From Bacteroidales bacterium (lineage in GTDB: Bacteria > Bacteroidota > Bacteroidia > Bacteroidales > P3), in NCBI GenBank assembly GCA_031272705.1, contig JAISTG010000076.1, positions 19,204 to 83,203 on the forward strand: DNA of 64,000 nt. The letters run 5' to 3'. The notes below the pieces were generated by a model. That model searched no databases, had not been told where the DNA came from, and saw only the letters and a list, made by a program, of their open reading frames with translations. This document shows positions 1-64,000 of the stretch, piece by piece (position 1 is the first letter of the stretch; every line of letters starts with the position of its first letter). A program made the position numbers and the translations under genes.

Positions 1-389
1 AGGTCTTGCGAGCCGCCGAGAATGATTGGAATTATCTTCATTTGAAGCAGAACGGATACCACCTCACCCATAGCAACATAAGTATCACTTAAAGAATTTC
101 CCGTCCGCAGATTACCCAAATCCGCAATCTTTACTGGTTTATCGTGAAGAGTTAAATTGTAAAGGTATTTGCGTACGGCATCGGGAGCATTCTCACTATC
201 GGAGTTTGTTTTGTTTCCTCTGGCTTCTTTTACACCCAAAACGGCAATATCAATATCACTGTTAAGGGTAGGAAATGACGCATTGGTATTGTAGGAAACA
301 ATAAGATGTCCAAGCCGTTCTATATTACTGTTAAAGAAGCCAAAATCTTCTATTTCTATCGGTTCGAAATATACGCTAATATCTTTCAT
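1..389 (-). CDS. ureohydrolase (arginase/formimidoylglutamase) family protein, N-terminal ~129 aa; 3' end outside window
   Basis: Not in ORF track because it runs off the window. Minus-strand ATG at 387-389 opens MKDISVYFEPIEIEDFGFFNSNIERLGHL...MKIIPIILGGSQDL in frame to position 1. The IILGGxxD strand resembles the metal-site segment of the arginase fold. A TActTTTG box lies 30 nt upstream. Confidence 0.4.
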   Translation of the reverse strand, partial: MKDISVYFEPIEIEDFGFFNSNIERLGHLIVSYNTNASFPTLNSDIDIAVLGVKEARGNKTNSDSENAPDAVRKYLYNLTLHDKPVKIADLGNLRTGNSLSDTYVAMGEVVSVLLQMKIIPIILGGSQD

Positions 390-418
390 GGTTTTATTGT
401 TATGACTGTTTGAGGCGG

Positions 419-426
419 CAAAAGTA
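419..426 (-). promoter_or_regulatory. Bacteroidota -7 promoter box TActTTTG
   Basis: Reverse complement reads TACTTTTG, 30 nt upstream of the ATG at 389. Matches the TAnnTTTG consensus of Bacteroides sigma-AB promoters. Confidence 0.5.
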
Positions 427-481
427 CATAAAATTTCTATTTATGGATAATCAGGCGGTAACGGATTAAAATTTATTTTTG

Positions 482-489
482 TATTTTTG
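482..489 (+). promoter_or_regulatory. Bacteroidota -7 promoter box TAttTTTG
   Basis: TATTTTTG lies 38 nt upstream of the ATG at 527. It is divergent from the 419-426 box. Confidence 0.5.
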
Positions 490-526
490 CCGCCTTAAAG
501 TTTTTACATTAAACAAAAAAAACATT

Positions 527-1171
527 ATGACTAATAAACCGAAAGTTATCCCAAAGATACGAAACTATTACACCTTCGGCTACAAAATTAAACTTATTCT
601 GTGGTTGGTGAGGACAAAGATTTTTTATCCGAAGGCTTCGCTGATAAAGTTTCCGTTCGATATTCGGTCAAAGAGGTTTATTGATTTGGGAAGGAACATA
701 AAAATCGGAGTCGGGGCAAGATTCGAAGCCTTCTCGCAGGACAGCAAAACCAAAACCTTAATCTGCGGGGACAACATACAGATTAACGATTACGTGCATA
801 TCACCGCCATGCGGAAGGTTAAAATCGGCAATAATGTCCTTATGGCAGGCAAGATTTATATCTCCGACTGCACGCACGGATTTTATGCCGACGAATCCAC
901 ACCGCCGCATATTCCTCCGGTGGAGAGACCTTACGACATTAAGTCGGTCATCATCGGGGACAACGTTTGGATTGGTGAAGGCGTGTGTATCCTACCCGGA
1001 ACGGTGATAGGAGACGGTTGCATAGTGGGGGCGAACGCTGTGGTGAAGGGGGTCTTTGAGGAAAATTCGGTTATAGTCGGCGTGCCGGCAAGGGTGATAA
1101 AGAAATACAATGCGGACACCTGCCGATGGGAAAAGTACGAAAACCAAAACATAATTAAACATAATAAATAG
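527..1171 (+). CDS. hexapeptide-repeat (left-handed beta-helix) sugar O-acetyltransferase
   Basis: ORF 479..1171 (TTG-initiated in the track) trimmed to the first ATG downstream of the promoter box. Hexapeptide repeats are IGNNVLMAGKIYISD and IGDNVWIGEGVCILPGTVIGDGCIVGANAVV, as in WcaF/Maa-type acetyltransferases. Confidence 0.75.
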   Translation: MTNKPKVIPKIRNYYTFGYKIKLILWLVRTKIFYPKASLIKFPFDIRSKRFIDLGRNIKIGVGARFEAFSQDSKTKTLICGDNIQINDYVHITAMRKVKIGNNVLMAGKIYISDCTHGFYADESTPPHIPPVERPYDIKSVIIGDNVWIGEGVCILPGTVIGDGCIVGANAVVKGVFEENSVIVGVPARVIKKYNADTCRWEKYENQNIIKHNK

Positions 1172-1180
1172 AAAAAGTAT

Positions 1181-2428
1181 ATGAAAAACATTTTAATTAC
1201 GGGCGGAGCGGGTTTTATAGGCTCTAATCTTGCGTTGAGGTTGTTAAATAAGGGATATAAGGTACGTATTTTGGACGTGCTTTTGCCCCAGATTCACGGG
1301 GATAACCCTGAGGAAACTTCGCCGTTGTATAATTCAATACGAAATACCGACGCCGAATTTACGGCAGGCTCCGTTACGGACAGGGATACCTTCCGCAAAG
1401 CCCTTGCGGATATGGATTGTGTGGTGCATTTGGCAGCGGAAACCGGAACAGGACAAAGTATGTACGAGATTGAACGCTACTCAAGAGTAAATGTACTCGG
1501 CACGGCTATACTTTTGGACATTCTAACCAATGAGGAACATAATATAAGGAAGGTGGTGGTCGCTTCTTCACGGGCTATCTACGGCGAGGGACGATACTTC
1601 TGTAATCAGTGCAACAGGGAGGTATATCCGGAGAAAAGGAAAGCCGGCGATATGAAGAAGGGAGACTACGAATGCAAATGTCCCCTCTGCGGAAGCGAAG
1701 TTGAACTCCTTGCAACCAATGAGGTGAGTAAAATTCATCCCACTTCAATCTATGGAATAACCAAGCAGGTACAGGAATCCATGGTTATGACCGTTTGTAA
1801 ATCCGTAGGCATCCCTGCGGTGGCGTTTCGCTACCAGAATGTTTATGGGAAGGGGCAGTCGTTGAGCAATCCCTACACGGGGATTCTCTCGGTGTTCTCT
1901 ACGCAGATACGCAACGGCAACGCAATCAACATCTTTGAAGACGGAAAAGAAACGAGAGACTTTGTGTACATAGATGATGTCGTGGAGGCGACGGTTATGG
2001 GTATTGAAAATTCGACGGCTGACGGCGAGGTGTTTAATGTCGGCACGGGGGTCGCAACGGATGTCTATACGGTGGCACGGGAACTCATCCGGAACTATGA
2101 GGAGGACGTTCATATATTTATTAGCGGTAATTTTAGGATGGGGGACATCCGCCATAATTTTGCAGACATCTCTAAGGCAAAAAGGGTACTCGGTTTTGAG
2201 CCGAAGGTCTCCTTTGCAAAGGGAATTAAACTCTTCACGGATTGGGTTAAAGAACAGAAAATCCAAAAGGACAACTATCAAAAATCAATAGAAGAATTGC
2301 AAAGCAAAGGGTTATTCCTACAACAAGAAGGGTTATTCCGCCTAACCAAAACGGATTGGAGCAAAACCGAATCGTATTGGGATGAATCGGAAGGGAGAAT
2401 AAAAATTCGCGAAAAGGATTGTAATTAA
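1181..2428 (+). CDS. NAD-dependent epimerase/dehydratase (extended SDR) with inserted 4-Cys zinc-ribbon-like segment
   Basis: GGAGFIGSNL Rossmann motif, VVASSRAIYG serine and YGITK (YxxxK) catalytic motif. CNQC...CKCPLC lies between them. The last ~28 codons lie inside a dispersed repeat (2348-2433). Confidence 0.8.
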   Translation: MKNILITGGAGFIGSNLALRLLNKGYKVRILDVLLPQIHGDNPEETSPLYNSIRNTDAEFTAGSVTDRDTFRKALADMDCVVHLAAETGTGQSMYEIERYSRVNVLGTAILLDILTNEEHNIRKVVVASSRAIYGEGRYFCNQCNREVYPEKRKAGDMKKGDYECKCPLCGSEVELLATNEVSKIHPTSIYGITKQVQESMVMTVCKSVGIPAVAFRYQNVYGKGQSLSNPYTGILSVFSTQIRNGNAINIFEDGKETRDFVYIDDVVEATVMGIENSTADGEVFNVGTGVATDVYTVARELIRNYEEDVHIFISGNFRMGDIRHNFADISKAKRVLGFEPKVSFAKGIKLFTDWVKEQKIQKDNYQKSIEELQSKGLFLQQEGLFRLTKTDWSKTESYWDESEGRIKIREKDCN

Positions 2429-2433
2429 AAAAA
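2348..2433 (+). repeat. ~86-bp dispersed repeat, copy 1 (partner at 7875-7959)
   Basis: AAAACGGATTGGAGCAAAACCGAATCGTATTGGGATGAATCGGAAGGGAGAATAAAAATTCGCGAAAAGGATTGTAATTAAAAAA differs from the second copy by two G/A substitutions and one A in the A-run. Confidence 0.9.
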
Positions 2434-2463
2434 TTTGGTTCAAGACAATTTAAGAGAAAATAG

Positions 2464-2471
2464 TACCTTTG
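2464..2471 (+). promoter_or_regulatory. -7 promoter box TAccTTTG (within shared TACCTTTGCAGCCGA segment)
   Basis: Lies 26 nt upstream of the meaB ATG at 2497. The same 15-mer recurs at 7967-7981. Confidence 0.55.
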
Positions 2472-2496
2472 CAGCCGATATAAAAGCATAAAACCA

Positions 2497-3594
2497 ATGT
2501 ACGATAAAATAACAGACCCCGAAAACCCCAATTCAAACCTCAAAGTGCAGAAAGCCATTGAACAGCCCGACCAAATAAATCACACTTTTCTTAATCACTT
2601 CAAGGCTAAACGACAACTTACCGTTGAAGAATTTGTTAAGGGTATTCTGGAAGGCAATCGTACCGTTCTCTCACAGGCAATTACATTGGTGGAATCGTCT
2701 TTGTATGAGCACCAAACAAAGGCTCAAAAGATTATTGAGCAGTGTTTGCCTCACGCAGGTAAGAGTATAAGGGTTGGGATTACAGGTGTGCCGGGCGTAG
2801 GTAAGAGTACAACGATAGAAGCCTTGGGAAATATGCTGACAAAACAGCAACACAAACTTGCCGTTCTTGCCATTGACCCCAGCAGTGAAAAGACTAAAGG
2901 CTCTATTTTGGGCGATAAAACCCGTATGGAGACACTTGCCAATAACCCATCAGCCTTCATACGTCCTTCTCCTTCAGCAGGTTCGCTTGGAGGCGTGGCT
3001 CGTAAGACCAGAGAAATAATTGTACTTTGTGAAGCGGCGGGTTATGATGTTATATTCGTGGAAACGGTTGGTGTAGGACAGAGTGAGGTGGCTGTGGCTT
3101 CAATGGTGGATTTCTTTCTTTTGTTACAACTTGCCAATGCTGGCGATGAGTTGCAGGGAATAAAAAGAGGCATTATGGAAATGGCTGATGCAATATCTAT
3201 AAATAAGGCTGACGGTGATAATAAAGCACCTTCGGAACTTGCAGCAAGACAATATCGTAATGCTTTGGCTCTTTTCCCGCCTTCTTCTTCGGGTTGGCAG
3301 CCTCAGGTCTTCACTTCGTCGGCTTATACACTTGACGGCATAGACCACATTTGGGAAACAATAAGCGATTACGTTACTCTAACAAAGGGAAACGGTTATT
3401 TCTATCAACGACGTAATGAACAAAACTTGCGAATTTTGTCAGAAACAATCAATTATCACCTTACACAACGTTTTTACGAAGATAAACAGATACGCTTACG
3501 CCTTGAGCAGGTACGGAAAGATGTTTTGGACAACCGTATAAGTGCTTATGTGGCAGCCCAAACCCTGATTGATGAGTATTTTTCCCAATCTTAA
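2497..3594 (+). CDS. meaB: methylmalonyl-CoA mutase-associated GTPase MeaB/ArgK family
   Basis: P-loop GVPGVGKST, ETVGVGQSE switch motif, NKAD specificity motif and a length (365 aa) typical of MeaB. Confidence 0.8.
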   Translation: MYDKITDPENPNSNLKVQKAIEQPDQINHTFLNHFKAKRQLTVEEFVKGILEGNRTVLSQAITLVESSLYEHQTKAQKIIEQCLPHAGKSIRVGITGVPGVGKSTTIEALGNMLTKQQHKLAVLAIDPSSEKTKGSILGDKTRMETLANNPSAFIRPSPSAGSLGGVARKTREIIVLCEAAGYDVIFVETVGVGQSEVAVASMVDFFLLLQLANAGDELQGIKRGIMEMADAISINKADGDNKAPSELAARQYRNALALFPPSSSGWQPQVFTSSAYTLDGIDHIWETISDYVTLTKGNGYFYQRRNEQNLRILSETINYHLTQRFYEDKQIRLRLEQVRKDVLDNRISAYVAAQTLIDEYFSQS

Positions 3595-3595
3595 A

Positions 3596-4042
3596 CTACT
3601 CCCATCTTAAATAAGTGGTATAGACCTCCAATGTAGTGGATTTTAATATCATTTCGTTTTGGTCTATTTTGTTTATGATGTATTGTTTCTCTGCCTGAGT
3701 AGCGATATTCATCATTGTAAGAGTGTCGTGTGCAATAGTGTAAGTGTAATTTGAGGTATAAGGCTGACGGCACATCGTTACGGTATCACCGTTTATGATT
3801 GTATCAAACTGACCCGATATTTTCACATCTTTAACTCTTCTTTGAGTAGCCTGAAACACGTAATCCGAAAACTCAAGGTAAGATTGCTTGGTGCAATCGG
3901 ATATAAGCGTATCTTCAACTACCGCTTTATCTCGCCATTTACCTGTTATGAGGTCGTGGTCTTCTTCTTCCTTGCAGCCGTTGAAAAGAAAACCGCCCAG
4001 AATAAGGGACAATGCTGCACTGTATAATAATTTACGTTTCAT
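3596..4042 (-). CDS. small lipoprotein, function unknown
   Basis: ORF 3596..4075 trimmed to MKRKLLYSAALSLILGGFLFNGC (signal peptide plus lipobox Cys). Sits 1 nt downstream of the preceding membrane-protein ORF, so likely co-transcribed. Confidence 0.6.
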   Translation of the reverse strand: MKRKLLYSAALSLILGGFLFNGCKEEEDHDLITGKWRDKAVVEDTLISDCTKQSYLEFSDYVFQATQRRVKDVKISGQFDTIINGDTVTMCRQPYTSNYTYTIAHDTLTMMNIATQAEKQYIINKIDQNEMILKSTTLEVYTTYLRWE

Positions 4043-4043
4043 A

Positions 4044-4442
4044 TTATTTTGATTTGTTGTTATTTTTCTTTGCAAGAGAATTAAGGGTTATGGTATCAAA
4101 AATCAGATACAGGATAAAAATTACGAAATACGCCACAGCAAACATTTTATCCTTCTCTATGTTAAGTAGATATACTATTGCGAGAAGCAATAAGTAGATT
4201 ATCATTTTGCCGAATTTGGCAACCATAAAGGCATTAACAAAATTCATCACACCACGTTTTGGCAAAAAATACACAAGGCAGTATCCTGCGGCTGTCAAAA
4301 CCCAAAACATCACTATATAATAAGGTATGTAATGACTTAATGCTCCTTTGGAGAAGAGCATAAAAAAGAAAAACATAAAACAAACGACTATCGAAAAGAT
4401 TGACAGACGAGTTAAATACACTGCTATTGGATGTTGTTTCAT
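4044..4442 (-). CDS. small multi-pass membrane protein, function unknown
   Basis: 132-aa ORF with about four hydrophobic spans. A TAccTTTG box lies 53 nt upstream. Confidence 0.5.
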   Translation of the reverse strand: MKQHPIAVYLTRLSIFSIVVCFMFFFFMLFSKGALSHYIPYYIVMFWVLTAAGYCLVYFLPKRGVMNFVNAFMVAKFGKMIIYLLLLAIVYLLNIEKDKMFAVAYFVIFILYLIFDTITLNSLAKKNNNKSK

Positions 4443-4494
4443 ATATGTTTGAATTAAAAAAAATCACATCAGGTTTTATCCTGTTTTCAGCCTG

Positions 4495-4502
4495 CAAAGG
4501 TA
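4495..4502 (-). promoter_or_regulatory. -7 promoter box TAccTTTG
   Basis: Reverse complement reads TACCTTTG, upstream of the ATG at 4442. Confidence 0.5.
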
Positions 4503-4771
4503 CAATTTTTTTCTTAATTCAAAATGTTATTATCAATTTTATGGCAACCGCACGAAAATTTTCCCAAAGCAAAATTTGTCAAATGGCAACAATATATACA
4601 TATCGCTTAGGTGTTTAATCCCCCAAATCCGCTATGCAGACAAACTGGGACAGCAGGTGGAAAAAACGCTTTCATTTCAGTCCGTTGGAAAGACATAAAA
4701 AAGCATTTGGGACACGAAAACTGCATTCCGGCTTTGGCAAATTAAGTTTGAATTTATGAAAATTTTGCTCC

Positions 4772-4937
4772 GTGTTTCTGAACCTTTATCTCGGCGTAGC
4801 CAAATCAAATTACAGCGTGCTAGAATTTGATTATAGATTTCTGTAATTTGATTCCAGCGTTCTATAATTTGATTCTAATTTTCTATAATCAAATTCTAAA
4901 AAATTAGAATCAAATAAGAGAAATCCGTAATCAACTT
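4772..4937. repeat. 21-bp-phased AAT-CAA-ATT module array, locus A (7 modules)
   Basis: 9-mer cores start at 4803(+), 4824(-), 4845(-), 4866(-), 4887(+), 4908(+, AATCAAATA) and 4929(+, AATCAACTT), exactly 21 bp apart. The left flank GTTTCTGAACCTTTATCTCGGCGTAGCCAAATC matches the left end of locus D. Confidence 0.9.
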
Positions 4938-5036
4938 TTGGTTTTTCAAAGTGAAGAAAAAGCAAATTATTTCTTACTTTTGATATTCTGTAAATTTATT
5001 TTTTTGTATTTATTTTGTCATTTCAAAAAAATGTTG

Positions 5037-5044
5037 TAATTTTG
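5037..5044 (+). promoter_or_regulatory. -7 promoter box TAatTTTG
   Basis: Upstream of the rpsO ATG at 5111. Confidence 0.45.
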
Positions 5045-5110
5045 CACGCTCAAAAAAACAGACTTTAAGCGAATTTAATAGTAATAATATAAAAATAAAA
5101 CAAGTAAAAT

Positions 5111-5380
5111 ATGTATTTAACGGCTGAAAAGAAACAGGAAATCTTTAAGCAATTTGGCGGAAACGCTGCCAACACAGGTTCAACGGAAGGTCAAATAGCA
5201 TTATTCACGTTTAGAATAAAACATTTGACTGAACACGTAATTAGAAGTAAAAAAGATAAATCCACACAACGTGCTTTGGTACGTCTGGTTGGCAAGAGAC
5301 GCCGCCTTTTAGACTACTTAAAAGACAGGGATATTGTGAAATACCGTGAGTTAATCAAAGAGTTAGGTATCAGAAAATAA
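5111..5380 (+). CDS. rpsO: 30S ribosomal protein S15
   Basis: 89 aa, MYLTAEKKQEIFKQFGG...TGSTEGQIALFT...RRLLDYLK. Shows the conserved rpsO-pnp arrangement. Confidence 0.95.
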   Translation: MYLTAEKKQEIFKQFGGNAANTGSTEGQIALFTFRIKHLTEHVIRSKKDKSTQRALVRLVGKRRRLLDYLKDRDIVKYRELIKELGIRK

Positions 5381-5441
5381 TCTGGCGGCTTTGAGATTGA
5401 TTCTTAACATTGTAATTAAAAAGAAAAGATAGATTAAAATG

Positions 5442-5478
5442 AAAGGTAATTAGCTTCTAATTGCCTTTTCGTATTTTG
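5442..5478 (+). terminator. rpsO terminator/attenuator hairpin
   Basis: 12-bp stem AAAGGTAATTAG / CTAATTGCCTTT (one G-U pair) with a 3-nt loop, followed by TCGTATTTT. Located between rpsO and pnp. Confidence 0.5.
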
Positions 5479-5561
5479 GTAAGGAGCTACTGAAAGAATA
5501 AAAAAAGAGTAATTGCCGGGCAAGCTCCGCTCGGAAGAGGTAAATTAACATAAGAAGCAAA

Positions 5562-7805
5562 ATGTTAGGAACAAAGAAAGTCTTCACACTGGCAGACGGA
5601 AGACAGATAGAAATTGAAACCGGTAAGCTTGCCAAGCAAGCCGATGGTTCTGCCGTAGTTAGAATGGGCGATACAATGATTCTCGCCGCTGTTTGTGCAA
5701 AAAAAGAAGCAGGAGAGAACGTTGATTTTATGCCATTAAGCGTTGATTATCAAGAAAAGTATGCTGCAACCGGTCGTTTTCCGGGAGGATTCTTCAAACG
5801 TGAAGCAAGACCTTCGGAATATGAGATTTTGATTGCACGTCTGGTAGATAGGGCATTGCGTCCGTTGTTTCCTGATAATTATCACGCAGAAGTACAGGTG
5901 CAAATTACTTTAATATCGGGCGATCCGAACACTCCACCTGACGCATTGGCGGCATTGGCGGCAGCATCGGCTATAGCAGTATCCGATATTCCTTTTAACG
6001 GACCTGTAAGTGAGTGTCGCGTAGCGTATCTTGACGGAGAATTTAAGATAAATCCGTCTTTGGAAGAGATGGAACGTGCTGAACTTGATCTCATTGTAGC
6101 AGCCACCAAAGACAATATAATGATGGTGGAAGGTGAAATGAAGGAAGTAAGTGAGGAATTGATGTTAGAAGCGTTGCGTCAGGCACATAATAACATCAAG
6201 TTGCATTGTCAGGCTATTGATGAACTGATGTATGAGGTTGGAAAACAGGTAAAAAGAGAATATTGCCACGAAACAAACGATGAAGAGTTGCGATTGAAAC
6301 TCCATGATGCCGTTTATCAGCAATGTTATGACCTTGCACATAAGGGAATCAAAAATAAAAGTGAAAGAACAGAAGGTTTTGATGCCATAAAACAAGCCTT
6401 TGTTGAAACTCTTACACCTGAGGAAGTAGAGGAAAAGCAGTTTATGATTGACAGATACTTCCATGACGTAGAGAAAGAGGCTATGCGTGATATGGTTTTG
6501 AACGAAAGAACAAGACTTGACGGCAGAAAATTAGACGAAATCCGTCCTATCTGGACAGAAATTGACTATTTGCCATCTGCTCACGGCTCTGCAATCTTCA
6601 CAAGAGGGGAAACACAATCATTAACCACTTGTACGCTTGGAACAAAACTTGATGAACAGATAATAGACGGAGCAATGATAGAAGGTAAAAATCACTTTTT
6701 ACTGCACTATAATTTTCCGGGATTTTCCACAGGTGAAGTAAAACCAAACAGAGGTACTTCAAGGCGTGAAATAGGACATGGTAATCTTGCAATGAGAGCC
6801 TTAAAAAGTGTTATTCCTCCGCAGGAAGAATGTCCTTATACCATTAGAATAGTATCCGATATTCTTGAATCAAACGGCTCTTCCTCAATGGCAACTGTTT
6901 GTGCCGGCTGTCTGGCTTTGATGGATGCAGGTGTTAAAATTCGCAAACCTGTTTCCGGAATTGCTATGGGACTGATTGCAAAGGATGGAAAGTGGGCAGT
7001 ATTGTCCGATATTCTTGGAGATGAGGACCATTTGGGTGATATGGACTTTAAGGTTACAGGCACTCGTGATGGCATAACTGCTTGTCAAATGGATATAAAA
7101 TGTGATGGCTTGTCTTATGAAATACTTGCAAAAGCACTTGCGCAAGCAAAAGAAGGCAGACTGTTTATTTTGAATAAGATAACCGATACAATTCCTGAAC
7201 CGCGAGAAGACTACAAGCCTCACGTGCCAAGAGTTGTTCAAATGCAGATACCAAAGGATATGATTGGTGCAGTGATTGGACCTCAGGGAAAAATAATTCA
7301 AGAAATTCAAAAGGATACTAATACCGTTATTGTTATTGAAGACAAGGAAGAATACGGCACTGTTGATATTTCATCTGTAAATAAAGAAGGTATTGAAGCG
7401 GCTGTTGCACGTATCAAAGCGATAATTACCGTTCCTGTTGTAGGTGAAATATATCACGGAAAGGTTAAAAACTTGCAGTCTTTTGGAGCATTCATTGAGT
7501 TTTTGCCCGGTAAGGACGGAATGATTCACGTTTCTGACTTGCGTTGGGAAAAAGTTAAGAAGATTGAAGACGTAATTAAAATTGGTGAAGAGGTAGATGC
7601 AAAACTTATTGATATAGATAAGAAGACAGGAAAATACAAATTGTCTGTCAAATTGCTGTTGCCTAAACCCGAAGGATATGTTGAGCCGGAACCAAAGCCT
7701 AAAAGCGAGAACAAAAGACGCACAAAGCCGTCTCGCAAACGTAAAGAAAAATCGCCAAGTAAGGACAGAGGTAACGGAGACCGCAGTAACAATGCGGACA
7801 TATAA
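5562..7805 (+). CDS. pnp: polyribonucleotide nucleotidyltransferase (PNPase)
   Basis: 747 aa with two RNase PH-like halves, KH ([15 protein letters not shown]) and S1 ([20 protein letters not shown]) domains. Carries a Lys/Arg/Pro-rich C-terminal tail. Confidence 0.95.
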
Positions 7806-7839
7806 AGAAACAATAATAAATTTTTTGTGTTTATGATTG

Positions 7840-7870
7840 GGCTTACTCTTTTGGGAGTGAGCCTTTTTTA
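7840..7870 (+). terminator. rho-independent terminator after pnp
   Basis: GGCTTACTC / GAGTGAGCC stem with loop TTTTGG, followed by TTTTTT. Confidence 0.7.
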
Positions 7871-7874
7871 TTTT

Positions 7875-7959
7875 AAAACGGATTGGAGCAAAACCAAATC
7901 GTATTGGGATGAATCGGAAGGGAGAATAAAAATTCGCAAAAAGGATTGTAATTAAAAAA
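7875..7959 (+). repeat. ~86-bp dispersed repeat, copy 2 (partner at 2348-2433)
   Basis: Near-identical to copy 1. Here it is intergenic, immediately after the pnp terminator. Confidence 0.9.
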
Positions 7960-7966
7960 TTTTTTT

Positions 7967-7974
7967 TACCTTTG
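7967..7974 (+). promoter_or_regulatory. -7 promoter box TAccTTTG (second copy of TACCTTTGCAGCCGA)
   Basis: Same 15-mer as at 2464-2478. The next convincing ORF starts 515 nt downstream (8489), implying a long structured leader. Confidence 0.45.
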
Positions 7975-8043
7975 CAGCCGAATTTAATATGAAAAATTGT
8001 TCATGGAATCATATTTTTTAATTAGTTTGTTGAATTTAAACGG

Positions 8044-8100
8044 AGGCGTAGTTACCAAACAAATCGTGATTATTTAATATATGCTACGCCGAAGTTTTTT
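8044..8100 (+). repeat. hairpin element a (GAGGCGTAGTTACC...ATGCTACGCCGAAGTTTTT)
   Basis: GGCGTAG (8045-8051) pairs with CTACGCC (8084-8090). The termini are shared with element b, and the GCTACGCCGAAG...GTTCCGAA end resembles the locus D end. Confidence 0.8.
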
Positions 8101-8158
8101 TGTGTTCCGAATTTCTTTTTACACTTTAAAATTTTGTTTTTTAATGTTCATATGACCA

Positions 8159-8225
8159 GAGGCGTAGTTACCCAAAAGATTATTTATCATTTTGGTTTCT
8201 TGAGGTATGCTACGCCGAAGTTTTT
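8159..8225 (+). repeat. hairpin element b (GAGGCGTAGTTACC...ATGCTACGCCGAAGTTTTT)
   Basis: GGCGTAG (8161-8167) pairs with CTACGCC (8210-8216). An inner CCAAAA/TTTTGG stem is also present. Confidence 0.8.
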
Positions 8226-8229
8226 GAAA

Positions 8230-8433
8230 GGACAGCCAACGAATGGTTTAGGACAACCAACGGATGGTTTAGGACAGCCAACGGATGGTTTAGGACAGCC
8301 AACGAATGGTTTAGGACAACCAACGGATGGTTTAGGACAGCCAACGAATGGTTTAGGACAGCCAACGAATGGTTTAGGACAGCCAACGGATGGTTTAGGA
8401 CAGCCAACGAATGGTTTAGGACAGCCAACGAAT
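8230..8433. repeat. 21-bp tandem repeat GGACAGCCAACGAATGGTTTA, 9 full units plus 15 bp
   Basis: Units start at 8230+21n. Only two positions vary: G/A at unit position 6 and A/G at position 13. Open in three frames, which is a repeat artefact. Confidence 0.95.
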
Positions 8434-8488
8434 AATTGTATATCATTATTAATTAATAAAGTATTAACCATAAAAAATTTATATCAAT

Positions 8489-9163
8489 ATGCCAAATAAC
8501 GCAGATTACATCCCAAAGGGAAACGAAGAATTTAGAACGTGGTCGGCAAATTTCACGGAGAAAGTAAGCACCGTGTTTTATATGACGTTCGATATTCCCG
8601 TGGCAAAGAAAAACGAACTCGTAACGGCTCAATTAGACTACGAGCAAAAACAAGCCCTCATTGACGCGGGCGACAACAAAAGCCAAAATATCCACATTCG
8701 CAACGTGGCAAGGGACGTGTTGAAAGCACTTATACGAGAAATCACACAGCAGTACATTCGCCACAATCCCGATGTGAATGTAGGGCAGTTGAATATGCTC
8801 GGTTTGCAGGCGTACGACACCGAACGGACACCGATACACGTGCCTATGATTTCGCCGTATGTCCATGTGGAAGTGGGTACAAACTTCTGGCATTATGTTT
8901 TCTGGGGACAGGAAATAACAGGGCAAAAGGTCAAAGGCGGGTTGCCCGAAGGAGCAACAGGGGTACAAATCTGGTGTAAAATGAGCGAAACTCAGCCAAC
9001 GTACGAAGAAATGGAATTTGCGGGGAATTTCACCAAATCTCCGCACGTCTTTACGTACTCTTCCACAGACCGTAAAAAGACCGTCTGGTATGCCATCCGT
9101 TATTACAATGCCAAAGGCGAGGTAGGACCATGGTCAATAATGATTCCGGCGATAATCAATTAG
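8489..9163 (+). CDS. hypothetical protein (possible Ig/FN3-like C-terminal half)
   Basis: 224-aa ORF with non-repetitive, protein-like composition. The C-terminal WYAIRYYNAKGEVGPWS motif resembles FN3-type strands. No family recognised. Confidence 0.55.
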   Translation: MPNNADYIPKGNEEFRTWSANFTEKVSTVFYMTFDIPVAKKNELVTAQLDYEQKQALIDAGDNKSQNIHIRNVARDVLKALIREITQQYIRHNPDVNVGQLNMLGLQAYDTERTPIHVPMISPYVHVEVGTNFWHYVFWGQEITGQKVKGGLPEGATGVQIWCKMSETQPTYEEMEFAGNFTKSPHVFTYSSTDRKKTVWYAIRYYNAKGEVGPWSIMIPAIIN

Positions 9164-9301
9164 TCGCCGATTGTCATAAACAAAATATCATTCATTTACC
9201 ATTAGTGAATGATTAAACTTTTTCATAATTTTTTAGGGAGGTGTGATTCCTCATTTGAGAGGGAATACCCTCTTTTTTTTGTCCCGTATCAAAAAATTCC
9301 G

Positions 9302-9309
9302 TACCTTTG
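9302..9309 (+). promoter_or_regulatory. -7 promoter box TAccTTTG
   Basis: Lies 32 nt upstream of the ATG at 9341 and inside the ORF-track N-terminal extension, which argues for the shorter start. Confidence 0.5.
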
Positions 9310-9340
9310 CCCTCTCAAAAACATCAAACAAAATCTTATT

Positions 9341-10330
9341 ATGGACTTAACAAATAAACGGATATTACTTTTTGCACCCGCATTCTTCAATTACGAAAAA
9401 CGGATAGTCAATCGGTTATTGGAAATGGGTGCCACGGTAGATTTTTATGACGAACGCCCGAGCAATAACCTCTTCGTTAAAGCGGCGATACGCTATTTCC
9501 CTTTGCTTGTGCGTCCCCTCGTAGCGAAGTACTATCGCAACATAGCCGCAGAAGTCGGCGGCAGAACGTATAACTATATCCTTATAATAAATATGGAAAC
9601 CATGAGAAAAATTATCACCCGCCGTCTGCGGAGAGGTTTCCCCGAGGCAGAAATGATACTCGTTCTTTGGGATCCGTTGTACTACAAGCCCCGCGCAAAG
9701 CAAGTCCTGAAAAGGTTTGACCGTGTATTCTCCTTCGATGAGGGCGACTGCCGACAAAATAGGCATATACGGTTTCTGCCCGATTTCTACCTTGAAGAGT
9801 ATGCCAACGCCGCCCGCGTGAAGGAATATAAATACGATGTCGGTTTTGTCGGCACGGCACATACCGACCGCTACCGAACATTAAGAAAAATAAAGAAGGT
9901 TTTGGAGAAGGACAATATGAAACTCTGTGTGAAACTTTATTTTTATTCGGTGTTTAATTATTATCTCTGTAGGCTCTTTCATTGGGATTTTGTGGGTGCC
10001 AAGCGAAAGGATTTTGTCTTTTCGCCGATGACGGCAGCCGAAATTGCAGACATTTACGGCAGCAGCAGAATAGTTATAGACATTGAGTCTCCACACCAGC
10101 AAGGCATCACAATGCGTACCATTGAAATTTTGGCGGCAAGGCGAAAAATGATAACAACCAATGCCAACGTCCGTAATTATGACTTCTATAACGAAAATAA
10201 TATCCTCATCATCAGTAAGGAAAACCCCATTATTCCGTCCGCTTTCCTTACTTCTCCCTACGAGGAGTTAAGCGAAGAAATATATGAGAAATACTCTCTA
10301 AATTCTTGGTTAAAGCAGATTTTGATGTAA
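9341..10330 (+). CDS. putative polysaccharide-biosynthesis protein (glycosyltransferase-like), family uncertain
   Basis: ORF 9209..10330 trimmed to MDLTNKRILLFAPAFFNYEKRIV. The N-terminal Rossmann-like beta-alpha start and the DVGFVGTAHTDRY segment resemble LPS/capsule cluster proteins. Assignment is from memory only. Confidence 0.35.
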   Translation: MDLTNKRILLFAPAFFNYEKRIVNRLLEMGATVDFYDERPSNNLFVKAAIRYFPLLVRPLVAKYYRNIAAEVGGRTYNYILIINMETMRKIITRRLRRGFPEAEMILVLWDPLYYKPRAKQVLKRFDRVFSFDEGDCRQNRHIRFLPDFYLEEYANAARVKEYKYDVGFVGTAHTDRYRTLRKIKKVLEKDNMKLCVKLYFYSVFNYYLCRLFHWDFVGAKRKDFVFSPMTAAEIADIYGSSRIVIDIESPHQQGITMRTIEILAARRKMITTNANVRNYDFYNENNILIISKENPIIPSAFLTSPYEELSEEIYEKYSLNSWLKQILM

Positions 10331-10381
10331 GGAGCGTACCCTTCGGAGGGGTACAACTGTGTTTATTAAGATTTTTTTTTA

Positions 10382-10389
10382 TATCTTTG
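10382..10389 (+). promoter_or_regulatory. -7 promoter box TAtcTTTG
   Basis: Lies 38 nt upstream of the pheT ATG. Confidence 0.5.
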
Positions 10390-10426
10390 CAACCTCTTAA
10401 TTTCATAAAATAGAATACCGAAAAAT

Positions 10427-12916
10427 ATGAAAATATCTTATAATTGGCTTAAAGAATACATCGTAAAAACAAATGACAATACGCCCTTGCAGTTGGATGC
10501 TAACGAAGCGGCACGTAACCTTACTTTTGCAGGACTTGAAGTAGAATCCGTAGAGGTTGTGGAAAGTATTAAAGGCGGGTTACAAAATTATTATGTGGGA
10601 TTGGTTATTTCCTGCGTGCCTCATCCAAACAGCGATCATCTACACCTCACGCAGGTTGAGGTTGGTTTTGAACAGCCTTTGAATATAGTTTGCGGAGCGT
10701 CCAACGTGGCTACGGGACAAAAGGTTATTGTTGCGACCGTTGGGGCAAAGGTTTATACCGGAGAGGAGGATTATTTTGAGATAAAGAAAACTAAACTTCG
10801 TGGAGCAGAGAGTGAAGGTATGATTTGTTCGGAGAAGGAACTTGGGATAAGTGATAACCACGATGGAATTATGGTTTTACCTGACTCTGCTATTGTTGGA
10901 CAGGCAGCAAAAGATTATTTTAATATCACGGAAGATAGTATTTTTGAGATAGGGCTTACTCCAAACCGTTCCGATGCTGCTTCTCATATTGGTGTGGCGA
11001 GGGATTTGGTGGCGGTACTCAATGCTCAATGTGGCGAAAGAAAGTATAAAATAAATTATCCTTCGGTAGATAATTTTCAAACAGACTCAAATGATTATAA
11101 AATAGATATACAAATAGATGAAAAGTTGTGTCGGCGTTATGCGGCAGTGATTGTGAGCGGTGTAAAGATTGCTCCTTCTCCCGAATGGCTGCAAAATCAC
11201 CTGCGTGCTATCGGTTTGAAACCTGTAAATAATGTAGTGGATATAACAAATTATGTTCTTATGGAAACGGGACAGCCTTTACATGCCTTTGATTTTGACA
11301 AGGTTATTGGAAAAGAAATATCCGTTAAAACGCTTCCTGCAAAAACATCCTTTACAACCCTTGATGGAATTGTGAGAGAACTCAATGGCAATGAAGCAAT
11401 GGTTTGTAATTCTACGGAAGCAATGTGTATGGGTGGTATTTATGGAGGTCAGCACAGCGGAATAGGTAATAATACCACTGATGTATTGATTGAATCTGCG
11501 TGTTTCAACCCTGTGATTATTAGAAAAGCAAGCAAGTATCACAATTTGCACACTGACGCTTCGTTTCGTTTTGAACGCGGCAGCGATATAAACATTGTAC
11601 CTTATGCTTTAAAGCGTGCGGCTTTGTTAATGAAAGAATTGGCAGGGGGAAAGATTGCAAGTGATACAGTAGATGTTTATCCTGAAAAAGTAGAAGAGAC
11701 AAAGGTCTATTTAGATTATTCATATATGGACAATCTTATTGGTAAAAAAATAGACAGGAAAACAATTAAACTTATTCTTACTTCGTTGGAAATTAACATA
11801 GAGAGTGAAACACCGGAAGGATTAAGGGTTAACGTGCCGTCAAACAAAGTTGATGTAACGCGTCCATGTGATGTGGTAGAAGAAGTGTTGAGAATATATG
11901 GTTATAACAATGTTGAAATTACACAGGATGTTAAAAGCAGTCTTACCTATACTGCAAAACCTGACAGAGACAAAATTCGCAATATAATTTCCGACCTTTT
12001 GGTTGCCTCAGGTTTTAATGAGACAATGAACAACAGTCTTTCCAAAGTTGCTTATTACGATAATAATCAAGCCTTTCCTCAGGCACAGTCTGTTAATGTG
12101 CTAAATGCATTAAGTAAAGATTTGGGAGTGATGCGCCAAACACTGCTTTATGGTGGTATGGAAGTGATCGCGTATAATATAAACCGAAAAACGAATAACA
12201 TTCGTACGTTTGAATTTGGTAACTGTTATAAAAAAAATCTTGAAACCTTTGCCGACTCCAATATATTAAAGAGATATGATGAACAACAGCACCTTGCAAT
12301 TTTCGTAACAGGTAATTTGCAGGAAGAAAACTGGCAAATGAAACCTCAAAAGGCGGATTTCTTTTATTTGAAAAACGCAGTAATGAACGTATTGCAGCGA
12401 TTGAGGATAGATTTAGGGCGTTTTAACAGTGAGAAAGTAACGGCTGATTATTTTGAAGAAGGTTTGCAGTTGATTAATCGTGATAATGGGAAAATTTATG
12501 TACAGTTTGGCAAATTGAAAACAAATGTTTGCAAGGCTTTTGATGTAAAACAGGAAGTTTATTATGCTGATTTTGCATGGGACTTGTTGATAAAAACGTT
12601 GCCAAAGAAAGAAATAAAATATCAGGAGGTCGTTAAGTTTCCTGAAGTTAGACGAGACCTTGCACTGGTTGTTGATAAGGCTATATCCTTTAAAGATATT
12701 GAGACGGTGGCTTATCAATATGAAAAGCAACTGTTAAGAAATATATATCTCTTTGACGTTTATGAAGGAGAGAAACTTGAAAGCGGCAAAAAGCAATACG
12801 CAATCAGTTTCATCTTGCAGGACAAGGATAAAACCCTTACCGACAAACAGATTGAGGCAATAATGAATAAATTGCTCAAAGGTTTTGAAAAGGAGTTGGG
12901 AGCAAAATTACGATAG
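10427..12916 (+). CDS. pheT: phenylalanine--tRNA ligase beta subunit
   Basis: 829 aa. MKISYNWLKEY start, tRNA-binding OB domain, B3/4 and B5 regions, and a C-terminal FDX-ACB-like domain. Confidence 0.95.
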   Translation: MKISYNWLKEYIVKTNDNTPLQLDANEAARNLTFAGLEVESVEVVESIKGGLQNYYVGLVISCVPHPNSDHLHLTQVEVGFEQPLNIVCGASNVATGQKVIVATVGAKVYTGEEDYFEIKKTKLRGAESEGMICSEKELGISDNHDGIMVLPDSAIVGQAAKDYFNITEDSIFEIGLTPNRSDAASHIGVARDLVAVLNAQCGERKYKINYPSVDNFQTDSNDYKIDIQIDEKLCRRYAAVIVSGVKIAPSPEWLQNHLRAIGLKPVNNVVDITNYVLMETGQPLHAFDFDKVIGKEISVKTLPAKTSFTTLDGIVRELNGNEAMVCNSTEAMCMGGIYGGQHSGIGNNTTDVLIESACFNPVIIRKASKYHNLHTDASFRFERGSDINIVPYALKRAALLMKELAGGKIASDTVDVYPEKVEETKVYLDYSYMDNLIGKKIDRKTIKLILTSLEINIESETPEGLRVNVPSNKVDVTRPCDVVEEVLRIYGYNNVEITQDVKSSLTYTAKPDRDKIRNIISDLLVASGFNETMNNSLSKVAYYDNNQAFPQAQSVNVLNALSKDLGVMRQTLLYGGMEVIAYNINRKTNNIRTFEFGNCYKKNLETFADSNILKRYDEQQHLAIFVTGNLQEENWQMKPQKADFFYLKNAVMNVLQRLRIDLGRFNSEKVTADYFEEGLQLINRDNGKIYVQFGKLKTNVCKAFDVKQEVYYADFAWDLLIKTLPKKEIKYQEVVKFPEVRRDLALVVDKAISFKDIETVAYQYEKQLLRNIYLFDVYEGEKLESGKKQYAISFILQDKDKTLTDKQIEAIMNKLLKGFEKELGAKLR

Positions 12917-12919
12917 ATT

Positions 12920-13333
12920 ATGAAATCACTAACGCATTATGATATAAAGATTTTGCTGGCTCTAATTAAGTCGTTGCATGGGGAAACAAAGTTTTTTAAG
13001 TTTCTTCTTAACAATGGTTATCCCGAACTGGCTGCTTGGTCTAATGCCGTTAGAGGAGACGAGGACGCTTTGCACTGGTTGTTTGACAATGGTTTTGAAA
13101 CACTTGGAGTCTTATCTAATGCTATTGATAACGAAAAAAGGGCTGTGTTGTGGGTATTGCAGTCCGGTGACACTTTTATGATAAATTTTGCTGCTGCATG
13201 CCGACAGGAAAAGAATGGAATGAAATGGTTGAAAGATAATAACCTTGAAGTGTTTATTATGATGGCAAAAGAAATTATTGTCATTTTGGAAACACAAATC
13301 AAGGACAAAATGTTTTGGTACAGATGGAAATAA
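12920..13333 (+). CDS. hypothetical protein with three ~35-aa internal repeats
   Basis: 137 aa. Repeats are visible as ALHWLFDNGFE / AVLWVLQSGD / GMKWLKDNNLE. Starts 4 nt after pheT. Confidence 0.5.
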   Translation: MKSLTHYDIKILLALIKSLHGETKFFKFLLNNGYPELAAWSNAVRGDEDALHWLFDNGFETLGVLSNAIDNEKRAVLWVLQSGDTFMINFAAACRQEKNGMKWLKDNNLEVFIMMAKEIIVILETQIKDKMFWYRWK

Positions 13334-14394
13334 TAAAAACACGCAAGAAGCATAATCAAATTATGATGTTCAACAATGCTGCAATTTTTGTAGTCTCATA
13401 TTGGTTTGTTTTTTACTTTTACCAGTTACTTACGCTCATTCCTGCCTTTGCTTTACGGATTTCAGCAATCTTTTATACGGGAAAGATAGATTTTGACACA
13501 CTTACATCAGCCAGTTCGGCAGATATATGGCACGATGCGGACAATATATTTGCCATTTTCGGCACAGCACCGCTGGGGATTGTCTTTTTGGTTCTGTTTA
13601 ATGTCCTTATATTGTCAGGTATCAAGAATATGAGCCGGACTCTCAAAATTTTATGCTTTTGGAACATCCTAAACGGAATACTGAGATTTGGTGGTAATTT
13701 CATATTTGGTCATATCTTTTCGCTGTGGTCTTCTAATCTCGTAACAGACTTTTTAGAGATTTCTTTTCCAAGCCGTGCTGCTCAACTGATGTGTATTTTT
13801 GTTATGCTGTTTATTATTTTCATTGCCATACGTTATTCATGTAAAGCCGTAATACATTTATTCAATCCGTTAATGGGCGGTGTTAAGGAAAAGATTCTTT
13901 ATATGGTAATGTACCCTGCTCTTATTGGCTTGGCATATCTTACTTTGTTTTTCTCGGTATCGGGTTTCAACCAAAACGAATTTGGAATGGCTGTTTTGAG
14001 TGCTGTTTTTATCTTTTACTTTTATTGGAGTACGGCACGGAAATACAGACACGTAGCCGAGAAAAGACAAATAAATCCCATAGAATTAAATCGCAAACTG
14101 ATAATATGTGTTCTTGCTTTATCACTTGTTAAATTCATTGATATAAAAGGTATTGCTATCTACGGCACGTCTTATCGTGAGCAGATAATAGAAGGTTTCC
14201 TTATCATATTCTTTTCTTCTGTCTTTTTGCTTATTGTTTTTGGCATACTGTATTACCTGTACAAACGCCGCAAACGCCGTAAGCAATTACTGCTGGAAGC
14301 CAAAGAAATTTTTGAAACCAACAATGCCGATATTGATTACGAATTTTGGGGTATTAAAACGCACGATATGGATAAGTATAAAGGCAAATTATAA
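13324..14394 (+). CDS. multi-pass membrane protein, function unknown
   Basis: ORF 13315..14394 (TTG in the track). The first ATG is at 13324, with an alternative at 13363. About 8 hydrophobic spans and a basic C-terminal tail (YKRRKRRKQ). Confidence 0.5.
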   Translation: MEIIKTRKKHNQIMMFNNAAIFVVSYWFVFYFYQLLTLIPAFALRISAIFYTGKIDFDTLTSASSADIWHDADNIFAIFGTAPLGIVFLVLFNVLILSGIKNMSRTLKILCFWNILNGILRFGGNFIFGHIFSLWSSNLVTDFLEISFPSRAAQLMCIFVMLFIIFIAIRYSCKAVIHLFNPLMGGVKEKILYMVMYPALIGLAYLTLFFSVSGFNQNEFGMAVLSAVFIFYFYWSTARKYRHVAEKRQINPIELNRKLIICVLALSLVKFIDIKGIAIYGTSYREQIIEGFLIIFFSSVFLLIVFGILYYLYKRRKRRKQLLLEAKEIFETNNADIDYEFWGIKTHDMDKYKGKL

Positions 14395-14426
14395 GCATAT
14401 CAACACATTACAGCAGATAAAAACCT

Positions 14427-15431
14427 ATGAATAATTTTCTTTATGGCAAGACTTACGATGAGATTTCAGTCATCTGCAACTCTCTTTCCCTGCCTCGTTA
14501 CACGGCAAAACAGATTTGCGACTGGCTTTACAGCAAAGGCGTAAATCATATCAGCGAAATGACAAATTTAAGTCTCAAAACCCGTGAATTACTTTCAACA
14601 AACTACGAAGCAGGAGGGCAAAATCCAAGTTTGGAACTTGTTTCCAATGACGGCACTCGCAAATATATTTTCACTTATGGCTCTTTGGTTGAGGCTGTTG
14701 TAATTTTTGACCGAGACAGAGTAACGCTTTGCATTTCCAGTCAAAAGGGATGCAAACTCAACTGCCGATTCTGTGCCACAGGACAGCAAGGTTATAAGGG
14801 TCAAATGACACCTTATGAGATACTTAACATCTTTCGTTATGTCAATAAGCAGTTTCCTGTCAGCAATATCGTGTTTATGGGTATGGGAGAGCCGCTTGAC
14901 AACTGGCAAAATGTACATCAGGCAATTCAAATTCTTGTTTCCGACTGGGGATATGGCATTAGCCCACGCCGCATAACCATTTCAACATCAGGAATTAAAC
15001 AAAGAATCAACGACCTCCTTACAACAACCGACTGCCACGTGGCAATATCTCTTCACAATGCCATTTCAAGAGAACGGATGGAGATTATGCCGATAGAAAA
15101 AGCCAGTCCAATAGAACAGATTATCAAAACATTACGTTCTTATGACTGGAGCGGACAACGGAGACTTACATTTGAGTACATAGTTTTTGATTTCAACCAT
15201 ACAACTGCCCACATTCAAGCCCTCGTAACGCTCTTAAAAGGAATTGAATGCCGCATAAACCTGATACGATACCATCAAACACCAAACAGTAATTTCAAAG
15301 GAGCAAACAATGATGCCATTTTGAAATTTGCTAACAACCTTAATGCAAAGGGCTTACGAACTATCATCAGGGCTTCAAATGGCGAAGATATTTTTGCAGC
15401 CTGCGGTCAGTTGGCGGGAGTTATGAAGTAA
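14427..15431 (+). CDS. rlmN: 23S rRNA (adenine2503-C2)-methyltransferase, radical SAM
   Basis: CKLNCRFCATG radical-SAM cluster motif, GMGEPLDN, and the C-terminal catalytic Cys in DIFAACGQL. Confidence 0.9.
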   Translation: MNNFLYGKTYDEISVICNSLSLPRYTAKQICDWLYSKGVNHISEMTNLSLKTRELLSTNYEAGGQNPSLELVSNDGTRKYIFTYGSLVEAVVIFDRDRVTLCISSQKGCKLNCRFCATGQQGYKGQMTPYEILNIFRYVNKQFPVSNIVFMGMGEPLDNWQNVHQAIQILVSDWGYGISPRRITISTSGIKQRINDLLTTTDCHVAISLHNAISRERMEIMPIEKASPIEQIIKTLRSYDWSGQRRLTFEYIVFDFNHTTAHIQALVTLLKGIECRINLIRYHQTPNSNFKGANNDAILKFANNLNAKGLRTIIRASNGEDIFAACGQLAGVMK

Positions 15432-15443
15432 TGTTCCAATGCA

Positions 15444-15890
15444 ATGATTAGAACGAACAAAATCCTTTTTCATATAATTAACTATTTGAAATACAGATAT
15501 AAAGCCAAGAATGAATTTTCTATTCATTCTCCTTATATGTTTGAAACCTATCTTCAATGTATCAAGGGACGGAAAGATGATGATATAATCAGGGAACTGT
15601 CCAAACGAAATCAAGTTATAGAATTCTATAATCAAATTCCAGCAAACTGTAATCAAATTCTAGCGAACTGTAATCAAATTACAGAATTCTGTAATCAAGT
15701 TTCAGCAAACCATAATCAAATTACAGTAATTTATTACTTGAAAGGAATTTATCAAAACAAAAAAACACTGCAACAATGGGAAGAATTGCGGCAGCGAAAT
15801 AATGTATCACTTGATATAAATCTTTACTCTATGGGCTTGATTGTATGCAGAAAAGGTTTAAAACGTCAATCCTATATTCTAAAACGCTAA
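15444..15890 (+). pseudogene. probable remnant of a class I SAM-dependent methyltransferase; core replaced in frame by repeat array B
   Basis: The N-terminus (YLKYRYKAKNEFSIHSPYMFETYL) and C-terminus (VSLDINLYSMGLIVCRKGLKRQSYILKR) resemble the ends of ~220-aa Bacteroidota methyltransferases. No GxGxG SAM-binding core is present. The middle 42 codons are six 21-bp modules. Confidence 0.45.
15606..15734 (+). repeat. 21-bp-phased AAT-CAA-ATT module array, locus B (6 modules, all same orientation)
   Basis: Cores at 15609 (AATCAAGTT), 15630, 15651, 15672, 15693 (AATCAAGTT) and 15714. Translates in frame as heptads NQVIEFY NQIPANC NQILANC NQITEFC NQVSANH NQITVIY. Confidence 0.9.
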
Positions 15891-15891
15891 C

Positions 15892-16467
15892 CTACTCCTC
15901 TACTTTTTGTTTTCCGTGAGGGCGAATGACTATTACGCTGTCCATCACTTCGTTAGCCTCTAATCCATCGCCATAATCCGTCCCCGAAACGCTTTGACGG
16001 CGTACGGGTTTTTGAGTATAAATCCGTCCTGTTTCGCTAAGCCAAATCAGGTCTTCACAATAAACGGTGTCTTCGCTGTTATAATTTACTATTTTAACAT
16101 TTTGTTGCAGCAGAAAGTCATTAGAGGGTCGTGTATTGATGGCATAATCGGCTGTAATTACGGATTTTACACTCATATCTTTGTTAAAGAACACTGCTTT
16201 TGCCCCTTTGGGAAATTCCATCTTGCCACTATCCCCTTCAAAGTTGTTGATGAGAGGTGCAAATATCTCTATATCAACCTCTGCGTTGGAAGAACGATAG
16301 ATATGAGCGTCTTTTATGATATTGACAGGCTTGTTTGATGCAACCTTTTTGCCGTCGGGGTTAATGCCATCAGTGCAAGCGATGAACAGAACGAGACATA
16401 ATAACCATAAGGGCGAAAAATGATTCGCCCTTACTGAATTATGCCATATTTTAAAATTGATTTTCAC
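15892..16467 (-). CDS. lptC: LPS export periplasmic protein LptC-like
   Basis: 191 aa with an N-terminal anchor and an OstA/LptC-like beta-jellyroll pattern (KMEFPKGAKAVFFN...QQNVKIVNYNSEDTVYCEDLIW). Sits in the conserved coaX-OMP-TPR-lptC context. Confidence 0.6.
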   Translation of the reverse strand: MKINFKIWHNSVRANHFSPLWLLCLVLFIACTDGINPDGKKVASNKPVNIIKDAHIYRSSNAEVDIEIFAPLINNFEGDSGKMEFPKGAKAVFFNKDMSVKSVITADYAINTRPSNDFLLQQNVKIVNYNSEDTVYCEDLIWLSETGRIYTQKPVRRQSVSGTDYGDGLEANEVMDSVIVIRPHGKQKVEE

Positions 16468-16470
16468 TTT

Positions 16471-17832
16471 TTATCTGCCTCTTATGACCGTTGATTTGCC
16501 TATCCAGCATCCTACGGAATAAGAGTTGCCTTCGGTCAAAGTAACAAAGAATATGTCTTTCTTTGTAGGAAACTGTCCGTAAGCAGAATTCATTATACGC
16601 TGAGCCTCATCTGCGAGTTCCGGATAGTTATTCTTGACTCTTGAAGCCTCATCGTAAGCCACCCATGCAGCACCACGTATTTTCCCATCGTGAGTTGCAC
16701 ACGATACACTGCTGCTTAAATACAGCCTTGCAATGAAAAGGGCTGCTTTTCCCGTAGAAGTCTTGTCCAATTCGCCCCATTTGGTGGCTGCAGTCCTTGC
16801 ATTGGCGTATTGTCCTGCCTCACTGTAAGCGTTAGCCAATGCTTGAGCAGCCTTAGCCTTGCTAATGTTATCCTTATATGAACTCATTGCTTCTTCAAAG
16901 TACTTTGCTGCGTCGCCATACTGCTTTTTCTCAAACAGCATCTTGCCCATCATATAAGCCGTTTTTGCTGATGGTTCGAGTTGGTGAAGACTTTCGGTTG
17001 CGGAAAAGAACAAAGAACTGTTGGTACAGCCTTTACGTTCAAGCGTTGTCGTAATTTTCTTTAACAGATTGAGGTCTTGCGGATTTGCATCATACTTCTG
17101 CTGATACATAGGCAGGATTCTGTCGCAGGAAGCGTAAGGTTCAATGTAGTTTTCGCACATTACGGCGTATGATTGTACCTCTTCCTTTTCTTTTTTCAGT
17201 TTTACGGTACTTTTGTTTGCTTCTTCTGCCGCTTCTATACTTTGTTCTATTTCAATGAGGTCGTTATCTATGCTTTCCGTTGCATAGTCATAGACATCAA
17301 ATAACAAGCCAATGTTTGACGTATCCCCAGTACTCTTTATGTAAAGCAGAGTTGCTTCCAAGTAAAGCGGTGCATAACGGGCGTTAAGTTCTGCTCCACC
17401 CTTTTCTGCTGCCTCTTTGTAAATATTATACACCTCAACAACTTTGTCGGTGTAGTAATCGGAAATATCTCTTGCCTTTTGAGCAATGTTATTGGCTGTA
17501 TCACCAAAATAAGATGACTTTTTATCGGACAGAGTCAGCAATTCATTGATGTATTTCTCCTTATCGGCAGGTGTTTGTGCCTGTTCAATCATTGCTTTCA
17601 GTATTGTACGTCCTCGTATGTAATCATTCTCGTGACGAGCGGGGCAAAGGCTCATCATTTTCTTCCATGGCTCGTAGCATTCTTTGTACATACCCTGCTT
17701 ATAACTTTCGTTATAAAGCGAATAATTAGTTAAACAATCTATACTGTCTTGAGGTGTTGCTCCGTATTTTTGAGCTACAGCGGTATTGGCAGCAAAAGCC
17801 ATAACCGCAATTAACAAATATGTTTTCTTCAT
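16471..17832 (-). CDS. tetratricopeptide-repeat protein (secreted)
   Basis: 453 aa with a signal peptide (AFAANTAVAQ) and several TPR-like helical pairs (e.g. GDAAKYFEEAMS, AQALANAYSEAGQYANA). Confidence 0.6.
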   Translation of the reverse strand: MKKTYLLIAVMAFAANTAVAQKYGATPQDSIDCLTNYSLYNESYKQGMYKECYEPWKKMMSLCPARHENDYIRGRTILKAMIEQAQTPADKEKYINELLTLSDKKSSYFGDTANNIAQKARDISDYYTDKVVEVYNIYKEAAEKGGAELNARYAPLYLEATLLYIKSTGDTSNIGLLFDVYDYATESIDNDLIEIEQSIEAAEEANKSTVKLKKEKEEVQSYAVMCENYIEPYASCDRILPMYQQKYDANPQDLNLLKKITTTLERKGCTNSSLFFSATESLHQLEPSAKTAYMMGKMLFEKKQYGDAAKYFEEAMSSYKDNISKAKAAQALANAYSEAGQYANARTAATKWGELDKTSTGKAALFIARLYLSSSVSCATHDGKIRGAAWVAYDEASRVKNNYPELADEAQRIMNSAYGQFPTKKDIFFVTLTEGNSYSVGCWIGKSTVIRGR

Positions 17833-17852
17833 CTTTTCTTAAATATGTTATG

Positions 17853-19229
17853 TTATTGATATTTTCTCTTAAAGAACCATCTGTCCTTGGCAGATAGGGA
17901 TAAACCGATACGGAAGAAGTTTTCACGTATCAAATTATTGGCTGTTGTGCCTTTAATACCGTATTCAAATGACAGGTTTATAAGCGTTGAGGATTTTCTT
18001 ACAGGGAATCCCAATCCCAAAGCAACACTGTACTGTTTTATTCTTGTACCCTGTGTGCTTATTCGGTCGTTATCAAAACTCATATAGCCCTCGTCGTAAT
18101 TCAAACCGATACGATAGGTCATTTGAGCGAAGTAATTACCATATATATCAGGCGTTATCTCACTTCCAAATCCTATATTCCAACTGTCAAGTAAAGGATC
18201 AGCGGCATCTTCCGATTGAAGACGGAACTGAGACCATTGAGTAAATTGAGCATCCGCACCTATAAAAAATTTCTTTGGCTTTTCATAAGACAGACCTAAC
18301 CCAAAAGATTGCGGAAACGTTATTTTACCACTGTAAGACGAGTCCATAACTATATCTCTCGTTGATTCTACGCCGTTACTTGACACAAATGTATAAAACT
18401 GTCTTGTGTTGTTGGTATTCAAAGAAAGAGGCAGGACATACGAACCGCCAATTCCAAACCTGTCTCCATTATTAAAGGTATGAAAATACTGCAATCCGAT
18501 ATTGAAATTGAAACTTTTGATGTCGTAAATGACGCCATCGCGACTGTTATACAAAGAAGAATCAACCGTATAACGATGAATTGACGTATCGGTAGAGTTA
18601 AATAAAGTATCGGTATTGTCATTAAATATGAGTGCAGACCGCTTTGTGTATCGTCCAAAAAGATATTCAACATTCAAACCGAGCGAAAGATTGTCCTTTT
18701 GCTTGGAAAACGCAAAGTCATAAGCCGCACCGAGCAATACCTTGTTTAATCCTCCGTAACCGTCATACTGTTTGCGATAAAAGGTTGTGTCGCTTACCTG
18801 CACTACTTCCGAAGCTTCGTAATCTATATCCGACAAAGGAACTAATCCTGCTGCCATTTTAAGATGCGAAGTTACGGGAAAAGCAAACGCAATGTGCGAT
18901 AAAGCCCCCATCATACCGCTTACCTGTGTTTTGGAAGAAGACATGGTTAGGAAATCTGCGTGAAAGCCCACGTCAAATACAAAACTCATGGTATCAACTC
19001 CGCAATAGGAAGCAGGGTTCTTAAAATTCACGATGTTATTGCGTGATAAGGCATAACCTACTCCCCCAATAGATGACGAGAAGGCATTGGAAAAAACGTT
19101 TGTATTCCCAATTCCATAGCGCGAATAGGGCGAACTTAGTGCTTCCTGTGCCGTTGCAGTTTGCAATAAACCTGTAATAATCAGCAAAAAAGCCGTTACA
19201 CTTCTAATTATTTGTTTTTTTATTTTCAT
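17853..19229 (-). CDS. outer-membrane beta-barrel protein (putative porin), function unknown
   Basis: 458 aa with a signal peptide, an SPYSRYGIG N-terminal motif, alternating beta-strand pattern and an aromatic C-terminus region (FFRIGLSLSAKDRWFFKRKYQ). Confidence 0.5.
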   Translation of the reverse strand: MKIKKQIIRSVTAFLLIITGLLQTATAQEALSSPYSRYGIGNTNVFSNAFSSSIGGVGYALSRNNIVNFKNPASYCGVDTMSFVFDVGFHADFLTMSSSKTQVSGMMGALSHIAFAFPVTSHLKMAAGLVPLSDIDYEASEVVQVSDTTFYRKQYDGYGGLNKVLLGAAYDFAFSKQKDNLSLGLNVEYLFGRYTKRSALIFNDNTDTLFNSTDTSIHRYTVDSSLYNSRDGVIYDIKSFNFNIGLQYFHTFNNGDRFGIGGSYVLPLSLNTNNTRQFYTFVSSNGVESTRDIVMDSSYSGKITFPQSFGLGLSYEKPKKFFIGADAQFTQWSQFRLQSEDAADPLLDSWNIGFGSEITPDIYGNYFAQMTYRIGLNYDEGYMSFDNDRISTQGTRIKQYSVALGLGFPVRKSSTLINLSFEYGIKGTTANNLIRENFFRIGLSLSAKDRWFFKRKYQ

Positions 19230-19944
19230 TCAATAATATATTGTTTAAGCCAAAGAGGACTAAATTAGTCTCCAATGTGTGTTTTACCTTTATACTTTTT
19301 GATATAAATTCCGCATCTCCTCCACTCAACACCACATTAAGCGGTTCAAACTTATCCATATATCGTTTAATCATTCCCTCTACCTCTTCCAATGTGCCGT
19401 TGATAACTCCCGACAGAATAGATTCCTCTGTTGTTGTACCGATAAGTGCGGAAAAATGTACCACATTTATTAACGGCAAATTTGCAGTAAAATTATGTAA
19501 GGCTGAAAATTTCATTCGCAATCCGCAGGAAATACTTCCGCCAAGATAGTCTCCCAATGCCGTAATGGCATCAAAAGTTATACACGAACCGCAATCAACA
19601 ACCAATGTATTCATATTGTGATACAGGGCATTAGCACCAACCATGGCAGCCATCCTGTCCTGTCCCAGAGTTTCCTTGCTGCGATATAAAACATTGATAC
19701 CTGTTTTCCATTTCTCACTCTCAACAAAATGATACTCGGATTTAAGAAAAGAAATTAGAACATCGGCATTTGCATCCTTCATAACAGAGCAATAAACAGC
19801 ATTTTTTATCATAGGAAAACGCTCTTTCAGTTGTTGCAAAGCAGCAAGCGAAAGTCTGTCGTACCTTTCACAAAAAATCATATCGGTATTGCTGAAAACA
19901 GCCACCTTATCCTTTGTATTTCCTCTGTCTATGACTAAATTCAT
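19204..19944 (-). CDS. coaX: type III pantothenate kinase
   Basis: ORF trimmed to MNLVIDRGNT (the DxGNT motif of CoaX), downstream of a TAccTTTG box. GxDR motif (GQDRMAAMVGA) present. Confidence 0.85.
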   Translation of the reverse strand: MNLVIDRGNTKDKVAVFSNTDMIFCERYDRLSLAALQQLKERFPMIKNAVYCSVMKDANADVLISFLKSEYHFVESEKWKTGINVLYRSKETLGQDRMAAMVGANALYHNMNTLVVDCGSCITFDAITALGDYLGGSISCGLRMKFSALHNFTANLPLINVVHFSALIGTTTEESILSGVINGTLEEVEGMIKRYMDKFEPLNVVLSGGDAEFISKSIKVKHTLETNLVLFGLNNILLNENKKTNN

Positions 19945-19972
19945 TATCTCTTTCTCTTGTTTTAAGAGGGTG

Positions 19973-19980
19973 CAAAGGTA
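19973..19980 (-). promoter_or_regulatory. -7 promoter box TAccTTTG
   Basis: Lies 29 nt upstream of the coaX ATG at 19944 and inside the ORF-track extension. Confidence 0.55.
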
Positions 19981-20090
19981 CAAAAGTTTATTCAATTACC
20001 ATAACTATTGACCAAAATTAAGTCTAAATGTATAAAAAAAGAGTTTTATCACACTGAAAACAACTATTGATTATCAGCAAGTTTGCTTTT

Positions 20091-20196
20091 GTGTTTCTGA
20101 AATCAAATTACAGCGTGCTATAATCAAATTACAGAATTTTATAATCAAATTACAGCGTGCTGTAATTTGATTATAAAATTCTGTAATTTGATTTCA
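20091..20196. repeat. 21-bp-phased AAT-CAA-ATT module array, locus C (5 modules; 72-bp near-perfect palindrome)
   Basis: Cores at 20101(+), 20122(+), 20143(+), 20164(-) and 20185(-). 20122-20155 is the exact reverse complement of 20160-20193, with a 4-nt centre CGTG. Confidence 0.95.
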
Positions 20197-20280
20197 GGAA
20201 ATCCTAATGAGCAATCCTCCCAAATGAAAAGAAATAACACTAAATTATTATGTCCATTTGCTCATATCAATTTTTTTTTC

Positions 20281-20288
20281 TACTTTTG
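20281..20288 (+). promoter_or_regulatory. -7 promoter box TActTTTG
   Basis: Lies 38 nt upstream of the iorA ATG. Confidence 0.5.
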
Positions 20289-20325
20289 CATTTCAATTAA
20301 CTAAGTAATTTTAACTTTAAGAAAT

Positions 20326-21933
20326 ATGGATAAACTTTTATTATTAGGAGACGAAGCCATTGCACAAGCAGCCATAGATGCGGGTTTGTCGGGCGTTTTT
20401 GCCTATCCGGGCACTCCTTCAACCGAAATAACAGAATATATACAGGACTCCAAAGAAGCCAAAGCAAAAGGTATCCGTTCCAACTGGGCTTGCAACGAAA
20501 AGACAGCAATGGAAGCGGCGTTGGGAATGAGTTATGCGGGCAAGCGAGCAATGTTTTGCTGCAAGCATGTGGGCATTAACGTGGCGGCAGATCCCTTTTT
20601 GAATTCCGCAATCACGGGTGCAAACGGCGGATTGATTTATGTAGCAGCCGATGATCCCTCTATGCACTCCTCACAGGACGAACAGGACTCACGTTTCTAC
20701 GGAGACTTTGCCTTCATGCCAACATTGGAGCCAAGCAATCAGCAGGAAGCATACGATATGGTGCTGTATGGCTTTGAGTTAAGCGAAAAATACGGCGTTC
20801 CCGTACTGATGCGTATCACTACACGTATGGCTCACTCCCGTGCAGCAGTGGTTCGCAAGGGTGAAAAGGCTCAAAATAATCTCAAAATACCGGATAATCA
20901 AAACCAATTCATATTACTGCCCGTTAATGCACGCAGACAGTACAAGGAATTGCTGGCTAAACAGCCTGATTTGATGAAAGCGGGCGTTGAAAGCGGCTTC
21001 AATAAATATATGGAAGGCGAAGACAAGTCTATGGGAATCATTGCCTGCGGTATTTCCTACAATTATTTGATGGAAAACTTTGTTTCGGGACAATGTAACT
21101 ATCCCGTATTGAAACTTTGTCAATATCCTGCTCCCGAAATCCTGATAGAAAAGATGTACGATGAATGTAACAGCATACTTGTTCTTGAAGAGGGACAGCC
21201 ACTTCTTGAACAGAAATTACGCGGACTACTCAACAAAGGCAAGCAAATAAAGGGACGTCTTGACGGAACTTTGGAACGCACCGGTGAATTGAACCCTAAT
21301 ATGGTTGGAAAGGCATTGGGCTTACATATAACTGAGGGCTTGTCCGTTCCATCTTTTGTTGCTCCACGTCCTCCAAAGTTATGCGACGGTTGTCCGCACA
21401 TTGATTCTTTCCTTGCTTTGAATGAGGCGATTGAACCTTATGGAAAGGGTCGCGTTTTCAGTGATATAGGCTGTTATACGCTTGCTGCACTGCCTCCTTA
21501 TAACGCTATATACTCCACAGTTGATATGGGAGCATCAATAACAATGGCTAAGGGTGCGGCGGAAGCAGGTTTAATGCCATCCGTAGCAGTCATTGGCGAC
21601 TCCACATTTACACACAGCGGTATGACAGGCTTGTTAGACTGTTGCGTAGATAACATTCCAATCACCATAATAATACTTGACAACGACATAACGGGAATGA
21701 CAGGTTCTCAAAAGTCATCTGCAACAGGTAGAATTGAGTCTATCTGCAAGGGAATAGGCGTTGATGAGGCTCATATAAGGGTTTTCAATCCGTTAAAAAA
21801 GTTCCATGCCGACAATGTAAAGATTATACAGGAGGAATTGGCATATCAGGGCGTTTCCGTAATCATTCCAAGAAGAGAATGTTTGGTTTGGTTGAAGAAA
21901 AAACTTAATGCCGCACGCCAAAACAAACAATAG
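20326..21933 (+). CDS. iorA: indolepyruvate ferredoxin oxidoreductase alpha subunit
   Basis: 535 aa. LLLGDEAIAQAAIDAGLSGVFAYPGTPSTEI N-terminus, LCDGCPH cluster region and TPP-binding GDSTFTHSGMTGLLD. Confidence 0.85.
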   Translation: MDKLLLLGDEAIAQAAIDAGLSGVFAYPGTPSTEITEYIQDSKEAKAKGIRSNWACNEKTAMEAALGMSYAGKRAMFCCKHVGINVAADPFLNSAITGANGGLIYVAADDPSMHSSQDEQDSRFYGDFAFMPTLEPSNQQEAYDMVLYGFELSEKYGVPVLMRITTRMAHSRAAVVRKGEKAQNNLKIPDNQNQFILLPVNARRQYKELLAKQPDLMKAGVESGFNKYMEGEDKSMGIIACGISYNYLMENFVSGQCNYPVLKLCQYPAPEILIEKMYDECNSILVLEEGQPLLEQKLRGLLNKGKQIKGRLDGTLERTGELNPNMVGKALGLHITEGLSVPSFVAPRPPKLCDGCPHIDSFLALNEAIEPYGKGRVFSDIGCYTLAALPPYNAIYSTVDMGASITMAKGAAEAGLMPSVAVIGDSTFTHSGMTGLLDCCVDNIPITIIILDNDITGMTGSQKSSATGRIESICKGIGVDEAHIRVFNPLKKFHADNVKIIQEELAYQGVSVIIPRRECLVWLKKKLNAARQNKQ

Positions 21934-21939
21934 GATGCA

Positions 21940-22371
21940 ATGAAAACTGTTTTAAATTGTATTCTTGTTGCTTTCTGTGCAAACGTAATGACATCCTGCG
22001 GCAACGATAATGAACTTGTAGGTACGCAGTGGTACGCAAAAGTAGTCCAGATTTACCCTTACGGAGACTCAACAAAGGTTTATACCTATTTAGATGAGTT
22101 TAACTTCACTTCGGAATCGGATTATACTTATTCGTGGCAGGAAAAGGTAGAATTGTATAAGGCGGATACACTTGTAAATGAACAGAACAACGCCGCACAA
22201 TACTATTCCGACACCTATACTTTCAACGATGACGAAGGGAAAATGCAGATGTATGGCAATGAATACAACTTTTCGGTTACCGATAATGTTCTTTTATTTA
22301 AGCAGGGTAATACTATAATTCGTTTTGGTAAAGGAAGCGTGATGCGGAATGATACAATGTATATGTATTAA
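21940..22371 (+). CDS. small lipoprotein, function unknown
   Basis: 143 aa. MKTVLNCILVAFCANVMTSC gives a signal peptide plus lipobox. Occupies the position where iorB is usually found. Confidence 0.55.
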   Translation: MKTVLNCILVAFCANVMTSCGNDNELVGTQWYAKVVQIYPYGDSTKVYTYLDEFNFTSESDYTYSWQEKVELYKADTLVNEQNNAAQYYSDTYTFNDDEGKMQMYGNEYNFSVTDNVLLFKQGNTIIRFGKGSVMRNDTMYMY

Positions 22372-23193
22372 TTAGTATTGTTCTTTTTCATTAGGAAAAT
22401 CGCAGGTTTTAACGTCAGATACGTAACTTAAAACCGCATTCTTGATTTCTTGTCCCAAAGAAAGATACCGCCGAAGGAAACGAGGAGAAAATTCTTCGTT
22501 TATTCCCAGCATATCATGGCACACAAGAACCTGCCCATCAACATATTTCCCTGCACCAATACCTATTACCGGAATGGTTAATTCCTCAGCCATTCTCTTA
22601 GCCAGCAGAGCCGGAACTTTCTCCAGCACTATCGCAAAACAGCCTGCGTCTTCCAGAATGTGGGCATCCTGTAAGAGAGTCTTTGCTTCGTCTTCTTCGG
22701 TTGCTCTTACTACGTAAGTACCAAACTTGTTAATACTTTGCGGCGTCAAACCTAAATGTCCCATCACCGGAATCCCCGCCGACAGTATGCGAGCAACGGA
22801 TTCGGCAACCTGTTTGCCCCCTTCCAACTTCACAGCGTGAGCAGAAGTTTCCTTCATTATGCGAATAGCGGAACAAAGTGCCTCCTTGCTGTTTCCCTGA
22901 TACGTTCCAAAGGGTAAATCCACAACTACCAAAGCACGCTTCACTCCTCTAACAACCGAAGAAGCGTGATATATCATTTCGTTAAGGGTTATTGGTAACG
23001 TAGTAGGATAACCAGCCATAACATTTGCAGCAGAATCTCCAACCAGAATAATATCTACGGCTGCCGCATCAATCAATTTAGCCATTGAATAGTCGTAAGC
23101 GGTAAGCATTGCTATCTTTTCGCCACGTTCAGCCATTTCTTTGATACGTTGAACAGTAACTATACGGCGATCTTCTGCTTTATAACTTGACAT
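22372..23193 (-). CDS. panB: 3-methyl-2-oxobutanoate hydroxymethyltransferase
   Basis: 273 aa. [16 protein letters not shown]...[14 protein letters not shown] and the KLEGG motif. Confidence 0.9.
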
Positions 23194-23240
23194 AATTTTT
23201 GTTTTAGGTTTATATTTAAGTGTAATAATATGTTAAAACA

Positions 23241-23822
23241 TCATTTTGATATATTTTCTATTCCTTTCTCTACATCAAAAACGGTCTTTCGTTCAAATCC
23301 AAAAAGATTTGCAATTACGTTAGCAGGAAAACGGCTTATGGAAACGTTGAAATCGCCTGTTACATCCGCATAACACTGACGTTCAACAGCAATTTGGTTC
23401 TCCATATCCTTCAACTGTGATTGCAATACCAGTAAATCATTATTTGTTTTCAGTTCCGAATGACGTTCCGACACGGTATTGAGTTGCTGTAATGCCAAAG
23501 AAAGATTATTTTGCACTATTTGCAATTCGTTAATACTTGTTTGAGTGATATTATTAGGGCTTATTTTCACCTGCAATGCCTGATTTACTGCTCTGGTTGC
23601 CCGTGTTAATGTTTCCTGTTCGTGAGATGCGTAATCCTTAACCTTATTTACATATTTCAAAGCAAGGTCTGCACGCTGCTTATAGCGGCTTTCAACCGCC
23701 GACCACTGCTTTTTGCAAGTTTCATCTTTCATTACAAGTTCGTTATAACCTGATACGGACAGCAGAACAAGCAGTAAAATGACTCCGACTACAAGTATTA
23801 TGCTTATTGTTTTTCGTGTCAT
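23241..23822 (-). CDS. lemA: LemA family protein
   Basis: 193 aa. N-terminal TM helix followed by YNELV...W..VES.YKQRADL, characteristic of LemA. Confidence 0.8.
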   Translation of the reverse strand: MTRKTISIILVVGVILLLVLLSVSGYNELVMKDETCKKQWSAVESRYKQRADLALKYVNKVKDYASHEQETLTRATRAVNQALQVKISPNNITQTSINELQIVQNNLSLALQQLNTVSERHSELKTNNDLLVLQSQLKDMENQIAVERQCYADVTGDFNVSISRFPANVIANLFGFERKTVFDVEKGIENISK

Positions 23823-23860
23823 AGTTCCTTTTCTTTATTATATTTTGGTTTAATAACGCT

Positions 23861-24841
23861 TTACTTGCTTATAATCTTCATTAGTTCATCTACCTTTGGC
23901 GAAAGAATTATTTCAGTTCGTCTGTTACGGGCGCGGTTTTCGGTTGTACGGTTATCCATCAAAGGCATAAACTCTCCACGTCCAGCAGGAATGATACGTT
24001 CAGGCGATATACGTTTGTCTTCCAGCAATATCCGCGTAACGGAAGTAGCCCTCATCACCGATAAATCCCAGTTATCTTTCACCAAACTCTTACCCTTGAA
24101 CGGCACATTGTCGGTATGACCCTCCACAAGCACACTTATATCCGGATTATTTGCAAGAACGTTGGCTATTTCCTTTAATGCAGCCGCTCCTTCGCTGTTT
24201 ATCTCCCAACTACCTGACGGGAATAGCAGTTTCTCTTCCAAAGATACATACACCTTACCGTCTTTGGTCACAACGCTTAAACCTTTGTCGGTAAAGCCAA
24301 GCAGGGCTGAGGATATTTTTTGTTCAATTGCCTCCAACTCATCTTCTTTTGCCTGCAGGCTTTGCTGCAAAGATTGAAGCATACGCTCATTTGCCACAAA
24401 TTTTTCCTGCATTGTGCTTAATTCTTTATCCTTTGCGTCTAATTCTTCCGTTTTTTTGTTCAGTGCTTCGCGAGAAGAATTTAACTCATCATTCATTCGT
24501 TTCAGGTCAGTCCCCTTTGCCGACACTGCTTCATTCAATCGCTTGTTGGCATCTTCAATTTGGGACTTCAGTTCTTCATTATACTTTTTCAGTTGCAGGT
24601 TTTCGCTGTACCTTTCCCTTGATTCTGCTTCTATTATTTGCGTTTTTTCCATCATTCCCGCTATTTGTGCCGACAGATTGCCGGTTTCTTCATTGAAAGC
24701 GTTCCTTTCGGCAAGGCAAGTTTGGAGTTGTTGCGATGTTTTGTTGTATCGGCTTTCCAAATCAGCGTATTTTTGTTTTGATACGCAGGAAACAAACAAC
24801 AAAAGGCTGAATGACAATAATATAAATGCTGTTTTTTTCAT
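23861..24841 (-). CDS. OmpA/MotB-domain lipoprotein with long coiled coil
   Basis: Lipobox LLFVSC, about 170 aa of heptad-rich coiled coil, and a C-terminal OmpA-like domain (VEGHTDNVP...NWDLSVMRATSV...NRRTEIIL). Confidence 0.8.
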   Translation of the reverse strand: MKKTAFILLSFSLLLFVSCVSKQKYADLESRYNKTSQQLQTCLAERNAFNEETGNLSAQIAGMMEKTQIIEAESRERYSENLQLKKYNEELKSQIEDANKRLNEAVSAKGTDLKRMNDELNSSREALNKKTEELDAKDKELSTMQEKFVANERMLQSLQQSLQAKEDELEAIEQKISSALLGFTDKGLSVVTKDGKVYVSLEEKLLFPSGSWEINSEGAAALKEIANVLANNPDISVLVEGHTDNVPFKGKSLVKDNWDLSVMRATSVTRILLEDKRISPERIIPAGRGEFMPLMDNRTTENRARNRRTEIILSPKVDELMKIISK

Positions 24842-24941
24842 ACTCTTAATCGTTTTACGACGGCAAAAGTAAATATAATTTTTTTAATATGGGCATTTTG
24901 TGGCCTTTTTTTATCGTTTGCGCTTCACACAACGCCATTTT

Positions 24942-25117
24942 CGTTTCCGGAACCTTTATTTTGGCGTAGCCAAATCTAATTACGATTCTCCATAATCAAA
25001 TAATATTTCTCTAAAATCAAGTTTCATTCATCTATAATCAAATAATAGACAAATATAATCTAATTATAGAACAATAGAATTAGATTTGGCTACGTCGAGT
25101 TAAAAGTTCGGAAAAGT
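24942..25117. mobile_element. MITE-like element: locus D array (6 modules) bounded by ~38-bp imperfect terminal inverted repeats
   Basis: The left end CGTTTCCGGAACCTTTATTTTGGCGTAGCCAAATCTAATT matches the reverse complement of the right end CTTTTCCGAACTTTTAACTCGACGTAGCCAAATCTAATT. Cores at 24973+21n (n=0-5), variants AATCTAATT/AATCAAATA/AATCAAGTT. No coding capacity. Confidence 0.7.
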
Positions 25118-25133
25118 ATATCCGGATTCTGCT

Positions 25134-27899
25134 TTAACGGAATATAATTAACTTTTGCGAAACGCTTAATTCATCACTCACAAGTTTGAGGTTGTATGTG
25201 CCGAAAGGGTAATTACGAAGGTCAAGAGTAAGTTCTGTTTGATTGGCTTTTAACTTTATGGCTTCATACTGCTGTCCCTGCATATTGGAAATTAACAACA
25301 TAGCATCTTTTGTCAAACCCGATATTTCCACAACGGCACTTTCTCTGCTTGGATTGGGCGAAATCCGTAAGCCAATGCTCATTGGAGAAATATCCATCAG
25401 GGAATTGTAAGCCCATGATTTAATTTCACCATAACTTATGGTGTCATCGTAACTTTGTATGTACGCTCTGCATTTATAATTATTAATTCCGTTAACACGA
25501 TTCACGGTTGTGTTAAAATGAACTGTGCTTGACGTGAATTGAACAGGCATCATAATTGGGTTATTTTCACCAATAGTAACCTCAAAACCAAGTTCTGTTG
25601 CCGCAGGATTTCCCATTTGAACCACCGTTCCATACAACGTGGCTGCATTTTCTGATATTACAACCGAGTCTGTTAATACTGACGCAATTACAGGAGATAA
25701 TGTAGAAAGGGAATAAGGATTTCCAAATACAGTATCGCTTCCCGTTACAGCGAAAGCCCAAAAAGTATAGGTGAATGCAGGGCGAAGATTTGATATATCT
25801 GCGGTTATGTTTGTTGTTCCGTTGCCTTGAAAATATAAATAGGTTAAGGAAAATGGGTCATACAGGCTAAAACCGCGTGCGATTATCGGTTCGCTGCCCT
25901 GAATGACTGTTCCGTTCAACGTAGCAGAGGTTGGAGTGATGTTAGTTGCGTCATTGGTCGTTACCGAAGGCGGTGTTTCAGTCGTAATTTGCTGTATGCC
26001 TGCTAAGGCATTGAGTTTTCCGTAACCCCAAATGAAGACCGGCGGATAAGTACCTGTATAAGAGTCTATTATAGCCGTATTTTGCATAACGTTTATCACT
26101 TGTGCAGGGGTCAAAGAAGGGTTTTTCTGTAACCAAAGAGCAATAACGCCCGCTGCAAACGGACTCGACATTGACGTACCTGAGGCTACACCGTAGTACC
26201 AAGTCGTTGCGTTATGCGTTTGTGAAGCCACGATTGTCGCACTTGAGGTAGGGTTAGCCACGTTGTCTGAATAGTTGCTGTAGGAAGAAACCAATGCATG
26301 ACCGGGAGCGGCAATCGTTGGTTTTACTCTGCCGTCTGAGGTTGGTCCTTTGCTGGAAAAGTCTGCTATATCTCCAACATTATCACTCCAATAGCCATAA
26401 TTAGAGCCGCCAAGCGTTATCCAGTTATTTTTAGATGTCCATGCACCGACCGCAATCGTGTTATAACCTGTTGCAAGGCAGTTAATAGTCTGGTCGGTTG
26501 AGCCTGAGGTGAAGGTAGAATTAGGTACTGAGGTATCTAATGAAAAGTCCGTACACCATATACTTGTATTTGTTCCTTCCGTAGCGCTGCTTCGCACCCT
26601 TATAACTACTTTTACATTAGATGAAAGATTGACAGAACTTAACATAATTAAAGCATTAGGTTTGTAATTGTAGTTATCAGCACTTTCGGCGTAAATTTGA
26701 ACATCGCAGGTATTGCTTCCTGATGAAACGGAATTTGAATAAGAGGAACTGTTTGATGTTTGTGTGAAAGTGGTTGTTGCGATGTATGTATTGGTTGCTG
26801 TGTTATAGAGAGCCACTGCTACGGAAAAATGATTGAAATTACTGCCCCAAACATACGCATAGCCATCATCAAAATCCGTATCTATGTTACAGATTACGTT
26901 CATTGTATCTACGCCTGTTTGTGTTTTGGTTGCAAACAGGGGATTGTTGCCTTCGTTACCCGCACTTATCACAGGAATAACGCCGGATGAAGCAATGTTA
27001 TCCATAAACTGCTCAAAACTGCTCGTACCATCATTAGGTCCTCTGTTACTTCCAAGACTCATATTGATAACACAAGGTTTGCTTTGACTTAAAGCGTAAT
27101 TTTTGATATACGAAGCCCCGTTTGCAATGCCTGTAGAAGTCATATTGGTTGATACAAAGACCAAATCGGACTCCGGAGCAACGCCTCGCAGACTTGCATT
27201 ATTAACTCCACCTGAGCCTCCTGCAATTCCTGCAACGTGAGTAGCATGATTGCCGTTTGTATGGTCGTGCTGACGATTAAGGATGGCTGTTTGCGAGGTG
27301 TATTCCGCACCAATACTATAACCGGACGGAGGAGTACCACTGCCGTTTTGCTCCCATACACGCTTTACTCTGTAATTTGTGTGAGTGTTATCATAAAAGG
27401 TCGGATGGGTATAGTCAAAGCCATTGTCAATAATACCAACTATTACACCGGTTCCTTTATATGCCTGACTCAAACCCGCACCTGAATGCACCTGTTCAAC
27501 GTTAGATTTTGCGCGAGCAGAGTCTAAAAAAAGTTTTACAGGCTCCGAAGCATCTATGTAATAAACTCCTTCAACGCTTTTAACGTTTTCAATCTGCGAA
27601 ATAGGGATTAGACAAGTCCAAATCTTTCCTGCATGAGCGTTTAATTTCACTCCTAAATTTTCTAATGCCTTTGAGTCAAAGGTTTCGCTTGTTTGCATAA
27701 AACAATTCGCGTATACGATATTGTCCTGTAAGGAAAGAGCGAATTTATTTACGAAAGCCGAATCGTTTATCGGTTTTCCGTCTCGTTGTAACTGCTCTGT
27801 CTGATGCACAATGGCACGAGTATAAGGTGAAAGTTTTGCTTGCTGTGCATAAACTGCATTAAGAGCAATTAGCAATGTGATAAAAACAATTTTTTTCAT
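25134..27899 (-). CDS. S8 (subtilisin) family serine peptidase with T9SS C-terminal sorting domain
   Basis: Catalytic triad contexts IIDNGFDYTHP (D), HATHVAGIAGG (H) and GTSMSSPFAAGV (S). Has a signal peptide and a C-terminal ~80 aa (ISPNPSRESAVVEISGL...YNLKLVSDELSVSQKLIIFR) typical of type A T9SS CTDs. Confidence 0.85.
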   Translation of the reverse strand: MKKIVFITLLIALNAVYAQQAKLSPYTRAIVHQTEQLQRDGKPINDSAFVNKFALSLQDNIVYANCFMQTSETFDSKALENLGVKLNAHAGKIWTCLIPISQIENVKSVEGVYYIDASEPVKLFLDSARAKSNVEQVHSGAGLSQAYKGTGVIVGIIDNGFDYTHPTFYDNTHTNYRVKRVWEQNGSGTPPSGYSIGAEYTSQTAILNRQHDHTNGNHATHVAGIAGGSGGVNNASLRGVAPESDLVFVSTNMTSTGIANGASYIKNYALSQSKPCVINMSLGSNRGPNDGTSSFEQFMDNIASSGVIPVISAGNEGNNPLFATKTQTGVDTMNVICNIDTDFDDGYAYVWGSNFNHFSVAVALYNTATNTYIATTTFTQTSNSSSYSNSVSSGSNTCDVQIYAESADNYNYKPNALIMLSSVNLSSNVKVVIRVRSSATEGTNTSIWCTDFSLDTSVPNSTFTSGSTDQTINCLATGYNTIAVGAWTSKNNWITLGGSNYGYWSDNVGDIADFSSKGPTSDGRVKPTIAAPGHALVSSYSNYSDNVANPTSSATIVASQTHNATTWYYGVASGTSMSSPFAAGVIALWLQKNPSLTPAQVINVMQNTAIIDSYTGTYPPVFIWGYGKLNALAGIQQITTETPPSVTTNDATNITPTSATLNGTVIQGSEPIIARGFSLYDPFSLTYLYFQGNGTTNITADISNLRPAFTYTFWAFAVTGSDTVFGNPYSLSTLSPVIASVLTDSVVISENAATLYGTVVQMGNPAATELGFEVTIGENNPIMMPVQFTSSTVHFNTTVNRVNGINNYKCRAYIQSYDDTISYGEIKSWAYNSLMDISPMSIGLRISPNPSRESAVVEISGLTKDAMLLISNMQGQQYEAIKLKANQTELTLDLRNYPFGTYNLKLVSDELSVSQKLIIFR

Positions 27900-27919
27900 T
27901 TACTTTATATTATTATTGA

Positions 27920-29068
27920 TTAGTATTTCTTGTTTGTTCCATTATTTATGGATATTAAAGTGCCGCTCCGCCTGTCAAATTCAAGATTTTGATCATTGGA
28001 AAGTGTATAATTGACAACACCAAACTGGTTTATATCAATGGTTTTAACTGCATTGATGTCGCCAAAGGCTACTGAAACTTCAACCTTCTCAGGTATTACA
28101 TAATACACACCAACTCCCTTCTTTGCAATATAGTCCTGTGTTTCCTTATTTGTTGTTCTCTGTTGCATTACTGCTGCAAGCGGCTTCAAGGAATTAAGAC
28201 AATGAAGATTGGCAATGATTGTTCCATAATCTATTTTTGCAGGACTGTCGGGCGTATATGGTATTTTCTTAATCCCTTCCTTCTCATTAAAAGTACAGAG
28301 CGGAATAAGCAAGTCCTCTTCGGTAATAATAGGTTTTTCAGGCACTATTTTAATATACACAACTTCTGATTCCTTTTGTTCAACACCTGCAAACATAGCA
28401 ACATAACCATTGATTATTTCGTCAAGTTGCTTATACATAAAATCTATTGTAGTGTTAAGGTACGTACCATCAACTCCTTCGGCAAGCATTTTAATCTGTT
28501 CTTCTCTCAAAGTCTTAATCCGTTCAACTGCTTTTTCGGCTGTAAGGGACGCAACAGGCTCTAACATTCCTTTTTCTAAAAAACGTTTTTCATAAATAGG
28601 CACCGGCTGCAGGCTTGTGAGATTTCCCTCCTCACGTTTCATTACATTACGTGGATGTTGCTGTGGTTTAGTCTCTTTTTCCGCACTTTGATTTCTGATA
28701 TAACCTGTTTGAATACTTTTTAAAGCACCGAAAGAATTTCTTTCTACACTGACTGCGCCGTCTATTTCAAGCATATACATTGCTCCTGCAACGGGTTGTG
28801 ATGTCAAAGTAATGTTTCGGATTGTGTAAATAGTATCATCGCTCATTGGAACATTCTTTAAACCAAGCAAATATGCCGATTGTGCAAATATGCCCTTATG
28901 ACGGATATTCTTTTCCAACGTTACGGCAAACACAAGTTCCGTTTGAGGTAAGGTATAAAAGATTCCATTGCTTTTATCGTTTATTTTGTCCAATGGGAAT
29001 GAACGATAGGTTTGTGCCTGTGATGTTATACACAGTGCGATTGCTGCTATAAAAATATATATTCTCAT
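27920..29068 (-). CDS. secreted hypothetical protein (possibly DUF4831 family)
   Basis: 382 aa with a signal peptide ending SQAQ. The GIFYTLPQTELVFAVTLEK start resembles DUF4831 members as I recall them. Sits 1 nt after the upstream ORF. Confidence 0.4.
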   Translation of the reverse strand: MRIYIFIAAIALCITSQAQTYRSFPLDKINDKSNGIFYTLPQTELVFAVTLEKNIRHKGIFAQSAYLLGLKNVPMSDDTIYTIRNITLTSQPVAGAMYMLEIDGAVSVERNSFGALKSIQTGYIRNQSAEKETKPQQHPRNVMKREEGNLTSLQPVPIYEKRFLEKGMLEPVASLTAEKAVERIKTLREEQIKMLAEGVDGTYLNTTIDFMYKQLDEIINGYVAMFAGVEQKESEVVYIKIVPEKPIITEEDLLIPLCTFNEKEGIKKIPYTPDSPAKIDYGTIIANLHCLNSLKPLAAVMQQRTTNKETQDYIAKKGVGVYYVIPEKVEVSVAFGDINAVKTIDINQFGVVNYTLSNDQNLEFDRRSGTLISINNGTNKKY

Positions 29069-29069
29069 T

Positions 29070-30872
29070 TTATTTTATTTTTTTTATTCCTAATACTCCT
29101 TGTTTGCCGCTATTGCGAATTATAACGTACTCTTTATTGACGGAATAACTCAAAGAAATCAATCCTGCCGTACTTCCAAGCAGCGAAACTAACTTATCTT
29201 TGCATTCAAGTATTGTTTCGAGTTCGTTAAAAGCCTTATCAATTATCACAACCTTTGTTCCGATAACCACAACTGCATATCCATCAAAGAAATAGGTCGC
29301 AAAATCATAATACTTATCCGTTTTGGGTTGATAGGTCTTGTCATCAACGTATGTCCAGCCCTTTTTATCCTCCACAGGCAGCATTCCTTCTTTCGGATAA
29401 CCTATTACAAGAAATGTAGGCGGTATTACCTGACCATTCAAATAAAGTCTCTCCTTCTTTTTATTAACATTGTATTCAATATAACTGCTTGCTGCCAACA
29501 CGTCATTACATTTCGCAAAATCAATTATTTCATTGGTAGCCTTCAAAAGAACAGATTTTTTCTTATTGCCAACAAATACGGCATAGGATTTATTATCTGC
29601 TATCTTAATCTTTTCAAAGGCAGGCTCAATTTCCTGTTTTGTAACCATATTCACTGCTCCCCACTTATCCTTTTGACGAACCGTTAGCCACGAACCAACA
29701 ACCGAATAAACCTCATTGTATTTCGGCTCAATAACAACATTAAACTGCTCGTCCAAAACACCATACATAAAATCCTTTTCAACTATCAGTCTGTAACCTG
29801 CTTCTGTGGCTACTATATCCATAACGTTCGTATTTACAAGATACGAAGCCCCTCCGTCAGCACCGAATTTACGTCCGTTGGCATACTGAATGGTCGTTGT
29901 ACTGCCGTTTTTTGCAATAAAGAAAGTATCTTTGCTTATTATAATACGCACATCGTTAAACACAGGTTGAAGATACATCAAATAAGAAGAGTCTTTACGG
30001 GCAATGATTCCGCAGTATGAATCCTGCGTAACCTTAAAGAAATCGGGCAAAACAGTAGATTCCGCCACCTGATACAAAGCATCAACTATCATCTTGCCGT
30101 TTCCGTCAAACAGAGCCTGCAATCCGTTTTTTAGATACGCCTTCAAGTATTGCAGATTGTTCTTTGAATATGCCTGAAAATCAACAAAGCGAGCCTCAGT
30201 TAAAATTTCGCCTTTGTCATTCAGCAATCCGTAAAGCAAATCCCCGTTAAACTGCCGCACTGTATAGGAAAACAGCGTTGGAATAAGCATTTCAATCTTT
30301 ATATTGCCGGGTTTATAAGTTACATTGCCCATTGCATCGGTCATACCATAGCCTTCGCCCTGCTTTATCACTACTGCGTTACCCGTTCTGCTTACAAGCG
30401 TAACGCTATCTCCCAGAAGAGTTTGTCCTTCGTTATTTATAAGTTTGTAAGTCTTTGTTTGCCTGTCATAAACCACACATCCGCCATTGATAAACGTGTT
30501 TATAAGGTAATTATCTACTATTTCAGTATCGTTGGAAGGTGCATAACGAGGCGTAATTCGCACATTCCCTGTAGTATCTGCAAATCCTGTCAATCCGTTT
30601 TCAACAAAGGAAATCATATCATCTCCCAATGCATCAATAGCATCATATTTACACGGAAGGATAGTACGATTCTCTTTCACAACACCCCATTTGTTGCCAT
30701 TGCGAACAGCAAAAAATGAGCCGTTAAGAGAATATACCTCATCATATTCAAGATTTATTTTCCAGTAAAAAGGTGTCCCGTTGAGGCTTTGGCTCTTTGC
30801 CTGATTGGAAAACCCCAAGAACATTGCCAATGCAACTATTGTCAATATATTTTTTGTTTTTATCAATGTCAT
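29070..30872 (-). CDS. WG-repeat (KWG) containing protein, secreted
   Basis: ORF trimmed to MTLIKTKNILTIVALAMFLGF, after a TAtcTTTG box. Repeated motifs NGNKWGVVKENRTILPCKYDAI and QKDKWGAVNMVTKQEIEPAFEKI. Confidence 0.65.
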   Translation of the reverse strand: MTLIKTKNILTIVALAMFLGFSNQAKSQSLNGTPFYWKINLEYDEVYSLNGSFFAVRNGNKWGVVKENRTILPCKYDAIDALGDDMISFVENGLTGFADTTGNVRITPRYAPSNDTEIVDNYLINTFINGGCVVYDRQTKTYKLINNEGQTLLGDSVTLVSRTGNAVVIKQGEGYGMTDAMGNVTYKPGNIKIEMLIPTLFSYTVRQFNGDLLYGLLNDKGEILTEARFVDFQAYSKNNLQYLKAYLKNGLQALFDGNGKMIVDALYQVAESTVLPDFFKVTQDSYCGIIARKDSSYLMYLQPVFNDVRIIISKDTFFIAKNGSTTTIQYANGRKFGADGGASYLVNTNVMDIVATEAGYRLIVEKDFMYGVLDEQFNVVIEPKYNEVYSVVGSWLTVRQKDKWGAVNMVTKQEIEPAFEKIKIADNKSYAVFVGNKKKSVLLKATNEIIDFAKCNDVLAASSYIEYNVNKKKERLYLNGQVIPPTFLVIGYPKEGMLPVEDKKGWTYVDDKTYQPKTDKYYDFATYFFDGYAVVVIGTKVVIIDKAFNELETILECKDKLVSLLGSTAGLISLSYSVNKEYVIIRNSGKQGVLGIKKIK

Positions 30873-30897
30873 AATACAATATGATTTTATCAGGCGG

Positions 30898-30905
30898 CAA
30901 AGATA
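30898..30905 (-). promoter_or_regulatory. -7 promoter box TAtcTTTG
   Basis: Lies 26 nt upstream of the ATG at 30872. Confidence 0.55.
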
Positions 30906-30953
30906 CAACTTTTTTTTGAAACAAAAACAAACTGATACTTAATACCATATTAC

Positions 30954-31052
30954 CGTAATTTGATTATAGAAAATTAGAATCAAATTACAGCGTGCTAGAA
31001 TCAAATTATAGAACGCCGGAATTTGATTTCAGGAATACAGAATCAAGTTTCA
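30954..31052. repeat. 21-bp-phased AAT-CAA-ATT module array, locus E (5 modules)
   Basis: Cores at 30957(-), 30978(+), 30999(+), 31020(-) and 31041(+, AATCAAGTT). Confidence 0.9.
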
Positions 31053-31146
31053 GAAAATCATAATAGCATTTTACCTGCTTGAATACAAAAAAAGAGGACT
31101 TGCAAATTTGCAAATCCTCTTACATATGAATGGTTTAGAGTATTAT

Positions 31147-33864
31147 TTATTTATTCTCTGCCTCTATTGCAGCCTGAGCCGCCGCCAGACGTGCAACAGG
31201 AACGCGGAAAGGCGAGCAAGAGACATAATTCATTCCCGTTTGGAAGAAGAATTTCACCGATTCAGGGTCGCCACCGTGTTCTCCACAAACGCCGATTTTG
31301 AGTTTGCGTTTTTGCTTGCGTCCTTTTGTTACGCCCATTTCAACCAATTTGCCAACGCCATCAACGTCTATGGTTTGGAAAGGGTCATGTTTAAGGATAT
31401 TTGTTTCTTTGTAAGTGCTGATAATGGCATTTACGTCATCGCGAGAGAAACCAAAAGTCATTTGAGTCAAGTCGTTAGTTCCAAAAGAAAAGAAATCGGC
31501 TACCGAAGCAATCTCATCAGCAACTATAGTGGCTCTTGGGACTTCTATCATCGTTCCGTAAGTGTATGGAATTTTGACATTAAACACCTGTTCCACTTCT
31601 TTGTGAATACGATCGCATATTTCCTTTTGATGCTTTAACTCTTTTACGGAAATGGTTAGCGGTATCATAATTTCCAAATGAGGTTTTTTGCCCATGTTAA
31701 TCAAACGTGCTGCCGCTTCAAACAAGGCTTCGCATTGTATTTCGGTAATTTCCGGATACAGAATGCCTAAACGCACACCACGCAATCCCATCATAGGATT
31801 TACTTCCTCTATTTCCTCAGCCTTTTTTATCACTTCCTCTTCGCTAATGCCCAACTGAACAGCCGCAGCCTTTATATCCTCTTCTTTCTTCGGCATAAAC
31901 TCATGCAAAGGAGGGTCTATTAAACGGAATGTAACAGGCTTTCCGTCCATTACTTCCATAGTTTCCTTTACTGAATTCATAATGTGTGGTTTCAATGCCG
32001 TGAGATAACGTTTTCTTGCTTCAACATTATCTTTTGAAAGAATCATATTGCGCAGTATTCTCAACGGTTCTTCGCTGTTTTCGCCGTAGAACATGTGTTC
32101 TATGCGGAAAAGACCAATGCCTTCCGCCCCAAACTTCAATGCCTGTTCTGCATCCGCCGGTGTATCTGCATTAGTGCGGACACCCATAGTGCGATATTTC
32201 TCAACCAAAGTCATAAAATTGCTGTATAGAGTGCTTTCACTGGCTTCTATTTTCTTTACTCCCGAAGCATAAACAAAGCCTTTCGTGCCGTTAAGACTGA
32301 ATACATCCCCTTCGTTGTAGGTTATTCCGTCAATGGTTATTGATTTGTCGCCGATATGTAACGCATCGCAACCTACAATACAGCATTTTCCCCAGCCTCT
32401 TGCAACCAATGCGGCATGGGAAGTCATACCTCCGCGTGCTGTAAGAATACCTGCGGCTGCTCTCATACCTTCTACGTCCTCAGGATTTGTCTCCTCACGA
32501 ACGAGAATGCAGTCAATACCTTCGGCAGCAAGCCTTTTGGCATCTTCAACGTTTAATACTATCTTTCCAACTGCTCCTCCCGGACCTGCAGGTAAGCCTT
32601 TTGCAACAACCTTATGGTTCTTTTCGTCTTCGGAATCAAGAATTGGATGCAGAAATTCGTCGAGTTGTTCGCCCGAAACACGCATTACGGCTTCCTTTTC
32701 GTCAATCATCTTCTCTTTAAGCATATCAAGAGCCATTGTAACGGCTGCAACACCTGTACGTTTGCCTACTCGACACTGAAGCATATAAAGTTTCTGATGC
32801 TGGATGGTAAATTCTATATCAAGCATATCCTTGAAATTTTTCTCCAAAGTTGCTCTTATATCACACAATTCCTTATATATGGAAGGCATACTTTCTTCCA
32901 AAGATGCCAAATGTTTATTCTGTTCGTTTTTTGTGTCCTTATTTAATGGGTTAGGCGTGCGAATACCAGCCACAACGTCCTCTCCCTGTGCGTTAATTAA
33001 CCATTCACCATAGAAAAGGTTCTCTCCCGTAGCAGGGTTACGTGTAAAGGCAACGCCGGTAGCAGAATCATCACCCATATTTCCAAATACCATAGCCTGT
33101 ACATTAACAGCCGTTCCCCAGTCTTCAGGTATGCCTTCAATCTTACGGTACGATACTGCCTTTTTCCCATTCCATGATTTGAATACAGCCATAATTCCTC
33201 CCTCCAACTGCTCAACAGCATTATCTGGAAATTCTTTTCCGAGAACATCCTTTACCGTTTTCTTAAATTCTTCCGAAAGAAACTGCAAGTCTTTTTCCGT
33301 AAGGTCGGTATCGGATTTATAATTCTTTTCTTTTTTGTATTCGTCGAGTTTGTCATCAAGGATTTTTCTTATGCCTTTTCCGTCTTTTGTTTCTACGCCT
33401 TCCGCTTTTTCCATAACCACATCGGCATACATCATTATCAACCTACGATAAGAATCATAGACAAAGCGTGGATTATTGGTCTTTTTTATCAATCCGTCGA
33501 TGGTTTCGCTGCACAAACCGATATTCAACACCGTATCCATCATACCGGGCATTGACTTCCTTGCTCCCGAACGGCAGGAAACTAACAACGGATTTTTCGC
33601 ATCACCATACTTCATACCCATTGCGTCTTCTACCTTACGCATTGCACCCCATACTTCTTCCATTAAGCCGTTTGGCAGTTGCTCATTATTGGCGTAATAA
33701 TCCGTGCAGCACTCCGTAGTGATGGTTAAACCTGCCGGAACAGGCAATCCTAACAAACACATTTCTGCTAAATTAGCACCCTTTCCGCCGAGAAGATTTT
33801 TCATATCGGCTTTACCTTCGGCTGTTTTGCCGCCAAAGGCATAAACATATTTCTTTTTGTTCAT
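31147..33864 (-). CDS. ppdK: pyruvate, phosphate dikinase
   Basis: ORF trimmed to MNKKKYVYAFGG...GKGANLAEM. Phospho-His region GGMTSHAALVARG and a C-terminal PEP-utilising TIM barrel (CGEHGGDP). Confidence 0.95.
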   Translation of the reverse strand: MNKKKYVYAFGGKTAEGKADMKNLLGGKGANLAEMCLLGLPVPAGLTITTECCTDYYANNEQLPNGLMEEVWGAMRKVEDAMGMKYGDAKNPLLVSCRSGARKSMPGMMDTVLNIGLCSETIDGLIKKTNNPRFVYDSYRRLIMMYADVVMEKAEGVETKDGKGIRKILDDKLDEYKKEKNYKSDTDLTEKDLQFLSEEFKKTVKDVLGKEFPDNAVEQLEGGIMAVFKSWNGKKAVSYRKIEGIPEDWGTAVNVQAMVFGNMGDDSATGVAFTRNPATGENLFYGEWLINAQGEDVVAGIRTPNPLNKDTKNEQNKHLASLEESMPSIYKELCDIRATLEKNFKDMLDIEFTIQHQKLYMLQCRVGKRTGVAAVTMALDMLKEKMIDEKEAVMRVSGEQLDEFLHPILDSEDEKNHKVVAKGLPAGPGGAVGKIVLNVEDAKRLAAEGIDCILVREETNPEDVEGMRAAAGILTARGGMTSHAALVARGWGKCCIVGCDALHIGDKSITIDGITYNEGDVFSLNGTKGFVYASGVKKIEASESTLYSNFMTLVEKYRTMGVRTNADTPADAEQALKFGAEGIGLFRIEHMFYGENSEEPLRILRNMILSKDNVEARKRYLTALKPHIMNSVKETMEVMDGKPVTFRLIDPPLHEFMPKKEEDIKAAAVQLGISEEEVIKKAEEIEEVNPMMGLRGVRLGILYPEITEIQCEALFEAAARLINMGKKPHLEIMIPLTISVKELKHQKEICDRIHKEVEQVFNVKIPYTYGTMIEVPRATIVADEIASVADFFSFGTNDLTQMTFGFSRDDVNAIISTYKETNILKHDPFQTIDVDGVGKLVEMGVTKGRKQKRKLKIGVCGEHGGDPESVKFFFQTGMNYVSCSPFRVPVARLAAAQAAIEAENK

Positions 33865-33918
33865 CTTAGTATATATTAAATATTGAAATAACGTAATAAT
33901 TTTGCTCAAAAGAGCGTG

Positions 33919-33926
33919 CAAAAATA
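33919..33926 (-). promoter_or_regulatory. -7 promoter box TAttTTTG
   Basis: Lies 55 nt upstream of the ppdK ATG at 33864 and inside the hydrophobic ORF-track extension. Confidence 0.45.
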
Positions 33927-34158
33927 CGAAAAAAAAACATAATACAATCCAAAAAAAAGCAAATAATTTTTCCAACTAATCTCTCTGACTTGTCAAGGCT
34001 TATCAAACAACCATAAATTACCCATCCGCCAAACTTTTTCGGAGCTAAGGAAAAACTACGGCGGGATTACGGAAAAGTTTGAGAGACCTCCCTATCTTGC
34101 GGATAAACCAAAAAAATTACGAAAAAGAAATAAAATTAACAATTATTAAAATTTATAT

Positions 34159-34166
34159 TATCTTTG
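34159..34166 (+). promoter_or_regulatory. -7 promoter box TAtcTTTG
   Basis: Lies 29 nt upstream of the ATG at 34195. Confidence 0.55.
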
Positions 34167-34194
34167 CAGCCGTAAATTTTTAATAAAAAAGTAT

Positions 34195-35304
34195 ATGTAT
34201 TGGTTTTTTGTACTTTTGTTATCATTCTGTATTGTTATTCTGCTTATGCCTACGTTTATAAAGCAAATGGAGAAGCATAGAATTTTAGACGCAGCGGGCG
34301 GACGCAAAATCCACAGCGGATATACTGCACATATGGGAGGCGTTGTGATTTTTATTGGATTTTTGTGTGGTTTCTGTTTCTCTCTAACAGGCATACGAGA
34401 AGAGATTAGTCCGTTATATATTGTCTCTCTGCTCGTACTTTTAGGGTTTGTTATGGTTATCGGAATAAACGATGATATGAATTCTCTTTCGCCTGTGCGT
34501 AAATTGATCTTTGAAATAGTTGTTTCGTTATGCCTTTGTGCCTTGGGAATAAGACTGAAAAGTTTTGGAGGTTTCCTTGGCATTCATACATTACCCGTAT
34601 GGATAAGTTATGGTTTAACAACATTTTTCTTTATCGTTGTAAGCAATGCATATAATCTCATAGATGGAATAGACGGACAGGCGGCATTGCAGGCATTAGC
34701 GGCACTTGGCGGTATTGCTTTTTTTCTCTGGCAGTTTATACCCGTTGAAATGCGTATAGTGGAAGGCTTGAACAATCCTATGTTATGGCTAATGCTTATT
34801 GCTTCTGCGATGGGAGGAATTGTTGGATTTCTGCTTTATAACTGGCAAAAGGCAAGAATTTTTATGGGAGATACGGGAAGCATATTCATAGGTTTTATTA
34901 TAGGAATGGCAATTATCGTTTGTATGAATCTAAATGTAGAAGGGGATGCACAAGTATGGAATTACAAAATTCAAAGTAATCTTGGAGTAATACTGTGTGC
35001 TTTTTTCCTGCCGTTAGCCGACACTTTGAGAGTATTTATACTAAGAGTCCGTAAGGGGAAATCACCTCTTTATCCCGATAAAACTCATATACATCATTTG
35101 CTGTTAAGAATAAATGGTTTTTCTCATGCGAAATGTGCTTTAACTCTCTTTTTTCTACAGGTAGGAATAATGCTTGTGATGTTTTTTCTTTCTCTTTTCT
35201 TTAACGATAACATCTTTGCAATCATTATTTTCTTTGCATGGGTGCTTTATGTTGCCTTTGTACAGATTATTGCCAGAATAAAATTAAAACATATCACCAA
35301 ATAA
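34195..35304 (+). CDS. glycosyltransferase family 4 (MraY/WecA-like undecaprenyl-phosphate sugar-1-phosphate transferase)
   Basis: 369 aa and polytopic. NAYNLIDGIDGQA and FMGDTGS motifs present. Confidence 0.8.
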   Translation: MYWFFVLLLSFCIVILLMPTFIKQMEKHRILDAAGGRKIHSGYTAHMGGVVIFIGFLCGFCFSLTGIREEISPLYIVSLLVLLGFVMVIGINDDMNSLSPVRKLIFEIVVSLCLCALGIRLKSFGGFLGIHTLPVWISYGLTTFFFIVVSNAYNLIDGIDGQAALQALAALGGIAFFLWQFIPVEMRIVEGLNNPMLWLMLIASAMGGIVGFLLYNWQKARIFMGDTGSIFIGFIIGMAIIVCMNLNVEGDAQVWNYKIQSNLGVILCAFFLPLADTLRVFILRVRKGKSPLYPDKTHIHHLLLRINGFSHAKCALTLFFLQVGIMLVMFFLSLFFNDNIFAIIIFFAWVLYVAFVQIIARIKLKHITK

Positions 35305-35314
35305 ATATACACAT

Positions 35315-35986
35315 ATGACTGAACAGGAATATATTATAAGATTTGAAAATGCTACTCTTGCAAATGAAAACTTTACTCTCAAGGATATAAATCTCCAAAT
35401 CAGAAAAGGAGAATTTACATATCTGATTGGTAAAACAGGAACGGGCAAAAGTACTTTGTTAAGAGCCATTTATGCCGATATTCCCTTACAGGAGGGTGCT
35501 GCGGAGGTCTGTGGTTACAACATAACCAAAATCAAAAAACGCAATATAGCAATGTTGCGGCGTCATTTGGGCATTGTGTTTCAGGACTTCCAGTTATTGC
35601 AGGACAGGAGCGTATTTGACAACATTGCTTTTGTGCTTCGGGCTACGGGTTGGAAGAATAAACAGGCTATAAATGAGAGAGTAATGCGTGTTTTGGAAGA
35701 AGTAGGACTGGCAGATAAAGTTTCCACGAAGATATTTAAGTTAAGCGAGGGAGAGCGTCAGCGTATCGGAATAGCAAGAGCATTAGCCAATGAACCTGAA
35801 CTAATTATAGCCGATGAGCCAACGGGCAATCTTGACCCCATAACAAGCGAACAGATTATCCGATTGCTGATGGACATTTGCGAAAAGAAGGAAACAACCA
35901 TTCTTATCGCCACTCACGACTACGTTATGATAGATAAATATCGCGCCCGCATAATTGCAATAGAGGACGGCAAGGTTGTAGGATAA
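35315..35986 (+). CDS. ftsE: cell division ATP-binding protein FtsE-like ABC ATPase
   Basis: Walker A GKTGTGKST, signature LSEGERQR, Walker B LIIADEPTGNLD. The 223-aa length is typical of FtsE. Confidence 0.75.
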   Translation: MTEQEYIIRFENATLANENFTLKDINLQIRKGEFTYLIGKTGTGKSTLLRAIYADIPLQEGAAEVCGYNITKIKKRNIAMLRRHLGIVFQDFQLLQDRSVFDNIAFVLRATGWKNKQAINERVMRVLEEVGLADKVSTKIFKLSEGERQRIGIARALANEPELIIADEPTGNLDPITSEQIIRLLMDICEKKETTILIATHDYVMIDKYRARIIAIEDGKVVG

Positions 35987-36007
35987 GAAAACATCATTTG
36001 ATTTTCA

Positions 36008-36148
36008 GGCGATTAGATTTCACCAAACTGAAATCAAATTACAGAATTCTAGAATCAAATTCTAGCGTTCTATAATTTGATTCTAGCACGCCGTAATTTG
36101 ATTCTAATTTTCTATAATCAAATTCTAATAATTTAGAGTCAAGTTTCC
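36008..36148. repeat. 21-bp-phased AAT-CAA-ATT module array, locus F (7 modules)
   Basis: Cores at 36011 (GATTAGATT, -), 36032(+), 36053(+), 36074(-), 36095(-), 36116(+) and 36137 (AGTCAAGTT). Confidence 0.9.
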
Positions 36149-36196
36149 GTAATCAGTTGTCAAATCAGACACCTTTTAATTCCAATTCCGCACCGA

Positions 36197-37606
36197 TTAA
36201 AAGCGAAAATAGATGAACGGATTAAAATCCGAAGCAATTATATGTGAGGTACTTATCACAAAAAGCAAAATAAAACACACGAAAAGTATGATATGTTGCC
36301 ACGTTTTATAATTCTCTCTGCAGAAAAAGAAATTTTGTATTTTTTGACCAAAGTTCCAGTATGGTAAAATGCTGAAAATAACCGCCGGAATTAACATCGG
36401 GAAAAATATGGGTTTGATTAGAGTTTCGGTATTTTGGGAAAAATCAAATAGATGCAGGAAATAGGTTGTTAATTGCCCAATGTCCTCTATTACAAAGATT
36501 AACCAGCCAAACATAACTATGATAAACGTAATTAAAATGGATATTGGTCGCCATAATCTGTTCAATAATTTCAACAGAAAGACCCTGTCAAGTATCAAAA
36601 ACAAACCGTGAAATGCTCCCCAAAAGATAAAATTCCACGCAGCCCCGTGCCATAAGCCCGAAAGCAAAAAACATAAACCCAGATTGAAATAGAGACGGTG
36701 TTTTGTTTTAACCCGATTTCCTCCAAGTGGGATGTACAGATAGTCTTTAATGAAAGACGAAAGCGAAATGTGCCATCGTTTCCAGAAGTCTGTGATTGAG
36801 GTTGATATATACGGATTTTTGAAGTTTTCAGGGTAGTGAAAGCCCATCATTTGCCCAAGTCCGATAGCCATATCGCTGTAACCGCTGAAATCAAAGTAGA
36901 TTTGGAAGGTGTAGGCTATCATTCCCATCCACGCAGACGCAGCATTGAGAGTTTGAAAGTCGGCTTCAAAGACCAAATTTGCCTCTTGAGCCATTGCATT
37001 TGCGATAAGAACTTTTTTAGCCAAGCCTATAGAAAATTTATAAAAGCCAATGAGTTTGTTATCAAAGGAATCGTTACGCTCAATCAGTTCATCGGCAATC
37101 GTTCCAAAGCGAACAATCGGTCCGGCTATCATTTGGGGAAACGCAATTATGTAAATAACATAGTCGGACAAACGTTTGAGTCGCTGATGTGTGCCTCGCC
37201 AAACGTCAATCGTATATGTAATGCTCTGAAAAACAAAGAATGAAATACCTATTGGCAGGGCTATCCGCATAATTTTTGGCATTGTGCCGCCGAAAAGGTG
37301 CATCAAACTGTCGGTTGTATCTATGAAAAAGTTAAAATACTTAAATACAAAAAGCAAACCAAGATTCAAAATTACGGAACAAATCATCAATGTCTTACTT
37401 TTTCTTTTGTCCATTTCGGCAACAAGATAGAAATTGACAATAGTTGTTGCTATAAGCACAAAAATAAATCTTGGTGCTCCCCAAGCATAAAATATCAGAC
37501 TGAATGCTAATAATACGTAATTCCTTGCTTTCTTTGGCATAAGCGAATAGGTCAAAAGAAAGACCGGAAGGAAAAAAAGAACGAATAAACTGCTGCTAAA
37601 TACCAT
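36197..37606 (-). CDS. MBOAT family O-acyltransferase (AlgI/DltB-like)
   Basis: 469 aa and polytopic. Conserved FWRRWH-type motif (DFWKRWHISLSSF) and the LSGLWHGA histidine. Confidence 0.85.
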   Translation of the reverse strand: MVFSSSLFVLFFLPVFLLTYSLMPKKARNYVLLAFSLIFYAWGAPRFIFVLIATTIVNFYLVAEMDKRKSKTLMICSVILNLGLLFVFKYFNFFIDTTDSLMHLFGGTMPKIMRIALPIGISFFVFQSITYTIDVWRGTHQRLKRLSDYVIYIIAFPQMIAGPIVRFGTIADELIERNDSFDNKLIGFYKFSIGLAKKVLIANAMAQEANLVFEADFQTLNAASAWMGMIAYTFQIYFDFSGYSDMAIGLGQMMGFHYPENFKNPYISTSITDFWKRWHISLSSFIKDYLYIPLGGNRVKTKHRLYFNLGLCFLLSGLWHGAAWNFIFWGAFHGLFLILDRVFLLKLLNRLWRPISILITFIIVMFGWLIFVIEDIGQLTTYFLHLFDFSQNTETLIKPIFFPMLIPAVIFSILPYWNFGQKIQNFFFCRENYKTWQHIILFVCFILLFVISTSHIIASDFNPFIYFRF

Positions 37607-38792
37607 TTGTTATTTGTTTTGAATGTTTTGAGGGATTGTTTTCGCCGAAGAAATGTTTGTTTAAGTCCTCTATGATACCATATCCATTATTCATATAATC
37701 ACCTCCGAGATACCGAAGATTACAATCACTTGCCATAACGATAATTAAGTCGGCTGATTTCAATTCATCAAATCGGCTAACGCTGTCTATGCTCAACGGC
37801 ATATTGTATCGTCGAAGCGAGTCGGTATAATTGATTTCGTGATAGTAGTACCAATACTCCCCTTCTTTGAAAAGAGTATTTGAAATGTCGTGAAAAATTT
37901 GCCAATAGTAAGAATCGCTGACCACAATCGTTTTAAGACGGTGATAATTGCTGTCTATAATCATTTCATATTCGGGATAAGCCAAAGGAGTATTGGTTTT
38001 CATACGCCGGATTAAGTTAAGAGTGTTTTCGCAGTCCAAATCATTACCTTCAGCCTTGTCTTTGGGATTAAGAGATGTAATTTTGAATGAATTATTGCAG
38101 TATGTGCCTGCGGTAAAATACTTAATCAACGAATCAATTACAAACATCTGACTATACCTTGACCAATGTACGCCCGTCTTAGGAAAAAGCGGATAGGTCG
38201 CTGTGTCTTTCATAGCCACAAACCACGACAGTAAATCAATGTTTTCAACATTATAATGCTTACAAGCCTCAATATAGGTTGCGTGATTGGTGTGTGGCTG
38301 TTGCATTTTCAAGTATCGGTCGGGTATAAACTCAGGATAGAAACTTCCTTTGCCCGGTGCAAAGATTATAATCATTCTTTGACCTCGTTTTGCCAGCGTA
38401 TCCTGTAACCTTTTAATGACCTGTACTTTTCTATAAATGGAATCTTCGCCTAAATAATTGATTCCGTTTACCGCATCAATGTATCCCATGTGGTAAAGGA
38501 AGTTTTCTTTTCCCATAATCACGGTTTCATTTGGGCAAATGTTAAAACAGGAGTAATAAATCTGATTTCGCAGCCGTATGAAATCGTTATGAAATCCGCA
38601 ACTGTCGTTAAGATACTGTTGCATCTTTGACTGGTAATCGCCATTGAGCCAAGCACGTAAGGTTAATGAAGGTTTGTTTTGACTTGCTGCGGCATAACCG
38701 TTAAGTTCCTTCCCTGTGGAGAAAGGGAAAAGGGTTTGAACAAGCGACAAACTCAAAATCATTATAAGCAATATGTATAAGATACGTTTCAT
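37596..38792 (-). CDS. AlgJ/AlgX-like (DHHW/SGNH-type) O-acetylation accessory protein
   Basis: 398 aa with an N-terminal anchor. KTGVHWS resembles the (D/G)xHW motif. Overlaps the MBOAT start by 11 nt, the usual MBOAT partner arrangement. Confidence 0.5.
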   Translation of the reverse strand: MKRILYILLIMILSLSLVQTLFPFSTGKELNGYAAASQNKPSLTLRAWLNGDYQSKMQQYLNDSCGFHNDFIRLRNQIYYSCFNICPNETVIMGKENFLYHMGYIDAVNGINYLGEDSIYRKVQVIKRLQDTLAKRGQRMIIIFAPGKGSFYPEFIPDRYLKMQQPHTNHATYIEACKHYNVENIDLLSWFVAMKDTATYPLFPKTGVHWSRYSQMFVIDSLIKYFTAGTYCNNSFKITSLNPKDKAEGNDLDCENTLNLIRRMKTNTPLAYPEYEMIIDSNYHRLKTIVVSDSYYWQIFHDISNTLFKEGEYWYYYHEINYTDSLRRYNMPLSIDSVSRFDELKSADLIIVMASDCNLRYLGGDYMNNGYGIIEDLNKHFFGENNPSKHSKQITNGI

Positions 38793-38824
38793 TTTTGCTT
38801 CTGTTTCAGGTAAATTTTGGTTTG

Positions 38825-38832
38825 CAAAGATA
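38825..38832 (-). promoter_or_regulatory. -7 promoter box TAtcTTTG of the O-acyltransferase operon
   Basis: Lies 33 nt upstream of the ATG at 38792. The palindrome array begins about 25 bp further upstream. Confidence 0.55.
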
Positions 38833-38854
38833 TAAAATTTCCTTTTATTGCATT

Positions 38855-39175
38855 GAAAGCCCGTTTTAATTTCACGAAACCTAGGTTCTAAAAAAATGAA
38901 ACCTAGGTTTCGTGAAATTGAAACCTAGGTTCTAAAAAAATGAAACCTAGGTTTCGTGAAATTGAAACCTAGGTTCTAAAAAATTAAAACCTAGGTTTCG
39001 TGAAATTGAAACCTAGGTTCTAAAAAAATGAAACCTAGGTTTCGTGAAATTGAAACCTAGGTTCTAAAAAAATGAAACCTAGGTTTCGTGAAATTAAAAC
39101 CTAGGTTCTAAAAAAATGAAACCTAGGTTTCGTGAAATTAAAACCTAGGTTTCACAACTCACGAAACGGGCTTTC
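38855..39175. repeat. array of 13 AACCTAGGTT palindromes at exact 22-bp phasing (44-bp alternating unit), flanked by a 12-bp inverted repeat
   Basis: AACCTAGGTT starts at 38878+22n for n=0-12. Units alternate GAAACCTAGGTTCTAAAAAAAT and GAAACCTAGGTTTCGTGAAATT. The flanks GAAAGCCCGTTT (38855-38866) and AAACGGGCTTTC (39164-39175) are reverse complements. Confidence 0.95.
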
Positions 39176-39203
39176 GTCAAAATGAAACGCCGTTCCATAA
39201 CAA

Positions 39204-39234
39204 CAAAAAAAACGACGAACAAAACTGTTCGCCG
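39204..39234 (-). terminator. rho-independent terminator after rocD
   Basis: Minus-strand RNA reads CGGCGAAC-AGUUUU-GUUCGUCG followed by a U run, 30 nt past the rocD stop. Confidence 0.7.
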
Positions 39235-39264
39235 AAAATACAATTTATTATGCTTAGTAAAAGA

Positions 39265-40485
39265 TTATTCAAAAGAAAGGATAGCCGATTTGATTATTTC
39301 TATCGCTTCACGCAACTCGGCTTCGGTAATCACCAACGGAGGAGCAAACCGAATGATATGCTTGTGTGTAGGTTTGGCAAGCAAACCCATATCACGCATT
39401 TTCAGGCAAACGTCCCACGCTTCCTTGCCATTGCGAGGACGAATCACCACTGCATTCAACAGCCCCTTGCCTCTAACAAGTTCAATCATATCACTGTTAA
39501 TTTTAGATATTTCTTCACGGAAAATGTTGCCAAGATACGCTGCCTTTTCTGCCAACTTCTCTTCCTTTACAACTTCCAAAGCAGCAATTGCAACCTTTCC
39601 TGCAAGGCAGAAACCGCCAAAAGTAGAGCCATGTTCGCCCGGTCCTATAGTTAGCATCACCTCATCGTCAGCCAGAACCGCCGAAACAGGAATCACACCG
39701 CCCGAAAGAGCCTTGCCAAGTATAAGAATATCAGGACGAACGCCTTCATGGTCGCACGCAAGCAGTTTTCCGGTACGAGCAATGCCCGTCTGAACTTCGT
39801 CAGCAATGAAAAGAACATTATGTTTCTTGCAAATGTCATAGCATTTCTTCAAATAACCTTCGTCAGGTACGAAAACACCAGCCTCTCCCTGTATAGGCTC
39901 AAGCAGAAACGCCGCAACCTTATCGCCACACTTTGTAAGAACATCTTCCAACGCTTTACTGTCATTGTAAGGTATGCGAACAAAACCCGGAGTGAAAGGA
40001 CCATACTCACCATAACTCTCAGGGTCATTACTCATTGAAACGATTGAAATAGTACGTCCGTGAAAGTTTCCGTCACAACAAACTATTATCGCTTCATTTT
40101 CCGCAATACCTTTTACTCTATAGCCCCAACGACGAGCCAGTTTCAACGCTGTTTCATCTGCTTCCGCACCTGTGTTCATCGGCAATACCTTATCGTATCC
40201 AAAATATTCTGTTACATATTTTTCATAAGGTCCAAGAGTGTCGTTATAAAATGCTCTTGAAGTAAGAGTTAGAGTTTGTGCCTGTTCGCAAAGAGCCTCT
40301 ACGATTTTCGGATGGCAATGCCCTTGATTTACCGCTGAATATGCGGAAAGGAAATCAAAATAACGTTTCCCTTCTACGTCCCAAACATAAGCCCCTTTCC
40401 CTTTTGATAAAACTACCGGCAAAGGATGGTAATTGTGAGCCCCATAATGATGCTCCATTTCCATTAACTGTTCTGATTTTGTCAT
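39265..40485 (-). CDS. rocD: ornithine aminotransferase (ornithine--oxo-acid transaminase)
   Basis: ORF trimmed to [59 protein letters not shown] and the PLP lysine context (ILGKALSGG). Confidence 0.9.
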
Positions 40486-40518
40486 ATTTAGATATATTTT
40501 TATTTTAATTTGAGGTTG

Positions 40519-40526
40519 CAAAGATA
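40519..40526 (-). promoter_or_regulatory. -7 promoter box TAtcTTTG
   Basis: Lies 34 nt upstream of the rocD ATG at 40485. Confidence 0.55.
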
Positions 40527-40643
40527 GCATAAATTTTTCAATTATACGCAAACTAACAAAAATATTGGCAAGACTGACGTCTCATCAATCCGTACAACAG
40601 ATTAGTTTTCTTATATTTGCATAATAAAGAAACCAAATAATAT

Positions 40644-40715
40644 ATGAATATATCGGGTTTGGAAGTGCATAAAGATAGTATATTGTGTATGCTTTACGAT
40701 GGAAAAACCATTTGA
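40644..40715 (+). pseudogene. possible 23-codon stub of an IS110-family transposase
   Basis: MNISGLEVHKDSILCMLYDGKTI-stop resembles the M..(I/V)G(I/L)DVHK(D/K)S(I/F)..C N-termini of IS110-family DEDD transposases. A TAtaTTTG box at 40612-40619 precedes it and repeat array G follows directly. Confidence 0.3.
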
Positions 40716-40735
40716 AAACCGTACTTTAATTTTTT

Positions 40736-40856
40736 TAAGTCTTGATTTCCGTTTCCTATAATCAATTTACAGCACGCTAGAATCAAATTACAGAAGTTTA
40801 TAATCAAATTCTAGCGTTCTATAATTTGATTATAGATTTTTAGAATCAAGTTTCAG
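40736..40856. repeat. 21-bp-phased AAT-CAA-ATT module array, locus G (6 modules)
   Basis: Cores at 40739 (GTCTTGATT, -), 40760 (AATCAATTT), 40781(+), 40802(+), 40823(-) and 40844 (AATCAAGTT). Confidence 0.9.
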
Positions 40857-40881
40857 AAAAGCAGGGTTTGAAAAACGATTT

Positions 40882-42093
40882 TTATTTGCGGAAAATAGCC
40901 GTTGCTCTGTTGAAAATGCCGTTCAAATATGCGATTGCAAGCCCGTAATTGCTAACAGGAATGTGATTTTCCAAAGCAGGCAGGAGACGAGATTTGAGTT
41001 GGCGATGGGTAATCATACATCCGCCACACTGAATTATCATTGCGTAATCGGTTATTGGGCGTTCAATGCGAGATAAGCCTGCAACAGCCTCAAATTCAAG
41101 CCTTTTGCCCGTATATTTCCTTATCCATGCAGGCAGTTTTACGCGTCCAATATCTTCACACGTCGGTTGATGAGAACAGGATTCAAGCATAAGCACACGG
41201 TCACCATCTTTAAGTTTATCAATGTGCGGAGTACCAACGATATAATCATCAAAACACCCCTTCAAATGAGCCAGCACAATAGAGAAACTTGTCAGCGGTA
41301 TATCATTAGGCACTATCCCGGATACAAATTCAAAAGCCTGAGAATCGGTTATGACTAACGCCGGCTTACTATAAACACTTGACAATGTATATCTTAATTC
41401 CGTTTCCTTCACAACAATGTTTATGGCATCATTATCAAGCACATCACGTATCAACTGCACTTGTGGCAAAATCATACGCCCTTCGGGAGCAGAGGAATCA
41501 ATAGGAGTAACCAGTATTACAATATTTTGCGGCTTTATTATACCTTCTAAAATCCCTTTTTTTTGATATGACGTTGGTGGAATGGTTTCACGTATTTTTT
41601 GAGTTAGATTTGCAATGTCTTCTCTGTTCGTTACGGAGACGGAAAGTACCGAATGAGAATACGTTTTCTTTATTTCCATTTCCAATTTTGCAGAAAGAGG
41701 GGTACAATCCGCTTTATTGCTCACCACGATGTAAGGTATGGCGTACCGCAAACACTGCTTTATAATATCTTCTTCCGGTTTATCAAACTCATTTTCAGCA
41801 ATTACCAACACTGCAAGGTCAATCTGTGCAAATGTTTCCATTGCTCGCTGCACTCTTTGCTCACCCAACAACGATGTATCATCAATACCAGCCGTGTCAA
41901 TCAGAACTGCCGCTCCTATTCCTTTGATTTCCATTGTTTTCTTCACGCTATCGGTTGTCGTTCCTGCAATATCGCTCACTATGGCAACATTCTGTCCCGA
42001 CAAAGCATTGATTAGCGAACTTTTACCGACATTACAACGCCCGAAAACACCTATATGCGGTTTTATTTCTCTACCCTTGTCCATTGTATTCAA
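40882..42093 (-). CDS. hydF: [FeFe]-hydrogenase H-cluster maturation GTPase HydF
   Basis: 403 aa. GRCNVGKSS P-loop, DTAG, NKAD, and C-terminal cluster ligands CSH...QCGGC. Confidence 0.8.
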   Translation of the reverse strand: MNTMDKGREIKPHIGVFGRCNVGKSSLINALSGQNVAIVSDIAGTTTDSVKKTMEIKGIGAAVLIDTAGIDDTSLLGEQRVQRAMETFAQIDLAVLVIAENEFDKPEEDIIKQCLRYAIPYIVVSNKADCTPLSAKLEMEIKKTYSHSVLSVSVTNREDIANLTQKIRETIPPTSYQKKGILEGIIKPQNIVILVTPIDSSAPEGRMILPQVQLIRDVLDNDAINIVVKETELRYTLSSVYSKPALVITDSQAFEFVSGIVPNDIPLTSFSIVLAHLKGCFDDYIVGTPHIDKLKDGDRVLMLESCSHQPTCEDIGRVKLPAWIRKYTGKRLEFEAVAGLSRIERPITDYAMIIQCGGCMITHRQLKSRLLPALENHIPVSNYGLAIAYLNGIFNRATAIFRK

Positions 42094-42219
42094 ATTTGTG
42101 GCAAAAGTAATCTTTTTTTGGAAATTTATTGCTTTATGTCCATACTTCTAAACGCCACTTCACATTCCCGCAATGCAATTACAGAAATCCAAAATGGCGT
42201 TTTGGAAAATTTTATAAAG

Positions 42220-42531
42220 TTATGCTTGCCCTATTGGGTTAATTTGTTCATACTGAACGCCCTGTTCCATATCCTTAATTGCTCCATGCTGCATCTCATA
42301 CTTGTCAAGATTATCTTTCAAAGCATATAACAAACGCTTGGCATGCTGAGGGTTAAGAATAACTCTTGATTTCACCTGAGCCTTAGGCATTGCGGGCATC
42401 ACCTGTACAAAGTCTATTATAACTTCTGTTGGAGAATGAGTTACTATTTGCAGATTACTATATATTCCAGAGGCAATCTCGGCACTCAATTCTATATCTA
42501 ACTGCTTATTATTATTGTTATTAGTAGCCAT
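42220..42531 (-). CDS. DUF3467 domain protein
   Basis: 103 aa. GIYSNLQIVTHSPTEVIIDF...RVILNPQHAKRLL matches the small conserved protein found just downstream of rpoC in Bacteroidota. Confidence 0.7.
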   Translation of the reverse strand: MATNNNNNKQLDIELSAEIASGIYSNLQIVTHSPTEVIIDFVQVMPAMPKAQVKSRVILNPQHAKRLLYALKDNLDKYEMQHGAIKDMEQGVQYEQINPIGQA

Positions 42532-42536
42532 AATTA

Positions 42537-45500
42537 TTATTTTGCTGTTTTATTGTTTTTCGCTCCTGAAATCTTTGAGGCAGTCAATTCCACCAATTCG
42601 TTCTTGTTTGCCACAAAGGTATCTCTGTATTCTCTCAAACCAGTTCCGGCAGGAATCAAATGACCGACAAGTACATTTTCTTTCATACCTTGCAGATAAT
42701 CAACCTTCGCATTGATTGTTGCATCGGTCAATACTTTGGTTGTTTCTTGGAAGGAAGCGGCTGAAAGGAAGGATTTGGTTTGAAGTGAAGCCTTTGTGAT
42801 ACCCTGTAATATCTGTTTTGCAGTTGCAGGTCTTGCCTCACGAGCCTGTATCAGAACTTTGTCATGGCGTTTCAGTATAGAGTTTTCATCTCTTAACTTT
42901 CTTGCTGAAATTATTTGACCGTTTGAACAGTTTTCACTTTCGCCTTTGTCTTCTATAACCTTCATTCCAAAAATTTTATCGTTTTCTTCCTGAAAATCTA
43001 ACTTATTAACAACTTCGCTTTCAAGGAATCTGGTATCACCAGGGTCTTCTATCTCAACCTTACGCATCATTTGACGAACTATAACTTCAAAATGCTTATC
43101 GTTAATTTTTACACCCTGTAATCTATATACTTCCTGTACTTCATTAACAATGTATTCCTGAACCTTCATAGGTCCTTTTATAGCAAGGATGTCGGCAGGT
43201 GTAATAACGCCTTCGGACAATGGTGTTCCTGCTTTAACGTAGTCATTTTCTTGAGCAAGAATTTGTTTGGTTGGAGAAATGAGGTATGAACGTGTTTCGC
43301 CCGTCTTACTTGTTATAACTATCTCTCTGTTACCACGTTTGAGTTTCTTATTGATAGAAACAACACCATCTATTTCAGCAACAATAGCAGGATCAGACGG
43401 ATTACGTGCTTCAAACAATTCGGTTACTCGAGGCAAACCTCCGGTTATATCACCCGCTTTACCAAACGAACGAGGTATCTTCACAAGACTACTACCCGCT
43501 TTGAGGGACTGCCCATTTTCAACCATAAGATGCGCCCCCACAGGAATGTCATAGGTTTTCAATATTTCACCCTTTGAATCCAATATACTAATAGAAGGAT
43601 TTTTGGTTTTTTGACGTGATTCTATTATAACCTTATCTGCCAATCCTGTCTGGTCATCAGTTTCCGTTTTGTAAGTAACTCCTTCCAAAATAGACTCAAA
43701 TGATACCTTACCACCAACTTCTGATATTATAACCGCATTGTAAGGATCCCATTCAGCAATAGCATCTCCCTTTTTTACATAAGAATTATTTGCAAAGTAA
43801 AGTTTAGATCCATAAGGTATATTGTCCGAAACAAGAATAGAGTTTGTCTCCGTATCCATTATTCGCATTTCGGCAGAACGTCCTATCACTATATTTATAT
43901 TTTCGCCTTCTTCGGTCTTATACTTCACATCTCTTAACTCATCTATTTGCAAAAGACCATCGTATTTTGCTATAATTTTTGAACTTGTTCCTATATTACC
44001 ACCTGCAACACCACCAACGTGGAATGTACGCAATGTAAGCTGTGTTCCCGGCTCACCAATAGACTGAGCAGCAATCACACCAACCGATTCGCCTTTTTGT
44101 ACCATCTTAGCCGTAGCAAGATTACGTCCATAGCACTTTGCACAAACACCCTGTTTTGCTTCACAAGTAAGCACCGAACGTATTTCTACTTCTTCAACTG
44201 GAGACTCTTCTATCGTTTTGCATATTTCTTCATTCAATTCATCTCCTGCTTTTGCCAAAACTTCCCCCGTTTGAGGATGAATAATATCATGCAGCGTAAC
44301 TCTACCCAATATTCTGTCATATAATGTCTGTACTACTTCTTCATTCTTTTTTAATGCTGTAGTAGGAATACCTCTCAAAGTTCCACAATCTTCTTCTGTA
44401 ATAATGACATCGTGAGCCACATCAACCAAACGCCTTGTTAAATATCCTGCATCGGCTGTTTTTAATGCAGTATCAGCAAGACCTTTTCTTGCTCCGTGAG
44501 TAGATATAAAGTATTCAAGGACAGACAAACCTTCTCTAAAATTGGATATAATAGGGTTTTCAATAATTTCTGCACCTGATGAACCAGATTTTTGAGGTTT
44601 AGCCATCAATCCACGCATACCTGCCAACTGACGAATCTGCTCTTTACTACCACGAGCACCCGAATCCAACATCATATAAACAGGATTAAAGCCCTGCCTA
44701 TCTTCTGATATATGTGTTAATACCTCATCCGTCAATAAGCGATTAGTATCTGTCCAAATGTCTATTATCTGATTGTATCGTTCATTGTTAGTTATAAGAC
44801 CCATTTGATAATTAGTCATAACCTCATCTACTCTTTCTTCTGCAGTCTTAATCAACTTTACTTTCTCCTCTGGCACAATAACATCACTCAGATTGAAGGA
44901 TAAACCTCCCTTAAATGCCATACGATAACCCAAATTTTTTATATCATCAAGAAATTTGGCTGTTTTCGCCATACCGCAAACTTTAAGAATATCTCCAATA
45001 ATATCTCTTAATATACTTTTCTTTAATTCTGCATTTATGAAACCATATCCTTCGGGAACAACCATATTAAACAAGACTCGTCCTACCGTAGTTTCTATTA
45101 GTTGTGATTTCATTTTACTCTTTGATTTGCTTTTTACCTTATCCGTATCTTTTAATTTAATCCATGCATGTAAATCTATAGCCTTTTCATTGTAAGCAAT
45201 CTGTACTTCTTCATAAGAATAAAATGTTTTGCCTTCACCTTTTACTGCTTCTCTGTTATTGCTCTTGCGACCCTTTGTCATATAATACAAACCCAAAACC
45301 ATATCCTGTGAAGGTACAGTAATAGGAGCACCATTGGCAGGATTAAGAATGTTATGAGAAGCAAGCATAAGCATTTGTGCCTCCAATACGGCAGCATTTC
45401 CAAGCGGTACATGAACAGCCATCTGGTCTCCATCAAAGTCCGCATTAAACGCAGTACAAACAAGCGGATGAAGACGTATTGCCTTACCTTCAACTAAACG

Positions 45501-46859
45501 AGGCTGAAAAGCCTGTATTCCTAATCGGTGAAGAGTTGGAGCACGATTCAAAAGAACAGGATGCCCTTTTATAACATTCTCCAAAATCTCCATAACAACA
45601 GCATCTTTTCTTTCAACTATCTTTTTAGCAGATTTAACTGTTTTAACAATGCCTCTTTCCAACATTTTACGAATGATAAATGGCTTAAACAATTCAGCAG
45701 CCATATCTTTAGGCAAGCCACATTCGTGCATTTGTAGATCAGGTCCTACAACAATAACCGAACGTCCTGAATAATCAACACGCTTACCCAATAAATTTTG
45801 ACGGAATCGTCCCTGCTTTCCTTTCAAACTGTCGGACAAAGATTTTAATGCTCTATTTGATTCTGTCTTAACAGAAGATGTTTTACGAGAATTGTCAAAT
45901 AAAGAATCCACAGCCTCCTGCAACATGCGTTTCTCATTACGCATAATTACATCCGGGGCTTTGATTTCAACAAGTCTTTTCAGACGATTATTTCTTATAA
46001 TAACTCTGCGATACAGGTCATTCAAGTCGGAAGTAGCAAAACGCCCTCCATCCAATGGAACTAATGGTCGCAAATCCGGAGGAATAACAGGAATAACTTT
46101 AATAATCATCCACTCAGGTCGATTCTCAACTCTTGACTGAGATTCTCTAAAAGCCTCAACAATATTTAACCTCTTTAATGCATCTTGCTTGCGTTGTTGC
46201 GATGTTTCTGTATTTGCCTTGTGGCGTAATTCATAAGAAAGTTTATCCAAATCAAGTTTTCTCAACAAGTCATATATGGCTTCAGCGCCCATTTTAGCAA
46301 TAAACTTATTTGGGTCATCATCATCAAGAATTTGGTTATCAGATGGCAAGTTTTCTATAATTGAAAAGTACTCTTCTTCACTTAAAAAATCTAATTGCTT
46401 TATTCCATCCTGTTCTTTAATTCCAGGATTTACAACAACATATTTTTCATAATAAATAATCTGATCTAATTTTTTGCTTTGCACTCCAAGCAATGCCCCA
46501 ATTTTATTAGGTAGAGAGCGAAAAAACCATATATGTGCAACAGGTACAACAAGTTGTATATGTCCCATTCTTTCTCTGCGGACTTTCTTTTCTGTAACCT
46601 CAACACCACATCTATCACATATAATTCCCTTGTAGCGAATGCGTTTGTACTTACCACAATGACACTCCCAATCTCTTGTAGGACCAAATATACGTTCACA
46701 GAAAAGACCATCTCTTTCTGGCTTGTAAGTCCTGTAATTTATGGTTTCTGGCTTTAAGACCTCGCCTCTCGAACGATGCAAAACCGATTCGGGAGAAGCT
46801 AAACTGATAGTTATTGCATTAAAACTATTGTTTGTCAAATTTTCTTTATTTGTTGCCAT
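42537..46859 (-). CDS. rpoC: DNA-directed RNA polymerase subunit beta'
   Basis: 1440 aa. Zinc-finger [20 protein letters not shown] and catalytic [12 protein letters not shown]. Confidence 0.98.
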
Positions 46860-46910
46860 ATATTTTATTGACCTTATTTCATTATTTATTTATCAGTGCA
46901 TACTGATACT

Positions 46911-49900
46911 TTATTTCATATTTTTTTGTTCAAAATTTATTTCCAGACCTAATCCTCTTAACTCATGAACAAGCACATTGAATGACTCTGGAATACCTGG
47001 TGTTGGCATATTATCACCTTTCACTATTGCTTCGTAAGCTCTTGCACGTCCCATAACATCATCTGATTTAACGGTAAGTATTTCCTGCAATACGTGAGAA
47101 GCACCAAATGCCTCCAAAGCCCAGACTTCCATTTCACCAAAACGCTGCCCACCAAACTGAGCTTTACCTCCAAGTGGTTGTTGTGTAATAAGCGAATACG
47201 GACCTATAGACCTTGCGTGCATTTTATCATCAATCATATGATGAAGTTTCAACATATAAACATATCCAACCGTTGCTGATTGGTCAAATTTATCACCAGT
47301 CTCTCCATCATAAAGATAACATTTACCATTGACAGGCAAACCAGCTTTTTTCATATACTCATTAACATCCTCCAACGATGCACCGTCAAAGATTGGGGTT
47401 TCAAATCGTATATTCAATTCATGACCAGCCCATCCCAAAACAGTTTCAAATATCTGTCCTAAATTCATACGTGAAGGCACACCAAGTGGATTCAAAACTA
47501 TATCAACTGGTTTTCCACTCTCCAAAAACGGCATATCTTCCTCTCTAACAATTTTTGCAACAATACCTTTATTTCCATGTCGTCCTGCCATCTTGTCTCC
47601 AACTTTCAATTTACGTTTTTGAGCAAGGTATACTTTTGCCATTTGAACAATACCTGTAGGTAAATCATCGCCAACCGTTGCAGTAAAGTTCTTTCTCGCA
47701 TAATTACCCTGAATTTCACTACAACGAATATTATAATTATGTAGCAGTTTTTTCACGTTAGCATTAACGGATCGGTCACTTGTCCAATGATTAGGATTGA
47801 TATTTGTATAATCAATAGATGCTAATATATTCCGATTAAATTTTGATTTCTTTGGAATAACTTCTTCTTTATAATTAGTATAAACTCCAATAGAACTTTT
47901 ACCTACAAGGATAATAAATAATTTATCAACAAGCCTATCTTTTAATACTGTCATTTCCTTATCGTATTCTCCTTTAAGTTTTAACAGAATATCCTTATCT
48001 TTTGCTCTTGTTTTTTTATCCTTCTGCAATTTTGTAAATAATTTTTTGCCAATAACAATACCACCTGATGATGGAGGAACTTTCAAAGAAGCATCTTTAA
48101 CATCACCCGCCTTATCACCAAAAATAGCACGAAGAAGTTTTTCTTCTGGAGTTGGATCTGTTTCCCCCTTGGGAGTAATCTTTCCAACTAATATATCTCC
48201 TTCCTTGACTTCTGCACCAATACGAATTATACCATTTTCATCAAGATCTTTGGTTGCTTCAACACTTACATTTGGTATATCACGCGTAAGTTCTTCCAAC
48301 CCCCTTTTCGTATCACGCACTTCTATTATAAATTCCTCAACATGTACAGAAGTAAATATATCTTCCTTAACAACTCGTTCTGAAATAACTATGGCATCTT
48401 CGTAATTATATCCTTTCCAAGGCATAAATGCAACTTGCAAATTGCGTCCCAAAGCAAGTACTCCATCTTTTGTGGCATAACCTTCACAAAGCACTTGCCC
48501 CTTTTTAACTCTGTCTCCTACATGAACAATAGGACGAAGATTAATAGAAGTACTTTGATTTGTCCGCTGAAATTTTGTTAATAGATACTCCTTTATATCC
48601 TCTTCAAAACTTGTTAGTTTGTTTTTTTCACTCATATCATAGTGAATAATTATTTTACGAGCATCCACATAATTAACTACACCATCTCCTTCCGCCTGCA
48701 ACAACACCCTTGAATCAAATGCAACAGATGACTCAATACCGGTTCCTACAATAGGAATTTCAGGATTTAATAATGGTACAGCCTGACGCATCATATTTGA
48801 TCCCATTAAGGCTCTGTTCGCATCATCATGTTCAAGAAATGGAATAAGTGAAGCAGCAATAGATGCAATTTGATTGGAAGCAACGTCCATCAAATCCACT
48901 TTATTCGGATAAACAATAGGAAAATCCGCCATTTGACGAGCCTTTACCTTTTCATCCGTTATATATCCTTCTGCATTATTATGAGTTGTAGCTTGTGCAA
49001 TAATTTTATCCTCTTCCTCCTCTGCTGACAGATATACTGGTTCTTCATTCTTCAAAACTTTACTGTTTTCTACCTTATAATAAGGAGTTTCAATAAAGCC
49101 TAAATTATTTATTTTAGCAAACACGGAAAGAGAAGAGATTAAACCAATGTTTGGTCCTTCTGGAGTTTCTATTGTACATAAACGTCCATAATGAGTATAA
49201 TGCACGTCTCTTACCTCAAAACCCGCTCTTTCTCTTGATAAGCCTCCGGGTCCCAATGCAGAAATTCTTCGTTTATGAGTTATTTCAGACAAAGGATTTG
49301 TCTGATCCATAAATTGTGATAACTGATTTGTACCAAAAAAAGAATTTATAACTGATGACAATGTCTTGGCATTAATTAAATCTATTGGAGTAAAGACCTC
49401 ATTATCTCTTACATTCATCCTTTCGCGAATAGTCCTTGCCATACGTGCAAGTCCCAATCCAAATTGAGAATACAATTGTTCTCCTACCGTCCTTATTCTT
49501 CTATTGCTTAAGTGGTCAATATCATCTACTTCGGTTTTAGAGTTAATCAGTTCTATCAAATGTTTTATAATTGAAATAATGTCTTCTTTGGTCAATACTT
49601 TTATATCAAAACTTACATTCAATTCTAGTTTTTTATTTATACGATACCTACCAACATCACCCAAGTCATAGCGTTTATCCGAGAAAAACAACTTTTCAAT
49701 TATACCTCTTGCAGTTTCTTCATCAGGAGGTTCCGCATTACGTAATTGCCTGTAAATATATTCTACAGCCTCCTTGGCATTATTGGCTGTATCTTTTTGT
49801 AATGTATTAAAAATTATAGAATAATCACTGGCAGAAGCATCACTATTATGAATCAATATAGTTTTTATTCCTGCATCAAGTATTTCATCTATGTGTTCTT

Positions 49901-50729
49901 CTACAAGTTCTACTTCTCTATCTATTATCACTTCTGTTCTATCTATAGAAACAACTTCACCTGTATCTTCATCTACAAAATCTTCTATCCACGAACGAAC
50001 AACTCTTGCGGCAAGACGACGACCAACTACTCTTTTCAAACTAGCTTTATTAACCTTTACTTCTTCTGCAAGATTGAATATCTCTAAAATATCTTTATCC
50101 GTTTCATAACCTATTGCCCTTAACAATGTAGTTATTGGAAGTTTCTTTTTTCTGTCAATATAGGCATACATGATATTGTTAATATCGGTAGTAAATTCCA
50201 TCCAAGAACCTTTGAAAGGAATAATTCTTGCAGAATACAATTGCATACCATTATTATGCAAACTCGTTCCAAAGAATACACCTGGCGAACGATGCAGTTG
50301 AGAAACAACAACTCGTTCGGCTCCATTTATAACAAATGTTCCTTGCGGTGTCATATAAGGAATCATTCCCAAATATACATCCTGCATTATTGTTTCAAAT
50401 TCTTCGTGTTCTGGGTCGTTGCAATATAATTTTAATTTTGCTTTCAACGGAACACTAAACGTCAACCCTCTCTCAATACATTCATTTATGGAATAACGAG
50501 GAGGGTCTATGAAATAATCCACAAATTCAAGAACAAAATTACCGCGAGCATCGGTAATTGGAAAATTTTCGGAAAATACCTTAAATAATCCTTCATCTTT
50601 TCTGTTTTCTGGATTTGTTTCTAACTGAAAGAAATCTCTAAAAGATTTCAACTGAATATCCAAAAAATCAGGATATTCAAATGGTTTTACTGTCGCAAAA
50701 CTTACTACGGTTGGTTTTTTTTGTGCCAA
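46911..50729 (-). CDS. rpoB: DNA-directed RNA polymerase subunit beta
   Basis: 1272 aa. [14 protein letters not shown] and [14 protein letters not shown] motifs. Confidence 0.98.
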
Positions 50730-50769
50730 GGTAACTATAATTATTAAATTTAAACCAATATAGAATAAA

Positions 50770-50816
50770 ATATAAACAAGGAACAGGTACTCTAAAACAA
50801 GAATACCTCATTCCTT
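50770..50816 (-). terminator. rplL-rpoB intergenic hairpin (putative attenuator)
   Basis: Minus-strand AAGGAAUGAGGUAUUC / GAGUACCUGUUCCUU imperfect stem followed by GUUUAUAUUUU. Its position matches the partial terminator known between rplL and rpoB in other bacteria. Confidence 0.35.
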
Positions 50817-50836
50817 ATTCATTGAAGTGTAAAGAT

Positions 50837-51214
50837 TTACTTGATTTCAACCTTTGCACCTGCTTCCTCTAACGCCTTCTTCAAAGATTCAGCTTCATCT
50901 TTCGAAATACCTTCTTTCAAAGGTTTTGGTGCTGCATCAACAAGTTCTTTTGCTTCCTTTAATCCAAGACTGCAAAGATCCTTCACCAACTTAACAACGT
51001 TAAGTTTAGAAGCACCAGCCTCTGCCAAAATTACATCAAAAGATGTCTTTTCGTCTTCAACAGCTACTCCTGTTGCTGCAGGACCTGCTGCCACTGCTAC
51101 TGCTGCTGCCGCTGGTTCAATACCATATTCTTCTTTTAAGATGTCTGCTAACTCTTTTACCTCTTTTACAGTTAGATTGACTAATTGTTCTGCAAACGCT
51201 TTTAAATCTGCCAT
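50837..51214 (-). CDS. rplL: 50S ribosomal protein L7/L12
   Basis: 125 aa with an Ala-rich hinge and a C-terminal KEAKELVD...[11 protein letters not shown]. Confidence 0.97.
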
Positions 51215-51257
51215 TTTATTAAATATTAAATGTTTTACAATAAATTACTTTTACTTT

Positions 51258-51779
51258 TTACTCTGATTTCTCAGATAATGTTTTAACCACGCCTGATAAC
51301 GTATTCGCACCTGATTGCAATGCACTTACAATATTCTTTGCAGGAGACAATAATGCAGCAATAATGTCTGCAACGAGCTCATTCTTAGATTTAATTGTAA
51401 GTAAATCTTGCAAGCAAGCATCACCCAAATAAAATGATTCTTCTACATAAGCCGCCTTTAATAAAGGCTTTTCACTTGATGCTCTGAAATCTTTTATGAG
51501 TTTTGCCGGTGCATTATTTACATTAGAAAGCATGAGAGAAGTTGTTCCCTTACAAGCAGAGAATAACTCAGAATAGTCAATATTGGATTTCTCCATTGCC
51601 TTAATCAACAGTTTATTCTTTACCACCAAAAGTTTAACTTCTCTTCTAAAGCATAATCTTCTAAGTTTTGCCGTATCAACGGAATTTAATCCTTCTATAT
51701 CAACAAGATATACATAAGGATACTTAGCAATTTCTGCTCCAATAGACTCTATTAACTGACCTTTATCTTCTTTTCTCAT
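51258..51779 (-). CDS. rplJ: 50S ribosomal protein L10
   Basis: 173 aa. Position between rplA and rplL, with a typical L10 N-terminus. Confidence 0.93.
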   Translation of the reverse strand: MRKEDKGQLIESIGAEIAKYPYVYLVDIEGLNSVDTAKLRRLCFRREVKLLVVKNKLLIKAMEKSNIDYSELFSACKGTTSLMLSNVNNAPAKLIKDFRASSEKPLLKAAYVEESFYLGDACLQDLLTIKSKNELVADIIAALLSPAKNIVSALQSGANTLSGVVKTLSEKSE

Positions 51780-51798
51780 ATCTGTTAGTTTTTGAAGA

Positions 51799-52494
51799 TT
51801 ATTTGGTTATAGATTTTGAATCAACTTTCACTCCAGGACTCATAGTTGAAGAGAGTGTAATACTCTTAACATAAGTTCCCTTTGCTGCCGCTGGTTTCAA
51901 TTTGATAATTGCATTAAGAACTTCCAAAGTATTTTCATATATCTTTTGCGGTTCAAATGATATACGAGCAACACTTGTATGGATAATTCCAAATTTATCA
52001 ACCTTAAAATCTATTTTACCGGCTTTGACTTCTTGTACGGCTTTACCAATTTCCATCGTAACTGTACCAGTTTTGGGATTAGGCATTAAGCCACGAGGAC
52101 CTAATATTTTTCCTAATGCTCCAATTTTTGGCATTACGCTTGGCATAGTGATAATAACATCGACATCCGTCCAACCGCCTTTTATTTTGTCAACGAATTC
52201 GTCCAATCCAACATAATCGGCTCCGGCTGCTTTGGCTTCATCCTCTTTGTCTGGTGTACAAAGCACAAGAACTCTTTTTACTTTTCCTGTTCCATGAGGC
52301 AAAGTAACAATACCTCTCACCATTTGATTTGCCTTGCGAGGATCAACGCCCAAACGGACATCTACATCAACAGAGGCATCAAATTTTGTGAACGTAATAT
52401 CCTTCACCACTTTTACAGCATCTTCCAAAGAGAAAATCTTTGTTGTATCAAACTTTGCCAATGCTTCTTTTTGTTTCTTCGATATTTTTGCCAT
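51799..52494 (-). CDS. rplA: 50S ribosomal protein L1
   Basis: 231 aa. [13 protein letters not shown]...LPHGTGK motif. Confidence 0.97.
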
Positions 52495-52531
52495 TTGTTA
52501 ATTTAACTTAAATAATAACTTTGTTAAAGAC

Positions 52532-52957
52532 CTATTCTTTAACTGTAATCCCCATACTTCTTGCCGTACCCTTTACAATATTTACAGCAGCATCCACCGT
52601 GAAGCAATTTAAATCTACCATTTTTGCTTCAGCAATAGTTGTTATCTGTTCCATTGTTAAAGATGCAACTTTATTTCTGTTTGGTTCTGAAGAACCACTC
52701 TTTAATTTAGCCACTTCTTTTAATTGTACAGCAACAGGCGAGGTTTTAATTACAAAATCAAAAGATTTGTCAGTATAAACAGTTATTATGGCAGGAACAA
52801 TTTTACCAGCTTGGTCTTGTGTTCTTGCGTTAAACTGCTTACAAAACTCCATTATATTAACACCTTTAGCACCCAATGCAGGTCCTACCGGTGGTGATGG
52901 GTTTGCTGCCCCTCCTTTAATTTGCAATTTGATTAATCCTGCAACTTCTTTAGCCAT
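52532..52957 (-). CDS. rplK: 50S ribosomal protein L11
   Basis: 141 aa. [20 protein letters not shown] motif. Confidence 0.97.
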
Positions 52958-53005
52958 TTTACTATGTGCATTTATTGATTAAAAATTAATAACCTGATAT
53001 TTCAA

Positions 53006-53548
53006 CTATTTTTCTACTTGCACAAAAGATAATTCAACAGGTGCTTTACGACCAAAAATCTTAACCATCACCTTTAATTTTCTCTTCTCCGCATTAATCT
53101 CTTCAATAACTCCAGAAAAATTATTAAATGGACCATCAACTACTTTAACGGTTTCGCCCACGATAAACGGATTATCCATCTCCTCATCGGCATTAAGCAT
53201 ATCATCCATCTTTCCCAAAATTCTTTTAACTTCACTATCCTGTAAAGGTAATGGAGTCCCATCTTTTTCAGAAAGAAAACCAATAACATTCGTAACGTTT
53301 TTGATTGTATGAATTATTTCTCCTTCCAATGCGGCTTCTATAAGAATATAACCAGGAAAAAGTGTTTTATTCTTACTTACACGCTTACCATTGCGAACAG
53401 AATAAACCCTTTCAGTAGGAATGAGAACCTGCGACACAACATCATTCAAATTCAATACAGAAATTTCTTTTTCTATATACTCTTTTGCTTTTTGTTCCTT
53501 GCCGGCAATTGCTCTTAATACATACCATCTTTTTATTTGTTCACTCAT
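53006..53548 (-). CDS. nusG: transcription termination/antitermination protein NusG
   Basis: 180 aa. [16 protein letters not shown] start and a KOW segment [18 protein letters not shown]. Confidence 0.95.
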
Positions 53549-53654
53549 ATCTGTAAATTAGTTGAATAATCAAAACATCAAATAAAAACTATAATTTATT
53601 GACAAATCTCTATGGCAAAAGCCAATGGGAAGCAAGACTCGCCAACAATTATTG

Positions 53655-53873
53655 TTATCCTAACATATTATATAAATATCCCAACAGCCCTTTCCAGAAC
53701 ATAGTCGGATGAACTCCACAAACAATATCCATTACGAATATTATCAATGCTATAATCAGCGAAGCAACAAATACCACTACCGTACTATTAAGTAACTCTG
53801 CTGTTGTTGGCCATGAAACTTTATGAACAAGTTCCTCATAACTATCCTTTACGTAATCAACTATTTTCGACAT
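53655..53873 (-). CDS. secE: preprotein translocase subunit SecE
   Basis: 72 aa with a single TM helix. Conserved position between tRNA-Trp and nusG. Confidence 0.85.
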   Translation of the reverse strand: MSKIVDYVKDSYEELVHKVSWPTTAELLNSTVVVFVASLIIALIIFVMDIVCGVHPTMFWKGLLGYLYNMLG

Positions 53874-53896
53874 TTCTTTTATGTTTATTTATTTAG

Positions 53897-53967
53897 CAGG
53901 GGCGGAGAGATTCGAACTCCCATCAACGGTTTTGGAGACCGCGATTCTGCCATTGAACTACGCCCCT
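53897..53967 (-). tRNA. tRNA-Trp (anticodon CCA)
   Basis: Minus strand reads AGGGGCG...GCGGT-CTCCAAA-ACCGT...GGAGTTCGAATCTCTC-CGCCCCT-G. The cloverleaf folds by hand and no CCA is encoded. Confidence 0.9.
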
Positions 53968-54017
53968 AAAAAGAACTTCAATATCATTTGATTTTGGTTC
54001 TTTTTAGTTAGCAATTA

Positions 54018-55205
54018 TTAATCTAATATCTTTGTTACCTGTCCTGCTCCAACAGTTCTGCCTCCTTCACGGATTGCAAAACGAAGGTTTTCATTCAAAG
54101 CAATTTCGTTAATCAAATCAACAGTAATTGTTAAGTTATCTCCCGGCATAACCATTTCAATTCCTTCTGGAAGAGAAATCTCACCTGTAACGTCTGTTGT
54201 ACGGAAATAGAATTGAGGACGATATTTGTTATGGAACGGTGTATGACGACCACCTTCTTCTTTAGTCAGAATATAAACCTCTGCCTGGAATTTTTTGTGA
54301 GGAGTAATCGAACCAGGTTTTGCGATAACCATACCACGACGAATTTGATCTTTGTCAATACCACGAAGCAATAAACCTACGTTATCACCTGCTTCTCCTT
54401 CGTCCAAAATCTTACGAAACATTTCAACACCAGTAACGGTTGATTTCAACTTTTCCGCACCCATACCAATAATATCAACAGGGTCCCCAGTATGAATAAT
54501 GCCCGTCTCAATACGTCCTGTAGCAACGGTTCCACGACCTGTAATAGAGAACACGTCTTCTATAGGCATCAAGAACGCTTTGTCCTTATCTCTTTGAGGT
54601 AATGGAATCCATTCATCAACTGCGTTCATCAATTCCATAATCTTTTCAACCCATGCAGGTTCGTTGTTTAATCCGCCAAGAGCAGAACCACGAATAACAG
54701 GAGTATTGTCTCCATCATATTCATAGAATGACAACAAATCTCTAATTTCCATCTCAACGAGGTCTAACAACTCAGGGTCATCAACCAAGTCAACCTTGTT
54801 CATAAACACAACCAAACGAGGTACACCCACCTGACGAGCTAACAAGATATGCTCACGAGTTTGAGGCATAGGACCATCGGTTGCAGCCACAACGATAATA
54901 GCACCGTCCATCTGTGCAGCACCTGTAACCATGTTCTTTACATAGTCGGCGTGACCCGGACAATCCACATGTGCATAGTGTCGAGCTTGTGTTTGATACT
55001 CAACGTGCGCCGTGTTAATTGTAATACCTCTTTCCTTCTCTTCAGGAGCAGAGTCGATTGAATCGAAAGTTTTAATTTCAGATAAACCTTGAGCTGCCAA
55101 TACTGTAGTGATTGCAGCCGTTAAGGTTGTCTTACCGTGATCTACGTGCCCGATTGTACCTATATTTACGTGAGGTTTCGAGCGATCAAATTTTTCTTTT
55201 GCCAT
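54018..55205 (-). CDS. tuf: elongation factor Tu
   Basis: 395 aa. [18 protein letters not shown] and NKVD motifs. Confidence 0.98.
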
Positions 55206-55268
55206 AATTTATTGACTTATTTAATTATTAAAAGTTTATATTTCGTTTTTTTATTCTTTTAAGGTTAG

Positions 55269-55340
55269 AGCCATTGACGAGACTTGAACTCGTGACCCCT
55301 TCCTTACCAAGGAAGTACTCTACCACTGAGCTACAACGGC
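55269..55340 (-). tRNA. tRNA-Thr (anticodon GGT)
   Basis: GCCGTTG acceptor, anticodon arm CTTCC-TTGGTAA-GGAAG, T arm ACGAG-TTCAAGT-CTCGT. Confidence 0.9.
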
Positions 55341-55412
55341 TTAAACTTCCAAATTTCACACCATAAGGAACGAACCATATAAGTACAATTCGCCCTTTGT
55401 TTTGAAACATTG

Positions 55413-55485
55413 AGCGGAAGACGGGGCTCGAACCCGCCACCTATAGCTTGGAAGGCTATCGCTCTACCGAATGAGCTACTTCCGC
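55413..55485 (-). tRNA. tRNA-Gly (anticodon TCC)
   Basis: GCGGAAG acceptor, anticodon arm ATAGC-CTTCCAA-GCTAT, T arm GCGGG-TTCGAGC-CCCGT. Confidence 0.9.
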
Positions 55486-55496
55486 TTGTGCTTTTG

Positions 55497-55578
55497 TGGG
55501 AGAGGGTGGACTCGAACCACCGAACTCCTGAGAGGACAGATTTACAGTCTGTTGCAATTGCCACTATGCGACTCTCCC
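55497..55578 (-). tRNA. tRNA-Tyr (anticodon GTA), long variable arm
   Basis: GGGAGAG acceptor, anticodon loop CTGTAAA, long variable arm, T arm GGTGG-TTCGAGT-CCACC. Confidence 0.9.
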
Positions 55579-55594
55579 TCACACTATATCTTTG

Positions 55595-55668
55595 AGCCGA
55601 TGGAGGGATTCGAACCCCCGACCAGCTGATTACAAATCAGCTGCTCTGGCCAGCTGAGCTACATCGGC
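55595..55668 (-). tRNA. tRNA-Thr (anticodon TGT)
   Basis: GCCGATG acceptor, anticodon arm GCTGA-TTTGTAA-TCAGC, T arm CGGGGG-TTCGAAT-CCCTCC region. Confidence 0.9.
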
Positions 55669-55687
55669 TTGGCTCAAAATGAGTTTG

Positions 55688-55695
55688 CAAAAGTA
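55688..55695 (-). promoter_or_regulatory. -7 promoter box TActTTTG of the tRNA-tuf operon
   Basis: Lies 20 nt upstream of the first tRNA 5' end (55668). Confidence 0.55.
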
Positions 55696-55922
55696 CAACT
55701 TTTTTCTTAACTACCAAAATTTTTTCTGTTTAATTTACGTTTTTTTTATTTTTTAATATGATAATCTTAAATAAATCAATCAATTATAATTTTTATTTTT
55801 TTATTTTTTCCATGCAATAAATCAAAATAAAATAAAGATATTTGCCAATACAGCATTGAATTTTACTAATTTTATCTTATCGGAGTATAAAATAGAATTT
55901 AAACATATTAAAATAATTTTTG

Positions 55923-55930
55923 TATTTTTG
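55923..55930 (+). promoter_or_regulatory. -7 promoter box TAttTTTG
   Basis: Lies 29 nt upstream of the small-ORF ATG at 55959. Confidence 0.45.
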
Positions 55931-55958
55931 CAATCTTAATTTTTTTAATTTTTGTATT

Positions 55959-56054
55959 ATGGCTTCAATAATGATGTCTTTTATGATTTTTCTATTTTTA
56001 GGCTTGTTTGTCTGGTTAATAATTTCAATCATAAAGAGACTTAACCGAAAGTAA
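55959..56054 (+). CDS. 31-aa hydrophobic small protein (single TM helix, basic C-terminus)
   Basis: Below the ORF-track size cut-off. ATG...TAA encodes MASIMMSFMIFLFLGLFVWLIISIIKRLNRK, bracketed by its own TAnnTTTG box and a strong terminator. Confidence 0.4.
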   Translation: MASIMMSFMIFLFLGLFVWLIISIIKRLNRK

Positions 56055-56060
56055 TTGATA

Positions 56061-56087
56061 GGGAGATTTAGTTCTCCCTTTTTTTTC
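56061..56087 (+). terminator. rho-independent terminator
   Basis: GGGAGA-TTTAGT-TCTCCC followed by a run of nine T, 7 nt after the small-ORF stop. Confidence 0.7.
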
Positions 56088-56229
56088 TTTTCATCATAAA
56101 AAGTAACGAATAAAATTTTATTACCGCTACCTCACAATGATGAAAGAACCAGAGCGATTAGCGAGAAGCCGAAGGCGTTTTTATTATAGGGCTACTTCAC
56201 CCGTAGCAAAGTTATTTTGTCATGAACAA

Positions 56230-56961
56230 TCAATGTAAAAAAATGACCTCTTTTTGCTCTGCTTCAATAACTTGTCCATTCATTTGTTCCAAACACAAAG
56301 CCCCATAATGATTAACACCTATTATCTTCGCTCTAATGCGTTTTGATTTATAAATATAATCTCTTAACTCATTCATATACAATAAACAATCAAGATATTC
56401 CTCATTCATATCAGGGTTAATGCGAAAAGATTCATACCGAAAAGCAATACAGTTCAGTAATTCCCTCAATAACACGTTCAAATCCTGCGTTTTACCTGTT
56501 TCCAAAGCAAGAGATGTCGGATTTGGAACGTGCTTAAATCGGGTTTGATTGACGTTTAAGCCGATGCCACAAAATGCTTTGGAAAATTCTTCTCCAATTA
56601 TATTGTTTTGAATCAAAATTCCACATATTTTATTGCCTTTTATATAAATATCATTTGACCATTTTATTTTTATAAATTCCTCATTTACATATTTTTTTAG
56701 AAAATCCACCACTGATAAAGAAAGTATTTGTGTGAGTGAAAACTGCTCCGAAGGTTTGATAAACAGAGGACGTAAGAGCAAAGAGAATGTTAAATTTTTG
56801 TAATCTTCACTTTCCCAGATGTTGGCAGCCTGTCCTTTACCTTTGGTTTGAGATTGGGCAACGAAAACACTGCCTTCATTCATTTCCTGTATCTTATCAG
56901 CCTGTATTAACGATGTTTGCGTAGATGCAAGGCTCATAAAATTTTGTATATTGTACTGCAT
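56230..56961 (-). CDS. birA: biotin--[acetyl-CoA-carboxylase] ligase (group I, no HTH domain)
   Basis: 243 aa. The QTKGKGQAANIWES segment corresponds to the GRGRxGRxW biotin-binding loop but is unusually poor in Arg. KWSNDIYIKGNKICGILI motif present. Confidence 0.75.
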   Translation of the reverse strand: MQYNIQNFMSLASTQTSLIQADKIQEMNEGSVFVAQSQTKGKGQAANIWESEDYKNLTFSLLLRPLFIKPSEQFSLTQILSLSVVDFLKKYVNEEFIKIKWSNDIYIKGNKICGILIQNNIIGEEFSKAFCGIGLNVNQTRFKHVPNPTSLALETGKTQDLNVLLRELLNCIAFRYESFRINPDMNEEYLDCLLYMNELRDYIYKSKRIRAKIIGVNHYGALCLEQMNGQVIEAEQKEVIFLH

Positions 56962-56979
56962 AAAATTTGTTTAAGACTG

Positions 56980-56987
56980 CAAAAGTA
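56980..56987 (-). promoter_or_regulatory. -7 promoter box TActTTTG
   Basis: Lies 19 nt upstream of the birA ATG at 56961. Confidence 0.45.
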
Positions 56988-57360
56988 CTGCTATTTTTCA
57001 TTTTAAGGTATCAAAATGCGAAAAAATTATATTATGTGCCTGTTTCAATTTGCCAAAATTTAGTAATGAATCATTTAGAGTAGTATTTCACTTTGGGTAA
57101 TACATTATAAATGACTTATTTTTCAATATGAATACAATGAAATCAACTTATAATTGTCTCAAACTTGCTTGGGTTCATCCAAAATCAAATAATATTGATC
57201 GTTTCCTGCGGGGAAACTGCAATTATCATGGCAGGAAACCATCGTTTTCCCCGCAGGAAAACATCATTATCCTGCGGAGAAACGCTCAATGTTCTTTGAT
57301 TATGGAGGAATAAAACTTGATTTTGAATAAATAAAACTTCACTTTGTGGAAACTTTTTCT

Positions 57361-57368
57361 TACTTTTG
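57361..57368 (+). promoter_or_regulatory. -7 promoter box TActTTTG
   Basis: Lies 26 nt upstream of the ATG at 57394. Confidence 0.5.
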
Positions 57369-57393
57369 CACTCTTGAAAAATACCGTCTTAAT

Positions 57394-58554
57394 ATGAAAC
57401 AAACATATATTTTTATTGTTGCAATGATTGCATTTTCTTATGTTTACGCTCAAAATTTTGATAGCGTAATAATGGCTCAGGAAAAGAAACAATTAGATTG
57501 TTTGATGTCGCTTCAGGTTGTTCTTTGTTGTTTGAAACGTTTTATATCTCCGCTCAAACCGACTCTGCTCAAAATCTAATTGCCTATTGGGAAGACAAAT
57601 GCGGACTTAGAGAACCTGTATTCAGGGCAAAACTAATGTTGGCTATGCGAAACGGCACTTATAATGATACAATACTGCCTTACAATATATTGGATTTTTT
57701 AACCAATTATGCGTATCGTATGGATGCAATCCGCCATAACAATTATAAAAGTTACGATACTTAATGGTTTTGTCCCTCTAAATCGCCAATACGATAAATT
57801 TACACAACAGGAGTTTGATTTGTTGAAGTTCAGGTACAATTCCGAATCCATAGAATATCTGTTGTGTGATTTCTATTCAGGCAATACGGATTCCATTCTT
57901 TCAAAAATACAGGATAAAAAGTACGACAGCACCACCATATCAAAGGAATACTACTCCATAATCAATGAAATAATGAAACCAAGTGATTGTCACGCATCAT
58001 TCATCGTTGGTACTTGGATACCAACAGGAAGTATGACAAAATTAGGGGTACATCCCGCATTCGGTTTTCAAATAGGTGCGAAAAGCAAAAAATGGAGTTA
58101 TGATGTTGCATTTATATTTAGCGGAAGCGTTTCCTCAAATCTGACCTATCCTTACAGAAGGTCATCTCACAGTTCTTGGGAAGTAAGTGACCATTTTGTG
58201 AATCTGTATCTTGCTTTTGAAACAGGAAGAGACATTGTTAAGGAAAAACACCATGAATTACAGGTTATTGGCGGAGCAGGTTTTGATGGATTTAATGGGA
58301 TACGAACGAATGAAGATGAGAAATCTGCTATGGGAATCACTTATGACTTAAATCTGGGGCTTGCTTACAGATATTACTTTACTCGAAGTTTTTATATGGG
58401 TCTGCGAGGCAAGTTGCATATAGTTGATTATAAATTAAGTGGAAATCTAAATATGACATCGCCTTATTTCAGTTTGCAGATGAGTATCGGTGGCTTTGAA
58501 ATGAGTGTTAAAAATCGTTATCTCAAAGGCTTACAATATAAAAATGACCGATAG
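57394..58554 (+). pseudogene. secreted beta-barrel-like protein gene interrupted by two compensating frameshifts
   Basis: Signal peptide MKQTYIFIVAMIAFSYVYAQ in frame 1. Protein-like sequence then continues in another frame (ORF 57498..57764) and returns to frame 1 (ORF 57709..58554). The shift windows are ~57465-57500 and ~57740-57764. Confidence 0.55.
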
Positions 58555-58561
58555 CATTTAG

Positions 58562-58957
58562 TTATTGCAGATTTTTTGCTATGTCGGCGGCTATTGTTTT
58601 GAACTCTTCGTTTGTCAGTTCTTTTTTAGGACGTTTGAAATCCAAGTCTCCAACCTCCCTTAATGGCACAAGATGAATGTGAGCGTGCGGTACTTCCAAG
58701 CCAATGACCGCAACGCCAATTTTTTCACAGGGTATAGTCTTCTTAATAGCCTTTGCGATGCGTTTAGAGAAGAGTTGCAACTCCGTAAATAATCTATCAT
58801 CAAGGTCAAATATGTAATCCACTTCCTGTTTTGGCACTACAAGCGTATGCCCCTTTTCAAGCGGAGATATATCAAGGAATGCGTAGCAATAATCGTTCTC
58901 TGCCACTTTGTATGATGGGATTTCTCCATTGATAATTTTTGTAAAAACAGTTGCCAT
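58562..58957 (-). CDS. HIT family protein
   Basis: 131 aa with histidine-triad motif VPHAHIHLVP. Confidence 0.9.
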   Translation of the reverse strand: MATVFTKIINGEIPSYKVAENDYCYAFLDISPLEKGHTLVVPKQEVDYIFDLDDRLFTELQLFSKRIAKAIKKTIPCEKIGVAVIGLEVPHAHIHLVPLREVGDLDFKRPKKELTNEEFKTIAADIAKNLQ

Positions 58958-59431
58958 TTAACGTGATATTTTAATAATTTTTAATTTCATAACGCCCACA
59001 GGGGCTTCAATTTCGGCAATATCCCCTACCCTTTTTCCCAATAAGCCTTTGGCAATCGGTGATGTAACGGATATTTTACCTGTTTTGAGGTTTGCCTCGC
59101 TTTCCGGCACAATTTCATAGGTCATTTTCTTATTCATAGCCATATTTTCAAACTCCACCTTTGAGAGAAGCAGGACTTTTGATGTATCCAACTTGCTTTC
59201 ATCCAATAATCTTGCATTAGCAATCAAGCCTTGCAGGTTTGCAATACGTGCTTCCAATAATCCCTGAGCCTCTTTTGCAGCATCGTATTCGGCGTTTTCC
59301 GACAAATCTCCCTTATCTCTTGCTTCCGCAATAGCCGCCGATATTGCCGGACGCTCAACAGTAGTTAATTGTTTTAGTTCTTCTTTTAATTTCTGTAATC
59401 CTTCTTCGGAATAATATTTTATTTCTGTCAT
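58958..59431 (-). CDS. greA: transcription elongation factor GreA
   Basis: 157 aa. Coiled-coil N-domain with DLSENAEYDAAKE and a C-terminal ISVTSPIAKGLLGKRVGD. Confidence 0.93.
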   Translation of the reverse strand: MTEIKYYSEEGLQKLKEELKQLTTVERPAISAAIAEARDKGDLSENAEYDAAKEAQGLLEARIANLQGLIANARLLDESKLDTSKVLLLSKVEFENMAMNKKMTYEIVPESEANLKTGKISVTSPIAKGLLGKRVGDIAEIEAPVGVMKLKIIKISR

Positions 59432-59517
59432 AAATTTCTATTAAAGTTCATAAAAATGAACCGAAGACTTAATGAAAAGCCTTCGATTCTTTATTATTTT
59501 TTGTTTATTATTAAATC

Positions 59518-60612
59518 TTACAATGCAAAGGTAAGCCCTACAGAATGGATACCACCAAAAATTCTGGTATTACGGAAACCATAATCCACCGTAACGTAAC
59601 GTTCTTTTTTGCTGGTTTTACTCTTAATAGGCACACAAGCGGAAACACCTGCAGAAAATCCCGAAACCATGTTAGTTGTTCCGTCATCTCCTACACCAAC
59701 TCCATCAGGAAAAATTTCTTCCATTCCTTTTTCTTCATAGGTATATGCTGCACGTACCATCAAGTAATTCTTAAAACCATACTCTATTCCTAAAGTATAT
59801 TGGTCTTTTGAGAATGCCATTGACGCAAAGTTTCCTGCAAAAGTGACTCTGTGAGTTTGTTCTGCTAAAAGTAAATCATAAGATGCTCCAATGTTCAAAC
59901 TTGAAGGTAATTCAAATGAAGCAGAGCGCTGTTCAACAGTCTGTGAGTGATTTGAGCCTGTTGTTGTTCCCTGTATGGAAAGTCCGTCTCCTCCATAACT
60001 CATCGGTGGTCCCCAATTCTTTAAGGCGATACCGAATTTGTATTCGTAATTTTGCCCCGTTGCGTATTGAACACCCGCATCAATAGCCACACCCGTAGTA
60101 GTAACATTACTTGTTCCTCCTGTAATCAATTTTACCGATGCTCCTACGTAAATAGAACTGGAAAAACCTTTTGCATAAGAAACTGCAATAGTTGTAGTGC
60201 TTGCCGAATAAGTACCTACCATATTCGCTTCCGGACTGTTTTCCGTTGTAATTGGTATTGTACCATAATTCATTGAAGTAAGCGTCAAACTCAACACTCC
60301 ATAGTTACCAAGACTTTGTGCCAGACCTGCTGCAACATTATTAACAGAATTACTATAAAGTGAAGAATAAGAAAAATAACCTTCTGTTCCTTCATTTCTA
60401 CCAAGTCCTGCAACATTTGAGAACAAAGCATCTATACCTTTACCACAAGACGTATTAACATTACCCCAACCTGCACTGCGAACCCAAGGGTTAAGAAGTA
60501 GTTCCGGCGCACCTGCCGTTCCTCTTCTGTCATCATTTCCTGCATTTGCCATATCAGGCACTATCATAAGTCCTAACACGGTCAAAATAATTATTCTATA
60601 TATATTTTTCAT
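59518..60612 (-). CDS. PorV/PorQ-like outer-membrane beta-barrel protein (T9SS-associated family)
   Basis: 364 aa with a signal peptide. GTAGAPELLLNPWVRSAGWGN...DALFSNVAGLG matches the N-terminal signature pattern of PorV/PorQ-type barrels. C-terminal GIHSVGLTFAL. Confidence 0.45.
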   Translation of the reverse strand: MKNIYRIIILTVLGLMIVPDMANAGNDDRRGTAGAPELLLNPWVRSAGWGNVNTSCGKGIDALFSNVAGLGRNEGTEGYFSYSSLYSNSVNNVAAGLAQSLGNYGVLSLTLTSMNYGTIPITTENSPEANMVGTYSASTTTIAVSYAKGFSSSIYVGASVKLITGGTSNVTTTGVAIDAGVQYATGQNYEYKFGIALKNWGPPMSYGGDGLSIQGTTTGSNHSQTVEQRSASFELPSSLNIGASYDLLLAEQTHRVTFAGNFASMAFSKDQYTLGIEYGFKNYLMVRAAYTYEEKGMEEIFPDGVGVGDDGTTNMVSGFSAGVSACVPIKSKTSKKERYVTVDYGFRNTRIFGGIHSVGLTFAL

Positions 60613-60656
60613 ACTTCTCTATTTATTAAAAGTTATATACTCCATTTGTTTATTTA

Positions 60657-63600
60657 TTAGTTATTAGGAAATGAATTTAAATCCACAGGGCGTAATGCAC
60701 CAAACCATTTTATCAATCTCTCTCCTATACCATCTGCTTTAACATGTATCAGATACATACCACCGGATATAGGCAAACCTTTATGATTTTTCAAATCCCA
60801 TTCAACATAAGGCAAAATGCCGTTGGTTGTCATTGACGAAGGTCCTCTAAGTTTTCTAACAACTGTTCCATCAACAGTATATATTGTAATATACGCATTA
60901 ACAGGGACATTTGTTATCTTAACAAGATTTTGTATCTGGTCTAATTCATAAGTAGATGCTGCAAAGTAAGGATTTGGTACAACGGTTATCAAATCCAATG
61001 CGGATTCCGAAGTAGGTTGATGACCTGCAATAGTCGCAATGTCTGATGTTATTGAAAACATATACATTGGTCTGTTGTCATTTTGAGCAGGCGTTGCCAT
61101 ATCGTTACTACTTGTCCAATTTTTAATATATGGCTTGCGAACTCTTAATGATACGGTAGCATCACAAGGTATATTGGATTGAGAACTTTCTGCTGCCGAT
61201 ACTGTAGGACCTGCTTTGAAAGCGGTAGCCATTGGACAGCCAACCCACATAACAGAACCAAACAACTGATGACCTGCACAATAACCTGTTTCTTTTACAG
61301 TATTGGTTGAAGAAGGTGTCAAACCGGATAATTGACTTAACAAACCATAAGCCCACTGTCCTTCATCATAACGAGGAGGGGTAACCGTCATACTTCTCGT
61401 AAAGTCATACATCCAAGTACCATTCTGGTATCCATACAACGAATAAGGAGTTGTTCCCAACACATAAATGTAGTGCATACCACAGAATACATTTCCTTCC
61501 GTATTTGCAACCGTAGATGTTGGATTCCATTGCATATCTCTTCCATTATGTTGTCCGTACATGGAATTTTCTCCAAAGATAATATTTAAGCGTTCTCCTG
61601 TTTCCAAATTAACAGCATAACCAGGGAACCACCCCATGCCATTACCAGTACCGTCAGGAAGTCCATCCTTACCAACAGAAGCATGTCTTCTCAACTGGAA
61701 TTTCCTTGCATTACCTTCCGTAAGTTCGTAATTATTTCCCATCTCTATCACAGGACATCTTGTCCATTTGGATTTATCATTGGTGAATACTATATCAACG
61801 GAAGCCAAATTATTCAAATCGTTGGATATTAAACTTGGATTTTCTGTTATGTAGTGTTTGTATCTCATTGCTGTCGTATCCGCTATATCTGTCATCCAAT
61901 ATTCTGTAAATGCAGGATGCAATTCCATAAACGAAGCCATTCTATATGGAGCCCAACCGTCAGGAAGTCTTTCGGAAACAGACTGATTATCTATTGCCAT
62001 ATGTGTAGGTTGAGTTTCGGCTCCTGTTAAATAATCATAATCCTGTCCTATATAACTTGCATTATTCATTCCCCCGTTTGACTGATCATCTTCTCCTGTT
62101 GGGTCTTTACTGCCGGCACGAACCCAATTCAATATCTCTATTCCATCATCGTCCTGTATACCAGACAACCATGCTTTAGTTCTATCTGCAAAAGTTACAT
62201 TTGAAGCATCATATAACAAAGACCCCGATAAAAATTCTCCCCCTCTCATTCTTTTTGGTGCAGCACTTGTTGCCTTTAACAAATCTTGAGCAACAGGAGC
62301 AGGATTGGTCATACTGATTGAAATTCCTAATTCAGGTATTATTTGCTCATTTACATCAGACAAAGGTCTGTCTGACATAATATAAGGCTTACCTTCTATA
62401 AATGACCCATCTTCTTTCATTATAACCCAGTAACAAGTATCTGCTTTTATATTACCTGTTATGTCTATTTCCGGCGTCCAGTCTTTTGGAACTACTTTTA
62501 GAATAAAATTACCAGCCTTTACATTAAGAGGATCTACAATCTTGATATTTACAGGTCCATAGTTTTTCTCATATCCAAGCACAGGAAGGAAATTTGTTAC
62601 AGGTTCTTCTCCTTTTTTGCCCATCAAAGCATCCAAAGTAGTTTGCTGGAATTTCAATCCTGTTGCAACTCCTCCATTCCCATTACCTTCTATTCTAAAT
62701 ATCTCAGGCATTATACCATAAGAAGACTGAACAAGATTGCCTGATGCTTCCGTTTTATGAGGAATACCCATAACTGGTTCAATAGGATCTCCTGTTCCAA
62801 GTTTTCTACCCAACAAATACGGTTCTTTTTGACCGTCTATTGCAGAGGCATCTTCAGGATTAAACACCTTATATTGATTGTAAGCATAAGCAACCGCAAT
62901 ATAGTAGTACTTTTTATTATTTACTATTTTCTTGTCATTAGTCAAAGCAAATTTATCTTCTGTAATTCTAAATGTATGCTGAATGCCAACATTAGCAGCA
63001 TTATCCACCATAACTTGAGGTTTAAGAGTACCTATAGAATTGTCAAAAGTAAAATTAACAAGTTTTGTTATATTATTTTGAATATCACATTGTGCTACTA
63101 TCTGTGCTTTACTTGCATCATAAATTTCATCTACTTTAACATTTGCATCTTTTACCTGATAGATTTGATACCCTTCAAAATGATAATTTCTATCGTATTC
63201 TCTTATACTATCTCTATAAGTAATAGATTCTACTGTATCCGTATGTCCAGTAACCGGATTAGTAACCAAAAGTAGAGTAGTATCAACAGGAATTTGAGAA
63301 AATACATAATCTCTCGGAATCTTTATATCTAATTTATCATAAGACTCATTAACATTGTTACCCATTTCATTTGTTAGATAAAGTATCAATTCTCTATCCA
63401 ATTCCTGAATTGTAAGACTTGGAGCATCAGGACCAGTTAAAATATCAAAACAATTATCAAACAATGCCTGACATTTATCATCCACAACTCTCAATAATTC
63501 CACAGAAGCCATTGCTCCTCCCGTTTGGGCTTGTGCCCAAGGAATACCAACAGTAATGTAGTTTATTGCACCCGGTTTCAGAGTAAATGGACCTGCTGAC

Positions 63601-64000
63601 TGCATAAAACGTCTGTCGGCAGGAGTATTTGCACCGCCTGTACCTGGAGTTTCTTCTGTCCAATAAACACCTGCCGGAAATCCATAATTATATGGGTCTT
63701 TACCTTGAGTTCCCCAATTCCATATATCTGAATTACCCGGAAACATAAAATCACATTCAAGTTGAGTAGGGTTAGTTGTAGCACCATTGCCACCAAACTT
63801 CATTCTTGCTCCTGTTCTCCAAACACCTCTCAAATAATTATAATAGTCAGATGCTTTATTCGGTTCTCCATATATATTATCATTGCTATTAACATAATAC
63901 ACAAAACGTCTCATACCAAAACGTTCGTCATCAATGATACCATTACCAAAATTCACTCCATTGATAGCACAAGCATTGACAGCAGTATGAGCAGAATCCA
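60657..64000 (-). CDS. large secreted protein with C-terminal T9SS-type sorting domain; N-terminus outside window
   Basis: The reading frame stays open to the window edge. The C-terminal ~90 aa (VVPNPYFAAS...ITIYTVDGTVVRKL...WDLKNHKGLPISGGMYLIHVKADG) looks like a type A CTD/FlgD-Ig fold. The conserved segment ADRRFMQSAGPFTLKPG is of unknown function. Confidence 0.6.
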   Translation of the reverse strand, partial: DSAHTAVNACAINGVNFGNGIIDDERFGMRRFVYYVNSNDNIYGEPNKASDYYNYLRGVWRTGARMKFGGNGATTNPTQLECDFMFPGNSDIWNWGTQGKDPYNYGFPAGVYWTEETPGTGGANTPADRRFMQSAGPFTLKPGAINYITVGIPWAQAQTGGAMASVELLRVVDDKCQALFDNCFDILTGPDAPSLTIQELDRELILYLTNEMGNNVNESYDKLDIKIPRDYVFSQIPVDTTLLLVTNPVTGHTDTVESITYRDSIREYDRNYHFEGYQIYQVKDANVKVDEIYDASKAQIVAQCDIQNNITKLVNFTFDNSIGTLKPQVMVDNAANVGIQHTFRITEDKFALTNDKKIVNNKKYYYIAVAYAYNQYKVFNPEDASAIDGQKEPYLLGRKLGTGDPIEPVMGIPHKTEASGNLVQSSYGIMPEIFRIEGNGNGGVATGLKFQQTTLDALMGKKGEEPVTNFLPVLGYEKNYGPVNIKIVDPLNVKAGNFILKVVPKDWTPEIDITGNIKADTCYWVIMKEDGSFIEGKPYIMSDRPLSDVNEQIIPELGISISMTNPAPVAQDLLKATSAAPKRMRGGEFLSGSLLYDASNVTFADRTKAWLSGIQDDDGIEILNWVRAGSKDPTGEDDQSNGGMNNASYIGQDYDYLTGAETQPTHMAIDNQSVSERLPDGWAPYRMASFMELHPAFTEYWMTDIADTTAMRYKHYITENPSLISNDLNNLASVDIVFTNDKSKWTRCPVIEMGNNYELTEGNARKFQLRRHASVGKDGLPDGTGNGMGWFPGYAVNLETGERLNIIFGENSMYGQHNGRDMQWNPTSTVANTEGNVFCGMHYIYVLGTTPYSLYGYQNGTWMYDFTRSMTVTPPRYDEGQWAYGLLSQLSGLTPSSTNTVKETGYCAGHQLFGSVMWVGCPMATAFKAGPTVSAAESSQSNIPCDATVSLRVRKPYIKNWTSSNDMATPAQNDNRPMYMFSITSDIATIAGHQPTSESALDLITVVPNPYFAASTYELDQIQNLVKITNVPVNAYITIYTVDGTVVRKLRGPSSMTTNGILPYVEWDLKNHKGLPISGGMYLIHVKADGIGERLIKWFGALRPVDLNSFPNN

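What the first reader, a model, noticed from the sequence alone, without database searches (positions are those of the whole stretch)
38855..39175. Thirteen AACCTAGGTT palindromes phased at exactly 22 bp, abutting the promoter of an MBOAT/AlgJ-like O-acyltransferase operon
AACCTAGGTT starts at 38878+22n for n=0-12 with no deviation. Units alternate between GAAACCTAGGTTCTAAAAAAAT and GAAACCTAGGTTTCGTGAAATT, giving a 44-bp super-unit of about 6.5 copies. Each super-unit can fold as a 12-bp-stem hairpin. The block is bracketed by the inverted repeat GAAAGCCCGTTT / AAACGGGCTTTC. It ends about 25 bp upstream of the TAtcTTTG box (38825-38832) that precedes the 37596-38792/MBOAT operon, where a -33 element or activator site would sit. 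CTAG-containing palindromes (CCTAGG is the AvrII site) are generally avoided in bacterial genomes, so 13 copies in under 300 bp is striking. The array could be a cooperative operator for a dimeric regulator controlling surface O-acylation. It could be a copy-number-variable contingency locus. It could also be an iteron-like or methylation-sensitive element.
Basis: seen in the sequence. Interest (0 to 1): 0.75.

Follow-up and report, generated by a model that had tools for sequence, protein, structure and literature searches.

The report
Tandemly amplified terminator-like hairpin minisatellite
The 13 evenly spaced palindromes are real, but they look like one transcription-terminator hairpin copied six times between two genes of an uncultured Bacteroidales bacterium, not like a dedicated control site for the neighbouring O-acyltransferase operon.

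Summary
AACCTAGGTT occurs 13 times at 38878+22n (0.1 expected), as 6.3 copies of a 44-bp unit at 97% identity.

On the minus strand, from which both flanking genes are transcribed, each 44-bp unit reads as a 13-16 bp stem, an 8-nt loop and a T6-7 run. That makes six intrinsic-terminator-like hairpins (-19 to -23 kcal/mol). They lie after the ordinary rocD terminator and before the TAtcTTTG promoter of the AlgX-like/MBOAT operon.

The "bracketing inverted repeat" is the two outermost decayed repeat units, still in 22-bp phase. The unit junctions match the loops of ordinary terminators in relatives.

The array is absent upstream of the AlgX-like/MBOAT operon of the closest relative recovered. 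Arrays with the same 10-bp core in other Bacteroidales sit beside unrelated genes. No rep gene, DnaA-box excess, GC-skew switch, transposase or regulator is nearby.

Best reading: a lineage-specific minisatellite grown by slippage from a terminator whose arms are palindromes. It works like the E. coli BIME array REP325.

Two things remain unexplained. The genome is almost free of CTAG, and 21 of its 23 sites lie in repeat arrays. The clade also has a marked excess of 21-22-bp arrays. Protein binding and methylation roles are not excluded.

The parts
38878..39151 (.). Block of 13 perfect AACCTAGGTT palindromes at exactly 22-bp spacing. Spacers alternate between CTAAAAAAATGA and TCGTGAAATTGA, giving 6.3 copies of a 44-bp super-unit.
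38855..38866 (+). Left arm of the 12-bp inverted repeat (GAAAGCCCGTTT). It is decayed repeat unit 0, in 22-bp register with the array (register start 38856). It overlaps the expected -33 region of the AlgX-like gene promoter.
39164..39175 (-). Right arm of the inverted repeat (AAACGGGCTTTC on the + strand). It is decayed repeat unit 14, in register (39142+22), and is followed by an A-type-like spacer GTCAAAATGA.
39186..39195 (.). A further decayed in-phase unit 15 (AACGCCGTTC) with a G+C-rich core, like the terminator stems of relatives.
39116..39155 (-). First-transcribed terminator-like hairpin: 16-bp stem, 8-nt loop, -23.4 kcal/mol, with the T-run directly after it.
39075..39108 (-). Terminator-like hairpin 2 (13-bp stem, loop of 8, then CATTTTTTTA).
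39031..39064 (-). Terminator-like hairpin 3 (13-bp stem, -19.1 kcal/mol, then CATTTTTTTA).
38984..39023 (-). Terminator-like hairpin 4 (16 pairs, then TTTTTT).
38943..38976 (-). Terminator-like hairpin 5.
38899..38932 (-). Terminator-like hairpin 6.
39205..39234 (-). Ordinary intrinsic terminator of rocD: 9-bp G+C-rich stem (39234-39213), loop of 4, T8 tail, -12 kcal/mol.
38825..38832 (-). Bacteroidota-type -7 promoter box TATCTTTG of the AlgX-like/MBOAT operon, 32 nt upstream of the ATG at 38792.
39265..40551 (-). Upstream gene: ornithine--oxo-acid transaminase (rocD, class-III aminotransferase). These coordinates are the longest ORF. Public annotations give products of 406-421 aa.
37596..38792 (-). 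Downstream gene 1: AlgX-like SGNH O-acetyltransferase (PF16822), NCBI MDR1847730.1.
36197..37606 (-). Downstream gene 2: MBOAT family O-acyltransferase, overlapping the AlgX-like gene by 11 nt.

Best explanation
The block is a non-coding minisatellite. It was produced by tandem amplification, in 44-bp steps, of a Rho-independent-terminator-type hairpin whose two arms are themselves palindromes (GAAACCTAGGTTTC). Because each arm is a palindrome, the inverted repeat of the hairpin also reads as a 22-bp direct repeat. That makes the hairpin a ready substrate for slipped-strand mispairing or unequal recombination. On the minus strand, the coding strand of both neighbours, the array presents six successive stem-loop-plus-U-run modules. 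They sit behind the ordinary rocD terminator and in front of the promoter of the AlgX-like/MBOAT operon. If any polymerase reads through from rocD, the array should stop it, and the hairpins may also protect the rocD 3' end. This would insulate the O-acyltransferase operon, which has its own promoter immediately downstream. Shown here: the sequence, phasing, folding potential, strand asymmetry, decayed in-phase units at both ends, resemblance of both junction types to terminator loops of relatives, and absence from the relatives recovered. Inferred: the slippage origin, actual termination and stabilisation in vivo, and variability of copy number. The amplification itself need not be adaptive.
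For: Seven terminator-like sites lie on the minus strand in 38600-39400, against 0.6 expected, and none lies on the plus strand. Hairpin energies are -19.1 to -23.4 kcal/mol. Two evident terminators of the same window fold at -12.0 and -18.6 kcal/mol. Units 10/12 share a variant that fits duplication in 44-bp steps, and unit identity is 97%. Decayed units at 38856, 39164 and 39186 keep the 22-bp register but have G+C-rich cores. These cores resemble the AAACGGCGTTT-type terminator stems of relatives. The junction GTTTCGTGAAATTGAAAC matches the L005 terminator loop GTTTCGTAAAAATGAAAC at 16 of 18 positions, and GTTCTAAAAAAATGAAAC matches the L154 loop GTTTTAAGAAAATAAAAC at 15 of 18. The nearest operon relative carries a 42-bp x2 hairpin module of the same build right after its MBOAT gene. 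The array is absent upstream of the operon in L005. It is also absent downstream of rocD in relatives whose rocD is 90-94% identical. E. coli REP325 has 12 alternating palindromic units, arranged as six two-hairpin modules between tandem genes. It was shown experimentally to terminate transcription and stabilise the upstream mRNA, giving a ladder of transcripts (bioRxiv 10.64898/2026.03.23.713779).
Against: An ordinary terminator already precedes the array, so six more look redundant. In five of the six modules the U-run starts 2 nt after the stem. An alternative pairing register that buries the U-run in the loop is almost as stable, at -18.3 kcal/mol. The strand match with the flanking genes has a 50% prior. 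The 10-bp core is invariant in 13 of 13 units and contains CTAG, in a genome that has purged CTAG. Meanwhile the arrays still lack the other avoided palindromes GATC and AGCT, each 0 observed against about 4 expected. That hints at sequence-specific selection, or at protection by a bound protein. Arrays with the same core in two other Bacteroidales MAGs have no T-runs. The matches to relatives' terminator loops were picked after seeing the sequences. No expression data exist.
Confidence: 0.5

Rival explanations
1. Protein-binding array. A dimeric DNA-binding protein recognises the AACCTAGGTT palindrome and polymerises along sites spaced about two helical turns apart. It could be an operator or activator array, a partition- or iteron-like site, or a nucleoid-structuring site. 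Binding would regulate or structure the region upstream of the AlgX-like/MBOAT promoter.
For: The 10-bp core is perfectly conserved in 13 of 13 units, and all variation is in the spacers. Outer palindrome positions covary between lineages: GAAACCTAGGTTTC, ACAACCTAGGTTGT, GCAACCTAGGTTGC. The same core at 21-22-bp phasing recurs in two other Bacteroidales MAGs, out of only 4 hits among 185,579 species genomes. A Bacillus velezensis plasmid has TTGAAACCTATAGGTTACAAAAA x3.5 between a helicase gene and an HTH gene, in an operator- or iteron-like position. CTAG is concentrated in arrays while GATC and AGCT stay avoided there. The nearest site centre lies about 63 bp upstream of the estimated transcription start.
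Against: No regulator, rep or par gene was found among the window genes scanned. The array is absent from the nearest related operon. Same-core arrays lie beside unrelated genes. With only 4 substitutions in the array, their restriction to the spacers is not significant (p about 0.09, own calculation). A 22-bp period drifts about 34 degrees per unit off one helical face. Phased arrays with ACCTAGGT cores are no commoner in viral contigs than those with three composition-matched palindromes: 5 loci against 7, 11 and 3.
Confidence: 0.17
2. Neutral VNTR. The array is a slippage product with no effect on either neighbour. It is tolerated because it lies between a complete terminator and a complete promoter.
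For: High unit identity points to recent expansion. The array is lineage-specific. It sits exactly between a functional-looking terminator and a promoter. The clade is littered with other 21-22-bp arrays in every kind of intergenic region, including between convergent genes.
Against: The sequence almost inevitably forms strong hairpins followed by U-runs if it is transcribed at all, so complete neutrality for read-through transcripts is unlikely. This rival differs from the best explanation only in whether the effect matters to the cell.
Confidence: 0.15
3. Non-autonomous mobile element. The array would be a MITE with an internal minisatellite, like BrickBuilt of Porphyromonas gingivalis. The 12-bp inverted repeats would be its termini, and it would have inserted between rocD and the AlgX-like gene and possibly supplied promoter sequence.
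For: An exact 12-bp inverted repeat bounds the block. BrickBuilt has a 23-nt spacer-less minisatellite, an intergenic location and promoter activity (PMC4596501). The Alloprevotella MAG carries its 22-bp unit at two loci or more. The left arm overlaps the -33 region.
Against: The window holds only one locus in 64 kb. There is no target-site duplication next to the arms. The arms are in phase with the array and look like decayed units rather than transposase-binding ends. No BrickBuilt/IS5-type terminal repeat is nearby. No transposase was found among the window genes scanned. Flanks are not conserved between the two Alloprevotella loci, or between the window and L004.
Confidence: 0.07
4. Contingency or epigenetic switch. 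Copy number, CTAG/CCTAGG methylation state, or inversion between the 12-bp repeats would switch expression of surface O-acylation.
For: The tandem repeat is slippage-prone. The downstream genes modify surface glycans, a typical target of phase variation. The array holds 13 CTAG sites in an almost CTAG-free genome. Inverted repeats bound about 300 bp, as in Bacteroidales invertons. Inversion would move the T-runs to the other strand.
Against: The array lies upstream of the -33/-7 boxes, so changes in unit number keep the promoter geometry. No promoter motif lies inside the invertible segment. No recombinase or methyltransferase was found among the window genes scanned. The only second sample shows the same orientation and sequence at the left junction. 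The rocD terminator outside the segment would make a terminator flip pointless.
Confidence: 0.08

Closest known systems
E. coli BIME-2 arrays, in particular REP325 between yjdM and yjdN
   Same: Both are tandem arrays of palindromic units with two alternating linker types. REP325 has 12 units, arranged as six two-hairpin modules. Both lie in the intergenic space of two genes on the same strand. REP325 was shown to attenuate transcription into the downstream gene, stabilise the upstream mRNA and give a ladder of truncated transcripts (bioRxiv 10.64898/2026.03.23.713779).
   Different: REP units are 30-50-bp imperfect palindromes that each fold on their own, alternate in orientation, occur at hundreds of loci, and are tied to a RAYT transposase. 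Here the units are 10-14-bp perfect palindromes that pair with their neighbours and carry U-runs, as in intrinsic rather than partly Rho-dependent termination. They occur at one locus in 64 kb. They carry no GTAG or CGTC tag, and no RAYT is known.
BrickBuilt MITE minisatellite of Porphyromonas gingivalis (PMC4596501)
   Same: The host is in the same order, Bacteroidales. Both are spacer-less 22-23-nt tandem repeats with up to about 23 copies, are strictly intergenic, are bounded by short inverted repeats, and lie next to promoters.
   Different: [quoted passage not shown] It has about 19 copies per genome and bidirectional promoter activity. None of these was found here. The repeat arms here are decayed units of the array itself.
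Plasmid iterons, for example the seven 22-bp iterons of the R6K gamma origin (own knowledge)
   Same: Both are direct repeats at an exact 22-bp spacing, about two helical turns. A look-alike, TTGAAACCTATAGGTTACAAAAA x3.5, lies between a helicase gene and an HTH gene on a Bacillus velezensis plasmid.
   Different: The window has no rep gene, no DnaA-box cluster and no GC-skew switch. The setting is chromosomal, next to rpoBC and ribosomal-protein genes. Iterons are normally asymmetric, not perfect palindromes.
Ordinary Rho-independent terminators of this Bacteroidales clade
   Same: Both have a stem built from AAAC...GTTT arms, an A-rich loop of about 8 nt (GTAAAAAT or GTGAAATT) and a U-run. 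The loop and stem-base sequence matches at 15-16 of 18 positions. The orientation matches the upstream gene.
   Different: The stem core is CCTAGG instead of GGCG or GCCC. The module is repeated six times and sits behind another complete terminator.
Promoter-associated contingency repeats (own knowledge: repeat tracts in or between promoter elements of Neisseria and Haemophilus surface genes)
   Same: Both are unstable repeats next to a promoter of surface-modification genes.
   Different: Those tracts have 1-7-nt units and lie inside the promoter spacer or the ORF. This array has 22/44-nt units and lies wholly upstream of the -33 element.

Membership tests
Intrinsic (Rho-independent) terminator | Stable stem-loop followed directly by a U-run on the transcribed strand, downstream of a gene | tested here: met
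   Six modules on the minus strand with 13-16-bp stems, 8-nt loops and T6-7 starting 0-2 nt after the stem, at -19 to -23 kcal/mol. They lie downstream of rocD.
Intrinsic (Rho-independent) terminator | Transcripts actually end there | not testable with these tools
   No transcriptome data are available for this MAG.
REP / BIME | Palindromic units in tandem with alternating linkers | tested here: met
   Spacers alternate between CTAAAAAAATGA and TCGTGAAATTGA, giving a 44-bp super-unit.
REP / BIME | Each unit is a 20-50-bp imperfect palindrome that folds alone, and units alternate in orientation | tested here: not met
   Units are 10-14-bp perfect palindromes. Stable hairpins form only between neighbouring units.
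REP / BIME | High copy number dispersed over the genome | tested here: inconclusive
   There is one locus in 64 kb, and no other match to GAAACCTAGGTTTC at 2 mismatches or fewer. The rest of the genome was not available.
REP / BIME | Conserved GTAG or CGTC tag at the unit end, and a cognate RAYT transposase | tested here: not met
   No GTAG or CGTC occurs in the unit. No transposase was found among the window genes scanned. A RAYT elsewhere in the genome cannot be excluded.
BrickBuilt-type MITE with minisatellite | Spacer-less tandem repeat of 22-23 nt, located intergenically | tested here: met
BrickBuilt-type MITE with minisatellite | Non-repetitive leader and tail ending in IS5-type terminal inverted repeats, with multiple copies | tested here: not met
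   No GAGACCTTTGCA-like sequence lies near the array. The inverted-repeat arms are in-phase decayed units. The window holds a single locus.
Iterons of a replication origin | Direct repeats of 17-22 bp at about 22-bp spacing | tested here: met
Iterons of a replication origin | Adjacent rep gene, DnaA boxes, an A+T-rich unwinding element and a GC-skew switch | tested here: not met
   The neighbours are housekeeping genes. DnaA boxes number 21 against 21 expected, and none lies in this spacer. There is no skew inflection near 39 kb.
Operator array of an operon-specific regulator | Sites conserved upstream of orthologous operons, with a cognate regulator nearby | tested here: not met
   The upstream region in L005 lacks the motif. 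Same-core arrays lie next to unrelated genes. No HTH gene was found among the window genes scanned.
Contingency locus (phase-variable repeat) | Repeat located inside the ORF or between promoter elements, so that unit changes switch expression | tested here: not met
   The array ends 46 bp upstream of the -7 box and lies outside the -33 to -7 spacer.
Contingency locus (phase-variable repeat) | Copy number varies within or between populations | not testable with these tools
   The only second sample is a short-read contig that breaks inside the array.
Bacteroidales inverton | Inverted repeats flanking a promoter-bearing segment, both orientations present, and a recombinase | tested here: inconclusive
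   A 12-bp inverted repeat is present. However, no TAnnTTTG box lies inside the segment, no recombinase was found among the window genes scanned, and only one orientation was seen. Read-level data are not available.

The most novel reading that the evidence does not exclude
The array could be the most extreme visible member of a clade-wide system of 21-22-bp-phased palindromic arrays that does not depend on one sequence. Of 34 tandem arrays in 169 kb from this Bacteroidales group, 24 have this period. The arrays hold essentially all CTAG sites of otherwise CTAG-free genomes, yet still avoid GATC and AGCT. That pattern would fit a dedicated protein that reads these arrays every two helical turns. 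Such a protein could be nucleoid-structuring, methyl-directed or a recombinase. The result would be an uncharacterised chromatin-like or epigenetic layer, in which the 21-bp arrays act as curved DNA and the 22-bp CTAG array as a straight, densely modifiable platform next to a surface-modification operon.
Probability: 0.12. Interest if true: 0.8.

Novelty: new variant of a known kind. Interest (0 to 1): 0.45.

Why it matters
If the reading is right, the locus is a clean natural example of a terminator hairpin with palindromic arms seeding a minisatellite. It would also be a Bacteroidales counterpart of E. coli BIME arrays such as REP325, which act as 3'-UTR terminator-stabilisers. It warns against reading every phased palindrome array near a promoter as an operator. 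The by-products may matter more than the locus itself. This clade shows near-total avoidance of CTAG and GGCC, a strong excess of 21-22-bp minisatellites, and 21-bp arrays predicted to be the most curved DNA in the window. None of these is described in the papers found here. Together they could be used for strain typing (VNTR) and for studying genome structure in uncultured gut Bacteroidales.

Tried and rejected
(1) Intrinsic curvature upstream of the promoter. A wedge-model calculation puts the 22-bp array among the straightest DNA of the window. The end-to-end/contour ratio is 0.98, and 99% of 252-bp segments are more curved. The Bolshoy-Trifonov parameters were recalled from memory.

(2) Replication origin or iterons. 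There is no GC-skew switch, DnaA boxes are at the chance level, and there is no rep gene.

(3) Known RNA family. Every Rfam match is far below its gathering score, and the matches are generic hairpins.

(4) BrickBuilt homology. No IS5-type terminal repeat was found.

(5) A special 'CCTAGG array family'. They cover all G+C contents, and none carries the window's unit. Control scans in viral contigs give similar counts for three other composition-matched palindromes. The core is therefore not specially common among phased arrays.

(6) Conserved flanks between same-core arrays. Local alignments of the window array's flanks against those of L004 were not significant, and the MAFFT alignment of L001 with L002 showed no conservation beyond the repeat units.

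(7) An empty orthologous site. Relatives whose rocD is 90-94% identical have different neighbouring genes, so no precise insertion or expansion comparison was possible.

(8) Retrieving the rest of the source contig, or other strains. Exact-protein look-ups for the longest ORFs of rocD and the AlgX-like gene, and for P0001, failed. Only one 2.8-kb contig from SRR14710912 was recovered, and it ends inside the array.

(9) Plasmid and phage similarity. The only hit was a weak look-alike on Bacillus velezensis plasmids, and there was none in phages.

(10) Coding potential. No ORF crosses the array, and every unit carries a TAG.
Full report
OBSERVATION. The finding is accurate. AACCTAGGTT occurs 13 times in the window, all at 38878+22n, against 0.10 expected by chance. 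Tandem Repeats Finder describes the block as 6.3 copies of a 44-bp unit at 97% identity without indels. Two 22-bp unit types alternate: AACCTAGGTT+CTAAAAAAATGA and AACCTAGGTT+TCGTGAAATTGA. Point variants occur in units 5, 10 and 12. Units 10 and 12 share the same variant, as expected if growth occurs in 44-bp steps. The exact 12-bp inverted repeat GAAAGCCCGTTT / AAACGGGCTTTC bounds the block at 38855-38866 and 39164-39175. TATCTTTG lies on the minus strand at 38825-38832. TAnnTTTG boxes sit 25-45 nt before many start codons of the window, so it is a credible Bacteroidota -7 element. One caveat applies. The source is a metagenome-assembled contig, and a short-read assembly of a second sample stops inside the array. 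The copy number is therefore only as reliable as the assembly.

SETTING. The window is chromosomal DNA of an uncultured Bacteroidales bacterium (38% G+C). The source is an NCBI MAG, in which the AlgX-like protein is MDR1847730.1 (locus tag LBR17_06390) on a 117.6-kb contig. It carries rpoB/rpoC-sized ORFs, tRNA genes and other housekeeping genes. The array lies between two minus-strand genes. Upstream is rocD (ornithine--oxo-acid transaminase, 39265-40551). Downstream is an overlapping pair: an AlgX-like SGNH acetyltransferase (37596-38792) and an MBOAT acyltransferase (36197-37606). In the direction of transcription the order is as follows:
- the rocD stop codon;
- an ordinary terminator (39234-39213, T8);
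- two decayed repeat units;
- the 13 perfect units;
- one decayed unit that overlaps the -33 region;
- the -7 box;
- the ATG at 38792.

No ORF crosses the array. No Rfam family reaches its threshold.

WHAT THE UNIT IS. On the minus strand every 44-bp super-unit reads GAACCTAGGTTTC-AATTTCAC-GAAACCTAGGTTT followed by CATTTTTTTA. This is a 13-bp stem (16 bp in two of the six), an 8-nt loop and a U-run. The consensus scan finds seven terminator-like sites on the minus strand in 38600-39400, against 0.6 in shuffles, and none on the plus strand. Six of the seven belong to the array, and the seventh is the rocD terminator. The hairpins fold at -19.1 to -23.4 kcal/mol. Two evident terminators of the window fold at -12.0 and -18.6 kcal/mol. 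The first hairpin to be transcribed is the strongest and has its U-run directly after the stem. It sets the register for the rest. The alternative register, which would bury the U-run in a loop, is slightly weaker at -18.3 kcal/mol.

ORIGIN. Printing the region in a 22-bp register shows that the 'bracketing' repeat arms are themselves repeat units in phase with the array. These are 38856 AAAGCCCGTTT (unit 0) and 39164 AAACGGGCTTT (unit 14), followed by 39186 AACGCCGTTC (unit 15). Their cores are G+C-rich instead of CCTAGG. Such AAAC-GGCG/GCCC-GTTT arms are the usual terminator stems in related genomes. Both junction types of the array match the loops of those terminators. GTTTCGTGAAATTGAAAC matches GTTTCGTAAAAATGAAAC in L005 at 16 of 18 positions. 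GTTCTAAAAAAATGAAAC matches GTTTTAAGAAAATAAAAC in L154 at 15 of 18. These targets were chosen after inspection, so the p-values are optimistic. A hairpin whose arms are themselves near-palindromes reads as a direct repeat of about 21-22 bp, which invites slipped-strand mispairing. I therefore read the array as a terminator hairpin of this type that acquired a CCTAGG core and was amplified recently in 44-bp steps. Its older copies are decaying at the edges. The nearest operon relative even carries a two-copy, 42-bp module of the same build immediately after its MBOAT gene.

COMPARATIVE EVIDENCE. The AlgX-like protein has one 100% match, on the 117.6-kb contig that one search identifies as the source, and then nothing closer than 65%. 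That relative (L005) has a different upstream gene and no array. Genomes whose rocD is 90-94% identical have other neighbours and only an ordinary terminator after rocD. A second sample (SRR14710912) has the same left junction, base for base. The array is thus specific to this lineage.

A scan of one genome for each of 185,579 species, asking for three AACCTAGGTT at 20-24-bp spacing, found four loci. Two are in one Alloprevotella MAG (ACAACCTAGGTTGT, period 22). One is in a Bacteroidales MAG (GCAACCTAGGTTGC, period 21, 11.8 copies). One is in a Pseudomonas (period 23). These lie beside unrelated genes, and their flanks are not similar to each other or to the window. Control scans show that three other composition-matched palindromes form phased arrays about as often: 5 loci against 7, 11 and 3. 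There is thus no evidence for a special 'CCTAGG array' family, although a Bacteroidales-restricted one is not excluded.

An operon-specific operator is not supported. The array is not conserved with the operon, same-core arrays lie next to other genes, and no regulator was found among the window genes scanned. An iteron reading fits only the geometry. There is no rep gene, DnaA boxes are at the chance level and there is no GC-skew switch. A classical contingency mechanism is unlikely because the array lies upstream of both promoter elements. Copy-number variation itself could not be tested. The remark about CTAG is more than borne out. The window has 23 CTAG against about 135 expected, and 21 of them lie in repeat arrays. 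By compartment, observed against expected is 2/50 in coding DNA, 0/4.5 in other intergenic DNA and 21/13.6 in arrays. GATC and AGCT remain absent from the arrays, each 0 against about 4 expected. Relatives are equally CTAG-free. Amplification of one CTAG-bearing unit explains the number 13. The selective tolerance of CTAG in arrays is not explained, and it keeps a protein-binding or methylation-linked role alive.

COMPARISON WITH KNOWN SYSTEMS. The closest working analogue is the E. coli BIME array REP325. It has 12 palindromic units of two alternating types, forming six two-hairpin modules between the tandem genes yjdM and yjdN. It was shown to attenuate transcription, stabilise the upstream mRNA and yield a ladder of transcripts (bioRxiv 10.64898/2026.03.23.713779). 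Membership in REP/BIME fails on unit size and self-folding, on the GTAG/CGTC tag, and, within the window, on copy number. RAYT could not be assessed. BrickBuilt of P. gingivalis shares the order, the 22-23-nt spacer-less repeat and the intergenic position. However, it has long leader and tail segments with IS5-type ends and about 19 copies per genome (PMC4596501), none of which is seen here. I therefore file the array as a new variant of the hairpin-minisatellite / BIME-like kind, not as a member of either family.

CONTEXT NOTICED. The window holds eight further phased arrays of period 21. Their near-palindromic core is CTRTAATCAAATTAYAG in either orientation, and they occur in divergent, tandem and convergent intergenic regions. 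Over 169 kb from this clade, 24 of 34 tandem arrays have period 21 or 22, with unrelated unit sequences. One of those loci (L004) was found through its array, and two (L158, L159) carry the same locus. A wedge-model calculation predicts that the 21-bp arrays are the most curved DNA of the window. It predicts that the 22-bp array is among the straightest (parameters recalled from memory). This rejects static curvature as an explanation for the finding. It also suggests that the 21-bp class has a structural basis of its own.

VERDICT. The best explanation is a recently amplified terminator-derived hairpin minisatellite that insulates rocD from the AlgX-like/MBOAT operon (confidence 0.5). The structure and origin are better supported than the in-vivo effect. 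The rivals are:
- a protein-binding array (0.17);
- a neutral VNTR (0.15);
- a contingency, epigenetic or inverton switch (0.08);
- a MITE (0.07).

Interest is moderate. The locus itself is a variant of a known kind, but the CTAG islands and the clade-wide excess of 21-22-bp arrays deserve follow-up.

Noticed in passing
window 4802-4935, 15601-15727, 20102-20206, 24971-25090, 30955-31060, 36030-36150, 40755-40865: A second, dispersed family of phased arrays with period 21 and core AATCAAATT / AATTTGATT. The extended core is the near-palindrome CTRTAATCAAATTAYAG, found in both orientations in register. The arrays have 3-6 units at 64-84% identity and often form 20-bp-stem hairpins. They occur about once per 8 kb, in divergent, tandem and convergent intergenic regions. 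Two arrays share a leader, GAACCTTTAT..GGCGTAGCCAAATC (4781, 24950), which recurs inverted at 25083-25096.
   Followed up: partly
window 15615-15741, 4805-4931, 40740-40866, 36029-36155: In a Bolshoy-Trifonov wedge model (parameters recalled from memory), the 21-bp arrays are the most curved DNA of the whole window. Four of the ten most curved 126-bp segments fall in them, with end-to-end/contour ratios of 0.65-0.74 against a median of 0.96. The 22-bp AACCTAGGTT array is among the straightest.
   Followed up: partly
whole window, plus L005, L154, L157, L158: Several 4-bp palindromes are avoided to an extreme degree. Observed/expected ratios are GGCC 0.02, CTAG 0.04 once the arrays are masked, AGCT 0.18, GATC 0.18, GCGC 0.19, TCGA 0.29 and CATG 0.36. 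Only two CTAG lie outside repeat arrays, both inside the 1272-aa rpoB-sized ORF (49625, 50041). Relatives show the same pattern. This suggests heavy restriction pressure or another mechanism that purges CTAG. No restriction-modification gene was found among the window genes scanned.
   Followed up: partly
window + L004, L005, L154, L155, L157, L158/L159 (169 kb): There is a clade-wide excess of minisatellites with period 21-22. Of 34 TRF arrays, 24 have this period (20 of period 21, 4 of period 22), and their unit sequences are unrelated. Examples are GGAAGAAAAGTTCTCGTCTGT x11.6 at L154 15329-15571 and GTACATCAAAATAAAATAAGAT x5.3 at L157 6011-6127. L004 was selected through its array, and L158 and L159 carry the same locus.
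   Followed up: partly
window 8229-8433 (ORF 8134-8499, + strand): A 21-bp array, AGGACAGCCAACGAATGGTTT x9.8 at 94% identity, reads as (GQPT[N/D]GL)x10. It lies in a 121-aa TTG-start ORF with no Pfam match. Whether it is coding is uncertain.
   Followed up: partly
L005 12619-12703: In the closest relative of the AlgX-like/MBOAT operon, a two-copy 42-bp module lies immediately downstream of the MBOAT gene. Its hairpin is GGCTGTTT-GGGAAAAAT-GAAACAGCC, followed by an A-rich spacer. It has the same build as the window's 44-bp unit but sits at the other end of the operon.
   Followed up: partly
L127 2490-2700 (Bacillus velezensis plasmid pBvelV314_2, NZ_CP097785.1): A 23-bp array, TTGAAACCTATAGGTTACAAAAA x3.5, plus scattered GAAACCTAGGTTA-like sites, lies between an ATP-dependent helicase gene and an HTH-domain gene. 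It looks like an operator or iteron set and resembles the window's A-type unit.
   Followed up: partly
L003 1149-1428 (Pseudomonas sp. MN1F, NZ_VZII01000020.1): A 23-bp array of 11.9 copies changes along its length from ...CAGAAACCTAATTTATGTA... to ...CAGAAACCTAGGTTGTGTGG.... It sits in a contig of 60% G+C and holds 5 of the 6 CTAG in 8 kb.
   Followed up: no
window 57200-57290: Repeated TTTCC(C)CGCAGGAAA-type palindromes at about 21-22-bp spacing lie between the divergent genes 56230-56961 (-) and 57709-58554 (+).
   Followed up: no
L004 7205-7453: In the Bacteroidales MAG array (period 21), CTAG units (AACCTAGGTT) and CTCG units (AACCTCGGTT) are intermixed. The spacers alternate as near reverse complements (GCAAACTTTC / GCAAAAGTTC). 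All 7 CTAG of the 8-kb locus lie in the array.
   Followed up: partly
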